The translations under genes and the position numbers were made by a program. Of a stretch of 64,000 nucleotides of DNA, positions 1 to 64,000 are shown piece after piece; positions within the stretch are counted from its first letter, which is position 1, and each line of letters opens with the position of its first letter. The stretch is from a virus: positions 64,001 to 128,000 of the IMG/VR virus record IMGVR_UViG_3300025141_000029; one strand, 5' to 3'. Below the pieces are notes generated by a model, which was given only the letters and a program-made list of their open reading frames with translations, was not told the origin of the DNA and did no database searches.

Positions 1-464
1 GTGGTAGTAAAAGTATTACCTGCTGTTTCGAAGCCTCCGCCCGAAGAAGATGCAAAAGTAACTGTAAATATATGACCTTGTGAATATTGGGTCGGAGGAG
101 CATGCGCGTCGGCTGTATATCTTGAAGAATTTGGGTTTGTAATAAAAGTATCGTCGCCAATTTTGGAGGTTCCGTCAACAGTTATTGGCTCGCCAAAGAA
201 AAAATGTATCGGATCGGATGTATAAAGTTTTGACCCATTGCCGTTGGCTGTAACCCATGAGTTCGGTATAGCCTGGACTGTAATCTTTTTAGCTACACGA
301 GGAAAATGGAATGTTCGGACCGAGCCAGACAGAATTTCTGAGTTTATAAATGATGCGGTCATCCACGGAGTACCCGAAGATTGATATGAGCCTACGTGAT
401 TTAAACCAACGCCAACAGTGCCCGCTCGTATTGGGGAATTTGCATCTGTGCCAAATTGTGCCAT
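1..464 (-). CDS. Hypothetical (probably virion) protein, truncated by the window edge; missing from the ORF track
   Basis: Hand translation gives ATG at 464 with AGGAG upstream, MAQFGTDANSPIRAGTVGVGLNHVGSYQSSGTPWMTAS..., open to position 1. Confidence 0.8.
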   Translation of the reverse strand, partial: MAQFGTDANSPIRAGTVGVGLNHVGSYQSSGTPWMTASFINSEILSGSVRTFHFPRVAKKITVQAIPNSWVTANGNGSKLYTSDPIHFFFGEPITVDGTSKIGDDTFITNPNSSRYTADAHAPPTQYSQGHIFTVTFASSSGGGFETAGNTFTT

Positions 465-473
465 TTTATTCTC

Positions 474-707
474 CTACCTTATATTTAGTTTCTTATTTCT
501 TTCTGCCTCGGCCTTTCTTGCGTTGCGCAGTTTTTTTGCTTTTTCTTTTCTTCTTTTTGTTGAAGGTTTTTCGTAGAATCTTCTATCTAAATAGTCTTCA
601 AGTATGCGTTCTTTTTTAACTTTTTTCATAAATCTTTTAATTAGGCGATACGGATCCCCTTTAACTTGTCTTAGATCTATACTAACATTAACACTTTTCT
701 TGGCCAT
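474..707 (-). CDS. rpsU: Phage-encoded 30S ribosomal protein bS21
   Basis: Very basic 77-aa protein with the bS21 signature LIKRFMKKVKKERILEDYLDRRFYEKPSTKRR; next to head genes, as known for bS21 phages. Confidence 0.9.
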   Translation of the reverse strand: MAKKSVNVSIDLRQVKGDPYRLIKRFMKKVKKERILEDYLDRRFYEKPSTKRRKEKAKKLRNARKAEAERNKKLNIR

Positions 708-716
708 CTTTATCCT

Positions 717-1127
717 TTAGATTAAATCTTTCCACTTACCATTAGCAATATTCATGATTCCCGATATATCAACGCCCGCATCGTGGGGAGAAACTCCAGA
801 TAATGCCGTATGTTGATTGCTTTCCGGAATAACCTCTTGCGTGCCTTCAAATACATCTACGCCGCCGAAAGACATTGTTTCATTTAATCTCTTGATTTTT
901 TCTTGTCTTTGTTTTTCGAGCGCGGCAGCCTTTTTCTGCAACTCTTCTGAATCTGGAGCACTTTTATTACTTCGAACAGTCAGGCTCTCAGTAATAATTT
1001 GTTGATTGGCCATTCCTTTAGCGACTTCTGTAATGATTCCAGATAGTACGCCCTTTTCGAAGATACATTCTTTAATACATTCTTCGATAAGGGGCTTTAA
1101 GATCTTTTTAAGTTCACTTCTTTTCAT
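717..1127 (-). CDS. Hypothetical head-module protein with a tag-like amphipathic N-terminus
   Basis: 136-aa ORF in operon; starts MKRSELKKILKPLIEECIKE. Confidence 0.7.
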   Translation of the reverse strand: MKRSELKKILKPLIEECIKECIFEKGVLSGIITEVAKGMANQQIITESLTVRSNKSAPDSEELQKKAAALEKQRQEKIKRLNETMSFGGVDVFEGTQEVIPESNQHTALSGVSPHDAGVDISGIMNIANGKWKDLI

Positions 1128-1129
1128 TG

Positions 1130-2218
1130 TTAGCCCGCTAATATCTTCCAGCGTTTATAAATTTTTGATTCGGTGAGCGCTCGTTCTTCTTCTGGCTCGT
1201 CACCACCAGCAGCGCTGGTATCCCCAGTTGTAAAAGGTCCAGCATAATTCACACCGCCGGCCTTCAAAGCAGCCGCAACTTTATCGGGAGTAGCACCAGG
1301 ATTAACTTCCGGATCTGCTTGTGGCATTTTTGTTCTAGAGGGGGCCCCTTCAACTTGTGAAGCAGCAGTTTTTTTAATCGCATTTTTAGCATATGCCTCG
1401 GCATAATCAACCCCTTTCTCTACCTCTTTAATACCCTTTATTTTCATGAGGGCAGCAACATAGGGTGCCACACCTTTAGGATCTGGCTGAAGTGTTTGTG
1501 GGTTGACTTTTCTTTCTGACGCGCCTAAATACTGTCGAATCTGGCCCGCTCCATCGGTAAATAAATTGCCTCCCTTTGCCTTTTTTGTATCAGCTTGGCC
1601 GGCGACAGCATATATTCCCAAATGTAGCGCCTGGAGCATGTCATCAGAAGATAAATCTGTCTTAAATCCAACTGTATTGATTTTTCCGTTTGGGTTGATC
1701 ATCATGGCTTGTGACCAACGATGATGTCCGTCTAGTACAACATTTCCATCAGAGGTTTGAGCTATGATAATAGGATTTTTAAAGTCAAATACCGGTGATT
1801 TCTCGCGCATTTTTTCAATTAACCAATTGACATCTCCCCAGTCAATACCATCCCATGCCATTCCATCAATTCCTGCCATTGTGTTTCTTAAAGATTGGGC
1901 AGCTCCGACTTCATTTTGTGACGCCTTGAGATTTGAGAACGGAACAATGCCGCCGCCGGCGGCTTGGACTGCCATATCATCTCGTTCTGTGCCATCCTTC
2001 TGGCCCTTATCGATCAATTCTTTAGCAGCATCAGATAAGCCAGCAATCGGTGGAACTGGCAAGCTTCTCAAAGGTTTTCTCATCCAAGCATCCAGCTCTT
2101 TTCCAAGTGCAGCCTGATGTCTTAAACCTCCTCGTGCTCTGGGAGCCAACGGACGTTCATTTAAAATTTGAAGATCTTTAACTAATTCTTTTAATTTTGT
2201 CTTCATAATTTTCATCAT
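1130..2218 (-). CDS. ParB/Srx-like domain protein with N-terminal tag
   Basis: PIIIAQ...VVLDGHHRW motif typical of the ParB-N/Srx fold; N-terminus MKIMKTKLKELVKDLQILNE. Confidence 0.65.
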   Translation of the reverse strand: MMKIMKTKLKELVKDLQILNERPLAPRARGGLRHQAALGKELDAWMRKPLRSLPVPPIAGLSDAAKELIDKGQKDGTERDDMAVQAAGGGIVPFSNLKASQNEVGAAQSLRNTMAGIDGMAWDGIDWGDVNWLIEKMREKSPVFDFKNPIIIAQTSDGNVVLDGHHRWSQAMMINPNGKINTVGFKTDLSSDDMLQALHLGIYAVAGQADTKKAKGGNLFTDGAGQIRQYLGASERKVNPQTLQPDPKGVAPYVAALMKIKGIKEVEKGVDYAEAYAKNAIKKTAASQVEGAPSRTKMPQADPEVNPGATPDKVAAALKAGGVNYAGPFTTGDTSAAGGDEPEEERALTESKIYKRWKILAG

Positions 2219-2680
2219 TTAGTTTCCTGATCTTACAATTTTTTTAATTTCATCTTCGATCATATTCCTTAAAGACTCTTTGGTGAGTTTTTTATTCTCA
2301 TCCCAGCGAAACTTTCGTTCTTTCCTTCGGGTCTTTTTTTCTGGCTCGTATAAACTGCCTAAACGACTTTGTCTACTAAGACCAGAAGCACCGTACTTTG
2401 GGGTGCCTCGCGCAGATTTCGATTCCCAACCATAGCGCTCCTTTTCCATCTCTTTTTGTGAAAAATCGCCTAGGCCACCCTCTTCAAGTTCTTCGCCTTC
2501 TTCAGGCTCTTTGTCGCGTTTCATCGGCAGATCTGTCGACCCGGGGTCACCAGAGTGCGGCGTCTCGGTCGACGGGGCCGGCTTGGGACCCGGGTCGATG
2601 GGCATGCCGTTGCCGATTTCGTCAAGCTTTGCTATTTCTTCTCTGATGATTTGCTGTAAATGTTCTCTTGTTACTTTCAT
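2219..2680 (-). CDS. Hypothetical protein with MKITK-type tag at both ends
   Basis: N-terminal MKVTREHLQQIIREEIAKLDE; C-terminal KLTKESLRNMIEDEI. Confidence 0.7.
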   Translation of the reverse strand: MKVTREHLQQIIREEIAKLDEIGNGMPIDPGPKPAPSTETPHSGDPGSTDLPMKRDKEPEEGEELEEGGLGDFSQKEMEKERYGWESKSARGTPKYGASGLSRQSRLGSLYEPEKKTRRKERKFRWDENKKLTKESLRNMIEDEIKKIVRSGN

Positions 2681-2685
2681 ATTTC

Positions 2686-3330
2686 TTAATCCTTTAAGAT
2701 ATCTTGAATAAGATTATCCAAGCTCGTTTTTTCTTTATTTTCATTTAAATAAGAATTAATGCCCGCATCTATTTGTGGAGTCGAAATAGAAATAGCGCCC
2801 CCTGATTTTAAATAGGCTCCAGGTGTCGAAGGTTCCGAAACGATATCAAAACAAATTAATTGAAAATCATCTTCAACCATTACATAACCCTGTGATTCCT
2901 TTACAGTTCCAAGGCCTCGGGAAGAAATACCCAGCTTTACGCCGGCTTTAATTAAATCCTTGAGAATACGACCGGAAGGTGTGCCAAGTACTTCAATCTT
3001 TCCCATAACATTGTCACCATCCCACCACATTTTTGCTACAATGTGCGCAGCATTCTTAAGATTAATAACACTATCATCTGGATGATCTAACTCTCCAAGT
3101 GATCTTCTTTCTCTAATTGCTTTTTGATAGTTTTCAACTTCTCTCTGCAGGGTTTCTTTTTTATAAATCCTGCCATTGCCATTTTTTGTGCCAGCTTTTT
3201 GACACACTCCCACAAGATAAACTGCTCCATCATTGGCAACGCGCTTTCTTTCCGATTCTGTTAAGATATCAAAAGCACATTGTCCATCAGGACAAAGTTC
3301 AAAGTATTCTTGTAAAAGCTGTTTTGACAT
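2686..3330 (-). CDS. Prohead core protease (T4 gp21-like)
   Basis: KNGNGRIY, LGELDHP, TPSGRILKDLI, LGISSRGLG and FDIVSEPSTPGA motifs. Confidence 0.92.
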   Translation of the reverse strand: MSKQLLQEYFELCPDGQCAFDILTESERKRVANDGAVYLVGVCQKAGTKNGNGRIYKKETLQREVENYQKAIRERRSLGELDHPDDSVINLKNAAHIVAKMWWDGDNVMGKIEVLGTPSGRILKDLIKAGVKLGISSRGLGTVKESQGYVMVEDDFQLICFDIVSEPSTPGAYLKSGGAISISTPQIDAGINSYLNENKEKTSLDNLIQDILKD

Positions 3331-3334
3331 TTAG

Positions 3335-3478
3335 TTATTTCTTATTTTTTTTGTCGCCGCCGCCGGTGCTGCCGCCTTTGCCAATCCACCAACTTCTCGG
3401 TGCAATATTCGCACCAGGTTTAACTACTTTTCCAGGTCCATGACCTGTATTCTTTTTGCCGTCTTTCTCGTCTGCCAT
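3335..3478 (-). CDS. Small basic Gly/Lys-rich protein (47 aa), below the ORF-track cutoff
   Basis: AAAGGAG RBS; MADEKDGKKNTGHGPGKVVKPGANIAPRSWWIGKGGSTGGGDKKIRK*; fills the gap before the protease. Confidence 0.65.
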   Translation of the reverse strand: MADEKDGKKNTGHGPGKVVKPGANIAPRSWWIGKGGSTGGGDKKNKK

Positions 3479-3495
3479 TTTATCTTCTCCTTTTT

Positions 3496-3527
3496 AAAAA
3501 ATAAATTAAAGCGAGGCTCACCCTCGC
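3496..3527 (-). terminator. Intrinsic terminator-like hairpin
   Basis: GCGAGG-GTGAG-CCTCGC stem-loop followed by TTTAATTTATTTTTT on the minus strand. Confidence 0.55.
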
Positions 3528-3583
3528 ACGATATAGCTGCCTGAGCAGCATCTTCTAGTTTCTGGAATATTACGTTTTTTCAT
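3518..3583 (-). CDS. Candidate 21-aa micropeptide with RRCC motif
   Basis: GAGG 7 nt before ATG; MKKRNIPETRRCCSGSYIVRG*; overlaps the end of the upstream gene. Confidence 0.4.
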   Translation of the reverse strand: MKKRNIPETRRCCSGSYIVRG

Positions 3584-3884
3584 TTTCTAGCCTCACGTTT
3601 AAATTTAATCCAAAGTCTTTCAACAACATACTAAAAAAGTACGAAGTTCCGGCAGACAAGCAGCCGCACAAAAATGCTGTAAACAAACTATAATCAAAAC
3701 TAAATAGTTCAGTTTGACCATTCATAGCCCATAAAAATATACCAATCCAAAAGCCTAGGCAAAGAGGACAGTGAAATAAATCTCCTAACTTACCCTTTGT
3801 GGGTCGAATAAAATTAAAAATTGAACCATATGCCAATAAAAAAGTTAACCCGTAGGAACAAAGAATAAAATGTAAAGTTTCCAT
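3570..3884 (-). CDS. Small membrane protein with CxxC (DUF1360-like)
   Basis: Three hydrophobic segments; FHCPLCLGFWIG. Confidence 0.6.
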   Translation of the reverse strand: METLHFILCSYGLTFLLAYGSIFNFIRPTKGKLGDLFHCPLCLGFWIGIFLWAMNGQTELFSFDYSLFTAFLCGCLSAGTSYFFSMLLKDFGLNLNVRLENEKT

Positions 3885-4453
3885 TATTCCTCTAAACGGT
3901 ACACTGCGGCTGTTTGTAAGCCATAAGGCATATGGCCCGGGTTGATTGAGCCCTTCTTCTCTGAATGATACTGTTCCGGATCAAATTCTGTGTATTCACC
4001 TGGAGGCGGCTCATTTAGACGATCTTCTTCTTGTTTATCGAAAGCACGTTCAAAGTCCATCAATGGACGTTCTTTTTCTATAAATCTTGAAATAGCCAAC
4101 AAACTATGTTGCACCCCATTATACATTTTAGATTCTTGTATTTTGGCTTCCATAGAATTAAAAATATTTCCACCCTGGATGGAATTATAGTCGATAACCC
4201 CTCGTTTTCTTAAAAATGTAAATAATCTATTTTGTGCTTCGTACACATGATCACCATAATATTCTTTAGCAAAGGTCAAAATCTTGTTTTTCGAAGGCAT
4301 AATAACAATATCAATGTCATCGTGGTCATAGATCAAAATATCGCCGGCCAAACTTTTTCGTGCCTTAAGTTCAATTGTTTCTTCAATCTTGTTTTGTTTA
4401 ATTATTATTTTGATCGGCGGCTCTTTCGCACCTAATTTAATATTAATTGACAT
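3884..4453 (-). CDS. Hypothetical protein (head module)
   Basis: 189-aa ORF overlapping both neighbours. Confidence 0.7.
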   Translation of the reverse strand: MSINIKLGAKEPPIKIIIKQNKIEETIELKARKSLAGDILIYDHDDIDIVIMPSKNKILTFAKEYYGDHVYEAQNRLFTFLRKRGVIDYNSIQGGNIFNSMEAKIQESKMYNGVQHSLLAISRFIEKERPLMDFERAFDKQEEDRLNEPPPGEYTEFDPEQYHSEKKGSINPGHMPYGLQTAAVYRLEE

Positions 4454-5270
4454 TGGTTGAAATCTCTTTTGTTAGTTGTTGTATTTTTAACACTTTCTCT
4501 AGAATATTTCTATTAATTTTCTTTTTTGAAAAAGAATTTAAAACATCTATTATCTGATTTTTTTTATCCAAAATCAATGGGCTATTATTGCCTTCTGTTA
4601 TATTAAGCAAATCTTTCTTTAATCTTGCAATTTCTTCATTTAAGAATACTTTGAATTCTAAATCATCTGTTTCACAAGAAGAAACATAATGTTTAATTAA
4701 ATCTTTTTGCTCTTGGAGCAATACATCTTCATATGTTTCATTAAATTTATTATAAAAAGTTTTAAATGCTAGCTTGCTTGTCGGCTTATATTTTTGTTTT
4801 TTAAGAATTTCGGAAGAAGCCTGGATCCTTTCTAGTATACAATCTTCTAATTTAATCTGCTCTTTCACGCTTACATTTTCGTGTAACACTTGATACGCAG
4901 TTGCCAGACTTTTATATTCAGAAATAAAATGTTCGAAAATATCTTTTCCTAAATCCTTATTAATTTTTTTTATCAATTTTGTCTGAGCATTAAAGATATC
5001 TTTTCTATTCAGACTTTGATGACGGATTTTCGTCTCATGTAAGACCTTATTAGCAAATTCATTATTCAAGTCAGCGGTCGACGTTAAGTTTTTGTAAAGC
5101 TCTAGTTCAGTATTTAAAATACTTTTTTTATTAAAAAATTCTTTTAAGATTTTAATAATTGTTTTTTTGCGAGATTCATCGGCCTTCAATGAAACAACTG
5201 TTAATTCGCGTACAAGAATTTCAAATAAAAACGCTGTATTTCTTTTTTTATTATGTTTATGTTTCGTCAT
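4443..5270 (-). CDS. Hypothetical helical protein downstream of the portal
   Basis: 275-aa ORF starting KHNKKRNTAFLFEIL; position between portal and protease. Confidence 0.7.
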   Translation of the reverse strand: MTKHKHNKKRNTAFLFEILVRELTVVSLKADESRKKTIIKILKEFFNKKSILNTELELYKNLTSTADLNNEFANKVLHETKIRHQSLNRKDIFNAQTKLIKKINKDLGKDIFEHFISEYKSLATAYQVLHENVSVKEQIKLEDCILERIQASSEILKKQKYKPTSKLAFKTFYNKFNETYEDVLLQEQKDLIKHYVSSCETDDLEFKVFLNEEIARLKKDLLNITEGNNSPLILDKKNQIIDVLNSFSKKKINRNILEKVLKIQQLTKEISTNVN

Positions 5271-7212
5271 ACTTCGACTCCAGAAGCGCTATTAGATTTT
5301 TGATATCGGTGTTGGTCTCAAATAATTTTCTCTCTTCATCATTATAAGTAGAATCAAGATTTTCAGTAACACCATGCGCAAGACGATTAATTTCTATTCC
5401 AGGAAACATCTTTCTTCTCGAAGAACCTTTGTGCTCATCAGCCCAAAGACCTTTCATGTGTCTTTTTCGGGCGCCCATATCTCTTCTATCACCGCCTTTA
5501 TTAGATCGCGGCTCATACCATCCGTGAGATTTCGAGGTTGTAGTATACGTTTTGCCATTTTCTTTTTTAACATCACGCTTCGGAGCAGCTAAGAGCGCGC
5601 TTTCCTCCTCACCGCCGGCCTCTTCGCCGGCGGGTTCTTCGGCGGCGGCTTCTTCGCCACCAAATTCTTCACCACCAAACTCTTCACCACCAAACTCTTC
5701 ACCGCCAAATTCTTCACCGCCGCCTAGGCCGGCCATGCCGCCTTCGACACCTTCGGCTGTTACATCTTCTGCTGCTTTTTCTAGATCAGCAACCAATCTC
5801 TTGTCATGGAACATCTCTCTTTGAATTCTAGACATCTCTTCTGCCGAGACATTGAATATGTGTTCCGCAAGCCAGCGCTTACTGAAAAAGCCTTCTGTGG
5901 CCCCAGACGCAACTTCAAACTTAGTTCGCCAATGTTCTAATTCCTGAAGTTGTGCTAATTTAGAAGGATTGTTTAAACGAAGTTTAAAAGAAGTTAGATC
6001 TTTACCACGATATCCTCTTGTAAACAAATGTACAACTGCTATCTTTTCTAACTCTGAAATAACTGATCGTTGTAAGCGCTGTACTGTTCTGGCAAACCTA
6101 ATATCTTTTTGTGCTAAAGTTGTTTTATCTTCATCGGCCCCCTCAGAATTTGTTAGATAAGAGGGTGGAATTTTAAGTGCGCTGAATAATTTATCTCTAA
6201 GATATTTAACATCATCAATGTCGCCAGTAAATGTACCTCCAGGCAAACTTTCAACCTTTGTTGATTCTCCGCCCCTTACAGGAATAAAATAATCTTCTTC
6301 GATTGACATCGGGTTATAACGTAGGTCGACGCGGCCGCTATCAGCATTGACTATTTGATTTCTTTTCATTTGTGTCATAACACGCTGTACATATTGTTCA
6401 ACATCCTGTGGGGGGATATTACCTACATCAATATAAAAAACTCTTCTTTCAGGCGATCTTACAATGCGATATGCCATCATAGCATCTTCCAAAAGTGTTA
6501 ACTGGCGCCAAACTCTACGAGCAGGCTCCAGAACTGATGTTCCATATGGAGCATATTTATCATTTCCTAAAATTCTAAAATGTGCAACCTGCCAATTTTC
6601 TAATGTAAGGCCGGCTGAATTCCATTGGTATTGAACATATTTGGGATTATCTTCATCTTCCCCCTCTAAACGTTCCACTTCTTGTGAAGGAAGTCCAATG
6701 GCATACTGGATTCCGTCTTTTTCGTCTATATCCAAATATAGAAAAAAATCACCAAATTTACAAAGAGACCTGGCCCATCCAAAAATATTAAATTCAATAT
6801 TTAAAATATTGTGATATAAATTTTCTAATTCTATTTTAATTTCTTCATCGTGAGTTACTATATTTAATAGTGGTGTTAATTCAGTTGAAGTTGTAATTTC
6901 ATCTGCATAAATATCCAAGGCAGAAGCAATCTCGGGCATATATTCCATTTGGTCAAAATCAATATATCGATCAGTTCGATTTTGATTAGACATAAAGTTT
7001 GCTGCAAAGTTACCCTTTTGCCCATATTCTGTTTTTTTAAATGTTTGGCCGCTGGCAGACTTAAACGTATTGGCATAATTGTCTAAATGTAATCGTCGAG
7101 GATGTCTCGTAGTTTGCTGTCTATACGTCGTTAAGGGACCAGATAAAAGCTTGGTTAACTTTCTAAATAATCCATGTTGTGGATTTCTTGGATTTGTATT
7201 TCTATTAGCCAT
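5257..7212 (-). CDS. Portal protein (T4 gp20-like) with acidic C-terminal extension
   Basis: PEIASALDIYADE, LEDAMMAYRIVRSPERRVFYIDVG, EEDYFIPVR and DIRFARTVQRLQ motifs. Confidence 0.95.
   Translation of the reverse strand: MANRNTNPRNPQHGLFRKLTKLLSGPLTTYRQQTTRHPRRLHLDNYANTFKSASGQTFKKTEYGQKGNFAANFMSNQNRTDRYIDFDQMEYMPEIASALDIYADEITTSTELTPLLNIVTHDEEIKIELENLYHNILNIEFNIFGWARSLCKFGDFFLYLDIDEKDGIQYAIGLPSQEVERLEGEDEDNPKYVQYQWNSAGLTLENWQVAHFRILGNDKYAPYGTSVLEPARRVWRQLTLLEDAMMAYRIVRSPERRVFYIDVGNIPPQDVEQYVQRVMTQMKRNQIVNADSGRVDLRYNPMSIEEDYFIPVRGGESTKVESLPGGTFTGDIDDVKYLRDKLFSALKIPPSYLTNSEGADEDKTTLAQKDIRFARTVQRLQRSVISELEKIAVVHLFTRGYRGKDLTSFKLRLNNPSKLAQLQELEHWRTKFEVASGATEGFFSKRWLAEHIFNVSAEEMSRIQREMFHDKRLVADLEKAAEDVTAEGVEGGMAGLGGGEEFGGEEFGGEEFGGEEFGGEEAAAEEPAGEEAGGEEESALLAAPKRDVKKENGKTYTTTSKSHGWYEPRSNKGGDRRDMGARKRHMKGLWADEHKGSSRRKMFPGIEINRLAHGVTENLDSTYNDEERKLFETNTDIKNLIALLESKYDET
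5650..5724 (-). repeat. 15-bp coding tandem repeat (GGEEF)x4 plus GGEE in the portal tail
   Basis: Plus-strand unit tcttcaccaccaaa(c/t), about 5 copies. Confidence 0.85.
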
Positions 7213-7220
7213 CTATATAA

Positions 7221-8795
7221 TTATCCTTTCAGCAACCAAACATGATCAGCATAATTTTGTTTTTCATCATCTTTCTTAACATATTTATGGCCACGCATAC
7301 CTGGAACTGTAGTGTTGATAATTGTATCAGATTTTTTCATACAGTTTAAGAAAGCTTTTTTATATTCCATGTCCCTTTGATTTACCTCAAACGCAATATC
7401 TTTAACCCAACAACCAATCGCAAAAGCCATAACCAGGTCATCATTATATCCGCGCATTGCTTGCGGCTTGCTATTGTGCCAAATAAATGTCTTCATTTCA
7501 TTATAGGTTCTTATTGAATACATCGTAATTAGTTTATTTCTAATGAATTCTTCCAACTTGGCGATAACCAGGGGACGTGTTTTTGAAGTCATCGAAAATC
7601 CCATAACGGCATTGTTGGCTCTTTCGCCAATCAGAGGGTCAACATATTCATGACTAGATTTATATGAGTAAAATATATTTGGATAACTAAATTCTTGAAG
7701 TTTATCAAGAACTGTCCAGCCAACTGTGTTGTTTTCGACAACAACCATACAGTTGCCATATTCCTTTCCAACTTCATTTAACATATTGGCAAATAAATCT
7801 GGCGTCGCTTTTCCCTGATATTCTCCAACAATTTCCATCGTTTCAATTTTAAATATTAAAAATGTTGAATAATCTTTGCCGTCTCCGCGGGCCACATCTG
7901 CAGATAAAAGATACGTTGAATCTGGCTGATACTTCTCCCAAACCCAAAAATTACGATCAAAGCCAGTTTTATATTCTGGTTCTCGTAGGCCACCCTCAAT
8001 AATTTTCATATCATCTGCGTGAAAAACAGTTTCGCCAGACATATTAAAACTACATTCTAGCTCCTGTGCTATTTGACGTCGTGACATATTTTTGGTCTCA
8101 TTTTCAAACCAACCTTGATCACGATCTGGATGAACATCCCACTTTAAAGATGTCAAATAAAAATCATTATTTTCTTGTTCGGCATCAACACAAGTTTGGT
8201 GAAACCAGTTACCTACACCATTTGGTGTGGACAAGGCGATACAGCGTCCTCCAGTAGATAAAGTAGGATATAAGCCGGTCCACAATTCTCCAAGACCTTC
8301 AATATGTGCGGCCTCGTCAATTACAAGTAGCGATAATGCTTCTGAGCGGCCGGCGTCTGTTGATGTTGAGGTGGCTTTGATTTGTGAGCCGTTTGTTAAT
8401 TCGAAAGAAGTCCTATTGTCAATTGATATTTCAGAAATGCGAAGCCAATCTGGTAGATTTTTATGAATCGCTTTAACTTTTTTAACAAGATTTGAAGCAG
8501 TCTTAAACTGTGTCGCAATAACAAGAACGTTCTTTTCTTTATGGAAAAGCATTATCCAGGCAACGTAAGCAGCAGTGATTGTTGAAATGCCAAGCTGGCG
8601 CGCTTTTAAAATTACATTAAAGCGATAATCAGTAAAGTCTCTAACTAGTTGCGTCTGAAAATCATAAGTGTTAAAGGGTATTAAGCCGTGTTGTGGGTGT
8701 GATATCCTAGCATAACTATTAATAAAGTATACAGGATCTTTACCAGATTTTACAATTTCTTTTAAAATCTGGTCTCTGGTGGGTTTGTAGGGCAC
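7221..8795 (-). CDS. Terminase large subunit (T4 gp17-like)
   Basis: KARQLGIST Walker A, LLVIDEAAH Walker B, STPNG, nuclease ADVARG and NDDLVMA; GTG start overlaps upstream TAG. Confidence 0.95.
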   Translation of the reverse strand: MPYKPTRDQILKEIVKSGKDPVYFINSYARISHPQHGLIPFNTYDFQTQLVRDFTDYRFNVILKARQLGISTITAAYVAWIMLFHKEKNVLVIATQFKTASNLVKKVKAIHKNLPDWLRISEISIDNRTSFELTNGSQIKATSTSTDAGRSEALSLLVIDEAAHIEGLGELWTGLYPTLSTGGRCIALSTPNGVGNWFHQTCVDAEQENNDFYLTSLKWDVHPDRDQGWFENETKNMSRRQIAQELECSFNMSGETVFHADDMKIIEGGLREPEYKTGFDRNFWVWEKYQPDSTYLLSADVARGDGKDYSTFLIFKIETMEIVGEYQGKATPDLFANMLNEVGKEYGNCMVVVENNTVGWTVLDKLQEFSYPNIFYSYKSSHEYVDPLIGERANNAVMGFSMTSKTRPLVIAKLEEFIRNKLITMYSIRTYNEMKTFIWHNSKPQAMRGYNDDLVMAFAIGCWVKDIAFEVNQRDMEYKKAFLNCMKKSDTIINTTVPGMRGHKYVKKDDEKQNYADHVWLLKG

Positions 8796-9289
8796 TATCC
8801 TTTGCCAAGGAATTTTTTAAACTTTGTATCTAGTGTATTCTCGCTCGGCTCAAGACGATCAGTAATGTCTTTCAAATTTCCAATTTTAAAAACTTTATTC
8901 GCTGTAACAAAAACTCGAACGCGGCTTGTTGACTGTACCATAGCATCAGCTTCACCTTCGGCAGTTAGAGAAATAGTTTTTCCAGTAATTTGTTTATATC
9001 TTTTACGAAGATACTTCGCAATATCTTTAAATGTTGATTCAATATCGTTTTCAAAATTTGTAGCATATACATCTTTGAGACGACAATCGGATTGATATGT
9101 TACAAGCAGCTTGGTTCCATCGATACGACACTTAAAACCATCCATTACTCTTGAATCTAGAACGGGATGGCCCTCTTCTCTTTTCAGGCCGACCTTAACT
9201 GGCTCACCTTTATCATCTAGCGCACCATCATATGAATCTGCAGCTGCCTGCATCAATCCTTTTACAACATCTAAATCTAATTGTGACAT
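8795..9289 (-). CDS. Hypothetical protein
   Basis: 164-aa ORF with GGAG RBS, coupled to TerL. Confidence 0.7.
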   Translation of the reverse strand: MSQLDLDVVKGLMQAAADSYDGALDDKGEPVKVGLKREEGHPVLDSRVMDGFKCRIDGTKLLVTYQSDCRLKDVYATNFENDIESTFKDIAKYLRKRYKQITGKTISLTAEGEADAMVQSTSRVRVFVTANKVFKIGNLKDITDRLEPSENTLDTKFKKFLGKG

Positions 9290-9672
9290 TTATTTTCTCC
9301 TGGTCTCCAGCCTTTCAGCCATCGGTCTTCGCGGCCTTCGACGTAATTTATAAAACATCTTTGGCAACATTCAAATTTATTATAATATATATCGTCTTTA
9401 ACTGTTTTTAGTCTTTTTATACAAACTGGGCAAACTAAAATGCTAATTTCTCTAGTAAGTAGTTTTTTGTTAACTAAAAATCCATCAACCTCAACCTTCT
9501 CTTGTTGCTCTTCGAGCACACATTGAGACGCATCCAGTTCTTTTAGTTGCTCAAGGTACTCTTTTTCTTTGTCTTTGGACCAATTTGAATTTGGATTTAT
9601 AGTTGCGTCTTCGCCATATTTTTGATTAATGGCTTTTTCAATTTTTGCTATGTGGTTCCAATCTTTGTCCAT
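9277..9672 (-). CDS. Hypothetical protein with C-terminal Zn-binding Cys motifs
   Basis: CPVC...CCQRC. Confidence 0.65.
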   Translation of the reverse strand: MDKDWNHIAKIEKAINQKYGEDATINPNSNWSKDKEKEYLEQLKELDASQCVLEEQQEKVEVDGFLVNKKLLTREISILVCPVCIKRLKTVKDDIYYNKFECCQRCFINYVEGREDRWLKGWRPGENKCHN

Positions 9673-9676
9673 ATAG

Positions 9677-9684
9677 TAATTAGT
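9677..9684 (-). promoter_or_regulatory. Candidate late promoter ACTAATTA
   Basis: Recurrent motif, 4 nt upstream of the ATG at 9672. Confidence 0.45.
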
Positions 9685-9750
9685 TCAAAAAGCACGAGGG
9701 CTCGGTTGAACCTATACTTTATAACATTAATTATAAAATGTTAAGTTTAA

Positions 9751-10539
9751 TCAACTTGTATCTCCCAGAGGGATCCACTTATAAGTACTCCCACCAGTTT
9801 GAACACTATATAATATGATCCCCGTGGCGTTTGTAAAAGTTTTTGTTACACTGCCAGCTGGATTATTAAAAATTAGTTTAGGGTCGCCGCTAGAACTTTT
9901 GAGACCGAGAACAACCTTAAGTTGACCATGTAGAGATGAGTCAGCTAAAGTGCAAATATTATCTACACTAGCTGTACAATGAATAATACTAGTGGGAGTC
10001 GTTGTGGGTACTGCGGAACCAGATATCGTTAACGCAGTTCCGTCACCACCCAGAATCACTTTCCTGTACATTCCAAAACCATCATTGGTTGAGTCAACTT
10101 TAGCTGCAACGTTTGCGCCGGCTGTTAAAAATCGAAGATCAGCGCCAGCTATTTGAGCACCCAATTGAGGTCCAGTGGATCCAGATGCAATGGATAATAG
10201 ATCAACATTATCTTTCTGAAAGACAACAGATCCACCAGAGGCATCAAGAGAAATATTCGCCGATGAATCAACTCTAACGCCACTACCAGAAATAGTTATG
10301 CCGGTGCCTGTGGCGACATCCATACGATTAGTGCTGCCTGTGCCAAAAGTAATATATTTATCGGCTGGTATTCGTATACCCGAAGAAGCAGTTATATATG
10401 AACTAACGCCCAATGTGGAAAAAACAGTGGATCCAGAAACTTCTAGAGATCCTGAAATACTTATGGTAGTGTGAGCTGTTATCGAGCCGGTCGTGCTTCC
10501 AGTGGCTGGGTGTAGATTATTTACGTAAAGATTACTCAT
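9751..10539 (-). CDS. Ser/Thr/Gly-rich putative virion (fibre/decoration) protein
   Basis: Beta-rich low-charge composition with repeated SGS/TGS. Confidence 0.55.
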   Translation of the reverse strand: MSNLYVNNLHPATGSTTGSITAHTTISISGSLEVSGSTVFSTLGVSSYITASSGIRIPADKYITFGTGSTNRMDVATGTGITISGSGVRVDSSANISLDASGGSVVFQKDNVDLLSIASGSTGPQLGAQIAGADLRFLTAGANVAAKVDSTNDGFGMYRKVILGGDGTALTISGSAVPTTTPTSIIHCTASVDNICTLADSSLHGQLKVVLGLKSSSGDPKLIFNNPAGSVTKTFTNATGIILYSVQTGGSTYKWIPLGDTS

Positions 10540-10565
10540 GATTTATTTTCCTATATTAAATATAT

Positions 10566-10820
10566 TTACGCATCAGAAAAGTCTTTAATTTTTAAATTAC
10601 TGCCTGCTGAGATAGTAAATGATGCACCCTCTGAAATTGTTATCGGTCCATATAAAACAGCATTAATATTTTCAGGAATAACCGTAGTCGTATCTATAGT
10701 TGATCGATTGCCAAAACCAGCAGAAGACACAAAACCGGGCAGATCTTGGGCGATAGTCTCGGCTGCTCTTCTTAATTTTGCCGGTGTCCACGTGGCTATT
10801 GTCCCTCTTGACGTTGCCAC
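10566..10820 (-). CDS. Small putative virion/fibre-associated protein (84 aa, GTG start at 10820)
   Basis: TAGTG overlap with the upstream stop; C-terminal NAVLYGPITISEGASFTISAGSNLKI resembles marine phage fibre ends. Confidence 0.55.
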   Translation of the reverse strand: MATSRGTIATWTPAKLRRAAETIAQDLPGFVSSAGFGNRSTIDTTTVIPENINAVLYGPITISEGASFTISAGSNLKIKDFSDA

Positions 10821-11284
10821 TAATTTTGTACCTCCACTGCTGCGTAGAAAATACCAATTGATAATACAATGCCCGCAATAATACCACCAGCAAACCACCA
10901 GTGAGAATGATCGTCTATCTCATCTTTAATAATTTCATTTAATTGATTGATTTCTTTTTCTTTCTGGACCAATAATTGATTATGCATATTTTTTAAAGAA
11001 TCATGTTGTACTCGTAGGAGATCAATTGCTAATTGTTTATTCGCCAGTTGAACCTCAAAATCTTTTTTTATTTTTAATTCAAGCTCTATGCCACAATATC
11101 TACTTTTTGCTATAAACTTTGCGCCGGCTATTGAATCCAAGAGAATGCCAGAAAATGGTGCTGGCTCATCAACAGAAATTGATGTTATGTTGCCTTCTTG
11201 ATTTTCTAGTTCTTGAGCTGTGGCACTTGTCGTTACACAAAGAAAACAAATAATTAAAAAAATTGTAAATATTTTTTTAAACAT
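10820..11284 (-). CDS. Spanin-like membrane protein
   Basis: N-terminal signal/TM segment, coiled coil and C-terminal TM (WWFAGGIIAGIVLSIGIFY); follows the holin-like gene. Confidence 0.45.
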   Translation of the reverse strand: MFKKIFTIFLIICFLCVTTSATAQELENQEGNITSISVDEPAPFSGILLDSIAGAKFIAKSRYCGIELELKIKKDFEVQLANKQLAIDLLRVQHDSLKNMHNQLLVQKEKEINQLNEIIKDEIDDHSHWWFAGGIIAGIVLSIGIFYAAVEVQN

Positions 11285-11699
11285 TATTGGCCCCTAAAAT
11301 ATCAGCAATCTCCTTTGCCATTTTATCAGGATTATTATCAAATTTTTTGACAATAGCTTCAACTTCTTTTTTTTCTTTTTTTGGCAATTCTTTCATCTTG
11401 GTGTTAAAATCATTTTCAATTTTTACAAGATTTTCTTGATGACGCTCTATAGCATCTAGTGTTTTTTGTCTTTCCTCGGCATTATTTTTGTTAATGATTT
11501 CAATTTCTTTTTTATAGTTTTCTCTAGACTGCATCATAATATCAAAATATTTATTTTTGACACCCTTGCCAATAAAAATACAGGCTAACACCAGCACCAA
11601 AATTACTGGAATATACCAGTGATGCTTAATCCAGATCCAAACTTTTTTCCACATTAACACTTTGTTTTCATCCATGCTTCCATTTAGCAGCCAGATCAA
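11277..11699 (-). CDS. i-spanin-like protein (N-terminal TM plus coiled coil); true start probably 11675 or 11654
   Basis: WYIPVILVLVLACIFIG followed by a charged helical region. Confidence 0.45.
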   Translation of the reverse strand: MIWLLNGSMDENKVLMWKKVWIWIKHHWYIPVILVLVLACIFIGKGVKNKYFDIMMQSRENYKKEIEIINKNNAEERQKTLDAIERHQENLVKIENDFNTKMKELPKKEKKEVEAIVKKFDNNPDKMAKEIADILGANNV

Positions 11700-11859
11700 C
11701 TAAAGCTTGTGAGCCGACATACATCAACGTAACAGCAACCCAATCATCGCTTGTTACGCCGCCGGCCAAAACCAAATATGTGGCCGTTACCCATGCCAAA
11801 AATTTACGTGAAATGAATCTCTCAATATTTTTATCTAACCATGCTTTTGCTCGTCTCAT
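11668..11859 (-). CDS. Holin-like two-TM protein
   Basis: 63 aa; SRKFLAW TM1 and WVAVTLMYVG TM2; GGAG RBS before the ATG at 11859. Confidence 0.55.
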   Translation of the reverse strand: MRRAKAWLDKNIERFISRKFLAWVTATYLVLAGGVTSDDWVAVTLMYVGSQALVDLAAKWKHG

Positions 11860-11877
11860 TATTAAAGTCTCCATTGA

Positions 11878-11885
11878 TAAATAGT
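11878..11885 (-). promoter_or_regulatory. Candidate late promoter ACTATTTA
   Basis: Intergenic, directly upstream of the holin RBS. Confidence 0.5.
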
Positions 11886-11898
11886 ATTCCGAAAAGAC

Positions 11899-14800
11899 TT
11901 ATTGATTTACTGAAGCAAAACCTTTTCTTTTCTCAATTATAATTTGTGTATCAACCGTATCTTTCAAAGAATCTAAGTGAGAAATAAGAAGCACAGTCTT
12001 GAATTGAGTTTTAATCATATCTAAAATTCTAATGAAACCTTCCATATTTTCTTCGTCTAAAGTTGTACCCGGCTCGTCCAAAACAAAAATATCACCTTTT
12101 GGTAAAGTTGATACATTTAAAAGTGCAAGACGAATGGCCATGGCCGCAATTGTTTTTTCTGCGCCAGAGCCCATTTCAATTGGGCGTGGATCGTGGCCGG
12201 GATGTTTAATTAAGATGTCAAGTTTTTTATCTTCATTTTCAAAAAAAACTTCAAAGTCAACAATATTGGCAATAACCTTTGAAATTTCAGCATTAATCAG
12301 CGGCAAGCGCTTTTTAATAATATCGTAAGAAATTCCATTAGCATGCATACAGTTCATAAACAAATCGTAAGCAGAAAAATTATTACATAATGTTGTATAA
12401 TCTTCTTTATCCCGCTTAATCTTTTCAACTCGTTCTTCTAGCGTTCCATCTTCTTTATATAAATTAAGAATAAGTTTTTGACAACGATCATATTGTTTGC
12501 TTAATTTGGTAACTTCTTCATCAACTTCTTCTTCAGAGATTTGTAAAGTTTCCAAGTTTTCAATAAGTTTCTTGTTTTGATCATAATATTCCCTTTGTTT
12601 CTCAAGTTCTATTAAGTATGTTTTAATTTTAAAAGACTCGTTTTTATTTTTTTCAACTTCAACATTCAACAATTGTAGATCAACTTTTGATTCAGATAAT
12701 TTATGCTGAAAAGATCCATAATCCTCTAATATTTTTTTATTTTCTTCTGGTTTTAAAGCATTTAATTCTGCCTGTGTATTGTTTTTTATAATAGAAAGCT
12801 CCTCCAGTGAAACGCCAGATGAACTTATTAAACGTTTTGATTTGTGGGCATCTTCAATAAACCTACAAGTTGGAAACTTATTACCACAAGGAACTTCATC
12901 CAATAAATCAATTTTCTTCTTCTGTCTTTCTATCTTCTCTTGTAGTCTCTGTATGTCACTTTCCAAATCTTTAATTTTTTCAACCCTTTGCTCAATCTCT
13001 TTTTGTTTTTCTTTAATTTCGTCAGCTGGGCATTCTTCCAAGAACTCTTCTATTTCAAGAACATGCTTTTCCTTTATATCAATTTGAGCTAAAAAGTTAA
13101 CTTGACTATGTTCATACTCTTTCAGCAATCTTGTTCGTTCCTCAATATTCGATATCAAATCTTTGATATCAATTATATCGTCAGGAATCTCTTTTAACTT
13201 TAGAGAAATTTCTTGTAGCTCATTTTGTTTTTCAGTTAAACTCTCTTTCAAAACAACACATTCAAGATCTTTTTGTTCTCGTTTAATGTTATTTTTATTA
13301 AAGATTTTTTCTGCTTCTTTTATTTCTTTATCAAATTCACGATCGTCGTCTCGGCGAATCAAAACTTTCATATCTCCAGCCTCGTCTTTCGCCATTTTGA
13401 ACTTGTGTTCAAAGACTTCAAGATCCAAAAATTTGGCGAGAATTTCTTTGCGGCGGGTCGAACCTTCACCGATATACGAAAGCGAGCCGAGCTGTGATGC
13501 CATTGAAGTTAAAAGAAAATCTTCAAGACTGCCAAAGATTTTTTTAATATTCTTGTCGGTCTCAATTCTTGAAGTACCATTCAGGCTTTTTTCTTCTTCT
13601 AAGGCATTATCGTAAACGCTGAACTCTAAATCAGTTTTTGCCTCTTGCGTTACGTTGCCTCGAAGCTTTTTAATATATTTTGTGCTAACTCTTTCAATTT
13701 TATAAGTTTTTGTTCCAATACCGATTTCAACGTAACCTCGACAATAATCTTTATTTTGATTAATGACATTGAGGTTTTTACGATTATTCTTTGATGTTGT
13801 ATTAAAGAGTGTGTAAAGTAATGAATCGACAATGCTGGATTTTCCAGAAAAGTTCTTTCCAAAAATCCCAACAATGCCGTTTAAATTTTCAAAATTAATA
13901 GAGTTTTTTTCACCATAGTTGAATAGATTATCCCATTCTATTTTCTTGAGTCGCCAGTTGATATTCCGCGAGATTTCTTCCTCTTCCTCGACTCTTGTTT
14001 TATAAATGCGATTAAGATTGAGTATCTTTTGAGTCGTTTCGGTATCGACTTGATACTCTTGTAAATATTCTTCAATTAATTCCTCCTGAACATTGATGTC
14101 GCGCAAATCTTCTTTTACTAATGAATTGGTCAAATCCTCGATATTAATTCGATCACCTTGCGCACGATTTAAATATGTAATAGCCTCTGGTTTGAAGCGC
14201 GTTTTTGCAACATCAATTGCGCGACGAATTATGTCCAACGGCAAATGATTTTCAGATACGAGACGGAGGCGCGCCCCTTTTTGAACTTTAACTTTCTTTG
14301 AAATTCTTCCGCGAGGCGTCAATTGAATTGTAATAAAAGGTTTTGGATTTTTTAAAACAAAATGCTCACAAGTAAAGTTCTCTTTATCTTTAATATCCCA
14401 AATCAAATATCCTTTGTCGCTTGTTTCTCCGTGATTCTGTTGGATCGTCGAGCCAGGATAACGTATCTTTCCTTCTTTGTCCAAGATTTGATTGGTTTTG
14501 TGTATGTCCCCAAGAAAACCATAGTCAAAATTATTAAAAATGCCAAGATCATTTTCCCCCCTTTCCATTGTCCACCCCAAGTCTGTTTGACAATTTGAGA
14601 TTGATCCATGATATAAAGCAATGTTTATACGATTTGAATCAGACGGATCCTGCCAATTGTCTTCATCAAATACAGACAACACATTCAGCGAGAAATTATC
14701 CCTTAAAGGCATCTCTCCCGAATTTCGTAGTAGGTATAGGCTCTGATGTTGTAATGCGTTTACGATAGGAGTAAGAGCGTCCTGGCGGCTTGAGTTCCGT

Positions 14801-15051
14801 AGGTTGCCATCGTGATTACCGAGAATAACATATGTTGGTGCTATATCTGCTAGATTCTTGAGGAAATCAGAACACATTTGAACATACTCGGGACTAATTT
14901 GAGTCTTCGTATGTGCGATATCCCCACAGTGAATTATATAATCTGGCTTCTGTTCTCGAAGGCTTTTATATAATTGGCTAAAAACCTCTCTATATTCTTT
15001 ATGATATTTTAAATTTCGGATATGAGTATCCGATATGTGCGCAAAACGCAT
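11899..15051 (-). CDS. Fused Mre11/SbcD nuclease plus Rad50/SbcC ATPase (T4 gp47-gp46-like)
   Basis: SDTH, GD, GNHD and GDIH phosphoesterase motifs; GKNFSGKS Walker A, coiled coil, GSGAEK signature, FVLDEP Walker B and ISH switch. Confidence 0.9.
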   Translation of the reverse strand: MRFAHISDTHIRNLKYHKEYREVFSQLYKSLREQKPDYIIHCGDIAHTKTQISPEYVQMCSDFLKNLADIAPTYVILGNHDGNLRNSSRQDALTPIVNALQHQSLYLLRNSGEMPLRDNFSLNVLSVFDEDNWQDPSDSNRINIALYHGSISNCQTDLGWTMERGENDLGIFNNFDYGFLGDIHKTNQILDKEGKIRYPGSTIQQNHGETSDKGYLIWDIKDKENFTCEHFVLKNPKPFITIQLTPRGRISKKVKVQKGARLRLVSENHLPLDIIRRAIDVAKTRFKPEAITYLNRAQGDRINIEDLTNSLVKEDLRDINVQEELIEEYLQEYQVDTETTQKILNLNRIYKTRVEEEEEISRNINWRLKKIEWDNLFNYGEKNSINFENLNGIVGIFGKNFSGKSSIVDSLLYTLFNTTSKNNRKNLNVINQNKDYCRGYVEIGIGTKTYKIERVSTKYIKKLRGNVTQEAKTDLEFSVYDNALEEEKSLNGTSRIETDKNIKKIFGSLEDFLLTSMASQLGSLSYIGEGSTRRKEILAKFLDLEVFEHKFKMAKDEAGDMKVLIRRDDDREFDKEIKEAEKIFNKNNIKREQKDLECVVLKESLTEKQNELQEISLKLKEIPDDIIDIKDLISNIEERTRLLKEYEHSQVNFLAQIDIKEKHVLEIEEFLEECPADEIKEKQKEIEQRVEKIKDLESDIQRLQEKIERQKKKIDLLDEVPCGNKFPTCRFIEDAHKSKRLISSSGVSLEELSIIKNNTQAELNALKPEENKKILEDYGSFQHKLSESKVDLQLLNVEVEKNKNESFKIKTYLIELEKQREYYDQNKKLIENLETLQISEEEVDEEVTKLSKQYDRCQKLILNLYKEDGTLEERVEKIKRDKEDYTTLCNNFSAYDLFMNCMHANGISYDIIKKRLPLINAEISKVIANIVDFEVFFENEDKKLDILIKHPGHDPRPIEMGSGAEKTIAAMAIRLALLNVSTLPKGDIFVLDEPGTTLDEENMEGFIRILDMIKTQFKTVLLISHLDSLKDTVDTQIIIEKRKGFASVNQ

Positions 15052-15080
15052 ATAAACTCCACTTATACAAATCTATTATA

Positions 15081-15581
15081 CTAACGCTTATCGTCTTTGT
15101 CAAGGGAATTCGATCGCGATATAATGAACGGATGGCTCGGTTTTCTATCTTGATATTTAACTCGCGTGCCGACGACTCGATCAACCCACTCTGTTGTAAT
15201 TCCCCAATTGGCATCTTGATCTTTTCCCATATGATGATCGTGGTGCCAGGGTACTTTTTTCTTTGCCCATTCTGGATCTAAATGAGATTTCTTATGAACA
15301 TAATAGTATCTAAAAGCACCTGCTAAAACTCCAACATAAAATACAGCTGATACAAAGAGGATAGGTAAGTGTAATATTATTAAAAATATCAAACCACTTT
15401 TCTCTCTGCTCGTTGATTCGTTCCACCCTTTCTTCTTGTAATCATCATCATAGAAATCATTTTGTCTAGATTTTTTATGATGTATGTGCCGGCGCGAAGA
15501 CCAGCTGCTTTTTTTATTTTTACCTAAACCATGTAAAATATATCTATGTAAAATCCATTCTAATAAATTAGTGTACAACAA
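15081..15581 (-). CDS. Fatty acid hydroxylase/sterol desaturase-family protein (possibly decaying)
   Basis: His boxes HRYILH, HIHH, HKKSH and HHDHH, then NWG; TM segments; poor start. Confidence 0.7.
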   Translation of the reverse strand: MLYTNLLEWILHRYILHGLGKNKKSSWSSRRHIHHKKSRQNDFYDDDYKKKGWNESTSREKSGLIFLIILHLPILFVSAVFYVGVLAGAFRYYYVHKKSHLDPEWAKKKVPWHHDHHMGKDQDANWGITTEWVDRVVGTRVKYQDRKPSHPFIISRSNSLDKDDKR

Positions 15582-15630
15582 GCCTAAAGCAAATGTTGAC
15601 GCATAAAAGATTAATTCTACTACTATCCCA

Positions 15631-15876
15631 TTACGTTGTTAAATCCTCAAAAATTTTATTCATCTCTTGTTGTAGAGTTTTTGCTAACTCTTTATCATCA
15701 TTATTGATAGCTTCAAAATAATATTCACCTAATTTTTCAAAACGTTCTTTCAAAAGTTTTTTTAAATTTGGATTATTATTTTCAATCAAAACAGTACGAT
15801 TTGCTTCTTCTAAAATATGATATCGCTGAATTTCTTCATTAATAATTTGATTTAATTTTTGTTTAGTAATCTTCAT
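15631..15876 (-). CDS. Tagged small protein 4 (MKITKQKLNQIINEEI)
   Basis: AGGAG RBS; shared N-terminal motif. Confidence 0.75.
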   Translation of the reverse strand: MKITKQKLNQIINEEIQRYHILEEANRTVLIENNNPNLKKLLKERFEKLGEYYFEAINNDDKELAKTLQQEMNKIFEDLTT

Positions 15877-15885
15877 ATTATTCTC

Positions 15886-16308
15886 CTATTCATCAAAAGC
15901 TGTCATCGCTTGACCAATTTCTGTCATAAGAACACCAGGCTGAAGCAAAAATTTAAGCTGCTCAATTACAAGTTTTGTAGCAGGATTATCTGATGGTGAA
16001 GTCATAGTTTGAAGTTCTTCTCCAGCGGCTATAAACATCTTTCTGGCCTCGTCTCTGCCCATATCATCAGCCAATTTATATGCATCACTAACCAAAGAGG
16101 CCATCGAAGAGCTTAAAACCTCGGAACCTTGCTGAACTCTATTTCGATGAGTTTCCTCTTCAGCAGTGGGGCCTTCATATTCTGGGCGTCCCTTCTTCCA
16201 ATCTGTACCTGGACTGTGATGCGGATCTAGAGACATCCGCTCGCCTTCTTTAACCAATGCTAGCTCTTCTTTAATAATTTGTTTTAATTGTGATTTTGTA
16301 ATTTTCAT
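15886..16308 (-). CDS. Tagged small protein 3 (MKITKSQLKQIIKEEL)
   Basis: AGGAG RBS; shared N-terminal motif. Confidence 0.75.
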   Translation of the reverse strand: MKITKSQLKQIIKEELALVKEGERMSLDPHHSPGTDWKKGRPEYEGPTAEEETHRNRVQQGSEVLSSSMASLVSDAYKLADDMGRDEARKMFIAAGEELQTMTSPSDNPATKLVIEQLKFLLQPGVLMTEIGQAMTAFDE

Positions 16309-16322
16309 GGCATATGTCTCCT

Positions 16323-16652
16323 TTATGCGCCTAAATCTGCGGATGCATCATGATGCTGCTCTTCTAGTTCATCAGCCATATCACGAAGTGCCTCTGCTCG
16401 ATCCAGATCAGAACGCGTTGAACGGCCGATTAGTTGATCGATAAGTTTTATTTTACCCGATCGAATGAAGTCGTCATGTGAGCTTCGCGCCCGACTTCTA
16501 GAATCATCAACAACTTTGTCCAAAGGATCGGGTGGCCCACCTTTTCCTTGGCGGTGGTGAAAAGCATCTGATGATATATCTTTGACCCATTCTTCAGTCA
16601 TACTTAACTCTTCTTTAATAATTTGTCTTAATTGTTCTTTTGTAATTTTCAT
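16323..16652 (-). CDS. Tagged small protein 2 (MKITKEQLRQIIKEEL)
   Basis: ATGA overlap with the upstream stop places the start at 16652; shared motif. Confidence 0.75.
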   Translation of the reverse strand: MKITKEQLRQIIKEELSMTEEWVKDISSDAFHHRQGKGGPPDPLDKVVDDSRSRARSSHDDFIRSGKIKLIDQLIGRSTRSDLDRAEALRDMADELEEQHHDASADLGA

Positions 16653-16912
16653 AGGCCAAAAACTCCGTGATCTTCCATACATTTAAGATATGCCGGATCT
16701 TTACGATTGCGGCCTACACCACGGCACTTGCACTCTGCCCACATCCAGAGACCCTGATCATCGCCAGGCGGTACGCCACAAGGATCTGTTTCTGCAGCTG
16801 CCATAGAAGCTTCTTTTTCCCACCATGCTGCGTCTTCTGGGGAAATTTCTTTTAGTACTGCCGAAAATTCCTCTTTAATAATCTCTCTTAATCGTTGCTT
16901 TGTAATCTTCAT
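16649..16912 (-). CDS. Tagged small protein 1 (MKITKQRLREIIKEEF), Cys-containing cargo
   Basis: GAGG RBS; shared motif; four Cys in the C-terminal half. Confidence 0.75.
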   Translation of the reverse strand: MKITKQRLREIIKEEFSAVLKEISPEDAAWWEKEASMAAAETDPCGVPPGDDQGLWMWAECKCRGVGRNRKDPAYLKCMEDHGVFGL

Positions 16913-16928
16913 ATTAATCCTCTAATAT

Positions 16929-16936
16929 TAAGTAGT
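16929..16936 (-). promoter_or_regulatory. Candidate late promoter ACTACTTA
   Basis: Immediately after the tmRNA CCA and upstream of the tagged-gene array. Confidence 0.5.
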
Positions 16937-17246
16937 TGGTGGAAGTGCCGGGAGTCGAACCCGGGTCCTAAATATTTCCAACATATTGTCGTTCACAAGG
17001 TTAGTCAGTTTATGAACTCTGACAAACTTAAACGCACCGCGCACCATCAGTTTTTTAAAGAAACTGAAAACTCTATTTTGTAGTCTTGGTTAACAAGGCG
17101 ACTACAACCCCGTGATTACGCCGCTAGGGCGTATTCAAAGTCAACGTTATCGTTGGCGTTTAAAAGTTTGAGTGTTTTTACTGTGCCGCACTCACACAGC
17201 CTTGCACATTATATTTTCAATATTCAGTCGATACCAGTTCACCCCC
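16937..17246 (-). ncRNA. ssrA: tmRNA (one-piece, about 310 nt), tag ANDNVDFEYALAA
   Basis: 5' GGGGGTG pairs with 3' CACTTCC-ACCA with G3:U; T-arm CCGGG-TTCGACT-CCCGG; pk1 CTGTG/CACAG and TGAGTG/CACTCA; tag ORF at 17157-17116 ends YALAA*. Confidence 0.95.
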
Positions 17247-18183
17247 GCATAAGTAATTCATTAATTAAATAGTCATAAGACTTGATAAATGTTGCCTTTG
17301 TTTTCCTCTCTAAAAATTGATCTCGTGACATTTCGCCGACATCATTATATGGAAGAATATCAACTTTGTGAACCTCAATATCATACTCTAATAAAAGTTT
17401 TATAATCTTCAAAGTTTTTCTGTCAACATCCGGATCCAAAGCAATATAAACTGGCGTATCGTTTTTCACAATCTCTTGGAATAATTTTGAATGTTCCCTC
17501 AAAGTTGAACCAAGAATTGGAACAGCATTATCTCCTGCTTTAATCGCATCGAAAACGCCCTCGACCAAAATCAGATCTTCATCGAAGTCAAGATACAACT
17601 CATTGAAAATGATATCTTTGCTGGCTTGTGGATTTTTATATTTTCTCCAATCATCTCCATAGCTTCTGGCAATAAAGAAATTTGCTTTTCCGGCCAAACC
17701 AAAAGAAGGAACAATGACGCGAGATCCAAATTCGCCGTCGTCACAATATCCAATTTTCCATTTAATAATATCTTGTCTATAGACGTCGCGACTTTCCAAA
17801 TAATTTAAAGGATACAAAGAAGTCTTTGGAAGATTTTTATTTGCGAGAGATACAAATTCTTTTGGTAAATCAAGAGTCTGCTCTTCTTCAACGATTTTAT
17901 CATCTTGTAGCAAAGCTTCTGTAAAAGTTGAAATATCAATTTGTTGTGTAAACTGAGCCCATTCTTTGCGCTGTTCGTAATTTCCATAACGACGAATTAA
18001 ACGATAGACTGAATGGCCGGCATATTCGCAAACCCAACATTTGAATACATCGCGCTCAATATTAACTGAAAGTTTATTTTTGTGATGATCACATTTTGGA
18101 CAAGCGAAGAGAAGTTCATTTCCAGCTTGATTATAATATCCTAAAACATTTCTTAAAATTACGCGCTTTTTTCCATCTGACAT
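17239..18183 (-). CDS. DNA primase (Zn finger plus TOPRIM); track start 18210 also possible
   Basis: CPKC...CWVC Zn finger, KYKNP, LVEGVFD and ALDPD TOPRIM motifs. Confidence 0.88.
   Translation of the reverse strand: MSDGKKRVILRNVLGYYNQAGNELLFACPKCDHHKNKLSVNIERDVFKCWVCEYAGHSVYRLIRRYGNYEQRKEWAQFTQQIDISTFTEALLQDDKIVEEEQTLDLPKEFVSLANKNLPKTSLYPLNYLESRDVYRQDIIKWKIGYCDDGEFGSRVIVPSFGLAGKANFFIARSYGDDWRKYKNPQASKDIIFNELYLDFDEDLILVEGVFDAIKAGDNAVPILGSTLREHSKLFQEIVKNDTPVYIALDPDVDRKTLKIIKLLLEYDIEVHKVDILPYNDVGEMSRDQFLERKTKATFIKSYDYLINELLMRG
17266..17273 (-). promoter_or_regulatory. Candidate late promoter ACTATTTA for the tmRNA
   Basis: Inside the primase 3' end, about 20 nt upstream of tmRNA G1. Confidence 0.45.
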
Positions 18184-18692
18184 AAATACCCTGCTTTTGC
18201 AATCACCCAACTATCTGCTTTATCAAAACAGTGCGGTTTTGGATTGCCGTGCTTAGTATATTCTATAAGAACAGATGGTACATTGTCAAGAACATATTGT
18301 ATAACAACTTGTTTTGCTTTGACACCTTTTGGGATTTTGATGCCACATTTTTTTCTTGCGGACGTCGCAGCAACATATTCTGGCTGTAGTTCAAACACTT
18401 CATAACATAGCCACGAAACAATGCCGTTAAAACGAGATAATGTAGATAATGTCTTTGCCGATGAAAATCCAGATCGAAATGATTGAAGTGACTGTTCTAT
18501 AAAAACTGAAGAAATATTAAATTCATCATCAATCTGTCTAAGTAATTCTTTGATTTCGCGACCTTTGTGAAAAAGTGTTGGAAAATATTTTTTGTTTCGA
18601 AAGTCCCAAGCCTCATTAAAAACAACTTTTCCGTCATTGTCGATAACTGTTACGCCAGTTATGCTCGTGCTAATATCTAAACCTAAAATCAT
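18159..18692 (-). CDS. RuvC-like Holliday junction resolvase
   Basis: ILGLDISTSITG, VFIEQ and DKADS catalytic acidic motifs. Confidence 0.8.
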   Translation of the reverse strand: MILGLDISTSITGVTVIDNDGKVVFNEAWDFRNKKYFPTLFHKGREIKELLRQIDDEFNISSVFIEQSLQSFRSGFSSAKTLSTLSRFNGIVSWLCYEVFELQPEYVAATSARKKCGIKIPKGVKAKQVVIQYVLDNVPSVLIEYTKHGNPKPHCFDKADSWVIAKAGYLCQMEKSA

Positions 18693-18704
18693 TCTTTAAT
18701 TATA

Positions 18705-19850
18705 TCAATAATCTAGCTTAAGTTTAAATGTATAATCATCACCTTCTTGTTTTCGAACCGGTGTAGCAAGTTTGGCTATGGCAATCAAATTTTTATTTTT
18801 ATCAAAGATTCCTATTTTCGATATGAATGTTTGTTTTTTGAATGTTTCATTGTAACCACTGAATGAGCTGCTAACTGTATTAATCAATTCTATATTTGAA
18901 ATTTCAGAATATTTTCCTGAAGATGTTACATAAGTTGTTGAGCTGTCACTAGCTGTTGAGCCGCTTTTTTGTGCATACGTTGGATTTGGTGAATAATTTA
19001 ACAAGCCGGGTTGTGCATGTGCGAACATCGTAATCATATTTGTTTTTTGAACACCCTGTACATCCAAACTATAGCTTGATGAAATAGTTAGATATGTTTT
19101 GCGTGCGTACGCATTCCACCTGGGCGCAATCGTAGATCCACCATCTGATACGTATTTCTCTACATGTGCGGCATTAAGATCCCATGATCCCGTTAAGATG
19201 ATAAGCCCTTCATTATAAAGGACCACGCCGGCCACTTTATCATCATTAGAAGAGATCGAGCCTGATGACTGAATCAATTCACCATTTCTATTTTTATCTG
19301 TTAACTTGCCCTGAAGAGTACCAGATACATAAAAACGCAAATCAACAGTTCCTTTCTTGATACTGCTTCCGTAGAAAATCGATGGAAAGTCAACCAAAGT
19401 CAACCTTTGTGTTCCTTTATCTCCCAGCGATGAAGAAAAAGCATAATGAGCGCTATAGTTCTTATAATAATCTAAAACATTCTTTAGCGCATCAATTTGT
19501 GATCTAGTCGAATCAGTGTCATGAACCGCTGTTTGTATCGTTGCTGTTAAGGGATAGCTGCCAGTTAATAATGTTCCGGAATCAAGTACTGCGAACTCAC
19601 TAGTACTAATTGTTCGGAACATCTCAAGCGAAGAACCTTTCGGCAAGAAAGGATAAATTAAATTATCTGTTGCTCGATTAACGTTTAATTCATATAAGCT
19701 GATATTTCCAGCAGGCGTATTAGAATTTACAATTGATTGATCTAGATTATTATAATAAGCAGTTGGACCATAAATAAAAAAACTACAATATGGATTTAAT
19801 TCAATTGTATTGGTTAATAAATCACTTTTTTTAAATTTATAATAAGGCAT
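18705..19850 (-). CDS. Virion structural protein (baseplate/tail-collar-like C-terminus)
   Basis: C-terminal IGIFDKNKNLIAIAKLATPVRK...KLKLDY; paralogous to the next gene. Confidence 0.6.
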   Translation of the reverse strand: MPYYKFKKSDLLTNTIELNPYCSFFIYGPTAYYNNLDQSIVNSNTPAGNISLYELNVNRATDNLIYPFLPKGSSLEMFRTISTSEFAVLDSGTLLTGSYPLTATIQTAVHDTDSTRSQIDALKNVLDYYKNYSAHYAFSSSLGDKGTQRLTLVDFPSIFYGSSIKKGTVDLRFYVSGTLQGKLTDKNRNGELIQSSGSISSNDDKVAGVVLYNEGLIILTGSWDLNAAHVEKYVSDGGSTIAPRWNAYARKTYLTISSSYSLDVQGVQKTNMITMFAHAQPGLLNYSPNPTYAQKSGSTASDSSTTYVTSSGKYSEISNIELINTVSSSFSGYNETFKKQTFISKIGIFDKNKNLIAIAKLATPVRKQEGDDYTFKLKLDY

Positions 19851-19862
19851 TCTTTGAATACC

Positions 19863-21005
19863 TTAATAGTCTAATCTAACTCTAACTGTGACCTCATTTG
19901 ACGGATCTTTACGCAACGGTTCAGAAAGCTTGGCGGTTGCCAATAATTCATTATCTGCGGAATATAATCCTACGGTTGTTAAATATGAGACCGGCAAATC
20001 AGTTGAAAATGTTTTTGTAACAATTTGGCTAGCAGACAAATAGGTTGGATTTGAACTATAATTAAATTCGTTATTATTGAGTCGACAGAAATAAATTGTT
20101 GAATTTAATTCTGTTGTATTATTAAATTGAATACTTTCAATTCTGTGTCTGATATTGTCGCAATTTCCAGAAATAGTAGAAGCAGTTAATGCATTGTTTA
20201 TGTTTAAGCCGGCCGAATCCATATTAATTTCTGAAATAACAGGTGTTAAAGCAGATCCAGAAACACCTAAGCTAGAGCCACTCAGGAATATTGAAGCCGT
20301 TATAACAGCGATGCCGGCTTGATAATAAATTAAGCCAGCAGAATCTGTAGTTTTTATTGGAGCCGCTGTATCGATCGGTGAGCCAACCAGATTAGAAGCA
20401 TATAGCACGCCATAATCACCAGTTGGAGAGTTTACAAAATATCCATCTGATCCGGAAGAATCATTTAATCTAACTTGGGCTGCCATCGGTACACCGGAGC
20501 CAGAAAAAACAGAAGCCAAGCCTAAATCTAAGTAAAAGGATCCTTTTTTAATCTCGTCTTTGTTGAGAAGGCGAGCAAAATTAATAAATATAACTTCATT
20601 CATTTTACCAGTGCCATCGGCTAAATTACCGTCAATATCGAATCTTTGAATATTGCCATTAACATCGTGGCCTACTAAAACTTGAGCCATTTGGTTATAT
20701 ATATTAATCTTATTTTTTCTTTGTGTGGCATCTTGACTTGCGCCGCCCGATAATGATGAGGCTGAAGAATAGCCAACTGCTAAATCAAGAATATGATTGG
20801 CCGACGAACTTAAATATGGATAATCATACACTGACTGGAACATGCCGTGAGAATAATTTTTAATATTACTCTCTGCTCCCACACCAAACACGCCTAAACC
20901 ATAAGTACCTGATAATATTGTACCTGTAATGGGAATTGCTTCATGAAGCAACGTTCTTGTTGTTGTTCTATCGTTATTTAGAAATGTTTTAAAAGTGCTT
21001 GCCAT
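19863..21005 (-). CDS. Virion structural protein (baseplate/tail-collar-like C-terminus)
   Basis: C-terminal VGLYSADNELLATAKLSEPLRK...RVRLDY. Confidence 0.6.
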   Translation of the reverse strand: MASTFKTFLNNDRTTTRTLLHEAIPITGTILSGTYGLGVFGVGAESNIKNYSHGMFQSVYDYPYLSSSANHILDLAVGYSSASSLSGGASQDATQRKNKINIYNQMAQVLVGHDVNGNIQRFDIDGNLADGTGKMNEVIFINFARLLNKDEIKKGSFYLDLGLASVFSGSGVPMAAQVRLNDSSGSDGYFVNSPTGDYGVLYASNLVGSPIDTAAPIKTTDSAGLIYYQAGIAVITASIFLSGSSLGVSGSALTPVISEINMDSAGLNINNALTASTISGNCDNIRHRIESIQFNNTTELNSTIYFCRLNNNEFNYSSNPTYLSASQIVTKTFSTDLPVSYLTTVGLYSADNELLATAKLSEPLRKDPSNEVTVRVRLDY

Positions 21006-21022
21006 TTTTATATCCTATTATA

Positions 21023-22048
21023 TTAAACTTTCTTGAGAAAGCGAACTGGAACATCGATTCTATATCCAGTTGTTATGCCAGTAATTCTTACTGTAGAATC
21101 AATATACTTGAAAGTTGGACTGGATGTTGTATTACTCATCGTTACAGTACCTCCAAGTCGATCAAATAAACTTTCACTGGTATTTAATTCCAAAGAAGCT
21201 CGAATTGCGAACCACAAACGATTGCCGCGGGGTCCGGCGATAACGGAAGTTGGGCCGCCGCCGGTGCCAGTTACAGTACCATAAGACGAATCAAATAAAG
21301 CACCGTTGGTATTTTTTGAAACATAATAGCTGGCTATTCTATCATCATCCACAAAATTCTGTCCTACCAATTGCATTGCTGTATTACCTTGATTAGATGC
21401 TGGTCCCGGGGTTGTTATCTTTCCTAGGCGATCATCAATTTCAATCATATATTGATTTTCAATCAAGTCAGCATCCAAGGAAAATGTGTCTGGAATCTTG
21501 GCCGTATCTAGTCCTTGATCTAACGCTATTAATGTTCCATTCCCTCCGACGCCAGCACCAGCAGAAATTCCATCACCCTTTATTATTCCTGGAATGCTAG
21601 TTAGAGGTTGTAACACGGGACTACTATCAGTTCTAGTAACATCGCTCGTATCTTGATCAACAGAAATCACATACATTCCAGTCGAAGAATCTGAAAACGG
21701 AGAAGAGCCACCAGTGAAAGCTAGAGAAGCAGGCAGAAAAGCGCTGTTCACCAATTTAATTACTGGCAAATAAAGTAAATTATTTCTCGGAATTGTCATT
21801 AATTTATGCTTGCAAGATCCAATATTATTTGTAAACGCCTCCAAGACGGGCGTTGTCAAAATATCTAAATCGTAGTAAGCTGATCCGGACGCATGATTTT
21901 TATCATATTTGCCATAATCAATTTCGTCGTCGGCGGCAGCAAATTTTGTAATCTTGAAAGATCCATCACCTCTAGCTAAACGTTCGCGGCCGAGGTCTGT
22001 TAAAACGGCGTCTAGTATAATATCGCCTGAGTTATCTAAAAATCCCAT
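21023..22048 (-). CDS. Virion structural protein
   Basis: N-terminal DAVLTDLGRERLARGDGSFKITKFAAADDEIDY; tail module context. Confidence 0.6.
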   Translation of the reverse strand: MGFLDNSGDIILDAVLTDLGRERLARGDGSFKITKFAAADDEIDYGKYDKNHASGSAYYDLDILTTPVLEAFTNNIGSCKHKLMTIPRNNLLYLPVIKLVNSAFLPASLAFTGGSSPFSDSSTGMYVISVDQDTSDVTRTDSSPVLQPLTSIPGIIKGDGISAGAGVGGNGTLIALDQGLDTAKIPDTFSLDADLIENQYMIEIDDRLGKITTPGPASNQGNTAMQLVGQNFVDDDRIASYYVSKNTNGALFDSSYGTVTGTGGGPTSVIAGPRGNRLWFAIRASLELNTSESLFDRLGGTVTMSNTTSSPTFKYIDSTVRITGITTGYRIDVPVRFLKKV

Positions 22049-22080
22049 TTAAGTTCTCCAAATTATAAATGATTTTACCA

Positions 22081-22107
22081 TAAATAGTCTACTACTTTAA
22101 ATAGTCT
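22081..22107 (-). promoter_or_regulatory. Tandem candidate late promoters (AGACTATTTA x2)
   Basis: Direct repeat taaatagtct at 22081 and 22098 in the intergenic gap. Confidence 0.55.
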
Positions 22108-22123
22108 TTTTGTTTAATATCGA

Positions 22124-25100
22124 CTATTTTTCTAATGCCGGTTTTTTAAATCTTAAATTAATATCAAGTTTACGTCCGGTTTTTCGTGATACTAATCGTA
22201 CTCTAAACTGATTATATTCATTTTCAGAATTTGGATCAAAACCAAATATACTATGCTCTTTTGTTCCCAAAGGAATAAAACTCGCATCATCGTTGAGATC
22301 TTCTATATAATCTTTTATCGACGATTTAATCGGCGGCGCTTCAAAATCAATACCTCCCATTTCAGGATCATCATTGATAAAGGCCTGCTCTAGACTTGGC
22401 TTTATCATTAAATATTTTCTAAATGATTTTGTCAGTATTCGATCAGCAATTTGTTTTTGCTTATCAAAAAAACTTATATCATAAGTTCTCATTGTGAAGT
22501 AGATGGCGCCGTCATTATTGATTGTTTGAATTTCAAAAATATTTGTTGGATTTGAAAAATCAGGAGCGTTTGAATATTTATAAATTGGGCCGACGGCCAC
22601 GTTCTCGGATTGAGTAAGACTAAGTCCATGTTTTTCATCATTGGTTCGAAATGCATACCAATATTTTATACCCGGATTTATATCATCTATATACGATGGA
22701 GCACCATTGGCCATAGACAAAGTAACTTTTTTGCCAACACCGGTAATGCCAAAATCCAGATAACTTGATGGACCATTGGGGAAATCAATTTCAGATATTC
22801 TAAACATATCAAAACCGGTTATATCTCCTTCCGATTTAAAGTGAACTTTTCCTGATTGTCCAATTTCAGCATTTTGTATTTTCTCAATATCCTCCGGAAA
22901 AATTGGAATATAATCATCATAGTAATCATCCATACTAGAATTTAATGAAATCATAACTTGATTATCTTTGTGTCGATATGGGATGAAATTAACATCTGGA
23001 GGAGTGGGAGGTAATTCTTGTGTGTACACTGTCTTCGGACTTGTATAAGGAACCTCAAAAAGCATAACAGAAGCATCATCTGTTACTTCTATATCAGTTC
23101 GCCACCGTATATAGCCGGAGGAGGAGGCCAGAGCGTCGCTGCTGGCAAAACGATCCGATTCATATTTATACCTATTTCCAACCACCAATTGAATCGCAAA
23201 AATTTGATACGAATATTTTTTAGAATATATAATTTGTGTATCAATCAGCGTTGCTTCGTCTAGCTGAGAATCATTCAATACATAAAAAGTTTGAATTAAA
23301 TTGCCGTCGGCATCTTTCTTCTTTATCTTATAAAAGAGTGTTTCATTATAACAGGTTTTTCCACTTACAATATCGCTGTATAGGCGCTTATTTTTTTTAA
23401 TAAAATCAATATATAATGATTGAAACATGCTTTTATAAATTAATTGTACTAGAGGATTTTCAGCAAGAAATTCAATTTCCGAATCAGAATACGTTTCTGA
23501 TCCTACAGATATTGAATGCGCAGCTGCGTTTTGTATATTCTGTACTAAATTGCTACCTACGTGGAGATTTTTTATTCCTACAGCATAATTATTAAAATAA
23601 TATTGGTTTACATCAACTCCATTTTCATTTAACGGAAAATTTTGAGTTTCAAGTGCCTCATAGTTGGTACTTTGTAGGCCTTCTGCTGTTATTTGTTGTT
23701 CATAAGCAGTTAGAGATGTAGTGCGGGAAGGAATAGATTCTATGACAAGCTCATCCTCACCACTAATACCACTCGGCTGTAAGTGAGATATATCTGGATC
23801 AGTAAAGGCAATATAATCAGACACTAAAGGTAAAAATAAATTAGCGGCATGAAGAATATCGGCCACCTTTGTGTTAACATCAGTATTGAATCTTATTTCA
23901 TTATAAAACGGAAAAGATGCTTTGAATGTATTAATATTTTCATTTTTTATAGCCTCAAGAGGAAATATAATATTTTTAAATTTGTGGACGGCCATTCTAT
24001 ACATGATACCGCCGGCGGCATTGACCGTGAGAAGACTACTTACTTCCTCTTTAAAGACCCTTATCCATTCGTTTAAATATTCATTTCCAGATACACCAAC
24101 AATTTCTGTATAACCCGTGGCATTATCTGTTGTAGCAAACGGCCTCAGTATATTAGAAGGAAGACGGCCCATCATTGTTGTATGTATCCAGCCAAAAGTA
24201 TCCGCTATGGCGTCGCCGAGGTCGTTGTTTTCCGGATTCCAACTATTTTCTCTTTCTGACAACACAATATTGAAATTGGGTAGATATAATTCAACATGCT
24301 CCATGGCCATGCCTTCGTCGCCGGCAAGAGATGAAAACGCTACGTAGGTCTTGTCAAGATCAAAAGTTCCAGCTTCATATTCTGGTTGGGAAAAGTTATA
24401 AACTGGTTTTATATTTGCAAATAAAACTCTAATATTCGCTGCTGAATCTTGTAAACTTGATGCCGCAGGAGAATTAAAAACAAAAGCATGATCATGTAAA
24501 TTTCCTGGCGGAGTCATTAACTTAGTCTCGTCACCAGAAAGAACGGGGAAAGGAGCTACGCCCAAGCCTTGAAATGTTGCCAATGATGTACCAGGAATAC
24601 CCAAAAAACTTGGGGATGTCATACTATAGATAAAGCCTCTCCAATCGTCATACGAGTCCATACTAATCTGATTTTCTGGAGGCCAAATGTCATCTGGACC
24701 TCCTAGCAAGTACATGCGCCCGGTGCCGTTGGTGACCGAGTCGATGTACTCAAGAGACATAAAATATACTTGAATAATTGTATTATCACGAAATACTAAG
24801 TTTGTATGAAGATGTTCATATTGAGCAGTAGTAGATGGAAAAAAATTAGAACCAATATTATTGCTATACACTCCAGGGTTCAGTTTTTCATGAGTAAGTT
24901 CCAAATCTTGACCCTGGACGTGATTTAAAGGATTAACAAAAACAGAATCTCCTACTACTGCTGGATTATCCGGATTGTAGCATGAAGAATCTGGATCACT
25001 ACATTCCTCCGGTATCCGGTAAAAAAACTTTCCTAAGTTATAGCGCAAAAAATCAAATTGCGCAGGGCTTGGATCTTGAGGGGTTGCTCCCAGTTCGGCA

Positions 25101-25285
25101 CTCTTCTCTTCAAAATTAAAATCCTTATAAGGAACATTCCATGGAGGAAGGCCTAGTTTATAGGCCGGCCTTTGAGTTTCTTGAGTATCAACAAATAAAG
25201 TTGTATTCCCTACAAAGGCGGGCCCATCCTGCGGGGCTGAACCGCCGGGTGGAGAAGCTGCATTATCTGTGTCGTCACTTGACAT
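22124..25285 (-). CDS. Large hypothetical virion protein (1053 aa)
   Basis: Long ORF in the tail block; FN3-like strands near the C-terminus (INPGIKYWYAFRT). Confidence 0.55.
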   Translation of the reverse strand: MSSDDTDNAASPPGGSAPQDGPAFVGNTTLFVDTQETQRPAYKLGLPPWNVPYKDFNFEEKSAELGATPQDPSPAQFDFLRYNLGKFFYRIPEECSDPDSSCYNPDNPAVVGDSVFVNPLNHVQGQDLELTHEKLNPGVYSNNIGSNFFPSTTAQYEHLHTNLVFRDNTIIQVYFMSLEYIDSVTNGTGRMYLLGGPDDIWPPENQISMDSYDDWRGFIYSMTSPSFLGIPGTSLATFQGLGVAPFPVLSGDETKLMTPPGNLHDHAFVFNSPAASSLQDSAANIRVLFANIKPVYNFSQPEYEAGTFDLDKTYVAFSSLAGDEGMAMEHVELYLPNFNIVLSERENSWNPENNDLGDAIADTFGWIHTTMMGRLPSNILRPFATTDNATGYTEIVGVSGNEYLNEWIRVFKEEVSSLLTVNAAGGIMYRMAVHKFKNIIFPLEAIKNENINTFKASFPFYNEIRFNTDVNTKVADILHAANLFLPLVSDYIAFTDPDISHLQPSGISGEDELVIESIPSRTTSLTAYEQQITAEGLQSTNYEALETQNFPLNENGVDVNQYYFNNYAVGIKNLHVGSNLVQNIQNAAAHSISVGSETYSDSEIEFLAENPLVQLIYKSMFQSLYIDFIKKNKRLYSDIVSGKTCYNETLFYKIKKKDADGNLIQTFYVLNDSQLDEATLIDTQIIYSKKYSYQIFAIQLVVGNRYKYESDRFASSDALASSSGYIRWRTDIEVTDDASVMLFEVPYTSPKTVYTQELPPTPPDVNFIPYRHKDNQVMISLNSSMDDYYDDYIPIFPEDIEKIQNAEIGQSGKVHFKSEGDITGFDMFRISEIDFPNGPSSYLDFGITGVGKKVTLSMANGAPSYIDDINPGIKYWYAFRTNDEKHGLSLTQSENVAVGPIYKYSNAPDFSNPTNIFEIQTINNDGAIYFTMRTYDISFFDKQKQIADRILTKSFRKYLMIKPSLEQAFINDDPEMGGIDFEAPPIKSSIKDYIEDLNDDASFIPLGTKEHSIFGFDPNSENEYNQFRVRLVSRKTGRKLDINLRFKKPALEK

Positions 25286-25326
25286 TATTTATACCTTATC
25301 GTAAATATATAGAATTGTTTCATAAT

Positions 25327-28300
25327 TTAAAAGTAATTACCACCAATATCGGGGTCTTTATCAGTACCATCAGCGCCCATATCAGGTGTCCCGGGGAGAC
25401 CAGTTGAGGTACCATCGCTGCCGGCAGAGGGCGTTCCTAAACCTGAAGTACCACCAGTGGTGCCAACTCCACTAACTCCTGAAGTGCCCACACTGCCGAC
25501 ACCGGTCGTCGTTGGTGACCATGTAGTTCCTGGAGTACCAGGACTGTTAGATTCCATGGGCATGCCCATGGCCCCAATATTAAATTTAATAATTGGATCT
25601 GCCGGGTTGTCGAGGCCGCCTATTTTATCCTCTGGGGTACTGAGTACAAGCTGTTTAAACAAATCAGGAGGAATTCCCAGAATGGTTTCTTTTTTGCCGC
25701 CAGAGCCCATGGGGGGCATTGGTGGTGTGGTAAATTCCACATCATCAATAGTTGTTGGCGGTGAAACAAAAACCATTGGATTAATAATAAAATATTTATT
25801 AAAAAGTGGCAGCTCTAAAAATTTATTATTATATACGCCGTATAGACGATCTTGTATACGATCAAGTTTACATACGAGCGCCTTGCCCGCTGATGCAACT
25901 TGAGTAAAAATATCCGCCGTTAAGCGAGCCCAAACAGGATTAAATAATTTATCTAAATTTACTAAATATTTTACCTCAACAAGATTTGAATAGTTGAACC
26001 ACCACCACCCAAAGGTTTCTAGACTCAAAGAAGATTCTTCGAAAACATCTTTTTCAACTTGTAGACCATTATTTCGCAGCGCGGGCTTAAAGAGATCGGC
26101 CTGGCCGGCAAGGGATTGATCAATAAATAATGATTTTATGCCACTGGCGCGCTGTGCCATGGCCGACTGGCTCGGCACGTCGGCTTCTGTTAATGAATAA
26201 ATCGTTAATTCTTTATTATTTTCTAAAATAATTTCATTCAAAATACCAAATAATAAAGAATCCATCTCATCAGTTAGGTTGATGTCAAAGCCAACTTGTG
26301 GCATTGGATCTCCAGTTGGGGGCACAACGTTGTCTTCATAATAATCTTGTCCCTCGTCAATGTCGATAGGCGTTGCAAGACCAGTGGTGGAGAGCGGCGA
26401 TGACTGCTGTTGTGTATTGTCTTTTTCCGAAGAATCTACAAAATCATCCATATTGGCGTCAGGATTACTAATCGCGATAGCATCATTTAAATATCCTAGT
26501 TGCTTTTGTATATCATTCGAAAACAAAACTCCATAATGAGAAGCTATAGTTAATAATTTTCTAATTTGATCTAAAACTTCTACGCCCTCGGCCGATTTTT
26601 GATTATACTTTGAAATATAAAATTTTATTATATCTAAAATAATATTCTTATATGTATTATATTTTTTCTGATATGGGAGCAAAGGTCCATCAGTATCATA
26701 ATCGGTTCTAAGTTCTTCATCCTCCAACAATGTAAATAAAGGCGTGAAGTATGATGTTCTATAAAGAGAAACCGCAAAATAAGCATCGGCGTCGCTAAAT
26801 TTATCACTTGAACGATTAAAATATTTATCAATTTCGCCAACTGCACGGTTTTCAAACTGCTGAGAACTTAATTCGCGAAGTCCGGTGCCGGATTGAGATT
26901 GTGCGCTTGAAAAAATATATTCATATCCAGTTTTATTAAAACTCTCCAAGTCGACTATGTGAGGTATATTCTCGCTCAAAGTAATTGTATCATGCATTCC
27001 AGAAGAAGATTTTGAGTATACACCAGATGCATCATTCAAAGAAGAAATAGAGCCTTCCGATGCTTTAATTGTATCAAAAACTATTTCTATTTTGTCGTCA
27101 ACAATTGTTGTTTGTGTAAAATTAAGGATATCTTTTTTTATACCAGATATTTTTTGAAATTTTTGTATGAATGTATCATAAACTTTTGCACATTTAAGCA
27201 AGCCCTGATAGTTGCCAAGCTGGGGGCTAGCAATAAGGAAAAGTTTATTTGCTAGAGTGCTCATACCACTAGCATTAAAATCAAACAACATAAATATGTT
27301 TTGTAACGCGAGCGCCGCCTCCCACTCGTGAGTATACCAGGCAGTGGCGCCGCCTTGCATCCACCCGGTGCCGGCCACATATATCCAATCGCTTTCAATC
27401 GCACTAACATTAAATTGATCAGTCAAATCATTATAATATCTTGGTAAATTACTATTAATAAAACTAATATAATTATTTATAAATTCACGATTACGATACA
27501 AGTCTGCTAATCTTTGTTGAAGATATTTTTTAATTCCATCCTCCATCACCAGTTCAACATAATATTGATATTGTCCTTTGTATTTGTCAACAAGAGATTG
27601 GTCCTTAAAAGATAGAAATAAAAATGATTTTTCCAAAATTTCATCATTAGAAAAATTTAAATTACTTATTTTTTTTATATTAGAAGAGCTGTCTGTTTCT
27701 GAATATCTGGCTATTTGTATCGGTATAGCATCTTCATAAGAGTTTTCTATATCAGCATCAAGAACAAAATTTATATAGCTATTTTGATCTTCAACGCGTG
27801 TGCCTAATTTGTTTTCACCAGTTTCATTTAAGCTAACTCTCTTCCGAAAAACATTAATTTCTACTATTTTAGATAAGTCTAGCACTTCCTTAATTATATT
27901 TCTTATCGTCGCATTTTCAGAAGCAACACTAGCAGGATCTATTGCCATTTGGATCTGGATCCAGGCCACAGTATCTTTTATATTTTTAGCAATTGTTTTA
28001 AACAAAGAATTATTAAATAATATTTTAGATTTATCGAACGCAATAAAATAGCCGGCCCCGCCGTCATTTAAACGCGACATAAAACTAAAAGTATATGCTT
28101 CTTTTGATTCGAGGCCGATACTAGAATCTGTTATTCTTGGCTGCCTATGAGCTTTGTTTAAGACATCATATTTATCTTCCAGCTGATAGAGATCTTTTAG
28201 AAAAACTTTTTCAATTTCTTCATCATCTCTTAAATCAACAATTTTCATGCTGGGCAACAGAAGGGGTTTTAAGACAACATCGCGGTCGGCAGCTGCTATA

Positions 28301-29217
28301 GAGGAATCTCCATGTGTTAGACCGGTCATAAGATGAGCAAGGGTTTCACCATCTGATAAATACATCGCATGATAATCACCAAACCAAAATTCATTATTAT
28401 CAGCACGTTGAAGTAAATAACTATTATTACTTAATACACCATTTCGAAAAATAATATCAGAAGTTATTCCGATTGAAGAGGGATCGGCAGCTAGTTCACT
28501 TAAAGTATCTTGAATATCACTTGTGATGGTAACTTCACCAAGTGAAGAAGCTAAATGATCTATTACGGCCTCGGGATCAATACTAGTTCTAACAAAAAAT
28601 CCCAAGTGTGAAGGATTTTTATTTTCATATATATAAGGCTCTAGCCTAATTGGTATATTATATGTGGTTGTTCCGTCTGCTAAAGTACCTAAATATTTTT
28701 CTTTCTCTCGGCCTTCGGCGGCGTCAAATTTATTTAATTCTGTTGCAACATTAATGGACGTTACCCTGGGTGAATCCCCGCCGAATAATGTCATGGACGC
28801 GTCGTGGTCTACCTGCCAAATTTTATTAAAATCACTTGCGAATATAGGACCCACTTTATTTAAAATAATTTGTATTTGATTATTTGCGTGAGCATCAATC
28901 TCATAAACTGTAACCCTAACCATGCTCATCAAATCAATTTTATTTAACCAAGAGGAAAGAAGCTTGTTGGATGTTTTGCTCTTCTTTTTATAAATTCCCT
29001 CTATAGACAAAGTTAAAGTAACTTTAAGACTTTGATCAGTACCTTCCACACTTGGAGATATGAATTGTCCGCCTTCACCAGGTGGAAAATCAAAATGAGG
29101 ATCTTTCATAAACTTATTGGGGGGCGCGCCAGTCTCAAGCAAAATTTGTTCTATTTTTGCTTTTGGAAGTCCGGATTTAATAAAATCGCTTAATGTCTTG
29201 ATATTATTTGAGGCCAT
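25327..29217 (-). CDS. Large hypothetical virion protein (1296 aa) with G/T/S/P-rich tail
   Basis: Long ORF in the tail block. Confidence 0.55.
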   Translation of the reverse strand: MASNNIKTLSDFIKSGLPKAKIEQILLETGAPPNKFMKDPHFDFPPGEGGQFISPSVEGTDQSLKVTLTLSIEGIYKKKSKTSNKLLSSWLNKIDLMSMVRVTVYEIDAHANNQIQIILNKVGPIFASDFNKIWQVDHDASMTLFGGDSPRVTSINVATELNKFDAAEGREKEKYLGTLADGTTTYNIPIRLEPYIYENKNPSHLGFFVRTSIDPEAVIDHLASSLGEVTITSDIQDTLSELAADPSSIGITSDIIFRNGVLSNNSYLLQRADNNEFWFGDYHAMYLSDGETLAHLMTGLTHGDSSIAAADRDVVLKPLLLPSMKIVDLRDDEEIEKVFLKDLYQLEDKYDVLNKAHRQPRITDSSIGLESKEAYTFSFMSRLNDGGAGYFIAFDKSKILFNNSLFKTIAKNIKDTVAWIQIQMAIDPASVASENATIRNIIKEVLDLSKIVEINVFRKRVSLNETGENKLGTRVEDQNSYINFVLDADIENSYEDAIPIQIARYSETDSSSNIKKISNLNFSNDEILEKSFLFLSFKDQSLVDKYKGQYQYYVELVMEDGIKKYLQQRLADLYRNREFINNYISFINSNLPRYYNDLTDQFNVSAIESDWIYVAGTGWMQGGATAWYTHEWEAALALQNIFMLFDFNASGMSTLANKLFLIASPQLGNYQGLLKCAKVYDTFIQKFQKISGIKKDILNFTQTTIVDDKIEIVFDTIKASEGSISSLNDASGVYSKSSSGMHDTITLSENIPHIVDLESFNKTGYEYIFSSAQSQSGTGLRELSSQQFENRAVGEIDKYFNRSSDKFSDADAYFAVSLYRTSYFTPLFTLLEDEELRTDYDTDGPLLPYQKKYNTYKNIILDIIKFYISKYNQKSAEGVEVLDQIRKLLTIASHYGVLFSNDIQKQLGYLNDAIAISNPDANMDDFVDSSEKDNTQQQSSPLSTTGLATPIDIDEGQDYYEDNVVPPTGDPMPQVGFDINLTDEMDSLLFGILNEIILENNKELTIYSLTEADVPSQSAMAQRASGIKSLFIDQSLAGQADLFKPALRNNGLQVEKDVFEESSLSLETFGWWWFNYSNLVEVKYLVNLDKLFNPVWARLTADIFTQVASAGKALVCKLDRIQDRLYGVYNNKFLELPLFNKYFIINPMVFVSPPTTIDDVEFTTPPMPPMGSGGKKETILGIPPDLFKQLVLSTPEDKIGGLDNPADPIIKFNIGAMGMPMESNSPGTPGTTWSPTTTGVGSVGTSGVSGVGTTGGTSGLGTPSAGSDGTSTGLPGTPDMGADGTDKDPDIGGNYF

Positions 29218-30278
29218 TATTCACAAAGCTCCGCATCAGGATTATCTGGAATATCATAAATTTCTGCGCTTGTCCCGGGAATAATCAGATCTTGACAATT
29301 AAATATGAACTTATCTGTGTATGTTGCAACTAGCTTTTCTTGTCCTACGGCCGTACAATAATAAAAATCAGGAATTTCAGAATCAGATAAGATATCAAAA
29401 TAATATTCTACAAATTCTGGATCTTCTGTTCGGTCTCCTGACTCAGAAAAATATAATCTTTTTTCTTCTCCATTTTCTAAAAGTTGATACATTTCAATAT
29501 CAACATTTTCATTTAAAAATTCTGTATTATTTTCTATTGTTTTAATAAAAAATGGTTCCTCTCTTATTGACAAATAAGTGCCATCTTCCGTTATTGGTGA
29601 AGCAAAGTTACTATAAAAAGGATCTTCCGTTATATTATCACCATGTGATATTAACGAATCTGATAGATCTGCTAACGCAGTATCAGGATCTTCTGCTTCA
29701 TCTAAAAGTGCCGGAACATCAGATAGTTCAAAAATTTTTATTTTATATTGTATATCACATTGTAGACGTGGTATTTTTAAATTATGACTTCCAGTTAATA
29801 TTGTAATTGAGCCGGTTAAAGGAGCTGAAAAAAAATTAATATCCCAAGCTGGTGTATAATTGGTTGTATATGCCATGGTTCCCAAAGGACCAAATTTTTC
29901 TAATTCATATTGCTTTTTTTCAAGTACTTCTGGCCCGTATTCTTCTGTTAATTTTTGAGATCCTTCCAAGCTTACATCTTGGAAAAGATTCTCATTAAGT
30001 GTAGCAAAATCAACACCATATGTATCTGCTGTATTTTTATTAATTTTTTCTTCGGCAGAATATAGATAAACTTGTTGTTTCAGGCGTGGTGTCTCTTGTA
30101 TGCGTGTTTCAATATCATTTTGTGCTTCATTTAAGCCGACATATGCCGAACCATATAATATGTCATGATCATAAAAAGCATAATATATTGGATGAAATTC
30201 GCCCATCTGTAACAAACGTTTACCCAAAGGAGTTATTTCAATATCTAATACTTCTTGTTTTCTATCAAAAAATTCCAT
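29217..30278 (-). CDS. Virion structural protein, N-terminus paralogous to 21023..22048
   Basis: DIEITPLGKRLLQMGEFHPIYYAFYDHDILY; AAAGGAGG RBS. Confidence 0.55.
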   Translation of the reverse strand: MEFFDRKQEVLDIEITPLGKRLLQMGEFHPIYYAFYDHDILYGSAYVGLNEAQNDIETRIQETPRLKQQVYLYSAEEKINKNTADTYGVDFATLNENLFQDVSLEGSQKLTEEYGPEVLEKKQYELEKFGPLGTMAYTTNYTPAWDINFFSAPLTGSITILTGSHNLKIPRLQCDIQYKIKIFELSDVPALLDEAEDPDTALADLSDSLISHGDNITEDPFYSNFASPITEDGTYLSIREEPFFIKTIENNTEFLNENVDIEMYQLLENGEEKRLYFSESGDRTEDPEFVEYYFDILSDSEIPDFYYCTAVGQEKLVATYTDKFIFNCQDLIIPGTSAEIYDIPDNPDAELCE

Positions 30279-30307
30279 TTATTTAACCTCCTTTGAATAG
30301 TAGTTCA

Positions 30308-33300
30308 TCATTCGGCAAGTCCTGTTTCTTCGGGTGTAGATTCCGAGGATGGTAAATCCGGAATGTCTATCAACAGATCTGTTTCTATTTTCGCTAATTC
30401 TACCAATGAACAATAATCATAAGGCCAGTTATAACTATAAATATGATCTTTGTTTACTTTTTTAATCTTTGAATCATCGGATATATCTTCAGTAATATTC
30501 GCATAAATATTTTTTGCTCTTTGTTTAACTTTGAAGACCATCCACCTTAGTTGATTTAAAGAATCTTTTATGAATTTTCGTTCGACATTTGCATCTGAAA
30601 TCTTAGACCAAAACTCATTCATTAATTCACCTTCAGCAACTGGTACACTCAATGTAGAGGTTTCTGGTACAACCTTCATTGATATATCCGGCATCACACC
30701 CTGCCAAATATCTGCTAATTCCTGGCGCGTAAAGTGATGTTTAAATTCAAAAGCAAACATCACAAATTGAGGCAAAGCAGTATCTTTACTATTTTCAAAG
30801 TCGTATCTAGGCGGAAAAACAAATTTTTTCATTTTTTTTCTTAAGTTTATAATAGACTCTTTATCATGAACTGGATCTTGACCGGTGCCTTCGACGGCGC
30901 CTGGTGGTATAAATTCTCCCCCAAGAGCAAAAAAGTATTTATCATCATCCGCAGAATAAACACAATCAAAATTATCAGTGATAGAATTGTTGCCTGAGTT
31001 GCCGGCAAAAAATGGTATTGCCACGATACATTCAGAAATCGATTTTTCATAATCAATTGGTAGTTGGCCAATTGGTTTTGAAAAATCAACTGCCTGGCCA
31101 GCAAAGAACATTTTTTCTACTAATGATCCTTCCGTTACTCCCCCAGCTGCACTAAATAGCGCCGATGGATCCGTGTCTCTTAGTGTAATTCGAACTCCTT
31201 CAGAGGAATAATTTGGTATATTTCCGTAACCATTCCACATCCCACGAGCCTTTGTATCGTCTGTGTAGTGATTAAAGTTCAGAACAGGAGATTCAAATTT
31301 TGTTGAAATTACCCAACGCTCATAATTCGAAACATCTTCTGACTCAAACTCAGTTACCACCCCTAGGGTTTCGGATATAAGTGGATTAATTACCTTGCCA
31401 AACAGCTTCAATGAAGAAGAAAGATGCATCATAGTGCTAAGTCCGGCAGATGCGGTCTGTACATAATGACGCAAAGGCAAGTCCGAAGAGCCGGTATCAT
31501 ATGAAGCAGTTGGAATATTATTGAAATTATTTGAATAAGAGGCCGTCATATTATTAAAAATTGTAGCCAAAGATGGTTTCGGCGTATCATCTACTGTATT
31601 GGTATACGCCAAATCGACGGTTGCCTTGCCATAAAAATATGGTGGCGTGTATGGAGCAAATGCCGGATCTTGTCTCTCTAAACCGCCGGCAGTTGAGCCT
31701 GTAAAAAATGCAACTGCTGGTCCGTAAATCGCACCTCTCTTATTTCTCCATCTTCTTTGGAAATTCTTACTAGTAAGATTATCCATATTTGATCCGTTGA
31801 TCATTCCCTCTGTCATAACAGAGCCAGTAATCATTTCAAGATCAATAGACATTCTATATGTAACGCCTTCTTTAAATTCAATATCTTTCATCGGCTTAGA
31901 AACAAAAGATGTCAACCTTGAATCTTTGATAAATAAATTAACAGATTCAGCTAAAAAGTTATTCATTGCGCGTTCATATAAATCATCATTTCGATTACCG
32001 TTCCATGTAAAAAAAGTATCCGTTTCAAAATTTGAAGCTGCATAAATTTTATTTGCTATGGCTGATTTATTGACATCAAAAATCGGTAAATTTGAAAAAT
32101 CATATAATGTTTCAAACGGAAGACGATAATTTGAGGCACTAACAATCCATTGTTCACCAGTAGTTATTGCGTATGGAGAAGAGCCAGTATAGGCCGGCCA
32201 ATCAACTGCAATTCCAGATTTAATCGTATTGTATAATATACCTGGTGCGAAAAATGGCTGTAAGAAAGCTGCTTGTCTAGCCACCAAAGGATCTGTATAA
32301 TCTGCAATACTGGCTGTTGGCCTCGGCCTCTGGGTGCCAGAAATATGATTAGCATAGGATTGTGATAACAGGGTAGCTAGCTGTACGGTTCTCGTAACAG
32401 GATAAAAGCCATTATAGGGTAATAATTTTTTCAGACCGTAGCATGTCATTTGAATTTTCTTTATATCTGCAACATTTTTGTGATCGTCAATAACAATGTC
32501 AAAATTCTTAAGAAAATCTGAATGTGAATATTCATCATAGAATTGTGTATTGGTGCTTGCCGAATTATTAATACCTTGAATATTAAATTTCTCTGTTGGC
32601 AGAGTTGATGTAAAATCATTATTTCGTTGTAAAACGTACAATGGCATGTGATCAGATATATTAAACTCAGGAATTATTGAATAATCTTTTCCAATTTTGC
32701 TTAAATCAGCTGAATATTCTTCATATGAATCATACCATGGGTTCCTGCCCGAATCTATATTGGTTGTCCAATTTATATTGGATGATGCTGTAATATCAGT
32801 TGTATAGGATCCACCAGCCTCGGCCGTAACATAATCTTCTGAAGTTCCATAATCAACACCATGATACTTACATGATGCTGTCAGCCACTGTAAGTCAAAA
32901 TATTTTGTACTACCCGTGGTGGTCTGCTGAATAATGACATTGGGTCCGTTAAATAATTCTCCAGCAGCCTTAGATCTCACAACAATATAACTATCAGATG
33001 GAACAGCAGCAGCATCCGCAAAAGAGCCAGTCCAGCGACCTTCAGTTGGCCAGACACTTAAAGCAGAAGCAGAAGATGGATAACTAGTGGTGTTGTTTTT
33101 TAAATTATATCCTTGGCTATTTAATGCAGTTGTATCAGTTCTTAAACGATCGCTGATAAATTTTCTCCAAAATGATCGATGAGAAATTCTATCATAACCA
33201 TTTGATCCCAATCCGGAAGTTTCAGTATAATTATTTCTTGTCCTAGTTCTATTCAGAAAAGTATTTTTAGCTCGTGGCCAAACAACTTCTTTCATTTCCA

Positions 33301-36300
33301 AATAATTGAAACCTTTAATTGGATTAAGTGCCATTAATTTATCAGCAAGATAAAGGTTCGCTATTGATTTATAAATTTTTGGAGCAGTAGTACGAGCAGC
33401 ATATAAGTCATTATAATTATTTGAAGTAATGCTCTTAAAAATATCTTCATTAGCAAAATATGCCATACTATTGCCGTATGTAAATTTAAGATTCTTTTGA
33501 CTTTCTTGAGAATCCGGATCTAATACGGTATCTTTGGCTATGAGAGACAAATGAATTGGTTTATACTTATTTGTAACAACAGTTTCGGTAAGATTTGTAA
33601 TTATTCCACCGCCGAGTATGTCGGTATCTTTAAACATTAGGGCACCGCCATTTGCTGATGACCAAGGTACTGGTACAGATGTATAATTTCTATTGGCTGT
33701 ACTAAAAGTATTTGTTAATCTATGATTTCTAACGACTGGATGACTACCACCTCGAATTTGTTTCCAAGTCGGCCAACCATATGGGCCGCGGCGGTGATTT
33801 ATTAAACTATTTAAAACTTCTGTTATGGCTAAAGTTCCCAAAGATGTATTTCTATATTCTCCAGTAGAAGAGCTTAAGAAATTTGTTGCAGCATCCAGCG
33901 GGTCATAAATTAAAGTATTTAAATTATCAAAATCAACATTAAAATTTCCGCCTTTCTTCCCGACTGCAGATATATCACTAGCAGTCACAAAAATTATATC
34001 TGCTGAAGATGTAGAATATCCAAGTGGCGTCTTGGTGGCAGATTCTGTAATCCAAGAATATTGACGCGCACTTTGTGGAATTGGATGCTGAATGAAGAAG
34101 TTATCATAATTTGAGCCAGTTATTATACTAGAACCACTAGATTCCATACGATAAACTCTATTACGATTAACTTTATGGATAGAAGCCGTTGTTGTTAAAA
34201 AGGCATCATAACCACCGCTCGTCATATAATCACGATGTAATGTATTTAACGGAGCATCGGTTCTTAATGTTCCGAATAACATATCTTGATAGCCAGCGGA
34301 ATCCGTATGTTGAATTCCAGTCTTTGCTAAGCGAACGGTCATATTGCGGTAGTTTATACCGTTATAGACGGAGAAGGTATGTGAAGCAGGGTCGAGATAG
34401 CCTGGTGATATAGTCTCCGGAGAACCGGGCGCAGAGAAGCGGTCAGCGACAGTGACACTTTGAAGAGAAGAGCCAGTTCTAGCAAATGTATTGAAATTCA
34501 AATTTCCACTAAGATTCAAAACTTCTGGCGTTAATTGTGTTACAGATCCAAAATTATCTTTAAGCCAACCTCTTTGTGTATCCGCTCCAACTGTTTGAAC
34601 TATTTGATATTCTTTGGAATAATTTCCAAGATATAGAGAACTCGTACTGGTTTTAATATTTTTTATAACAACTGGGCGCTTTGCTATTTCATCTAGAAAA
34701 TATTTTGATTTTGGGCTGATGGCTGTGCGCTGAGATAGAGTTATGTTCGAAGGATTGATAGCTAAATTATATTCTTCAGCACGATCATTTGTTGTAAGTG
34801 GAGTAACCTTTCTTGATTTTTTACCTCCAACATGTATCTTACTAAAGGGGCCCTGAAGCGGCTCTTGTGTTTCGGTGCCGTATACATCGCGATGATTATC
34901 ATTAATTTCAAGACGAAATAAAAACAGTGGTCCGATATAACCGCTAGAAATAGAAGAAGAGTATGCTGCGAATGGAGCAACCGATCTTCCTTTCAAAAGT
35001 CTGCCGTTAACATTTGCTTGAAAATCGACTTTTCTTTTAACTTTAAGCGCTTTGTCATCATTACAATCTTTAAAAGATTCTAAATTTTGAAGAATAATAC
35101 TTTCAGTTTTGTTACTTGTATCTAATTCTGTTTTTGCAAAATTTAATTTGATATTATCAATATTAAAATCTTCAGATCGATCTACAGCAAAACGATATGG
35201 TCTAGTAAGTTTTCTTAAGACATATGTTGATCCGGAAACAACAGAATTTGCGAAACGTTTAACAGTATCTCTTTCAGAATCAACATTAGAATCACCAGAG
35301 GTTATAACACTATTTGTTCTTTCAGCTCGGTCTTTCCAATATAAACAATTGTTAGATTGATCACTAGATACAGGAAAATATCCATGTTCCCAATCATATA
35401 ATAATTCATTAATTGCCTTTATTTGACCAACTGGTTCAGGCTGATTTAATTCAAGAACCGGGAATTTAGTTTCAATTTTATTTCGTTCTAGAACATGACT
35501 TTCAATTACTGTATATACACGATCTGCAAAATTAGCAGTTGCCGGAACCAAAGTCGTTAACATATTTGAAATAGAACTATCGATCCACTTATAGTATCGA
35601 AGGAACTTATCTAAATCTGGTACATTATTGACCCTTCTAAAAAAGACTTCTCGAAATTTCTCCATTTGTTTATATTCTTTTCGATATCTGTTGACAGGAT
35701 CTCCAACTAAATTATGAAAATCTTTGATCGTCGCAAATAAATTAAGTATTTCATCGGAAATATTTGCGTACATACTTTTCTCAAATGAAAAGAAATGTTC
35801 GGACGGCCTTGTTTCTCTGGTGAAAATTTCTCCTTCAAAATCGACAATACTGACCATCTCTGATGAATTAATTTGATCAAATGGTACCAATTTTGAAGAA
35901 GGCATATATCTTCTATCAACAACTCCCGAAGAATCTGCTTCAAAGAAATCGCCCCGAGCGGTATGTTGTCTTTGCACAACGTTGGAAAGCTTGTAATCTG
36001 ATAGACTATTCGATCCACTTGAAAAATCTGCTACTGTAAAGCGACCACTGCTGTCACTACCTGTAACTTGTTCAAAATTCCAATCTAAGGCCAGAGAGGA
36101 CATTTGAGGCATTTCACTATCGGCCGGGCCTCCAGCGTCTTTTCCTTCAAACAAATATGTATTTCTATAAGGAAAATCAGTTCCATAAGAATCGCCAAAT
36201 CTAGAATGTGCCTTTATGACATCATTGCTTAAATCTGTATTCCACAATCTCAAGTGGGAGATGTAAGCATCAGAATTTGCTAGTACAGATCCCGTAAAGT

Positions 36301-38959
36301 TTGTACGATGTGCACCACAATATATTCTTTTCGGTGTTACCAATAATCTAGTGGCGGCGCTGGCAGAAAAAGTTCCTGTTAAAGTAAATTCATTATTCAC
36401 CGCATCCATGAGCATTTCAACACCATAAAATTCTACTGTGGCCAAAGAATTTTCACCCGAACCACTAACAAAATTAACTTGTGGATAATTTTTATGTTTA
36501 AGGCGAACAGCAAAATTCCATTTAGAGTTATCATATACATCTCTAAAAGCAGATGAAGTTAACTCACCAAACGTACTACCGGTAAGCATGAAATACACTT
36601 CAGGATTATCATCAAGTGCTTGAAGTTGTTTTCGAATAGCATATACTTGGAATGAGCCAGAATCATTATCGGCCCATGTCATATCTGTAGTTGATGTGGC
36701 CGACGGCGTAGTAGAATCTGATCTAGCAGAATGCATTCCGAACAATGAAGAAGTGTAGTTCGTATATTCTTTAAAATAAGGTTCGGCGCGTGATAAATAT
36801 TTTGGAAATACAACTTCACTTTCAATTGTCAATGAAGTGTGTCTATCAATGCCGGTAGTTATATCATTGCTTCCGGAAATATAAGAAGTGGAATTAGAAT
36901 TTCCAGCATCAAGGTGTCCGTATACATTAGCCTCGTTATTATTATAAAAATCAGCATATTTGGTTTTCAATGAAACCATTCTTGTATTTGTTTGGGCGCG
37001 CCAATCAGTATTAAATCCATACACATTGAGGCGTACTAATTCTTGATCAAAGCCCATAGCATGCATTAAGTTATTGAATGATTTTTCTGTACCCTTTGTT
37101 TTATAGATGTAAATTAAATTATTATATATATTTTTATAAATTTGATTTTTTACATTATATAATTTTTGTTCGAACAAACGATCATCATCGCGTGTATTCG
37201 CGTACGCAAACAAATCCACATCTGTTAAAATTTCTTCAACATCGAAGCCATATTCAACCAATAGTCTATTATTAAAAAAGTGAGGCTTTGCGCTACTGCT
37301 GGCATAATTAATATTTTTGATTGTTGGTAAAGCTTCTATCTGAAGATATAAAGTATCTAAATAGCTAGATAAAATTTGAATTAATTTATGTAGTTCGCCC
37401 GGGCCCTTGGCAAGATCATCTTCAACAATCCAAGATGGAAGACTATTAATCAAAGAATTTGAGTTACTAAAATCGTATAAATCACCTTTAATTTTTAAAT
37501 CTGCTAATGTTGATTTAACCGTTGGATGAGACGAATAAATAATCGGATCTTCAAATTCTCTAGTTGCCTTACTAGATAATACAATTGCGGAGCCTGTGGA
37601 GCGGCCGGTACTAGAATCATAACCAGTCCAAATACCATTACTAATCCTTCCGGAATAATCTAACACTGTAGAATCTACAGAAGAAGTTTGGGTTATGCCT
37701 TCATTAAACTTATAATAAACCCCCAGTTTGGTATTTGAGGAGTCAGTGTTCGTACCGCCATTTACCTGATCAATATAAAAACGACCGATTTCTTTAGCAT
37801 TTCTAGCAGTTTTCCAAAATCTAAATTCATCAATCGAGCCGCTAAGTTTACCCCACCCTAAGCCGCCGGCCGTATCTAAGCCGGCCCTTCTGACTTGTGA
37901 TCCGATTGTTGCAACATAAGCACCGGTGACGGCAAGTATTTTTGTGTCTGGTATACTATTTTCACTAGCAATCGCACCATCAACATAAAGCTTAGTATTA
38001 TTAAATGTACCACTATTTTGTGTTACCAGCGCATAATGATGCCAGCTCCCATCAGCAATATCGCCTAATCCAGTATCAAAGCCGCCTTCACAGTTAGCAA
38101 AAGCTGTAGGACAATAAGATGCTGATGCTGCTCCAGACTGGATTAGGGTATAAATTTTGGTTGGTGACGCGCTATTAACATAAATTGAAAGCCTACCATA
38201 GTCGCCTCCGGAACCAGAATTATCTACACTTGCACTATTCCATAAATCAAAAACATATTCAGTAGTTCCCATGGCACTACCTGTTAATTGAGCATGGTCA
38301 TTTATCCACTGATCTTTCTTGAGCCAAAATTCTACTGTATTTCCATAATAAAGATCTAATTTTAAATTAGATTCTCTAAAGCTTCCAGTATCGTATACGT
38401 TGGCCTTCGATAAACCCTTAATCGATTGTCCCGGGACTATTTCTGATTTAAAGTCTTCACGTTGGTCGGCGTTTGGGCCGCCCTGGAGGTAAATATATTC
38501 TTTATCGGTAGAATTATATACCCTGTGATATACCGAATGAGTGCCAGTTAGCGGCGTTTGTACGGCACCAATTGTTATATAACCATTAGTTCTCGGATAA
38601 ATATTCTCAAAAATATATTTGTCTATATAAGTTGAGGAAAGGTTCCATAATACTTTTTCTTTTTGAGAACCATCGTAAGGATATTGATTATAAGTCCTAA
38701 TATAAGCATCTTCATAATATTTTGTTGCAGATCCAAATTTTGCAAAATTAGAAGGAATTGAAAAATCGATTTGTGGTACAAATCGATCTTCCATCTGACC
38801 ATATGCTTCGAGAAAACGACCTGATTCTATATCTTTAGCAAATGACGCCGTAGTACTACTGCTTAAAATACTGTTTTTGTACATTCCGACAATAACATCA
38901 ACGCCAACAGGGCCATCGAGAAATAAATCTTGTAATCCTTTTGAAAAATCTTTATCCAT
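30308..38959 (-). CDS. Giant virion protein (2883 aa) with LamG/concanavalin-like domains
   Basis: TVEFWLK, DGSWHHYALV, KLYVDG, GSIDEFRFWKTAR and YYKFNEG LamG motifs; second degenerate copy (ISHLRLWN). Confidence 0.7.
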   Translation of the reverse strand: MDKDFSKGLQDLFLDGPVGVDVIVGMYKNSILSSSTTASFAKDIESGRFLEAYGQMEDRFVPQIDFSIPSNFAKFGSATKYYEDAYIRTYNQYPYDGSQKEKVLWNLSSTYIDKYIFENIYPRTNGYITIGAVQTPLTGTHSVYHRVYNSTDKEYIYLQGGPNADQREDFKSEIVPGQSIKGLSKANVYDTGSFRESNLKLDLYYGNTVEFWLKKDQWINDHAQLTGSAMGTTEYVFDLWNSASVDNSGSGGDYGRLSIYVNSASPTKIYTLIQSGAASASYCPTAFANCEGGFDTGLGDIADGSWHHYALVTQNSGTFNNTKLYVDGAIASENSIPDTKILAVTGAYVATIGSQVRRAGLDTAGGLGWGKLSGSIDEFRFWKTARNAKEIGRFYIDQVNGGTNTDSSNTKLGVYYKFNEGITQTSSVDSTVLDYSGRISNGIWTGYDSSTGRSTGSAIVLSSKATREFEDPIIYSSHPTVKSTLADLKIKGDLYDFSNSNSLINSLPSWIVEDDLAKGPGELHKLIQILSSYLDTLYLQIEALPTIKNINYASSSAKPHFFNNRLLVEYGFDVEEILTDVDLFAYANTRDDDRLFEQKLYNVKNQIYKNIYNNLIYIYKTKGTEKSFNNLMHAMGFDQELVRLNVYGFNTDWRAQTNTRMVSLKTKYADFYNNNEANVYGHLDAGNSNSTSYISGSNDITTGIDRHTSLTIESEVVFPKYLSRAEPYFKEYTNYTSSLFGMHSARSDSTTPSATSTTDMTWADNDSGSFQVYAIRKQLQALDDNPEVYFMLTGSTFGELTSSAFRDVYDNSKWNFAVRLKHKNYPQVNFVSGSGENSLATVEFYGVEMLMDAVNNEFTLTGTFSASAATRLLVTPKRIYCGAHRTNFTGSVLANSDAYISHLRLWNTDLSNDVIKAHSRFGDSYGTDFPYRNTYLFEGKDAGGPADSEMPQMSSLALDWNFEQVTGSDSSGRFTVADFSSGSNSLSDYKLSNVVQRQHTARGDFFEADSSGVVDRRYMPSSKLVPFDQINSSEMVSIVDFEGEIFTRETRPSEHFFSFEKSMYANISDEILNLFATIKDFHNLVGDPVNRYRKEYKQMEKFREVFFRRVNNVPDLDKFLRYYKWIDSSISNMLTTLVPATANFADRVYTVIESHVLERNKIETKFPVLELNQPEPVGQIKAINELLYDWEHGYFPVSSDQSNNCLYWKDRAERTNSVITSGDSNVDSERDTVKRFANSVVSGSTYVLRKLTRPYRFAVDRSEDFNIDNIKLNFAKTELDTSNKTESIILQNLESFKDCNDDKALKVKRKVDFQANVNGRLLKGRSVAPFAAYSSSISSGYIGPLFLFRLEINDNHRDVYGTETQEPLQGPFSKIHVGGKKSRKVTPLTTNDRAEEYNLAINPSNITLSQRTAISPKSKYFLDEIAKRPVVIKNIKTSTSSLYLGNYSKEYQIVQTVGADTQRGWLKDNFGSVTQLTPEVLNLSGNLNFNTFARTGSSLQSVTVADRFSAPGSPETISPGYLDPASHTFSVYNGINYRNMTVRLAKTGIQHTDSAGYQDMLFGTLRTDAPLNTLHRDYMTSGGYDAFLTTTASIHKVNRNRVYRMESSGSSIITGSNYDNFFIQHPIPQSARQYSWITESATKTPLGYSTSSADIIFVTASDISAVGKKGGNFNVDFDNLNTLIYDPLDAATNFLSSSTGEYRNTSLGTLAITEVLNSLINHRRGPYGWPTWKQIRGGSHPVVRNHRLTNTFSTANRNYTSVPVPWSSANGGALMFKDTDILGGGIITNLTETVVTNKYKPIHLSLIAKDTVLDPDSQESQKNLKFTYGNSMAYFANEDIFKSITSNNYNDLYAARTTAPKIYKSIANLYLADKLMALNPIKGFNYLEMKEVVWPRAKNTFLNRTRTRNNYTETSGLGSNGYDRISHRSFWRKFISDRLRTDTTALNSQGYNLKNNTTSYPSSASALSVWPTEGRWTGSFADAAAVPSDSYIVVRSKAAGELFNGPNVIIQQTTTGSTKYFDLQWLTASCKYHGVDYGTSEDYVTAEAGGSYTTDITASSNINWTTNIDSGRNPWYDSYEEYSADLSKIGKDYSIIPEFNISDHMPLYVLQRNNDFTSTLPTEKFNIQGINNSASTNTQFYDEYSHSDFLKNFDIVIDDHKNVADIKKIQMTCYGLKKLLPYNGFYPVTRTVQLATLLSQSYANHISGTQRPRPTASIADYTDPLVARQAAFLQPFFAPGILYNTIKSGIAVDWPAYTGSSPYAITTGEQWIVSASNYRLPFETLYDFSNLPIFDVNKSAIANKIYAASNFETDTFFTWNGNRNDDLYERAMNNFLAESVNLFIKDSRLTSFVSKPMKDIEFKEGVTYRMSIDLEMITGSVMTEGMINGSNMDNLTSKNFQRRWRNKRGAIYGPAVAFFTGSTAGGLERQDPAFAPYTPPYFYGKATVDLAYTNTVDDTPKPSLATIFNNMTASYSNNFNNIPTASYDTGSSDLPLRHYVQTASAGLSTMMHLSSSLKLFGKVINPLISETLGVVTEFESEDVSNYERWVISTKFESPVLNFNHYTDDTKARGMWNGYGNIPNYSSEGVRITLRDTDPSALFSAAGGVTEGSLVEKMFFAGQAVDFSKPIGQLPIDYEKSISECIVAIPFFAGNSGNNSITDNFDCVYSADDDKYFFALGGEFIPPGAVEGTGQDPVHDKESIINLRKKMKKFVFPPRYDFENSKDTALPQFVMFAFEFKHHFTRQELADIWQGVMPDISMKVVPETSTLSVPVAEGELMNEFWSKISDANVERKFIKDSLNQLRWMVFKVKQRAKNIYANITEDISDDSKIKKVNKDHIYSYNWPYDYCSLVELAKIETDLLIDIPDLPSSESTPEETGLAE

Positions 38960-38966
38960 TTAAAAA

Positions 38967-40616
38967 TTAGCTATCCTGATTTTTATCTACTCTAAAATTA
39001 AAAACTCGATTAAATTCTTTATATCCCGGCTCATGATAATAGGCCAACTTTAAGCCGTACATATATCCTGGCTCCAATAAAGACATATCTAAATCAAAGT
39101 AGGATCCAGAAACATCATAAGATAAACGCGTATATGAGCCGGCCGTTCCAACAGCTTGAGGAGTTGTACTTCCGGTACCATATGGTATTATGTCAGAATC
39201 ATCAAAAATACGTATAATTTTGTAATACATATCATTAATAATAGTATTCTCAACTTTAGCAGTTGCCCTGGAATATATGGTTGGTTTCCAATCTTTAAGG
39301 CGTGTAACAACCCTAAGTCTAGTTTCTTCTGACGTATCATAAGAGGGCTTTAGGTTTAAGATGTTAGCAACATAACTACTGGGTACATTTTGATTCGAAG
39401 CTTTCAGCGTATTTGGATTTATTGATCCTGTGTTAATTTGGGCGCCGAGTTGATTGGTGCCATCCAAATACCATACATCAAATATTTTTGTTAACGGCGT
39501 AGCGTCGGCCGTTAAAGCAAATGACGCTGAATATATGCCCGTTGAAACATAGCCTCCGGTAACAACAGTTGGTACAGCTGTGTCGACAAAATCTGTTGTA
39601 GTTACTAAACGCATTGCCAGCCCAGAAGGTACTGTATTATTTGAAGATCCCGAAAATATTTGAACATATATTTTAGACGACGCATCTGTTAGACCTGGAA
39701 TATTTTGTAAACGTCCATTAATATAGTTATAAAGATAGATTGTATTTAAATTATTTGCGGCCGAGGCCAATGAACTACTATAAAAAAGATTTCCACGATC
39801 GTCTTGTTTTGTTGAATCCCAGCGCGCCTCGATTAGTGGCCTTTTGAAGAAAAATTCACTTGTTCGAGCAAAAAACTTTTTTGTGTAATATGAACGAGTG
39901 GCGCCAGAAACATTCTGAATTATAGAGCCATTGGCAAAGCCACCGACAGAACTTGAATAATATGCCTCTTGACTAGCCGAAAGATGTATTCCGAGTCCAT
40001 AATTTGGAAAACCTCCTGCGGCAACGGTACCCTTTATCCAGCGCTCAACCGTATCGGTTATATCTAATTCTAAATTTTCTGTTCCTTTTTCAAAACTTGC
40101 TGTTACTCTTAAATCTCCATAATCATTATTAGTTGATGCCGTTAAGTACGTACCGCCAACTGTTGCCCAGGCAGTTGAAGCGCTGCGCATCATCCAGTTC
40201 GAGCCCTCATTACCCTTTGTCAAATCTTGATAATTTTCCATATCTAATCCAAAGCCTTCTTGCCAGGATGAAGAAACTGGTACAACTGTCAAAGTCATGC
40301 TCTTAGGAACGGTTGAGGCATGCTTAGCATTATATAATTTCAAATAAAAACTAACATTTCCAGATATTGGAATTTCGCTATTTGTTCTATCTGTCGATAT
40401 ATCAGTAATTGGAAATTGTACTAATATTCTAGATAATTCTTGAGTTTGATTAAGTCCGTCGGCCGATGAAGAATTAAATGCTTGTCCATAAATTGAAAAT
40501 ATCTCTAAAACATCAGAGGCGCCCATATTTGATGCTGTGCCGCGTGTAGATAAATTTTGTTCAAACGCATTTGTTATTGTATTATCTTTGTCGGCTATAT
40601 ATCTTTTGATACCCAT
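38967..40616 (-). CDS. Virion structural protein (DNRLRE/disaggregatase-like beta domain)
   Basis: ADKDNTI, SRILVQF, LELDITDTVERW, NYGLGI and RPLIEARW pattern. Confidence 0.5.
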   Translation of the reverse strand: MGIKRYIADKDNTITNAFEQNLSTRGTASNMGASDVLEIFSIYGQAFNSSSADGLNQTQELSRILVQFPITDISTDRTNSEIPISGNVSFYLKLYNAKHASTVPKSMTLTVVPVSSSWQEGFGLDMENYQDLTKGNEGSNWMMRSASTAWATVGGTYLTASTNNDYGDLRVTASFEKGTENLELDITDTVERWIKGTVAAGGFPNYGLGIHLSASQEAYYSSSVGGFANGSIIQNVSGATRSYYTKKFFARTSEFFFKRPLIEARWDSTKQDDRGNLFYSSSLASAANNLNTIYLYNYINGRLQNIPGLTDASSKIYVQIFSGSSNNTVPSGLAMRLVTTTDFVDTAVPTVVTGGYVSTGIYSASFALTADATPLTKIFDVWYLDGTNQLGAQINTGSINPNTLKASNQNVPSSYVANILNLKPSYDTSEETRLRVVTRLKDWKPTIYSRATAKVENTIINDMYYKIIRIFDDSDIIPYGTGSTTPQAVGTAGSYTRLSYDVSGSYFDLDMSLLEPGYMYGLKLAYYHEPGYKEFNRVFNFRVDKNQDS

Positions 40617-42421
40617 TATCTTATAATACCTGTAAAATCTGTTCCAAACTTAAATTCATAAGCCATATTAAACGGCAAAGAAATATATCTTCTATCTGCC
40701 GAATAGCCGGATTCTATAAAGAACATCGTATCCGCATATAGGGCGCCCGTTTTTTGAGTAACCTCAATATTAACAGTATCTGCGACGCCTTCAACTGAAT
40801 TTAATAATTTATAAATTTGAGCTATATCTAAATGTTCGCCTAGATCCGGAGGACTATTAAAATTATTAATCAATGCTTGAAAGCATCTATTCAAAGTCGC
40901 TGCTTTATTTGTTCTCGACTCTGATAATATTTCAAAATCTATTCCAAAATTAACAATTTGTCCATCTAAAATATCAATCGTATCATTGATCATCCTATAT
41001 CTATTCAGCCAAGTCTTTAAATTATATTTTAAAGAAGGATTAGCAGTAGTTAAAAATCCAGATGAATTTTGACATAAAACAAATAAATTAAGATTTCTTT
41101 TAAATGAATCTTGATCTTTCACCAATGTACATCGAGCGATAGAGCCATAACTAGGGGGCATTGAATAAATTAAAGTTTTATAATCTTGTAATGTAACGGC
41201 GCGATTTTGAGAATGAAATGATCCATATGCTCTTTGCTTTATATCATCTGTAGATATATTAACTTGATCTCCTAAAATCGGACTTTCATTAATTACTTCT
41301 AAAGATCTTCTTACTGCCCTCATTTTAGTGCTGCTTAAATCGTTAGGATTGTCAAAAACAAATTTTCTTTTTTGAATAGTTGCTATTGTTCCGACCGGTG
41401 CGTTAATCGCATCGCCCGTAGATGTTCGATAAATAACAGTCAAAATCGTATTTGATGGGCCTACTCCTAACTTATCAGAACTAATCAAATTTCCTGGATC
41501 AAAACTTTTATCTGTAACATAGTCGCGGCCATGTAAATCTAAAATAGTCTTATTTGGTTCTGAAATACTATCTGAAGATAAATCAGAATCAGAGCCGTGT
41601 CCAAATATTATCATAGTTTGAGTTGCAGTTTTTTCTACCACATATCTGCGTGGTACTACAATTGGTTTAATTAAAGCTGGAGTGATCGCTCTTTGTTCTT
41701 TAGAGGGATTTACAAATTCTCTATAGACCACATCTTGAGTTAAATAATCTACTTGATAATATGAGTTCCCATTTTGATCAAAAACAGAAATAACTTCTGC
41801 GATGTTGGGCCCATCAGGTAATTCTAATTTTCGAAATTTTGTAAATTCTCCAATATCAAATTGTACTGATTTATGCACTCCTGAAATAACATATCCTTTT
41901 GCTTTCACGGCATATTCAAGAGGCACTCCATTTGTACTATTAACCCGACCAACAACAATTTCATTTCCAGCGTCGGCAAAATTCACATCCTGTGTTAACA
42001 TAAATGTATTGCCGCCGGATGAAGCTAATTCAGTACCTCGACGTAAAACAGGCATATATAAAGAATCGGGGGCGCCGCCAACAGTAGTAGCCGGCACCAA
42101 TACAAAGAAGCTCACCTCACCATATGAAGTACCAGAAGCATCAAATTTATATCCTAACTGGCGACTTAGTTTAACAATACTATTATATTCTATGGCGGTA
42201 TGTAAGAAACTTTCATTTGCTTGATAATCTAGATAAAAAGATAAAACGTCCCCAACATAAGAGACCATATCTAACATCAGGGCTCCAAATGAAGCTTCAC
42301 TAAAATCTTTAAATGTACTCGGGTAGTATCTTTTTGTATAATTTATTAATTCTTCCTTAATAGAAGAGAAATTACGAGCAGTATAATTAATAGCTAATTC
42401 TTTAATTTTTGTATTGGCCAT
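40616..42421 (-). CDS. Baseplate wedge protein (T4 gp6/baseplate J-like)
   Basis: YTARNFSSIK, YLDYQANESFL and QNRAVTLQDY motifs. Confidence 0.85.
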   Translation of the reverse strand: MANTKIKELAINYTARNFSSIKEELINYTKRYYPSTFKDFSEASFGALMLDMVSYVGDVLSFYLDYQANESFLHTAIEYNSIVKLSRQLGYKFDASGTSYGEVSFFVLVPATTVGGAPDSLYMPVLRRGTELASSGGNTFMLTQDVNFADAGNEIVVGRVNSTNGVPLEYAVKAKGYVISGVHKSVQFDIGEFTKFRKLELPDGPNIAEVISVFDQNGNSYYQVDYLTQDVVYREFVNPSKEQRAITPALIKPIVVPRRYVVEKTATQTMIIFGHGSDSDLSSDSISEPNKTILDLHGRDYVTDKSFDPGNLISSDKLGVGPSNTILTVIYRTSTGDAINAPVGTIATIQKRKFVFDNPNDLSSTKMRAVRRSLEVINESPILGDQVNISTDDIKQRAYGSFHSQNRAVTLQDYKTLIYSMPPSYGSIARCTLVKDQDSFKRNLNLFVLCQNSSGFLTTANPSLKYNLKTWLNRYRMINDTIDILDGQIVNFGIDFEILSESRTNKAATLNRCFQALINNFNSPPDLGEHLDIAQIYKLLNSVEGVADTVNIEVTQKTGALYADTMFFIESGYSADRRYISLPFNMAYEFKFGTDFTGIIR

Positions 42422-42440
42422 ATGATATCCTTAACAATAT

Positions 42441-42448
42441 TAATTAGT
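42441..42448 (-). promoter_or_regulatory. Candidate late promoter ACTAATTA
   Basis: Intergenic, upstream of the gp6-like RBS. Confidence 0.45.
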
Positions 42449-42455
42449 TTTATGT

Positions 42456-42839
42456 TTAATTTGTATTTGATATGGTGAGAAGTAAATTATCTGACTCACC
42501 TAAATTTCCTATAGAATAAGCTATAAAAATATTCACCCTGTGTGAGCTTGTAGCGCTTTGAGTTATTTCAATTGTTTTTAAATTAAGAAAAGACATATAT
42601 GTCTTTACTTGAGACATTATTCTACTTTTTACGCGACCTTCCAATCCATTGTCAAAATTTTCAAATAAATATCTTCTTAAGCCAACTCCAAAATTAATAT
42701 CCATGACGCGTTCACCAGGAATGGTAAACATTAAATTTCTAAAATTTTGTTTTATGGCTTCTTTCACAGTTTTGGTTAAACTATAGTGTCCATCTAAATC
42801 ATCAATAGTCAGCGGTATCTTAGGAGAAATTCCATACAT
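42456..42839 (-). CDS. Baseplate gp25-like (sheath initiator)
   Basis: IKQNFRNLMFTIPGERVMDINFGVGL. Confidence 0.88.
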   Translation of the reverse strand: MYGISPKIPLTIDDLDGHYSLTKTVKEAIKQNFRNLMFTIPGERVMDINFGVGLRRYLFENFDNGLEGRVKSRIMSQVKTYMSFLNLKTIEITQSATSSHRVNIFIAYSIGNLGESDNLLLTISNTN

Positions 42840-42898
42840 ATTTTTTCAATCCTCTTATCATATCATAATTATGGTGTATATATCTGTAAATATATATT

Positions 42899-45800
42899 TT
42901 ATTCATTTTCATTAGCCTCTTCTATGTCAGCAGCAGTTTGAGCATCAACCTCGTATGATCCCCCTGTTGAAGGATCACATGGATTTTCTGGACCTGTATT
43001 AACAGCGGTACCTCCAGTTCCCGGAACTGTAGTAGTACCGTCCGGCGTTGTGGTACCCGTCGACTCTTGTTGGTGCGCGCCTTCAACACCGGTCAAGAGA
43101 TTCATAGTCATATAGGCCATGCCAGCGATTGTAATTGGCGTGCTAAGATCACCAAAAAAGGGCATGCCGGGCGGAAATATTGGAGTTGGTCTAATTCCAG
43201 CGACGATCAATGGTAACTTATCATCGTTTAATTTATGTTCTTCTTGAATTTCAAATGCCTTTTTCATACATGGATCAACTTGAGGAAGGGCATGCCGAAA
43301 TATCCATTTAGGAATAAGTTCTTTAATAAATTCATACCAGAGTTCCCCATCTAATCCCATGGACAGTGATTGATCTAGGCGATCATTATAATTTTCATCG
43401 CCCGGGCCGCTCGACGGGTCAGCATACTCATCTCTAGGTATGGATGCAGCACCATGAGTTTTCGCAACAATTTTTTTACAACTTTTAAATAACTTATCAA
43501 AATTAAAACCTGCTCTATACGGAAAATACATTACATGTAATAACGCAAAATTTAAAAAATCTTTATTTGGCATAGCAAACCTATTCATTAGCAAGCTCAA
43601 AGGCATATTCATTGTTTCGTGAACAAGATTTTCCGAAGTTATGCCCAAGCGAACAAGATAGGGATCGGCATCAGCCAAATTCAACAAATCAATATGATCT
43701 TTGAGGAAATCATCGTCAAAATTAATCATGCTCAAGCCAGGTAATTCTCGCTCAGCATGTGCGTCTGGTATTGGAATTACATATATCGATTTTAAATATT
43801 TCGCATGAGATTCAATATCCTCAGCAACTTCAGTAGATAAGTGTCCTTCTCCTCCATGAGCCGTTGAAAAAGTACCGTGCGCAACGGGTAACATTTCTCT
43901 AATTTCATAAGCTCGATTAGTAAAAATTCTTTCTTTATTAGAAATATCCTTTTCCATCGAAGTTGTAATTAAATTATGAATGGATCCCTCAATATCCGAC
44001 GATCGTGATGTTGCTCTAAAATTTTTAGAACCTGGAGAAGTATAAGGATGGCCGTTGTCCATGGAGGGAAAAGAATCAGGATCATCGGTATTTTTTATAA
44101 AATCATTTACTGGGGCATGCGGAAGAACATAAACTAATCTAGTACCGTATTTGATAGAAGAAAATATATCGCTCAATGATACATCTGAGCGAGAGCCTCC
44201 TGAATTTTCAAATTGAGCGAACGACGAGCTTATGTCTCTTAATCCAAAATCAAAAGCTTTATAAGATATATATAAATCTCCTGTTTTGTTTGCATCGGAC
44301 AAATCATCAGCATTAATAGATTCTAAAAATTTATTTACCCAAGCTTGCTGTTGGCCACCGGTGCCGCCGGATATATTATCAATTTTTTCAATTGCTTCAG
44401 CTGAATTATTCATTCTTACTTTTATAAATCTTTGAAGAATTAATCCACCATTTTTTGTGGCCATACCGAGATCAGTTAATACTTCGACATCGTAGAGGTA
44501 CGGGTACTGAACACCTAATTTATGAAAGCAACTTTGTTCAATCGCATTGCTGGCTTGGTTTTCTGCAAAGAAATAAGGATCAAAATTAATATTCTTAGAA
44601 TCAAAGCCATGTTGGTTCGCCAGCTCTTCTTCTTGGGCTACATCAAGCCACATATTTCCTATATTCTGAAATGTAAAATTAAAGACTCCAGACGGTGGGT
44701 CCCCGCCTGGATCACCGAGCTGAAAGTCGTAGAAGCCTTCTACTTCTTTAACGTCGGTCAGGCCCGCTACACCTTTTTTGTCATGATTTCTGATGTCTTC
44801 CAAAGAAAATAATTTGGTCGGCAAATCATGAAGCCTGTTCGATGCTAAAGTTGTTAATTGGTTAGAATTCTCATCAAGAACCTTCTGACTTATAGAAGGT
44901 GCCATGGATATAATATTCTCATTTATTAAATATTTAAGTGAAATGTTCTTTAATTTACTTTCAAGCCTGGTATATACCTCTAAAGCTGAAAATGCATCAG
45001 CATCGCCATCGACATCAAATCCGACACCTTCTGCTATTTTTACCAAAGCAACTGGATTAATAGGAGAAGCAGTGAGGAGAATTAGATCTGCTAAATTAAA
45101 ACGCTTTTGTTTGAAATTTGTAAATCTTCTTTCATCTACATTATTTGAAAAATCATAATAAAATTCATTAGATAAAAATTCAACTGTTACCTTCTCATTA
45201 ATTCGTCTTTTCAAAAAATTATAAGATGTATCATAAGCGTCTGTCATAAAACCAGGTGCGAATATATCACTACCTTCATCCATTCTGTTTACTACCATGG
45301 AGAGAAACAAATCAGAATCTAGAATTGTTGACTCTGCTGAATGGCGGGAAAAAAACATGATTCCTCGAACTATAAATTCAGAAATACATAAACGCATATA
45401 AAGTAAAACCATCGCAAACTTTATGGCCTCATTTACCGGGTCGGCGACGGCTACGGGGCCTGTTTTATAAGCGTCGCAAGCAATCTTTTTATAATATTCA
45501 TCCACTAGAGCCTTGATATCATCCGGATTAAGCAAGCTTTTTCTCAAAGCACTAAAATCAAGTTCTGAATTATCACACAACATAGAATCTTGAGCCCATT
45601 GAGATTTGGGAGCAAAAAGTATTTTAGAAAAATTATTAACATCAAAAAGACTGGAATCACTTACATTATTAAAAACTCTTTGTTGTCTCTCAAGCAACAA
45701 GTATTGATGCATACTAGCAATATTACTTTCTAATTTGCCTCTAGTGCCGTGAACACCCACAAAATCAACCAAAGAATAAGATAATAATTTTGTAAAAGCA

Positions 45801-48800
45801 TATTGTGGAATAGTTATTGTACCATCTCCTATATATAAGCCATCCCCTTCCGCGGGTTGATTAATATTTCGAAAAGCCGGCGTCGTCAATGTTTTCATAA
45901 ACTGGTGGGCCTCATTGCTTTCTAGTGTGTCATTTACATCAAAATTTAATTCAGATACTTCTGAAATTCCTTGATCATTAATTGAGCCTTTAGTCCAGAC
46001 AGTAAACTTATTATAATCCAATGTAATAGGATTGGCATGCTGTTCTGCTTCTTTTTCTAATATAAAGCTATATTTAGGAAAATGCATTTCAACTAATGTA
46101 TTAGTTGTATTTTCCTGACCGGAAAAAATATTACTATTTTGTATCTTATCTAGCTCATTGTTGTGGTTTGTCATATCCACATATTCACCTAATAAAATAG
46201 GAAGTTGATTTTCTATTTTCCAAAGGGATTCATTGTATACAGTTACCTCCATCTCAGTCTGGGCAATTGCGTCGACGATATCGTTATAATAATATGTGTT
46301 AGCGGTCGGGGAGTTAGGATCGTATAGTTCGTGTTCTGGTGCAATAACTAGCTTCGGATTGGTCGACTCGATCCAGATCCCGCCAGTCTCGTCCGTGTCC
46401 ATCCCGGCGAGTTCGGGATGCTCGTGGAAGACATTTCTAATAAGATAAAGTGGCTCAAGCTCAGCATATTTTACTTGAACGCGCCAATGCGCAATAGAGT
46501 ACTCACCGTTCTTGCCGGAGAAGGCGTCGACGAATATATCGGAGAAGATCTGGGCGCCGACCCACTGATACTCTTCGGCTAGCTCATGTTTTTCAATGTC
46601 AACAACGTCACCTTCAAGCTGTTGCGGTGTTCCAAAAAGTTTTTCAATTTGATTTAATACACTAGCTGGATCATAATACAAAGAAGAAACATTTCTTCCT
46701 ATTTTATCCATTGCTATATTCGTTGTAGAATATAGAGTTTTAACAAATTTATCACCCTCTGAGCTTGGCTTCAGGCTAACAATACCTTTTTTTAAAGTTT
46801 CAGAAGTATTATCAGTAGTAACATTGCTGTATAATTCTGGTACCACTTCTTTTATTATTTTATCTTGTCTTGGAAAATTTTCTGGCTGTGGCACTCCATC
46901 GCTGTCGAAAAATACAGCACTTTCATTGCCGCGGCCGTCGTCACCTACGAGTTCGCCTTGTCCATTCCACATATCCTGATAATCTCTTCCCACTTCTGGA
47001 TATCGCGGGTATTCGCCACCATATGGAATAATATTATCTTTTATAAAAATTGTTTTAATTCCCATCATTTCCGTATCAAATTGTTGAGAAACAAGATTGA
47101 TAGCCAAATCAATACAATTTTCTAATGCCGCATTAATATACGGATCATTTATTAAAGCAGATATTGGACTGCCGGGGGCGCATGGATCAGTTGGTACGAG
47201 TGATTGAAAATAATCTGAAATTGTTGGATATGATAATATTAATTCTAATTTTTCAAGCTGGCCCTTTAAAGCCTCTTTTTCTTGAGCTAAAAGTGACTCA
47301 CATTGTTCTTCAGAAAAACCTTTTTGCTTTAAAACTTTACAATAAAAATCTTGTGAAATTGCTTTCTCACAAAGCATTGTAACTAAACTTAAGTCCTTAA
47401 GAGCGGTTTCACAAAAAGTATTATTAACATACTGTCCCAAAAGAGCAAAATATTTTGCTACATTATCAGTTGTTTGTATAAATAATCGTATAATACTAAA
47501 CTGTGTTTTAGCATTGATTATTTTAAGAACAATTTTCAATGTTTGATCCGTTGCCGCATATGATAAAAGAGAACAAATCTCAGTAGGCTTTAAAACTTGT
47601 GATAAATAATCTAACAAGAGCTTTAATTGTTCTATTACATCCCAGGTAATGGGTACATTGGGATTTAAATTTTCTACTATGCCACCTAAATCTTGTTCAA
47701 AATTACTAGTATCAGGAAATATATCAGATAAATCTATGGTACCAGGAAGATTGCTTCGTATACCGCTATCAGCGCTGTCTTCACCAAAAGCAAGTATCTC
47801 TTTATCTGTTAACAAAGTTATTGGACCCAGAACTTGTTGACTTTGTCCTGGAATGAATTCAGCAGTTTGATCCAAGGCACTTGCCAGATCAAGGCCCTCA
47901 CACTCAGCAAGTAATGTTTCTAATAGCGATTTAACGACCGATATCAAAAGTTCAGTTACAAGTTCTTTTAACATTTGTTCTATTGCTTCGTCGGTGGGGG
48001 CAAGAGGATCATCAGAATATTCTTGACCGACGAGGCCAAATGCTGGAGCGTCCATTATTTGAGATGTTACAGCATCTTGTAACTCTTCTCCTGAAGCTAC
48101 CCTATTGACAAGCTCTAAAACCATATCTAGCTCAGGTAGAATTGGCAATAAGACAATATAAATTGCTTGTAATTCTTCCGGCCATTGTTCCGGATCAGTA
48201 TTCTCTACCAGCCACTCTTTGATATCGTTGCTTACTTTTTCCAAAAGATTCGGAAAAAAGTCAATAATGCCATATTCATCATATTTTTTGAGGACCTCAA
48301 GAGAAATTGATTTCCAATTTTCGGGCGTTAAATTTGCCGCACACTGAAGGTCACCGGCGGCGCTCGCCATATGTGGTTCACGATAAAGAGTTTCATGTAT
48401 ACCCTCTAACATAGAGGTGGAAGTTTCAGACATCCCAGCGGGAGGAGTAACAGCAAAGGGTTCGCTGGTGCCAGTGGGCGTCTGATCATCAACTTCAACA
48501 CCATCAGGTGTTGGATTAATCATGAGATCTGAAGGCGGTGCTAAATTAGCACTCAATATAGATTTACTATCATTTTCTAATGCTACTTTTTCACACTCCT
48601 TTGCTATAGCCTCGCTAAATGCCTCATCAAGAGCATCAGCAACGTCTTGGCCAAGTTGTTCCACAATTGCGGCATGAGTATAGACGCCTGTTAAAAAGGT
48701 TACCAAATCTTCAGGAGCCATACTCTTAAGAAAGCCCATTACTGCTGCGCCAATAGCATCGATAGACGGTAATTCATTTGCTAAACATGCGGCGGCGCGC

Positions 48801-51193
48801 ATAAGATAATCAGTCAAGTTAAGACGAAACAAAACTTTTGTATATACGGCTTCCGCTGTTTCAACGTCTTTTTTAAAATCTCCTAGGCCTTTGAAAAAAC
48901 TATCAGTACCAGAATCATTTTTGGCCTCAACCGCCGCTTTACTTTTTGTTTCTTCTACCGCGGGTGGCTTTTCTCGGTCTTTCTTCTCTTTCTTGGCTGT
49001 CGTGGCAGTTTTTACTGCTGGCTTAGGCTCCGGTACTTCTTCTGCCACTGTCGAGGGATCGGCGCTCGCCGTATCTTTTTCCTCTTTTTTACTCGCGTGA
49101 AGCGTCGGGCGCCCATATAAAGTATAAGCAACAACCCAATTAATACCATGAAGGTTTGAGTTTGCCGGGGCATCTTTTGTTTGATTAATTTTATCGGCTG
49201 TAATATAATAAGAGGTTGTTCTTCTATCAGCAAATACATCAACCACCTCCTTCAAACATCTAACTCCTCTTAATAGGGGCTCAACTTTTCGGTCTCCGCC
49301 GGCCTCGGGCTCTTGTTCAATGGTGGCATATAAATAATGTTTATAGTCACGCGTGCACGCAATGATTATTTTATCATCTTTACCTTTTCTAAATTCTCTA
49401 TCATTTAATGTTAAAAATTTTGTTATTTGAGTGACAAATGTATCTAATCGCTTGGTTACTTGAGAAATAGCAGAGGCGTCGATACCCTTGACATCGCCAT
49501 CATATTCATTTATACGTCTTTTAAAAACTTGTAAATCTTGTTTTAATGTTTGAATTCGTTTCTCTACTTTATTAGTTTCTATTACGATAGAACCCAAGCC
49601 GTCGCTGTCGACGACTATATCTTCATATGCGTCGCGAGCAATTTCTTCCCACTGAGCATGAGTTAATATTTCTGTTGGCTTTAAATAGTCGGCATCTAAG
49701 TTGGTTTGAGGTACGCGCACCAAAGCCTTTACAAGTTCATCTTCACGGGCTGGATCCGAATAGAAGGTTCCACCATTCCAAGCGCCCAATTCGGGATCTT
49801 TCACGTACTCATCCAGTTCAGCAGCAAGCATATTTCTGTAATTAGGTAAATTAACCAAGCCGTAATAATCGCACAATGCCTCTATACCATCATCACCGCA
49901 CAAATCACCCCATTCTTCATCCGTGTTGTATTCTAGCGTCACCCAATATTCATTTTTTTGTCTATTAAGAAAAGGTTCACATTTTGTTTTTTTTCGCCAA
50001 TCAGGAACAGTTACAGATGGTTCTGGTTCGGGTACTGTTACGCGAGGGGCGCCCTTAAATCGATTACAATATTCCTCAAGAGAATAAGGATTAAATTCTA
50101 TTAAAACACGAGTATCAATATAGCCTTCATTGATTTTCTCTGCGTCATCGTTTAAAACATGGACATATGCCCAATGAGCCCCTTGACCAGTATAGCGAAG
50201 AATAACTACTTGTGTATAAGATTCTAATTCTGTTTTTGGTGCTCCGGAGAAAAGAGTTTGAGCTGCGTTAAACGTTGAGTCGGTTTTGGTATCGTCGGTA
50301 ATTTCATCAGTCGCATCAGACTTAATATAGTCCTCGCGCAAAAGTGCCACTGTATCTGAATTAGTAAATTTCTTTACAAAATGGGATCCCACTTGATTTG
50401 GCGGGCCGGGATCTGGAGCCGCCGGTTGAGCTAAATTAACGCGCTCAATAACAGCATTGACGATCGGACTAGTCTCGGCAGTTGGTACTATAATAGTAGT
50501 TTCACCGCCCTCTAGATCACTAATTACTTTAGTTCGAGTCTGATCAATTGCAAAAACATGAGGGTATCTATTTGTAAAGGCCCAAAAATCCAAATAAGAA
50601 ACAACAGCCTCTACAGCCCCTGTATACAGAGTGGTTTCAAGAGCAAGATAGGACTGAGACTGGTCTTGGCCTTTTATATATCTATCAAAATCAACTTGGA
50701 TAAATTGATTATAAATTGAGGAACCGATAACATCTCTTAATACATTTTCACTGGCGCTTCCATTTTTAATAGCCTCCGCAACATTATAAAAAATCGCAAA
50801 CATGCCCAAGCCACTTACTTGCGACGGAACTGCCCCGCCAGATATACTTTCAAGTTTTTTCCACAAGATAAAATCAAAATTACTAGTATTTTTAATTTCT
50901 CCTGAATCACACTCAACCTTCATAGGAGGAGCAATCCAAACATCATGAAATGCTGAACCATGGAAAGTGGGGCTTCCATATTCTTCGGTGCTTACAGTTG
51001 AAAGATCGAGTTCGGTCCAAAGCGCATTAAGTGAAAAATCTCCGTCGCCGGCTGTATTATATATTTGTTTCTTCTGCGTCCAAGCAGAAACTGTGGTCGC
51101 GTGCGGATCTCCATTGTGTGTGATATAAGAATTTAAATTTTGTATCTTTTTTTTATCAAATAAAATCAGATCTTTTAATTTTAATAATGCCAT
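42899..51193 (-). CDS. Giant acidic hypothetical virion protein (2764 aa)
   Basis: Uninterrupted ORF between spike-like and gp25 genes; possible SH3b-like segment (WAYVHV...EGYID). Confidence 0.55.
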   Translation of the reverse strand: MALLKLKDLILFDKKKIQNLNSYITHNGDPHATTVSAWTQKKQIYNTAGDGDFSLNALWTELDLSTVSTEEYGSPTFHGSAFHDVWIAPPMKVECDSGEIKNTSNFDFILWKKLESISGGAVPSQVSGLGMFAIFYNVAEAIKNGSASENVLRDVIGSSIYNQFIQVDFDRYIKGQDQSQSYLALETTLYTGAVEAVVSYLDFWAFTNRYPHVFAIDQTRTKVISDLEGGETTIIVPTAETSPIVNAVIERVNLAQPAAPDPGPPNQVGSHFVKKFTNSDTVALLREDYIKSDATDEITDDTKTDSTFNAAQTLFSGAPKTELESYTQVVILRYTGQGAHWAYVHVLNDDAEKINEGYIDTRVLIEFNPYSLEEYCNRFKGAPRVTVPEPEPSVTVPDWRKKTKCEPFLNRQKNEYWVTLEYNTDEEWGDLCGDDGIEALCDYYGLVNLPNYRNMLAAELDEYVKDPELGAWNGGTFYSDPAREDELVKALVRVPQTNLDADYLKPTEILTHAQWEEIARDAYEDIVVDSDGLGSIVIETNKVEKRIQTLKQDLQVFKRRINEYDGDVKGIDASAISQVTKRLDTFVTQITKFLTLNDREFRKGKDDKIIIACTRDYKHYLYATIEQEPEAGGDRKVEPLLRGVRCLKEVVDVFADRRTTSYYITADKINQTKDAPANSNLHGINWVVAYTLYGRPTLHASKKEEKDTASADPSTVAEEVPEPKPAVKTATTAKKEKKDREKPPAVEETKSKAAVEAKNDSGTDSFFKGLGDFKKDVETAEAVYTKVLFRLNLTDYLMRAAACLANELPSIDAIGAAVMGFLKSMAPEDLVTFLTGVYTHAAIVEQLGQDVADALDEAFSEAIAKECEKVALENDSKSILSANLAPPSDLMINPTPDGVEVDDQTPTGTSEPFAVTPPAGMSETSTSMLEGIHETLYREPHMASAAGDLQCAANLTPENWKSISLEVLKKYDEYGIIDFFPNLLEKVSNDIKEWLVENTDPEQWPEELQAIYIVLLPILPELDMVLELVNRVASGEELQDAVTSQIMDAPAFGLVGQEYSDDPLAPTDEAIEQMLKELVTELLISVVKSLLETLLAECEGLDLASALDQTAEFIPGQSQQVLGPITLLTDKEILAFGEDSADSGIRSNLPGTIDLSDIFPDTSNFEQDLGGIVENLNPNVPITWDVIEQLKLLLDYLSQVLKPTEICSLLSYAATDQTLKIVLKIINAKTQFSIIRLFIQTTDNVAKYFALLGQYVNNTFCETALKDLSLVTMLCEKAISQDFYCKVLKQKGFSEEQCESLLAQEKEALKGQLEKLELILSYPTISDYFQSLVPTDPCAPGSPISALINDPYINAALENCIDLAINLVSQQFDTEMMGIKTIFIKDNIIPYGGEYPRYPEVGRDYQDMWNGQGELVGDDGRGNESAVFFDSDGVPQPENFPRQDKIIKEVVPELYSNVTTDNTSETLKKGIVSLKPSSEGDKFVKTLYSTTNIAMDKIGRNVSSLYYDPASVLNQIEKLFGTPQQLEGDVVDIEKHELAEEYQWVGAQIFSDIFVDAFSGKNGEYSIAHWRVQVKYAELEPLYLIRNVFHEHPELAGMDTDETGGIWIESTNPKLVIAPEHELYDPNSPTANTYYYNDIVDAIAQTEMEVTVYNESLWKIENQLPILLGEYVDMTNHNNELDKIQNSNIFSGQENTTNTLVEMHFPKYSFILEKEAEQHANPITLDYNKFTVWTKGSINDQGISEVSELNFDVNDTLESNEAHQFMKTLTTPAFRNINQPAEGDGLYIGDGTITIPQYAFTKLLSYSLVDFVGVHGTRGKLESNIASMHQYLLLERQQRVFNNVSDSSLFDVNNFSKILFAPKSQWAQDSMLCDNSELDFSALRKSLLNPDDIKALVDEYYKKIACDAYKTGPVAVADPVNEAIKFAMVLLYMRLCISEFIVRGIMFFSRHSAESTILDSDLFLSMVVNRMDEGSDIFAPGFMTDAYDTSYNFLKRRINEKVTVEFLSNEFYYDFSNNVDERRFTNFKQKRFNLADLILLTASPINPVALVKIAEGVGFDVDGDADAFSALEVYTRLESKLKNISLKYLINENIISMAPSISQKVLDENSNQLTTLASNRLHDLPTKLFSLEDIRNHDKKGVAGLTDVKEVEGFYDFQLGDPGGDPPSGVFNFTFQNIGNMWLDVAQEEELANQHGFDSKNINFDPYFFAENQASNAIEQSCFHKLGVQYPYLYDVEVLTDLGMATKNGGLILQRFIKVRMNNSAEAIEKIDNISGGTGGQQQAWVNKFLESINADDLSDANKTGDLYISYKAFDFGLRDISSSFAQFENSGGSRSDVSLSDIFSSIKYGTRLVYVLPHAPVNDFIKNTDDPDSFPSMDNGHPYTSPGSKNFRATSRSSDIEGSIHNLITTSMEKDISNKERIFTNRAYEIREMLPVAHGTFSTAHGGEGHLSTEVAEDIESHAKYLKSIYVIPIPDAHAERELPGLSMINFDDDFLKDHIDLLNLADADPYLVRLGITSENLVHETMNMPLSLLMNRFAMPNKDFLNFALLHVMYFPYRAGFNFDKLFKSCKKIVAKTHGAASIPRDEYADPSSGPGDENYNDRLDQSLSMGLDGELWYEFIKELIPKWIFRHALPQVDPCMKKAFEIQEEHKLNDDKLPLIVAGIRPTPIFPPGMPFFGDLSTPITIAGMAYMTMNLLTGVEGAHQQESTGTTTPDGTTTVPGTGGTAVNTGPENPCDPSTGGSYEVDAQTAADIEEANENE

Positions 51194-51202
51194 TTTTATA
51201 TC

Positions 51203-52120
51203 CTAGTTTAGGTAATGCCATGGAGAGTTAATATAGGTTCTATTCGCTTCACCCATTTTTCTTCCAGATGGCTCAAGATAATTTGTATTCCAAACGTTTA
51301 GATTGTATTTTTGTGTTGCCAATGATCTAAGAGATCTTGATTGCATATTGGTATATTCTTGCATCCATGAACTCCATGAATCAAATGGCATCATAGTGGG
51401 CATGCCGGGGAAGATTGTCATATGAAAATGAAACATTGTCGAAATATTAAATTGTGATTGATATTGAATAAAGCCGGCCATTATACCATTTAATTTTCTA
51501 ATTTCTTTATTAAGCTCTCTTAGGGCTTTTACTAAATTATCGCCCTTGACCATTCGTTGCATATCGCTGGCATCATTGCCACCAATTAAATCAACTCCAT
51601 AATGAGTATTTGCAGATTTACCTGTTGATAATTTTTTGTCTGTGCCTGTTACTATCTTAATTCCTTGTCTGGAAATAAAACGAAGATTGTCTGCTTTTAA
51701 AGCGATCGCAGATTTTGATTTGGGTTTTCCGGCCGGGCTGTTGGCGATTTTGAAATTATCATCCACCTGAGTGGCCTGAGATATATATATCGTCGCAGCA
51801 TCTTTAAGAAGATCTGGATCCGCCCATAATTTGTTGCCGGTCTTATCTATATCGCCTGTCTGCGGTGAGGGGCCGGCGACAAGACGTATTGTTGCGCAAC
51901 TTTCTCTACCTTTGCCGCCTAGGCCGCTTTCCATATCAGCTGGGCGGTCGCGACCGAGAACGATCCAACTATTATTTTCCCCAGCAATAACTTTTTCACA
52001 CGGTGCAGCGAGATATTGTGGAAAACCTTCATACTTATGGCCACTATAAATGCCAGTTGGTGCGCCGCGGTCGTTAGCAGCATCCTTCTTTGGGCCGGTC
52101 TGGTTCTTGGGTTCAGCCAC
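51203..52120 (-). CDS. Baseplate spike/gp5 C-terminal-like protein
   Basis: NSWIVLGRDR, IALKADNLRFISRQGIKIVT, VKGDNL and HFH metal-tip motif; precedes gp25 region. Confidence 0.5.
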   Translation of the reverse strand: MAEPKNQTGPKKDAANDRGAPTGIYSGHKYEGFPQYLAAPCEKVIAGENNSWIVLGRDRPADMESGLGGKGRESCATIRLVAGPSPQTGDIDKTGNKLWADPDLLKDAATIYISQATQVDDNFKIANSPAGKPKSKSAIALKADNLRFISRQGIKIVTGTDKKLSTGKSANTHYGVDLIGGNDASDMQRMVKGDNLVKALRELNKEIRKLNGIMAGFIQYQSQFNISTMFHFHMTIFPGMPTMMPFDSWSSWMQEYTNMQSRSLRSLATQKYNLNVWNTNYLEPSGRKMGEANRTYINSPWHYLN

Positions 52121-52126
52121 TAAAGT

Positions 52127-53476
52127 CTAAATCCCCCCGGCCGGCGTGTGATACTGATGGAGAAAAGTTACGAGATTAGAAAGTACTGGCCTCTTGGTAT
52201 GGAGCCCACTCTTATTCCTTACGCACACACTTTCGGCCGCTCGTATTGTTGTATCGAATGCTTCTCTATGGCTCACGCTATACATAATTCTCATATATAA
52301 ATAATGTTCATAAAATAATCCATCAGTATGGGTACTCGTACCAGAGTGCGCATGAGATGTTAAGCCGCCGCCATTTGATGTAGTAAAATCACCCGGGATC
52401 GTCCCGGGATCGGCCATGCCAACAGAAGTATCATAAACACCTAAATATTTCTTGGCGGTCGCGACCTTGAAAGATCCCCAGTAGAACCCGGGTTTTCTAC
52501 CATAATCGGATTTATCTCCAGTAATTTGTTCTGATAATAAAACTCCTGGAAATCTTGGTGGTATCGAATAGTGTTCCATTAAAGCTATCACAAAATTATA
52601 AAGTTGTATCATTTGGTTCTCGGGTGGTAAAATCCAATTTTTTTTGCCTCCGGTCCATTTTTTAGGGGTTCGAAGGTCATTGGTTTCCCATTCTGTAGTG
52701 CCGGTTGACGGTATTGTTTTAAGGCCGGCGTAGTCCTTCTTCTCTTCTTCAGAAGCCAAAACATATCCGGCACCATAAGCAGGATCGTGAATATTTTCCC
52801 ATTTGTCAGGAGGAATCCATTTGTTACCTTGGTTATAAGTAGAAAATCTATTCTGTACCTCAACTGCGATTGAGGATTCATTTCGACCGGGACAATGATC
52901 GAGCAGATCATCATCATAGGCATGATATTCAATAGTACCATCTCTATCAACAGTATAGTGTACACCCAGACATGCTGCAGTTAAACTTTCCATAGTTTTT
53001 TTAACTGTCCACGTCATTGGCTCATGTAATAATATCAAGTTCACTGAAGATGGCCCCCCCAATCCAATTCCGGCGCGCTTCTTTTGATATGAAACACAAG
53101 GGGTGCCTTTTTTAAGAGCTATTTTTGGCGATGTCACGGCTGTAAATAAATTCTTCGTCGTGTTGGGATAATTCGAATCTTTTAGACTAAATTCTTGTTT
53201 TCGTCTTTCTCCCTGGCGTTCAACACACTTCGCGATGTAATAATCTATACCAGAAACCGATCCTGCTAAATCTGATAGTCCTTGCGGGGGTACTCGACAC
53301 CCTTGTCTTGTAAAAATTTCCGCGCCGTGCTCGCCGACAGCATCTTTTTTGTTCACGCCTTGCCTCTGTGCCGAGCCCACGCCTTCGAGCGCGCCGCCTG
53401 GCTTTTTGAGATTGGCCAAGCTGTCTTTCGCCTGGCCGGGTCCGGCGCCAGATGATTTATTACCATTTTCGGCCAT
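52127..53476 (-). CDS. N-acetylmuramoyl-L-alanine amidase (Amidase_2) domain protein
   Basis: ILLHE, GVHYTVDRDGTI, HCPGRNESSIAVEV and distal SHAH. Confidence 0.75.
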   Translation of the reverse strand: MAENGNKSSGAGPGQAKDSLANLKKPGGALEGVGSAQRQGVNKKDAVGEHGAEIFTRQGCRVPPQGLSDLAGSVSGIDYYIAKCVERQGERRKQEFSLKDSNYPNTTKNLFTAVTSPKIALKKGTPCVSYQKKRAGIGLGGPSSVNLILLHEPMTWTVKKTMESLTAACLGVHYTVDRDGTIEYHAYDDDLLDHCPGRNESSIAVEVQNRFSTYNQGNKWIPPDKWENIHDPAYGAGYVLASEEEKKDYAGLKTIPSTGTTEWETNDLRTPKKWTGGKKNWILPPENQMIQLYNFVIALMEHYSIPPRFPGVLLSEQITGDKSDYGRKPGFYWGSFKVATAKKYLGVYDTSVGMADPGTIPGDFTTSNGGGLTSHAHSGTSTHTDGLFYEHYLYMRIMYSVSHREAFDTTIRAAESVCVRNKSGLHTKRPVLSNLVTFLHQYHTPAGGI

Positions 53477-56202
53477 TAAGCTCCCCCCTCGGCTGCAGCT
53501 GCATATTGTTTACAAAGTTCTAAAATACGATCCTTGTTCTCTTGTACAATTTGTTCTTGAGCAGTTTTGATTTGTTCTTGGACAACCTCAGTGGTAACTG
53601 GAGTTTCGGACGGTGGAACAGTAACATGTTCTGGTGGTGGATGAGCTTCCCAAAACTCTACTTCAGCGGCCCGGGCTTCGTCGGTCGCGCCGGCGGCAGT
53701 TAAAAATCCATTAGTAGCATTTTTTAATTCTCTTGCTGTCCAATATCCAGTTCCATCACTCTTCGGTGTGAACGGCATTGGGATATCCCATTCTCCAGTC
53801 TTATTATAAATTTTGGGCTTGAGTCCAAGAATGCGCCAGAAATCTGGTCCTGTTCTTCCCCATCCTTCGTTTGCGCCTGGGGGTAAAAATATATTTGTCT
53901 TAGTTACGCCTCGAAAGTAATTCGCATGATCGGCCTCAACTCTAAGAAATCTTTTATATTCTGTAACAATACCTGTTAAATATTGCTCTACACCAAACAT
54001 TTTTATAATATTTTTATCATATTCACTGGCACGGGCCATTCGGCCGGTTGTCGAATCGACGTTATTTAAATGCTCATATCTTACCGCCAAATCGCCAAGC
54101 TCTTTTAAAACACTCCATCTTTTTTCTGCCCATGGAATCCTCTCATACTTATCTTTTTCATCAGAATATACACGTGAGGAGGTCGGACCGCCCACTATAC
54201 TACTATCATTTTCGTCTGATTTTGGCCAGGGGCCCCAAAGAGTTGCCATGGCCCCTCCCTCTGATGACGCTCCGTCTCCATACGCATCATTAGAAAAAAT
54301 AGCACCAGCCATTTGACGCATACCGGCCGGCCTTACATCACCTATTTCAGGCTTAATAGGCTGTGGAGAAAACCTGGTTCCCGGCGCAAAACCCGTACTT
54401 AGTCCAGGTATTATATATTTAAAACCTAATGTTTTAAGTATATTAGCTTGATGTACGGGGGCTGGAAAAAGAGCGACCTGATCCTGCCATGCCTCAGATG
54501 CCGCAGTATAAGATTCGCAAGCTTCTGGATCAATAGTCTCACCGGTTTCATCTTCAGCACAAGCCGCTTGTTCTGACTCCCAATCCGATCCAACCCAAAA
54601 TCCAGTTTCTGGATTCCAAGTTGCTGCGTTTTCGAGTTCTCCATAAAGTTCAGGATGTCCACTAAATTTATGAATTACAAAGTCAGCTGCCAACGGACCG
54701 GTCGCTAACATGGCCCATGGTATTTTTTCGATTCCTGATATTCCCTGTAGAAGTGGCTTAGGTTGATTTGGCCCCGATGGTATGGCTTTATCAGGAAATC
54801 CAAATTCTGCAACCGAAATGCCAATTGATAAGCCGGCCGCTTTGGCTGCTCCATGAATCTTTTGCCAAAAATCTGTTAAAGTAACGGCATCAGAATCGGT
54901 CATTGCCCACACATCTCCTATGCCATCTTGAAGTTCGCCTTTCATGAACCATTTTGGGGGGCCCCCAATAGCATGAGCTGGAAATTCAGCATTAGTGGCG
55001 CGCTCTATACATCCCGCGCCGGTCGCCTGATTACAACCATATACAGAATCATTCTCAACCCATCCCTCGACATATTTTGTTGTGGGCGAGTGTGTAGTCA
55101 TTTCAACTACTATACCAATTACACCAGTCTTAGTGTCACCAGCTTTAGCTTTGGTATCGTATGCCTTTGCGCGGGCTATTATTGTTGATGCATACTCATC
55201 AATCAGCGCGTTCCACTCTTTGATGGACATCTTTTGGGTGAGGATGAGGTTGGGAGAGCGAACCATCATATAAGTTCGAACACCATTTTGATGATATTTT
55301 TTAATCCATTTTCCAACATTGGTAGCTGTCACGGCCTTTTGAGCTGCTCTATCAACGGGTGCCATGACAGACACACTTCTATTATTGTCCTTATGATAAT
55401 CTGGTATATCAACCCCCCTAAAGCATATCCAACTTAATTTAGCGTCTTGCATGGCGCTAAGAGGGTGGGTTTTTAGAGTTGGTGTATCGATACCAGTAAA
55501 AATCCCTTTGCCGGCCGGTAGGGCGCCCTTGGAGCCGCTAATATCTAATACCACTGGTACTAAATTGGCCTGTTCAGCGTGGTGTTGTATTGTCTCAACA
55601 CCCAGAGCTTCGCCCCAGGGACCCTGGGCACAAAAAGAACATTCTAATTTTTTAAATTCTCGTAGACCTCCCCGCTTAACTCCTGGTTCGACGGCGCCGG
55701 CGAGAAAAGGACTCAAATATATGCCTCCTGTAAAATCCTTTCTGTTTCGATAATCAACCCAAACAATATCACCAGGCTTTGGGGGCGGATCTTTCCAAGA
55801 TTCGGCTGCTTCAAAATCTGGAAATACACTTATTGCTGTTAGGTCGCCGCCTCGCCCGTGCTCATCAGGTATGCTCTTGGGTATTGGTCTGGGATCTACT
55901 TCTGGAACAAGAACTTTGATTATTTGATGATGTACCTTGGCACTTTGTCCATGAACTAGGTCTTTTGAGTCACGAGTCGGCGAACGAACAGGATCATTAC
56001 CTCCTTCCACAACCATATCTTTCACCCATAAAACAATCCCCTTAAAACGACCGACATTTTTTAATAATTCTTTTTTGTATCTTTCATCAATTATTGCGCG
56101 CATGGCGCCTATTCCAGTTGTCGTTGGAGTGCGTACGGGGCCGGCATTCGATCCAATATTGTCTCTGTTCAAGGCTCCGTTGACAGCATCTGTTAGTTTC
56201 AT
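53476..56202 (-). CDS. Baseplate hub/gp5 OB-fold-like protein with possible glycoside-hydrolase-like domain
   Basis: IKVLVPE...PKPGDIVWVDY OB-fold-like motif, then GKGIF...LSWIC...NGVRTY alpha/beta segment. Confidence 0.4.
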   Translation of the reverse strand: MKLTDAVNGALNRDNIGSNAGPVRTPTTTGIGAMRAIIDERYKKELLKNVGRFKGIVLWVKDMVVEGGNDPVRSPTRDSKDLVHGQSAKVHHQIIKVLVPEVDPRPIPKSIPDEHGRGGDLTAISVFPDFEAAESWKDPPPKPGDIVWVDYRNRKDFTGGIYLSPFLAGAVEPGVKRGGLREFKKLECSFCAQGPWGEALGVETIQHHAEQANLVPVVLDISGSKGALPAGKGIFTGIDTPTLKTHPLSAMQDAKLSWICFRGVDIPDYHKDNNRSVSVMAPVDRAAQKAVTATNVGKWIKKYHQNGVRTYMMVRSPNLILTQKMSIKEWNALIDEYASTIIARAKAYDTKAKAGDTKTGVIGIVVEMTTHSPTTKYVEGWVENDSVYGCNQATGAGCIERATNAEFPAHAIGGPPKWFMKGELQDGIGDVWAMTDSDAVTLTDFWQKIHGAAKAAGLSIGISVAEFGFPDKAIPSGPNQPKPLLQGISGIEKIPWAMLATGPLAADFVIHKFSGHPELYGELENAATWNPETGFWVGSDWESEQAACAEDETGETIDPEACESYTAASEAWQDQVALFPAPVHQANILKTLGFKYIIPGLSTGFAPGTRFSPQPIKPEIGDVRPAGMRQMAGAIFSNDAYGDGASSEGGAMATLWGPWPKSDENDSSIVGGPTSSRVYSDEKDKYERIPWAEKRWSVLKELGDLAVRYEHLNNVDSTTGRMARASEYDKNIIKMFGVEQYLTGIVTEYKRFLRVEADHANYFRGVTKTNIFLPPGANEGWGRTGPDFWRILGLKPKIYNKTGEWDIPMPFTPKSDGTGYWTARELKNATNGFLTAAGATDEARAAEVEFWEAHPPPEHVTVPPSETPVTTEVVQEQIKTAQEQIVQENKDRILELCKQYAAAAEGGA

Positions 56203-56224
56203 ATTACTATTCTGCTCCCTTCAT

Positions 56225-56536
56225 CTAAGATTCATCCTCGGCACTATTAATTAAATCATATAGTTCTTCTTTATCTATAGCAGTTAATTCCTGGGATATG
56301 GAACTCTTTTTAAATAAGAGAGCGTTAAGCTTCACTAATTGTTCGTTAGATCTCTGTAGTGTTTCTAGATATTTAGCGGCCACTGGCCCTGTTTCTTTAT
56401 GTTCATGTTTGTTTGTTTTAATATGATTTACCAAATCAATCAAAAGAGTGGAAGCAACGGCGCGGTCTTGCCGAATATTGTCCAAAGATTCTTCAATTAA
56501 AGAATCGAGACTATTGTTGGGTTTTTGCTTGCTCAC
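56225..56536 (-). CDS. Hypothetical helical protein
   Basis: 103-aa ORF directly after the sigma factor. Confidence 0.65.
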   Translation of the reverse strand: MSKQKPNNSLDSLIEESLDNIRQDRAVASTLLIDLVNHIKTNKHEHKETGPVAAKYLETLQRSNEQLVKLNALLFKKSSISQELTAIDKEELYDLINSAEDES

Positions 56537-57253
56537 TCAAATTTCACCTTCATCCCATTTTGTTTTAAAGTCTCGATACCGGCTTCGCATTTTATTAAGA
56601 TTATTAACAACTTGCTTGGTATTAAGACCTGTTATTTCTCGAATATATAGATAAATAGCTTTTTTATTAAAAATTTCAATATCATCAACACTTTCAAAAA
56701 GAATTTTAATGGCCTCTAAAACACGACGTTCGTTATCTTTGAGATTTAAATTATCCCAATTGTTAATTTCATTTTTTAACAAAGACATAAATTCTCTTTT
56801 TTGACGTTCTTTTTCATATTGATTTTCGACAATCAAAACTTCATGAGCCTCAATTCTGCCGGCGGCGGCCAAATCTTCATAACATATTTCTCTTCTTAGG
56901 CTTTTAGAGTTCTTCTTGACTTTATGAATGAACCAATTTTTGGTTATAACGCTAAAATATGAAAAGGCTTTGGATTTTCGGCCGGGGTCATATTTGTCTA
57001 AAATTGTAGTGAGCCAGATTTTACAATCATCTTTTAAATAATCAATATTTGGAAGATTTGTAAATTTATATGTGTATACAATCTTGTCAACTAATTCATT
57101 AAAAGCAGGCCCTATTAAATTTATATAAAGATCAGTTCGTATTTTATTACACTCTGTTGATGCGTATTTCACAATTGCGTCTTCATGTACCTTTGTAAAA
57201 TATAAATTTTTCTTTCTTTTTTTAGTTTTCTTTGGCGGGGGCACGGGTATCAT
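56537..57253 (-). CDS. Late-transcription sigma factor (T4 gp55-like)
   Basis: NLYFTK, LDKYDPGRKSKAFSYFSVITKNWFI region 2; C-terminal HTH IREITGLNTKQVVNNL. Confidence 0.75.
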   Translation of the reverse strand: MIPVPPPKKTKKRKKNLYFTKVHEDAIVKYASTECNKIRTDLYINLIGPAFNELVDKIVYTYKFTNLPNIDYLKDDCKIWLTTILDKYDPGRKSKAFSYFSVITKNWFIHKVKKNSKSLRREICYEDLAAAGRIEAHEVLIVENQYEKERQKREFMSLLKNEINNWDNLNLKDNERRVLEAIKILFESVDDIEIFNKKAIYLYIREITGLNTKQVVNNLNKMRSRYRDFKTKWDEGEI

Positions 57254-57629
57254 CTATTTCTTGTTCCTTTTCGTCTTCATATTCATATTCTTCATCCATT
57301 TCTGAAAAATATTCTTCCTCAAATTCATAAAAACCTTGGATCAATTCTTTTGAATGGTTAATCAAGCTTTCTAACGTCTCATCCCCATAAAACATTTCAA
57401 GCTCATATATTTGTGATAAGTGAGTTGAAAATATTTCTATTTTTGGTAGCAGACTATTAAAATGATTTTGGATTCTTGTTCCTTCGTCCAACAAAAATCT
57501 TATATATCCAAGCGCTAATATATTAAATAGCACCAGCATAAACAACAGAAAAGGCATCAAGCCAAATAAATATATCAGAAGGAAAGAATTAAGTATTAAA
57601 GAGCTAATCAGAAATATTTTCATCATCAT
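57222..57629 (-). CDS. Membrane protein with acidic tail
   Basis: Two N-terminal hydrophobic helices; YELEMFYGDETL. Confidence 0.6.
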   Translation of the reverse strand: MMMKIFLISSLILNSFLLIYLFGLMPFLLFMLVLFNILALGYIRFLLDEGTRIQNHFNSLLPKIEIFSTHLSQIYELEMFYGDETLESLINHSKELIQGFYEFEEEYFSEMDEEYEYEDEKEQEIDDTRAPAKEN

Positions 57630-57885
57630 TATGATTTTTCCTTTGTAAATCTTCTTTATAATCTTTCAAAACATCGCGATTGGCTTCTATAAATTGTTTA
57701 GTCAATTCTCCAACTTTTTTATTTGAATTTGATACTTCTTGTTTTTTAATAAAAATTTTATTAATTTCACGTACCAATGTATTTTCTGCTTTGCAGAGAG
57801 GACAATCATTTAATTTTTCTTTTATCCTATGAAAAGCTTTGAATGAGTGTGTACATTCATCACATCGATAACTATATTTAGGCAC
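57604..57885 (-). CDS. FmdB-family zinc-ribbon protein
   Basis: MPKYSYRCDEC...CPLC. Confidence 0.75.
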   Translation of the reverse strand: MPKYSYRCDECTHSFKAFHRIKEKLNDCPLCKAENTLVREINKIFIKKQEVSNSNKKVGELTKQFIEANRDVLKDYKEDLQRKNHNDDENISD

Positions 57886-58086
57886 TTATTCTGAGCCGTT
57901 GTCTATAGGATATTCCTCATCATCACTAAATTTGACCAAGGGAGGATTCATAACAAATAATTCCCCCTCATCTCCAACTTTAAAATCAAAACCTTTTAAA
58001 ACTGGAACAATATCGCTCTGCTCCATTAGTGATTTTTGTAGTGCCATCATAACTGCGCCGAGCGCTTCATCTGAAAATTTTAACAT
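57886..58086 (-). CDS. Small hypothetical protein
   Basis: AGGAG RBS; 66 aa. Confidence 0.7.
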   Translation of the reverse strand: MLKFSDEALGAVMMALQKSLMEQSDIVPVLKGFDFKVGDEGELFVMNPPLVKFSDDEEYPIDNGSE

Positions 58087-58087
58087 C

Positions 58088-58912
58088 TTATTCTCCTTTG
58101 CTTCTTTGAAAATTGTTAAATTCTATGCTTTTTTCTAGCATTTCAAATATTATATCATTTTCTTTGAGAAAGTTTAATAATTCTATAGAATCTTTAGGCA
58201 AGCATTTACCTCCATATCCAAATTTTCCATCAGGACCTGGAACCATTGTATGTTGTTCTCCGACCCATTCTGCTCTTGCAAAATGTTCGCGAAAAGAATC
58301 ATAATCTATATTTTCTTTTTCACAAAGATTATATAAATAATTACAATAACTTACTTTTAACCCATAAAAAGTATTTCTTGCTAATTTTAGTAGTTCGACC
58401 TCCGACCAATTCTGTGTTTCAAAGATTTTCACATCATGATTTCCCCTATAATCAAAAAAGGTCTCATAAAGATTTCTTACTTTCAAGGTATTTTCTTTTT
58501 TACCAGCCAGATAAAGCTCTTGTTGATTAACAAAATCTTCCATTGCGGTTCTTTGAGATAAAAACTCTGGATTAAAAACAATATTGTTTAGACGATAAAG
58601 TTGTGATAAAGTTTCACAGGTTCCAGCTGGAATTGTGGACTTAATAACAATTACAGAATTACTATTTTGATTTTCCTTTATAAAATCCTGGATACACGAT
58701 TCTACAATTGATATATCCAGGCGCCCATCTTTTAAATCCGTGGGAACATTAATAAAAATAACATCCGCATTATAGGCATTTCTTATGTGTTTAAGGGATT
58801 TATAGTCCGAGTTGAATGGGTCATATATGTTTGTCGGGAAAACGTCTTTAAGCTGTGCTGTAGCCTTTCCTACGAACCCGTAGCCTATTATTCCAATTGT
58901 TGTTTTGTCCAC
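58088..58912 (-). CDS. ugd: UDP-glucose/GDP-mannose dehydrogenase family (no C-terminal domain)
   Basis: GYGFVG Rossmann, VPT, IKST, FNPEFL and catalytic GYGGKCLPKD. Confidence 0.8.
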   Translation of the reverse strand: MDKTTIGIIGYGFVGKATAQLKDVFPTNIYDPFNSDYKSLKHIRNAYNADVIFINVPTDLKDGRLDISIVESCIQDFIKENQNSNSVIVIKSTIPAGTCETLSQLYRLNNIVFNPEFLSQRTAMEDFVNQQELYLAGKKENTLKVRNLYETFFDYRGNHDVKIFETQNWSEVELLKLARNTFYGLKVSYCNYLYNLCEKENIDYDSFREHFARAEWVGEQHTMVPGPDGKFGYGGKCLPKDSIELLNFLKENDIIFEMLEKSIEFNNFQRSKGE

Positions 58913-59739
58913 TCTTTGTACCTCTCAAAAATATATTCTGGTATATCAACTTTTCCATTCGCGCATAAATATAAGACATGTGTTTTTAAAGGGTTCCAGT
59001 TTTTAGTATATCTAATTTCATCTTTTTCTGTTACTGATGGTGTAGAAAATACGACATGGGGGGCGCCACATAAACTAGCTAGATGCATGGGGCCGGATGA
59101 TGGTCCAAAAACAGCTTCACAATTTCTCAATATATCAAATAATTCATTAAGTGGTATATTTCTTAAATCATCTGTTCCCTCAATATATCCAGATTCTTTG
59201 ATGGTGCCGATACATGCTATTTTTTTATCATCTTGTGATAACAGCTTAAGCAGTTTTTTCCAATTATCGAAAGACCAGTTATCTTGTTTTCTTAATTCTC
59301 TATTTCTTATATGAAAAATATAATCATATTTTTTCTCTCCAACATTGCCATATTTTTTGTATTTTGGCTTAATGTTTAGGTGTTTAAAGCTTACTTCTTC
59401 TGAATAATGTGTATATGGCGGAAAGCCAATTCTTCTAGGGGCGAATATGGTTGTATTGCTATCTACTATATCCTTGTTTTCATAAAGAATTTTTTTAGTA
59501 TAAGAAGGCATATCTAATCCGTGCATAAAAAAAGAATCAGATAATCCTCCAGGTGGACTTATATCAATAAATTTTGTTGCGAAATCTTGATATAAAGACC
59601 GCGAGGATGGTCGACATAAAACTATTATTTCATCAAAATGATCAGCCAACGAACGAATATATGCTTGCCAAGCAAATAATTCCCATCCAAATTCGCCAAC
59701 CCATGGGCCGGCTATTAATCTTTTATTTGATTTCGTCAT
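58888..59739 (-). CDS. Glycosyltransferase, GT9 (heptosyltransferase)-like
   Basis: NWSFDNWKKL, DLRNIPLNEL and SSGPMHLASLCGAP. Confidence 0.7.
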   Translation of the reverse strand: MTKSNKRLIAGPWVGEFGWELFAWQAYIRSLADHFDEIIVLCRPSSRSLYQDFATKFIDISPPGGLSDSFFMHGLDMPSYTKKILYENKDIVDSNTTIFAPRRIGFPPYTHYSEEVSFKHLNIKPKYKKYGNVGEKKYDYIFHIRNRELRKQDNWSFDNWKKLLKLLSQDDKKIACIGTIKESGYIEGTDDLRNIPLNELFDILRNCEAVFGPSSGPMHLASLCGAPHVVFSTPSVTEKDEIRYTKNWNPLKTHVLYLCANGKVDIPEYIFERYKEWTKQQLE

Positions 59740-60592
59740 ATAGATTTATTATTTGTTTAGCCCAATTCAGACGTGTAAACTGTTGTACTGTTTTACATCC
59801 ATATTCTGCAATTTTTTGTGTTTCTTGAGGATTTTGTAGATAATATTCTATTTTTTGATTTAAATCATTAATATTTTTAAAAATAATTAAATCTTTTCCA
59901 TCTATAAAATATTTCTCTCTATTATACCAATCATCTGAAATTAAAAATCCTTTTGTAGCTAATACCTTATAAACTCTATCGGATGCGCCGGATGCGGTAC
60001 AAAGATTTAAATTGATTTTACTTTTTGAAACCTCAAGTGCGTGCTTTCTACTATATGCATCAGAAATTATGTTAACCGGCTTATTGATTTGATTAATTAT
60101 TTGTGCGCGGTCGCCATATATATTGCCAATAAAACTGATATCATATTGTTTTTTGATATTGTGAGGCTTATCTATGTCAGAATCGTATCCTTCAAAAACA
60201 TGAAATGAGTTCTTGTTTATTTTCAAAGCTTCTTTGAGTACATTTTCTTTATCACAACAAAAATAATCTACTGCAGTAGTTTTTTCTCTAATCTCTTGAT
60301 TATAAGTAATTAAAGGATCCATAAACCACATGCATGTTTTGGTAAGTTTATTTATTTCTCTGAACGTTTGTAACGCTATAACATTACATTTACTATAAAT
60401 TACTAAATCAAAATTTCTATTTCTAATAGTAGAAACCAAATCTTTGTCTCTGCCCTCATTTCCCATCAAAGCAGCTTTTTGTCTGTAGTTGTAGCCAGAA
60501 ACTTCATGGCCTAATTTTTTAAGAGATAGAATTTGTGATACGTTAGTTGATTTACCTTCGCGGTCGAAGACGCCAATAAATAAAATTTTCAT
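59723..60592 (-). CDS. Glycosyltransferase (CgeB/Glyco_trans_1_2-like)
   Basis: WFMDP, YDISFIGN, SKINLN, SDRVYKVLATKGFLISD. Confidence 0.75.
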   Translation of the reverse strand: MKILFIGVFDREGKSTNVSQILSLKKLGHEVSGYNYRQKAALMGNEGRDKDLVSTIRNRNFDLVIYSKCNVIALQTFREINKLTKTCMWFMDPLITYNQEIREKTTAVDYFCCDKENVLKEALKINKNSFHVFEGYDSDIDKPHNIKKQYDISFIGNIYGDRAQIINQINKPVNIISDAYSRKHALEVSKSKINLNLCTASGASDRVYKVLATKGFLISDDWYNREKYFIDGKDLIIFKNINDLNQKIEYYLQNPQETQKIAEYGCKTVQQFTRLNWAKQIINLYDEIK

Positions 60593-60597
60593 TTATT

Positions 60598-61797
60598 TTA
60601 CTCTTCTTTTCTGTATGAAAGCATAAATTTAGTCATCAAATTTTCTAATTTAACCCAATCTTCTTCTGTTATTAAATGATTATTACCAATATAAAATCCC
60701 TTAAAATGTAAATCATCTACTTTTGGATAATTTTCCAAATCAAGATTCAAGTATCGTAAGAATGGCTGTCTCAATAAATTTCCGCTACATAGTGGTCTAG
60801 TTTCTATTCCATTGGTTGCAAGATATTGTTCTAGTTTATTTTTTAACTCCACTGATTCACAAAGAAACGGAAGTATAAAACTTGAATTACCCTCTATTTT
60901 AAAGCTAGTATCAAATTCTGTATAATTCAGCAACTTTATAAATCGATCAAGATTCTTTTTACGTTCTATTATACTACTGTCTAGATTCTTTAGTTGTGAC
61001 AGTCCTAGCACAGCATTTATTTCCATATTTCTAAAGTTATAGCCATCTGTTATAAAAAGGAATTGTGGGTGTACATCAGGATATTTTTCTATAATAGGTT
61101 GCTGAGCTTCTTTGCTCATTTCTCTTGCTAGCCCATGTGAACGTTTGGCTCTCATTAATTCATATAGTTCAGTATTGTTGGTTGATACAAATCCACCTTC
61201 TACTGTTGTCATATGATGACCAAAATAAAAACTAAACGTACCGCCTTCGCCAAATACACCTGCTTTTTTTTCATTTATCTCAACGCCATGTGATTCACAT
61301 ACATCTTCTGCTATAAGTGCATCAGGAAACAATTCTTTGTAATGATCTACATCGGCAGCGATTCCAAATAAATGTGTAATCCATATTAATTTAATATCCG
61401 GATGTTGTTGTTTTATTTGGCTCAAATGTTCTTTATCAAAACTAAAATCATAAGAATTAATATCACAAAATATAGGTTCTAACCCCAATTGAATTACAGG
61501 GCCAATATTGGTAACCCATGTCATGGAAGGTACCAGAACTTTATCGCCAGATTTAAGATTATATAGATCTTTTATAGCAGCCAACAATAAATAATTAGCA
61601 GTGCTGCCAGATGAAACAAATAAGGAATGTTTGCTGCCCAGCCAATTACTCCATTTGGCTTCAAATTCTCGAACTTTTACGCCATTAGTAAATCTATTAG
61701 TCGACTTTATAAAGTCTATCATGGCATCTTTATCAACATCTGTTATTATATTTTTCATTAAAGGCCAAAAGTGTTTCATTAATACCGCTTTTTTCAT
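60598..61797 (-). CDS. DegT/DnrJ-family PLP enzyme, ColD-like GDP-4-keto-6-deoxymannose 3-dehydratase
   Basis: [16 protein letters not shown] and [14 protein letters not shown] with His at the usual Lys position; adjacent to gmd. Confidence 0.75.
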
Positions 61798-62786
61798 CGT
61801 AACTCTTCCTTTTCACCAAATCTTTTTATATATTCGTAGTCCTCTTTATACATCATTTCTGCTAATTGTTTGAATTTAATTTTTGGCTCCCACCCCAACA
61901 CACTTTTCGCTTTTGAATTATCGCCTAACAAGACTGGGACCTCATGTGGTCTGAAAAGACGAGGATCTATTTCAACGTGCTTGTCTATATGAAGTCCCGC
62001 ATAATCAAAAACCGTCTCCAAAAATTCTCTGACCGTATGTGTTTCCCCTGTGGCTATAACATAATCGTCTGGTTTTTTATTCTGTAGCATCAACCACATT
62101 GCCTCGACATAATCTCCCGCATATCCCCAGTCTCTTTTGGCGTCTAGATTTCCCAAACTTAATTTATCTTGCACTCCCAATTTAATCCTAGCAGCTGCCG
62201 TCGTAATCTTTCGAGTAACAAACGTCTCTCCTCTCCTAGGAGATTCGTGGTTAAATAAAATTCCCGACGATAAATGCATCCCATAACTTTCGCGATAATT
62301 TCTAACTATATTGTGACCAAATACCTTTGCGCATGCATACGGAGAGGCTGGCATAAAACGAGTGCTTTCATTCTGAGGAATTTGTGGATTATCTCCGAAC
62401 ATTTCAGAGGAAGATGCTTGATAAAATTTAATAGTTGGATCTATAGATCGAATTGCTTCTAAAATTCGCAACGTTCCCATAGCTATTATCTCCACCGTCT
62501 CTTCTGGAGCTTCAAATGAAACGCGCACATGTGACTGGGCTGCAAGATTATAAACTTCGTGGGGACCAAAGGTGGCTATAGCTCTATAGAGGGATCCTCC
62601 GTCAATTAGACTACCGTAAACTATTTTAAGATTAGGGTTGTCCAACAAATGATCAATCCTATCTGTACAAATGAGAGATGTCCTTCTTTTAACACCCATC
62701 ACCTCGTATCCCTTTTCCAAAAGCAATTCAGCCAAATAAGAACCATCTTGTCCGGTGATTCCGGTAATTAATGCCTTTTTTTTCAT
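61794..62786 (-). CDS. gmd: GDP-mannose 4,6-dehydratase
   Basis: [55 protein letters not shown]. Confidence 0.95.
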
Positions 62787-62789
62787 ATA

Positions 62790-64000
62790 TTAAACCTTTT
62801 CAATGGGGTGAAAAAACTTACCCCCCTTCCTTCCATACCACACAACTTCCCTAGAGAATATTTTTCTATCTTCAAATGTCTTGGTGGGTAATATCTTAAG
62901 CTTATTTTGTTTCTCCTCTAATTGAGAAACCATCCCTGTCCGTGATTCCTCAAAAAATTCATGGACATCATAAAACAAAGTAAGATATTTAATTTCTTGA
63001 TTATTAAAACTCACTAGGCGCGCCTTTTGGTATGTCATGATATCATCTATCGCCTTATCCCCAGATAGCTGACAATACGATTTGTCAAGATATTCCCTCA
63101 CTTCCAAATAAAACGTATCCAATTCTTCTGAAATTCTTAAGAACGTCGCTTCTTCTGCTGGCCACAAAACATCCTCAAAATCTGGAACATGTTGGCCAAA
63201 ACTTTTTCCCTCAAATACTCCTTCAAGAAGACAGTCGATTTTTTGCAGCTCTGCCCCAATAAGTGTCTGAGGATTTTTTTCTCCATATTTAATAAAGCCC
63301 TCATAAAAATCTGAATATTTTATTCCGAAATGGTGGCGTAATGTTATGGCAATGGCTTGAAGCGGCCCTAATAAGTGCATGCTTTGTACTACCCAAGCGA
63401 ACTTAAAAGTCCTTTTGTATTCATTTCGTGACATAGAGTTAGTTCCGACTACGATCGTTTCACTTTCAACTACTTCGTCATTTTTTGCCCCATCCGAATG
63501 CGCTTGAAATATTGGGATATCTACCATATCAAGACCCAATTTAGTTTGATATTCTTTGCTACCCATTTCCGCGTTGGGCATTATAGAGCAATTATAAATA
63601 ACAATTCCAGAATGCTGGGAGCTATCTAAAAGGTTATCTATGCCGTCAACAAAAGATTGATATGTCTCCCCGGGAAGTGGAAGAATTAATTCTGTATAAG
63701 TAACTAAGCCGTTTTCTACATACTTTTTTTGCAAATCTCTAAAGAATGTCATTTTTATATTCTTCCGCTGGATATTAGCCAGGGTTGATTCATCAAGAGA
63801 CTGCATGCTAATACTCACGCCTTTGTTCATTCCTGCATTAGAAAAAATTTGTGCCAGTTTAAACACTCTGTCAGTTGAGTTCTTCGTAAAACACACTCTA
63901 AACTGATTGGGGAACCCCGTCTCAGATTTCTTTTCTGCTAACTTAAGGGCAAAATTAGTATCTCTCTCAAAGATACCAAAGTTAGCATCCGCCCCGAAAA
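62790..64000 (-). CDS. B12-binding-type radical SAM protein, 5' end outside the window
   Basis: Frame is open to the window end (FGADANFGIFERD); SMQSLD...NIQRKN and ELILPLPGET. Confidence 0.7.
   Translation of the reverse strand, partial: FGADANFGIFERDTNFALKLAEKKSETGFPNQFRVCFTKNSTDRVFKLAQIFSNAGMNKGVSISMQSLDESTLANIQRKNIKMTFFRDLQKKYVENGLVTYTELILPLPGETYQSFVDGIDNLLDSSQHSGIVIYNCSIMPNAEMGSKEYQTKLGLDMVDIPIFQAHSDGAKNDEVVESETIVVGTNSMSRNEYKRTFKFAWVVQSMHLLGPLQAIAITLRHHFGIKYSDFYEGFIKYGEKNPQTLIGAELQKIDCLLEGVFEGKSFGQHVPDFEDVLWPAEEATFLRISEELDTFYLEVREYLDKSYCQLSGDKAIDDIMTYQKARLVSFNNQEIKYLTLFYDVHEFFEESRTGMVSQLEEKQNKLKILPTKTFEDRKIFSREVVWYGRKGGKFFHPIEKV

Follow-up and report, generated by a model that had tools for sequence, protein, structure and literature searches.

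Can a phage replication gene end inside the gene for a structural RNA and, if so, does such an arrangement regulate the gene or simply reflect how densely phage genes are packed? The question is raised by a stretch of 64,000 nucleotides, hereafter the window, which forms part of a viral record of 157.7 kb (87% complete) and stems from an uncultured marine myovirus. An earlier note on this DNA had proposed that the last 8 nt of a primase gene, stop codon included, lie within the adjoining tmRNA gene, that maturation of the tmRNA would deprive the primase message of its stop, and that the consequence is a built-in feedback limiting replication. Four features define the locus:

16937 to 17246, minus strand: one-piece tmRNA gene of 310 nt, identified by ARAGORN and Rfam RF00023, with its first nucleotide (G1) at 17246, an encoded CCA and a G3.U pair
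17116 to 17157, minus strand: tag reading frame of the tmRNA (gene nt 90-131), running from GCC to GCG TAA and encoding ANDNVDFEYALAA*, from ARAGORN and the sequence
17239 to 18210, minus strand: ORF of a DnaG-type primase (zinc ribbon and TOPRIM), the longest frame opening at TTG 18210 and the stop TGA lying at 17241-17239
17239 to 17246, minus strand: the overlap of 8 nt, GGGGGTGA, which comprises tmRNA nt 1-8 and, at the same time, the end of the primase frame (codons CGG GGG and stop TGA)

The tmRNA matches Rfam RF00023 with 116.9 bits, compared to a gathering score of 47, covers model positions 1-374 without truncation, and has the same ends in ARAGORN. Its acceptor stem (G-C, G-C, G.U, G.U, G-C, U-A, G-C) is tRNA-Ala-like and the CCA is encoded. 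Across about 50 related tmRNAs the stem keeps G3.U and its fifth pair covaries (G-C in 36, A-T in 10), which makes the G1 boundary firm. The tag is conserved in these relatives as ANDNV.F[DE]YALAA, and that of the window ends in the canonical YALAA degron. No phage-encoded SmpB was found in the 157.7-kb record at its 87% completeness, and the SmpB partner of the phage tmRNA must come from the host. The first 20 nucleotides of the tmRNA are present in just 5 of about 185,000 species genomes, none of which helps to identify the host; where a tmRNA with this 20-mer was confirmed, in four cellular genomes, it is preceded by a gap of at least 131 nt.

The upstream ORF matches phrog_47 ('DNA primase') with 5.4e-34 over residues 23-311 and displays a visible CPKC...CWVC motif, while its Pfam scores are weak (Zn_ribbon_DnaG 19.3 bits, cut-off 24.9; Toprim 16.7 bits, cut-off 23.1). 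Its likely start is ATG 18183 (MSDGKK..., 314 aa), which matches the relatives. The best match to a cultured phage in tblastn searches is the primase of Flavobacterium phage immuto at about 33% identity, and the matches are annotated 'DNA primase'; close cultured relatives were not found, and the DNA search matched only the tmRNA core of Streptomyces phages.

ARAGORN, Rfam, the ORF list and the sequence itself all bear out the overlap that the earlier note had described, with G1 at 17246 and the last 8 nt of the primase gene shared. The primase frame ends ...CTT ATG CGG GGG TGA (ORF list and sequence); it has no stop of its own but runs two codons (Arg-Gly) into the tmRNA and terminates at the conserved UGA of tmRNA nt 6-8, a triplet present in almost every tmRNA. 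The pair thus constitutes a CDS/t(m)RNA overlap in the established sense of a same-strand upstream CDS with its stop codon located within the mature RNA. The exact extent of the overlap is dictated by the tmRNA, which starts with GGGGGUGA (Rfam consensus GGGGguGA). Inside GGGGRTGA just two stops are possible, namely a TAG ending on G1 (position -1) and the UGA of nt 6-8 (position -8), and an upstream frame that is in phase with this UGA and lacks its own stop will therefore necessarily terminate 8 nt into the tmRNA. Taken alone, the overlap does not exceed what chance provides, since an ORF enters the tmRNA in frame with the UGA in one case out of three; it is its presence in relatives that chance does not account for. 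An assembly artefact was rejected because the same junction recurs in contigs from independent samples.

The two genes belong to a compact operon whose genes all point the same way, and its neighbouring members are relevant to all that follows:

18159 to 18692, minus strand: RuvC-like resolvase ORF, the last 25 nt of which overlap the primase start
15631 to 16912, minus strand: array of four small ORFs, all starting MKITK..L..II.EE, the first of which begins 24 nt past the tmRNA 3' end

Primase and tmRNA have no spacer between them, and elsewhere in the operon the distances between neighbouring genes vary from -25 nt (resolvase/primase) to +49 nt. As the resolvase/primase junction demonstrates, it is ordinary in this phage genome for genes to overlap by more than 8 nt. 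The operon continues through the tmRNA, given that the first MKITK ORF begins so shortly after its 3' end.

In order to follow the overlap beyond the window, viral contigs were subjected to a protein-guided scan, yielding 35 primase loci, and to pattern scans with the tmRNA 5' end, yielding 14 viral loci and at least about 80 metagenomic ones. Every relative in which the primase abuts the tmRNA carries the same 8-nt overlap. These relatives make up five distinct lineages with 69-96% identical primases, including the window itself; the remaining four are L006/L067 and L007 (both 69-71% identical to the window primase), L061/L068/L122 (88.5%) and L106 (96% over the part present), and the overlap-type primases end in ...INLRG* or ...L[ND]LRG*. 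The conservation in related phages that the earlier note had put forward as a check is thus found wherever primase and tmRNA are directly adjacent. The overlap has been lost in L001-L005, whose primases are 87-93% identical to that of the window. Here the protein ends two codons earlier, in ...INL followed by TAA or TGA, and 0.7-2 kb of small genes separate primase and tmRNA, most of them MKITK..L..II.EE cassettes (L001 has two such ORFs, L003-L005 at least three). The more distant primases (L008-L035) all possess their own stop at the equivalent position. A chance loss of the stop in the window, which the earlier note had named as the outcome that would overturn its proposal, is therefore contradicted: five lineages share the overlap, and L001-L005, which stop their primase before G1, have lost it through cassette insertion.

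In the primase tree a 13-member clade with 99/99 support splits in two, one branch containing the overlap type only and the other both overlap and insertion types. Since the overlap occurs on both sides of this basal split it is most simply ancestral; it was probably present in the ancestor of the 13 members and, on the simplest reading, lost at least once or twice through cassette insertion. Alternatively, repeated deletion between short repeats may have generated it. The overlap persists over about 30% primase divergence, although a single base change (TTA to TAA or TGA) would supply the primase with its own stop. Selection could be the reason for this persistence, but by a rough estimate only about one neutral stop gain is expected over the tree, which renders the persistence uninformative either way.

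The wider family of this tmRNA places the primase junction in perspective. Among the matches listed there are 66 distinct upstream contexts, and the upstream gene varies widely. Where a full tmRNA is preceded by a frame of at least 60 aa, the upstream stop lies no more than 8 nt to either side of G1 in 17 of the 31 distinct contexts and at -8 in four of them (among the matches listed); when contig-cut tmRNAs are included the corresponding counts are 33 and 7 out of 51. The overlap accordingly accounts for about 13% of the distinct contexts among the matches listed (4/31 or 7/51). Three unrelated ORFs stop at the same tmRNA UGA, two of them MKITK cassettes (L087 and L112) and the third a different ORF of 123 aa (L062); a fourth non-primase candidate (L084) looks spurious. 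An apparent enrichment of frames in phase with the UGA (12, 12 and 7 for full tmRNAs; 24, 17 and 10 with the contig-cut ones) was dismissed as not robust, and the contexts share ancestry. A few contexts have spacers of 54-77 nt together with good promoter-like sequences, for example L048 (TTGACT, 17-nt spacer, TATAAT). The primase overlap is the extreme of a continuum of tight docking and is not specific to primase.

The cassettes themselves suggest how such junctions come about. In L058, L073, L077, L080, L109, L114 and L121 they are preceded by TAATTAC GGGGGTGAACT..ATG, that is, by the tmRNA leader together with 11-25 nt from the start of the tmRNA, and we take the TAATTAC GGGGGTGAACT repeat to resemble an extended Shine-Dalgarno sequence, GGAGGUGAUC. 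These copies of the leader and the tmRNA 5' end act as the junction and ribosome-binding region of the cassettes, and the same repeats provide homology for cassette gain and loss exactly at G1. A turnover of this kind fits the variety of upstream genes, the recurring junction of TAATTAC with GGGGG and the insertions in L001-L005. The window carries its four MKITK cassettes downstream of the tmRNA; L001-L005 have the same cassette family between primase and tmRNA.

What the overlap entails at the RNA level depends on how the two genes are transcribed, for which two sites have to be considered:

18260 to 18289, minus strand: sigma-70-like site (TTGACA, 18-nt spacer, TAGAAT) about 70 nt upstream of the primase ATG, a candidate promoter for a primase-tmRNA co-transcript
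17344 to 17372, minus strand: sigma-70-like site inside the primase gene (TTCACA, 17-nt spacer, TATAAT; 11/12 matches), about 90 nt upstream of G1

The scans for promoters and terminators report consensus matches only, and in this AT-rich DNA promoter-like matches are only mildly above those in shuffled sequences (29 vs 21.4 +/- 4.5). The consensus scan detected no terminator-like sites on the minus strand from 19221 to 15500, and no conserved promoter emerged near the primase/tmRNA junction when the primase 3' regions of relatives were compared. The internal site at 17372-17344 is kept in L001 and L061 and degraded in the overlap lineages L006 and L007, tracking the coding sequence; we have therefore rejected it as a conserved tmRNA promoter, and it constitutes a possible, unconserved extra one. 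A late-promoter motif at 17266, which had been suggested as a separate source of tmRNA, is absent. The T4-type motif TATAAATA has no copy close to the tmRNA and shows no enrichment across the window (10 vs 9.45 expected), and bases 17261-17275 encode conserved DYLIN residues and are identical in relatives whose tmRNA lies 0.7-2 kb away.

Since nothing separates the two genes, primase transcripts should read into the tmRNA. The 5' end of tmRNA is made by RNase P (PMC3985003), and the host enzyme would cut the joint transcript at G1 once the tRNA-like domain has folded and the 310-nt RNA is complete. With the primase stop inside the tmRNA, and with neither intergenic space nor a conserved promoter or terminator at the junction, such a cut would leave a stop-less primase message; the corresponding claim of the earlier note follows from the layout, granted the co-transcription and the RNase P cut that we infer. 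The upstream fragment would end in ...AUG C-3', devoid of both a stop codon and a protective hairpin, no such 3' structure having been found before G1 in the window, L006 or L007 (z-scores +1.4 to -0.7). Ribosomes still on the fragment would need rescue by trans-translation, their product would be tagged and the RNA itself would be degraded. The leading ribosomes, moving behind the polymerase while the 310-nt tmRNA is still incomplete, would terminate normally at the UGA, and on balance primase yield would drop modestly, to a degree coupled to tmRNA maturation.

The overlap is probably a by-product of tight docking and of the turnover of cassettes that the phage tolerates, and not a selected feedback. 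The layout would have arisen at a junction that gains and loses small MKITK cassettes and would then have been inherited within one clade. Nonstop mRNA is degraded by RNase R, and trans-translation favours short 3' extensions (PMC3985003); in relatives with a stop 0-8 nt away from the cut the messages would thus also be unprotected and short-lived, so that the overlap would change the outcome in degree and not in kind.

The principal competitor to this account is the negative feedback of the earlier note, according to which maturation by RNase P makes the primase mRNA nonstop on purpose, host proteases destroy the ANDNVDFEYALAA-tagged primase, and the supply of primase, and with it replication, is limited as tmRNA accumulates. 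We regard it as unlikely, although several observations speak in its favour: all five lineages with adjacent genes conserve the probably ancestral overlap, the tag ends in a canonical degron, and the junction has no conserved promoter or terminator of its own. Regulation through nonstop messages moreover has a precedent in arfA (PMC3989581), and the same logic has been proposed for smpB-ssrA of Carsonella (PMC4131195). Against it, the close relatives L001-L005 have dispensed with the overlap with no visible compensation, and unrelated cassette ORFs share it, which argues that it is not specific to primase. The feedback would also gain little from the overlap if stops 0-8 nt from the cut are themselves prone to rescue (PMC3985003), and no stabilising 3' structure exists that could keep the nonstop message translatable; a cut primase fragment lacking a protective hairpin would decay with or without a stop codon. 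Together with the docking continuum and the missing late promoter, these observations leave the claim that the layout limits replication unsupported.

If tight docking itself, and not the missing stop, were under selection, the overlap could serve to gate tmRNA maturation by translation: ribosomes terminating 0-8 nt from G1 or inside the tmRNA would prevent the 5' strand of the acceptor stem from pairing, and RNase P would release the tmRNA only when upstream translation falls. The large share of stops within 8 nt of G1 behind many different genes, among the matches listed, agrees with this idea, as do the wide gaps in the four cellular genomes that have the same 5' 20-mer. We nevertheless consider it improbable, because some contexts have spacers of 54-77 nt, in part with promoter-like sequences of their own, because tight junctions are the norm for all genes of this phage genome, and because the ancestry shared through cassette recombination at the TAATTAC junction would explain the pattern without selection. 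It is similarly doubtful that the overlap is without effect on the RNAs, with the tmRNA made mainly from the internal promoter at 17372-17344 and primase messages translated and degraded before processing matters. Despite its 11/12 match and its retention in L001 and L061 this site follows the coding sequence and decays in L006 and L007, promoter-like matches exceed those in shuffled DNA only mildly, and primase transcripts would meet no terminator before the tmRNA even if the internal promoter were active.

Gene ends that are set by the excision of a structural RNA are familiar from mitochondria, in which tRNA punctuation determines the 3' ends of mRNAs and can remove part of a stop codon; there the stop codon is completed by polyadenylation. 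We know of no such stop-codon repair in bacteria, in which a message cut in this way stays nonstop. The idea that t(m)RNA maturation strips an overlapping CDS of its stop codon has already been published, and the tmRNA version of this arrangement is smpB-ssrA of Candidatus Carsonella ruddii (Mao et al. 2009; Hudson, Lau & Williams 2014, PMC4131195). As in the phage, a same-strand upstream CDS enters the mature tmRNA, and the overlap is present in some strains only, just as it is in only some of the phage relatives. The two cases differ in the gene concerned, which in Carsonella, a degenerate endosymbiont, is smpB, the tmRNA's own partner, and in the phage, where no smpB was found, a replication primase. 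An overlap of smpB into ssrA has been found in no bacterium besides Carsonella (Hudson et al. 2014, PMC4131195). For 115,660 bacterial t(m)RNA genes the same survey of cellular genomes lists 250 cases in which a same-strand CDS overlaps from upstream, roughly 0.2% (Table 4, PMC4131195), regards such overlaps as candidates for high-frequency nonstop mRNA and traces most of them to few evolutionary events. The share in the phage tmRNA family (about 13%) is far higher and goes along with a turnover of cassettes at the junction; compaction may not be the whole reason for the difference.

A stop codon is also removed for regulation in arfA of Escherichia coli, in which an endonuclease deletes the stop and the product is tmRNA-tagged and degraded (PMC3989581); the likeness to the phage primase is a proposed one, whereas the regulation of arfA is experimentally established. 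In arfA the cut is made by RNase III at a hairpin inside the ORF, and in the phage it would be made by RNase P at G1. Truncated ArfA is furthermore the active form of the protein when tmRNA is limiting. Unlike that of arfA, the cleavage element of the phage primase is dispensable in close relatives, and it is not conserved wherever the primase occurs, L001-L005 and L008-L035 having stops of their own.

The novelty resides in the CDS-into-tmRNA layout in a phage family, at a notable frequency and in a replication gene; the underlying idea was already published for Carsonella. The literature searched yielded no description of a phage CDS that terminates within a tmRNA, and our observations extend to phages a layout published only for that endosymbiont, one that is roughly 60 times more frequent in the phage tmRNA family, among the matches listed, than among the t(m)RNA genes of bacteria. 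Provided that the overlap is tolerated, as we favour, it illustrates the extent of phage compaction, an essential replication gene borrowing its stop from a structural RNA and each matured tmRNA costing one primase message. If it were regulatory it would assign a concrete function to phage-encoded tmRNAs and represent a new kind of viral gene control; a selected circuit would time or cap the supply of primase during infection, and no virus before it would have coupled a replication gene to trans-translation in the cases described.

Phage-encoded tmRNAs as such are known, for example from the OM43 phage Melnitz and from pelagimyophages, and about 2.3% of phage genomes carry one (PMC9004378). 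Like the tmRNA of the window, those of Melnitz, the pelagimyophages and the Streptomyces Karimacvirus phages reside inside an operon between protein genes. The tmRNAs described from marine phages are mostly two-piece with no CDS overlap reported, whereas that of the window is one-piece and belongs to a phage without a cultured relative above 33% primase identity. In the Streptomyces phage Enygma the tmRNA is separated from its neighbours by 15 nt before and 12 nt after, in contrast to the window, where it overlaps the primase gene by 8 nt.

The interval between the primase gene and the tmRNA in relatives holds one to five small cassette ORFs, which occur in tandem arrays and are otherwise unrelated to one another apart from a common N-terminus, MKITK[SQE]QL[KR]QIIKEE. 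Among the matches listed, these MKITK cassettes account for 26 of the 66 upstream contexts, that is, distinct gene settings 5' of tmRNA G1, in the phage tmRNA family. The cassettes were found in the window and in related loci (L-numbers, the handles of loci from the viral, metagenomic and cellular-genome scans):

Window 15631-16912, (-) strand: MKITK cassette array of four ORFs, 3' of the tmRNA
L001 3979-4633: MKITK cassettes
L003-L005, about 4000-6000: MKITK cassettes
L109 9000-12136: MKITK cassettes
L058: MKITK cassettes

In several loci the ATGs of cassette genes are directly preceded by copies of the tmRNA leader together with the first 11-25 nt of the tmRNA, TAATTAC GGGGGTGAACT[GGTATCGAC]. 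Such copies are present at the following sites:

L109 10055-10088, 11237-11270, 9379-9464 and others: tmRNA-leader copies
L058, L073, L077, L080, L114 and L121: tmRNA-leader copies

The leader copy appears to serve as the ribosome-binding site of the cassette; as repeats, the copies could also allow cassettes to recombine in or out exactly at tmRNA G1.

A scan of genome contigs covering about 185,000 species genomes detected the 20-mer at the tmRNA 5' end, GGGGRTGAACTGGTATCGAC, in just 5 of them (L173-L177), but it is present in 14 viral contigs and, as a lower bound, more than 120 metagenomic stretches. Its rarity in the species genomes and frequency in metagenomic and viral DNA point to a tmRNA lineage with the 5' end GGGGRTGAACTGGTATCGAC that appears to be essentially viral. 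Within this phage family the tmRNAs fall into two size classes, one close to 310 nt and the other close to 350 nt, with near-identical ends and tags, and variant calls were also obtained:

About 310 nt class: window, L040, L046 and L050
About 345-358 nt class: L038, L039, L044 and L106
L042 38-358 and L045 4119-4439: tmRNA called by ARAGORN, same 5' end, unusually long tag ALAGTSRSLTGTKTRSLTGTFALAA

The long tag in the latter two loci, where a tRNA-Glu(CTC) gene follows 94 nt after the tmRNA, may be an ARAGORN artefact. The tmRNA copy of the type in L061, a locus where the primase gene directly abuts the tmRNA, matches Rfam at 85 bits and has no ARAGORN call. ARAGORN called no tmRNA at the 20-mer copy of another contig:

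L056 4752-10048 and 9417: ten tRNA genes and a copy of the tmRNA 5' 20-mer

Located 5 nt 5' of this copy is the sequence GGTTCGACTCCCCACACCTCCA, which resembles a tRNA or tmRNA 3' end.

Two further ORF features lie in the window:

Window 11899-15051, (-) strand: single 1050-aa ORF, SbcD-like and SbcC-like
Window 18159-18183, (-) strand: 25-nt overlap between a RuvC-like resolvase ORF and the probable primase start

The 1050-aa ORF combines an N-terminal SbcD-like metallophosphoesterase (MRFAHISDTH...) with an SbcC-like ATPase. Some relatives, L012, L014 and L022, carry an ORF that shares this start, as MKFAH(I/L)..., directly 3' of the primase gene.
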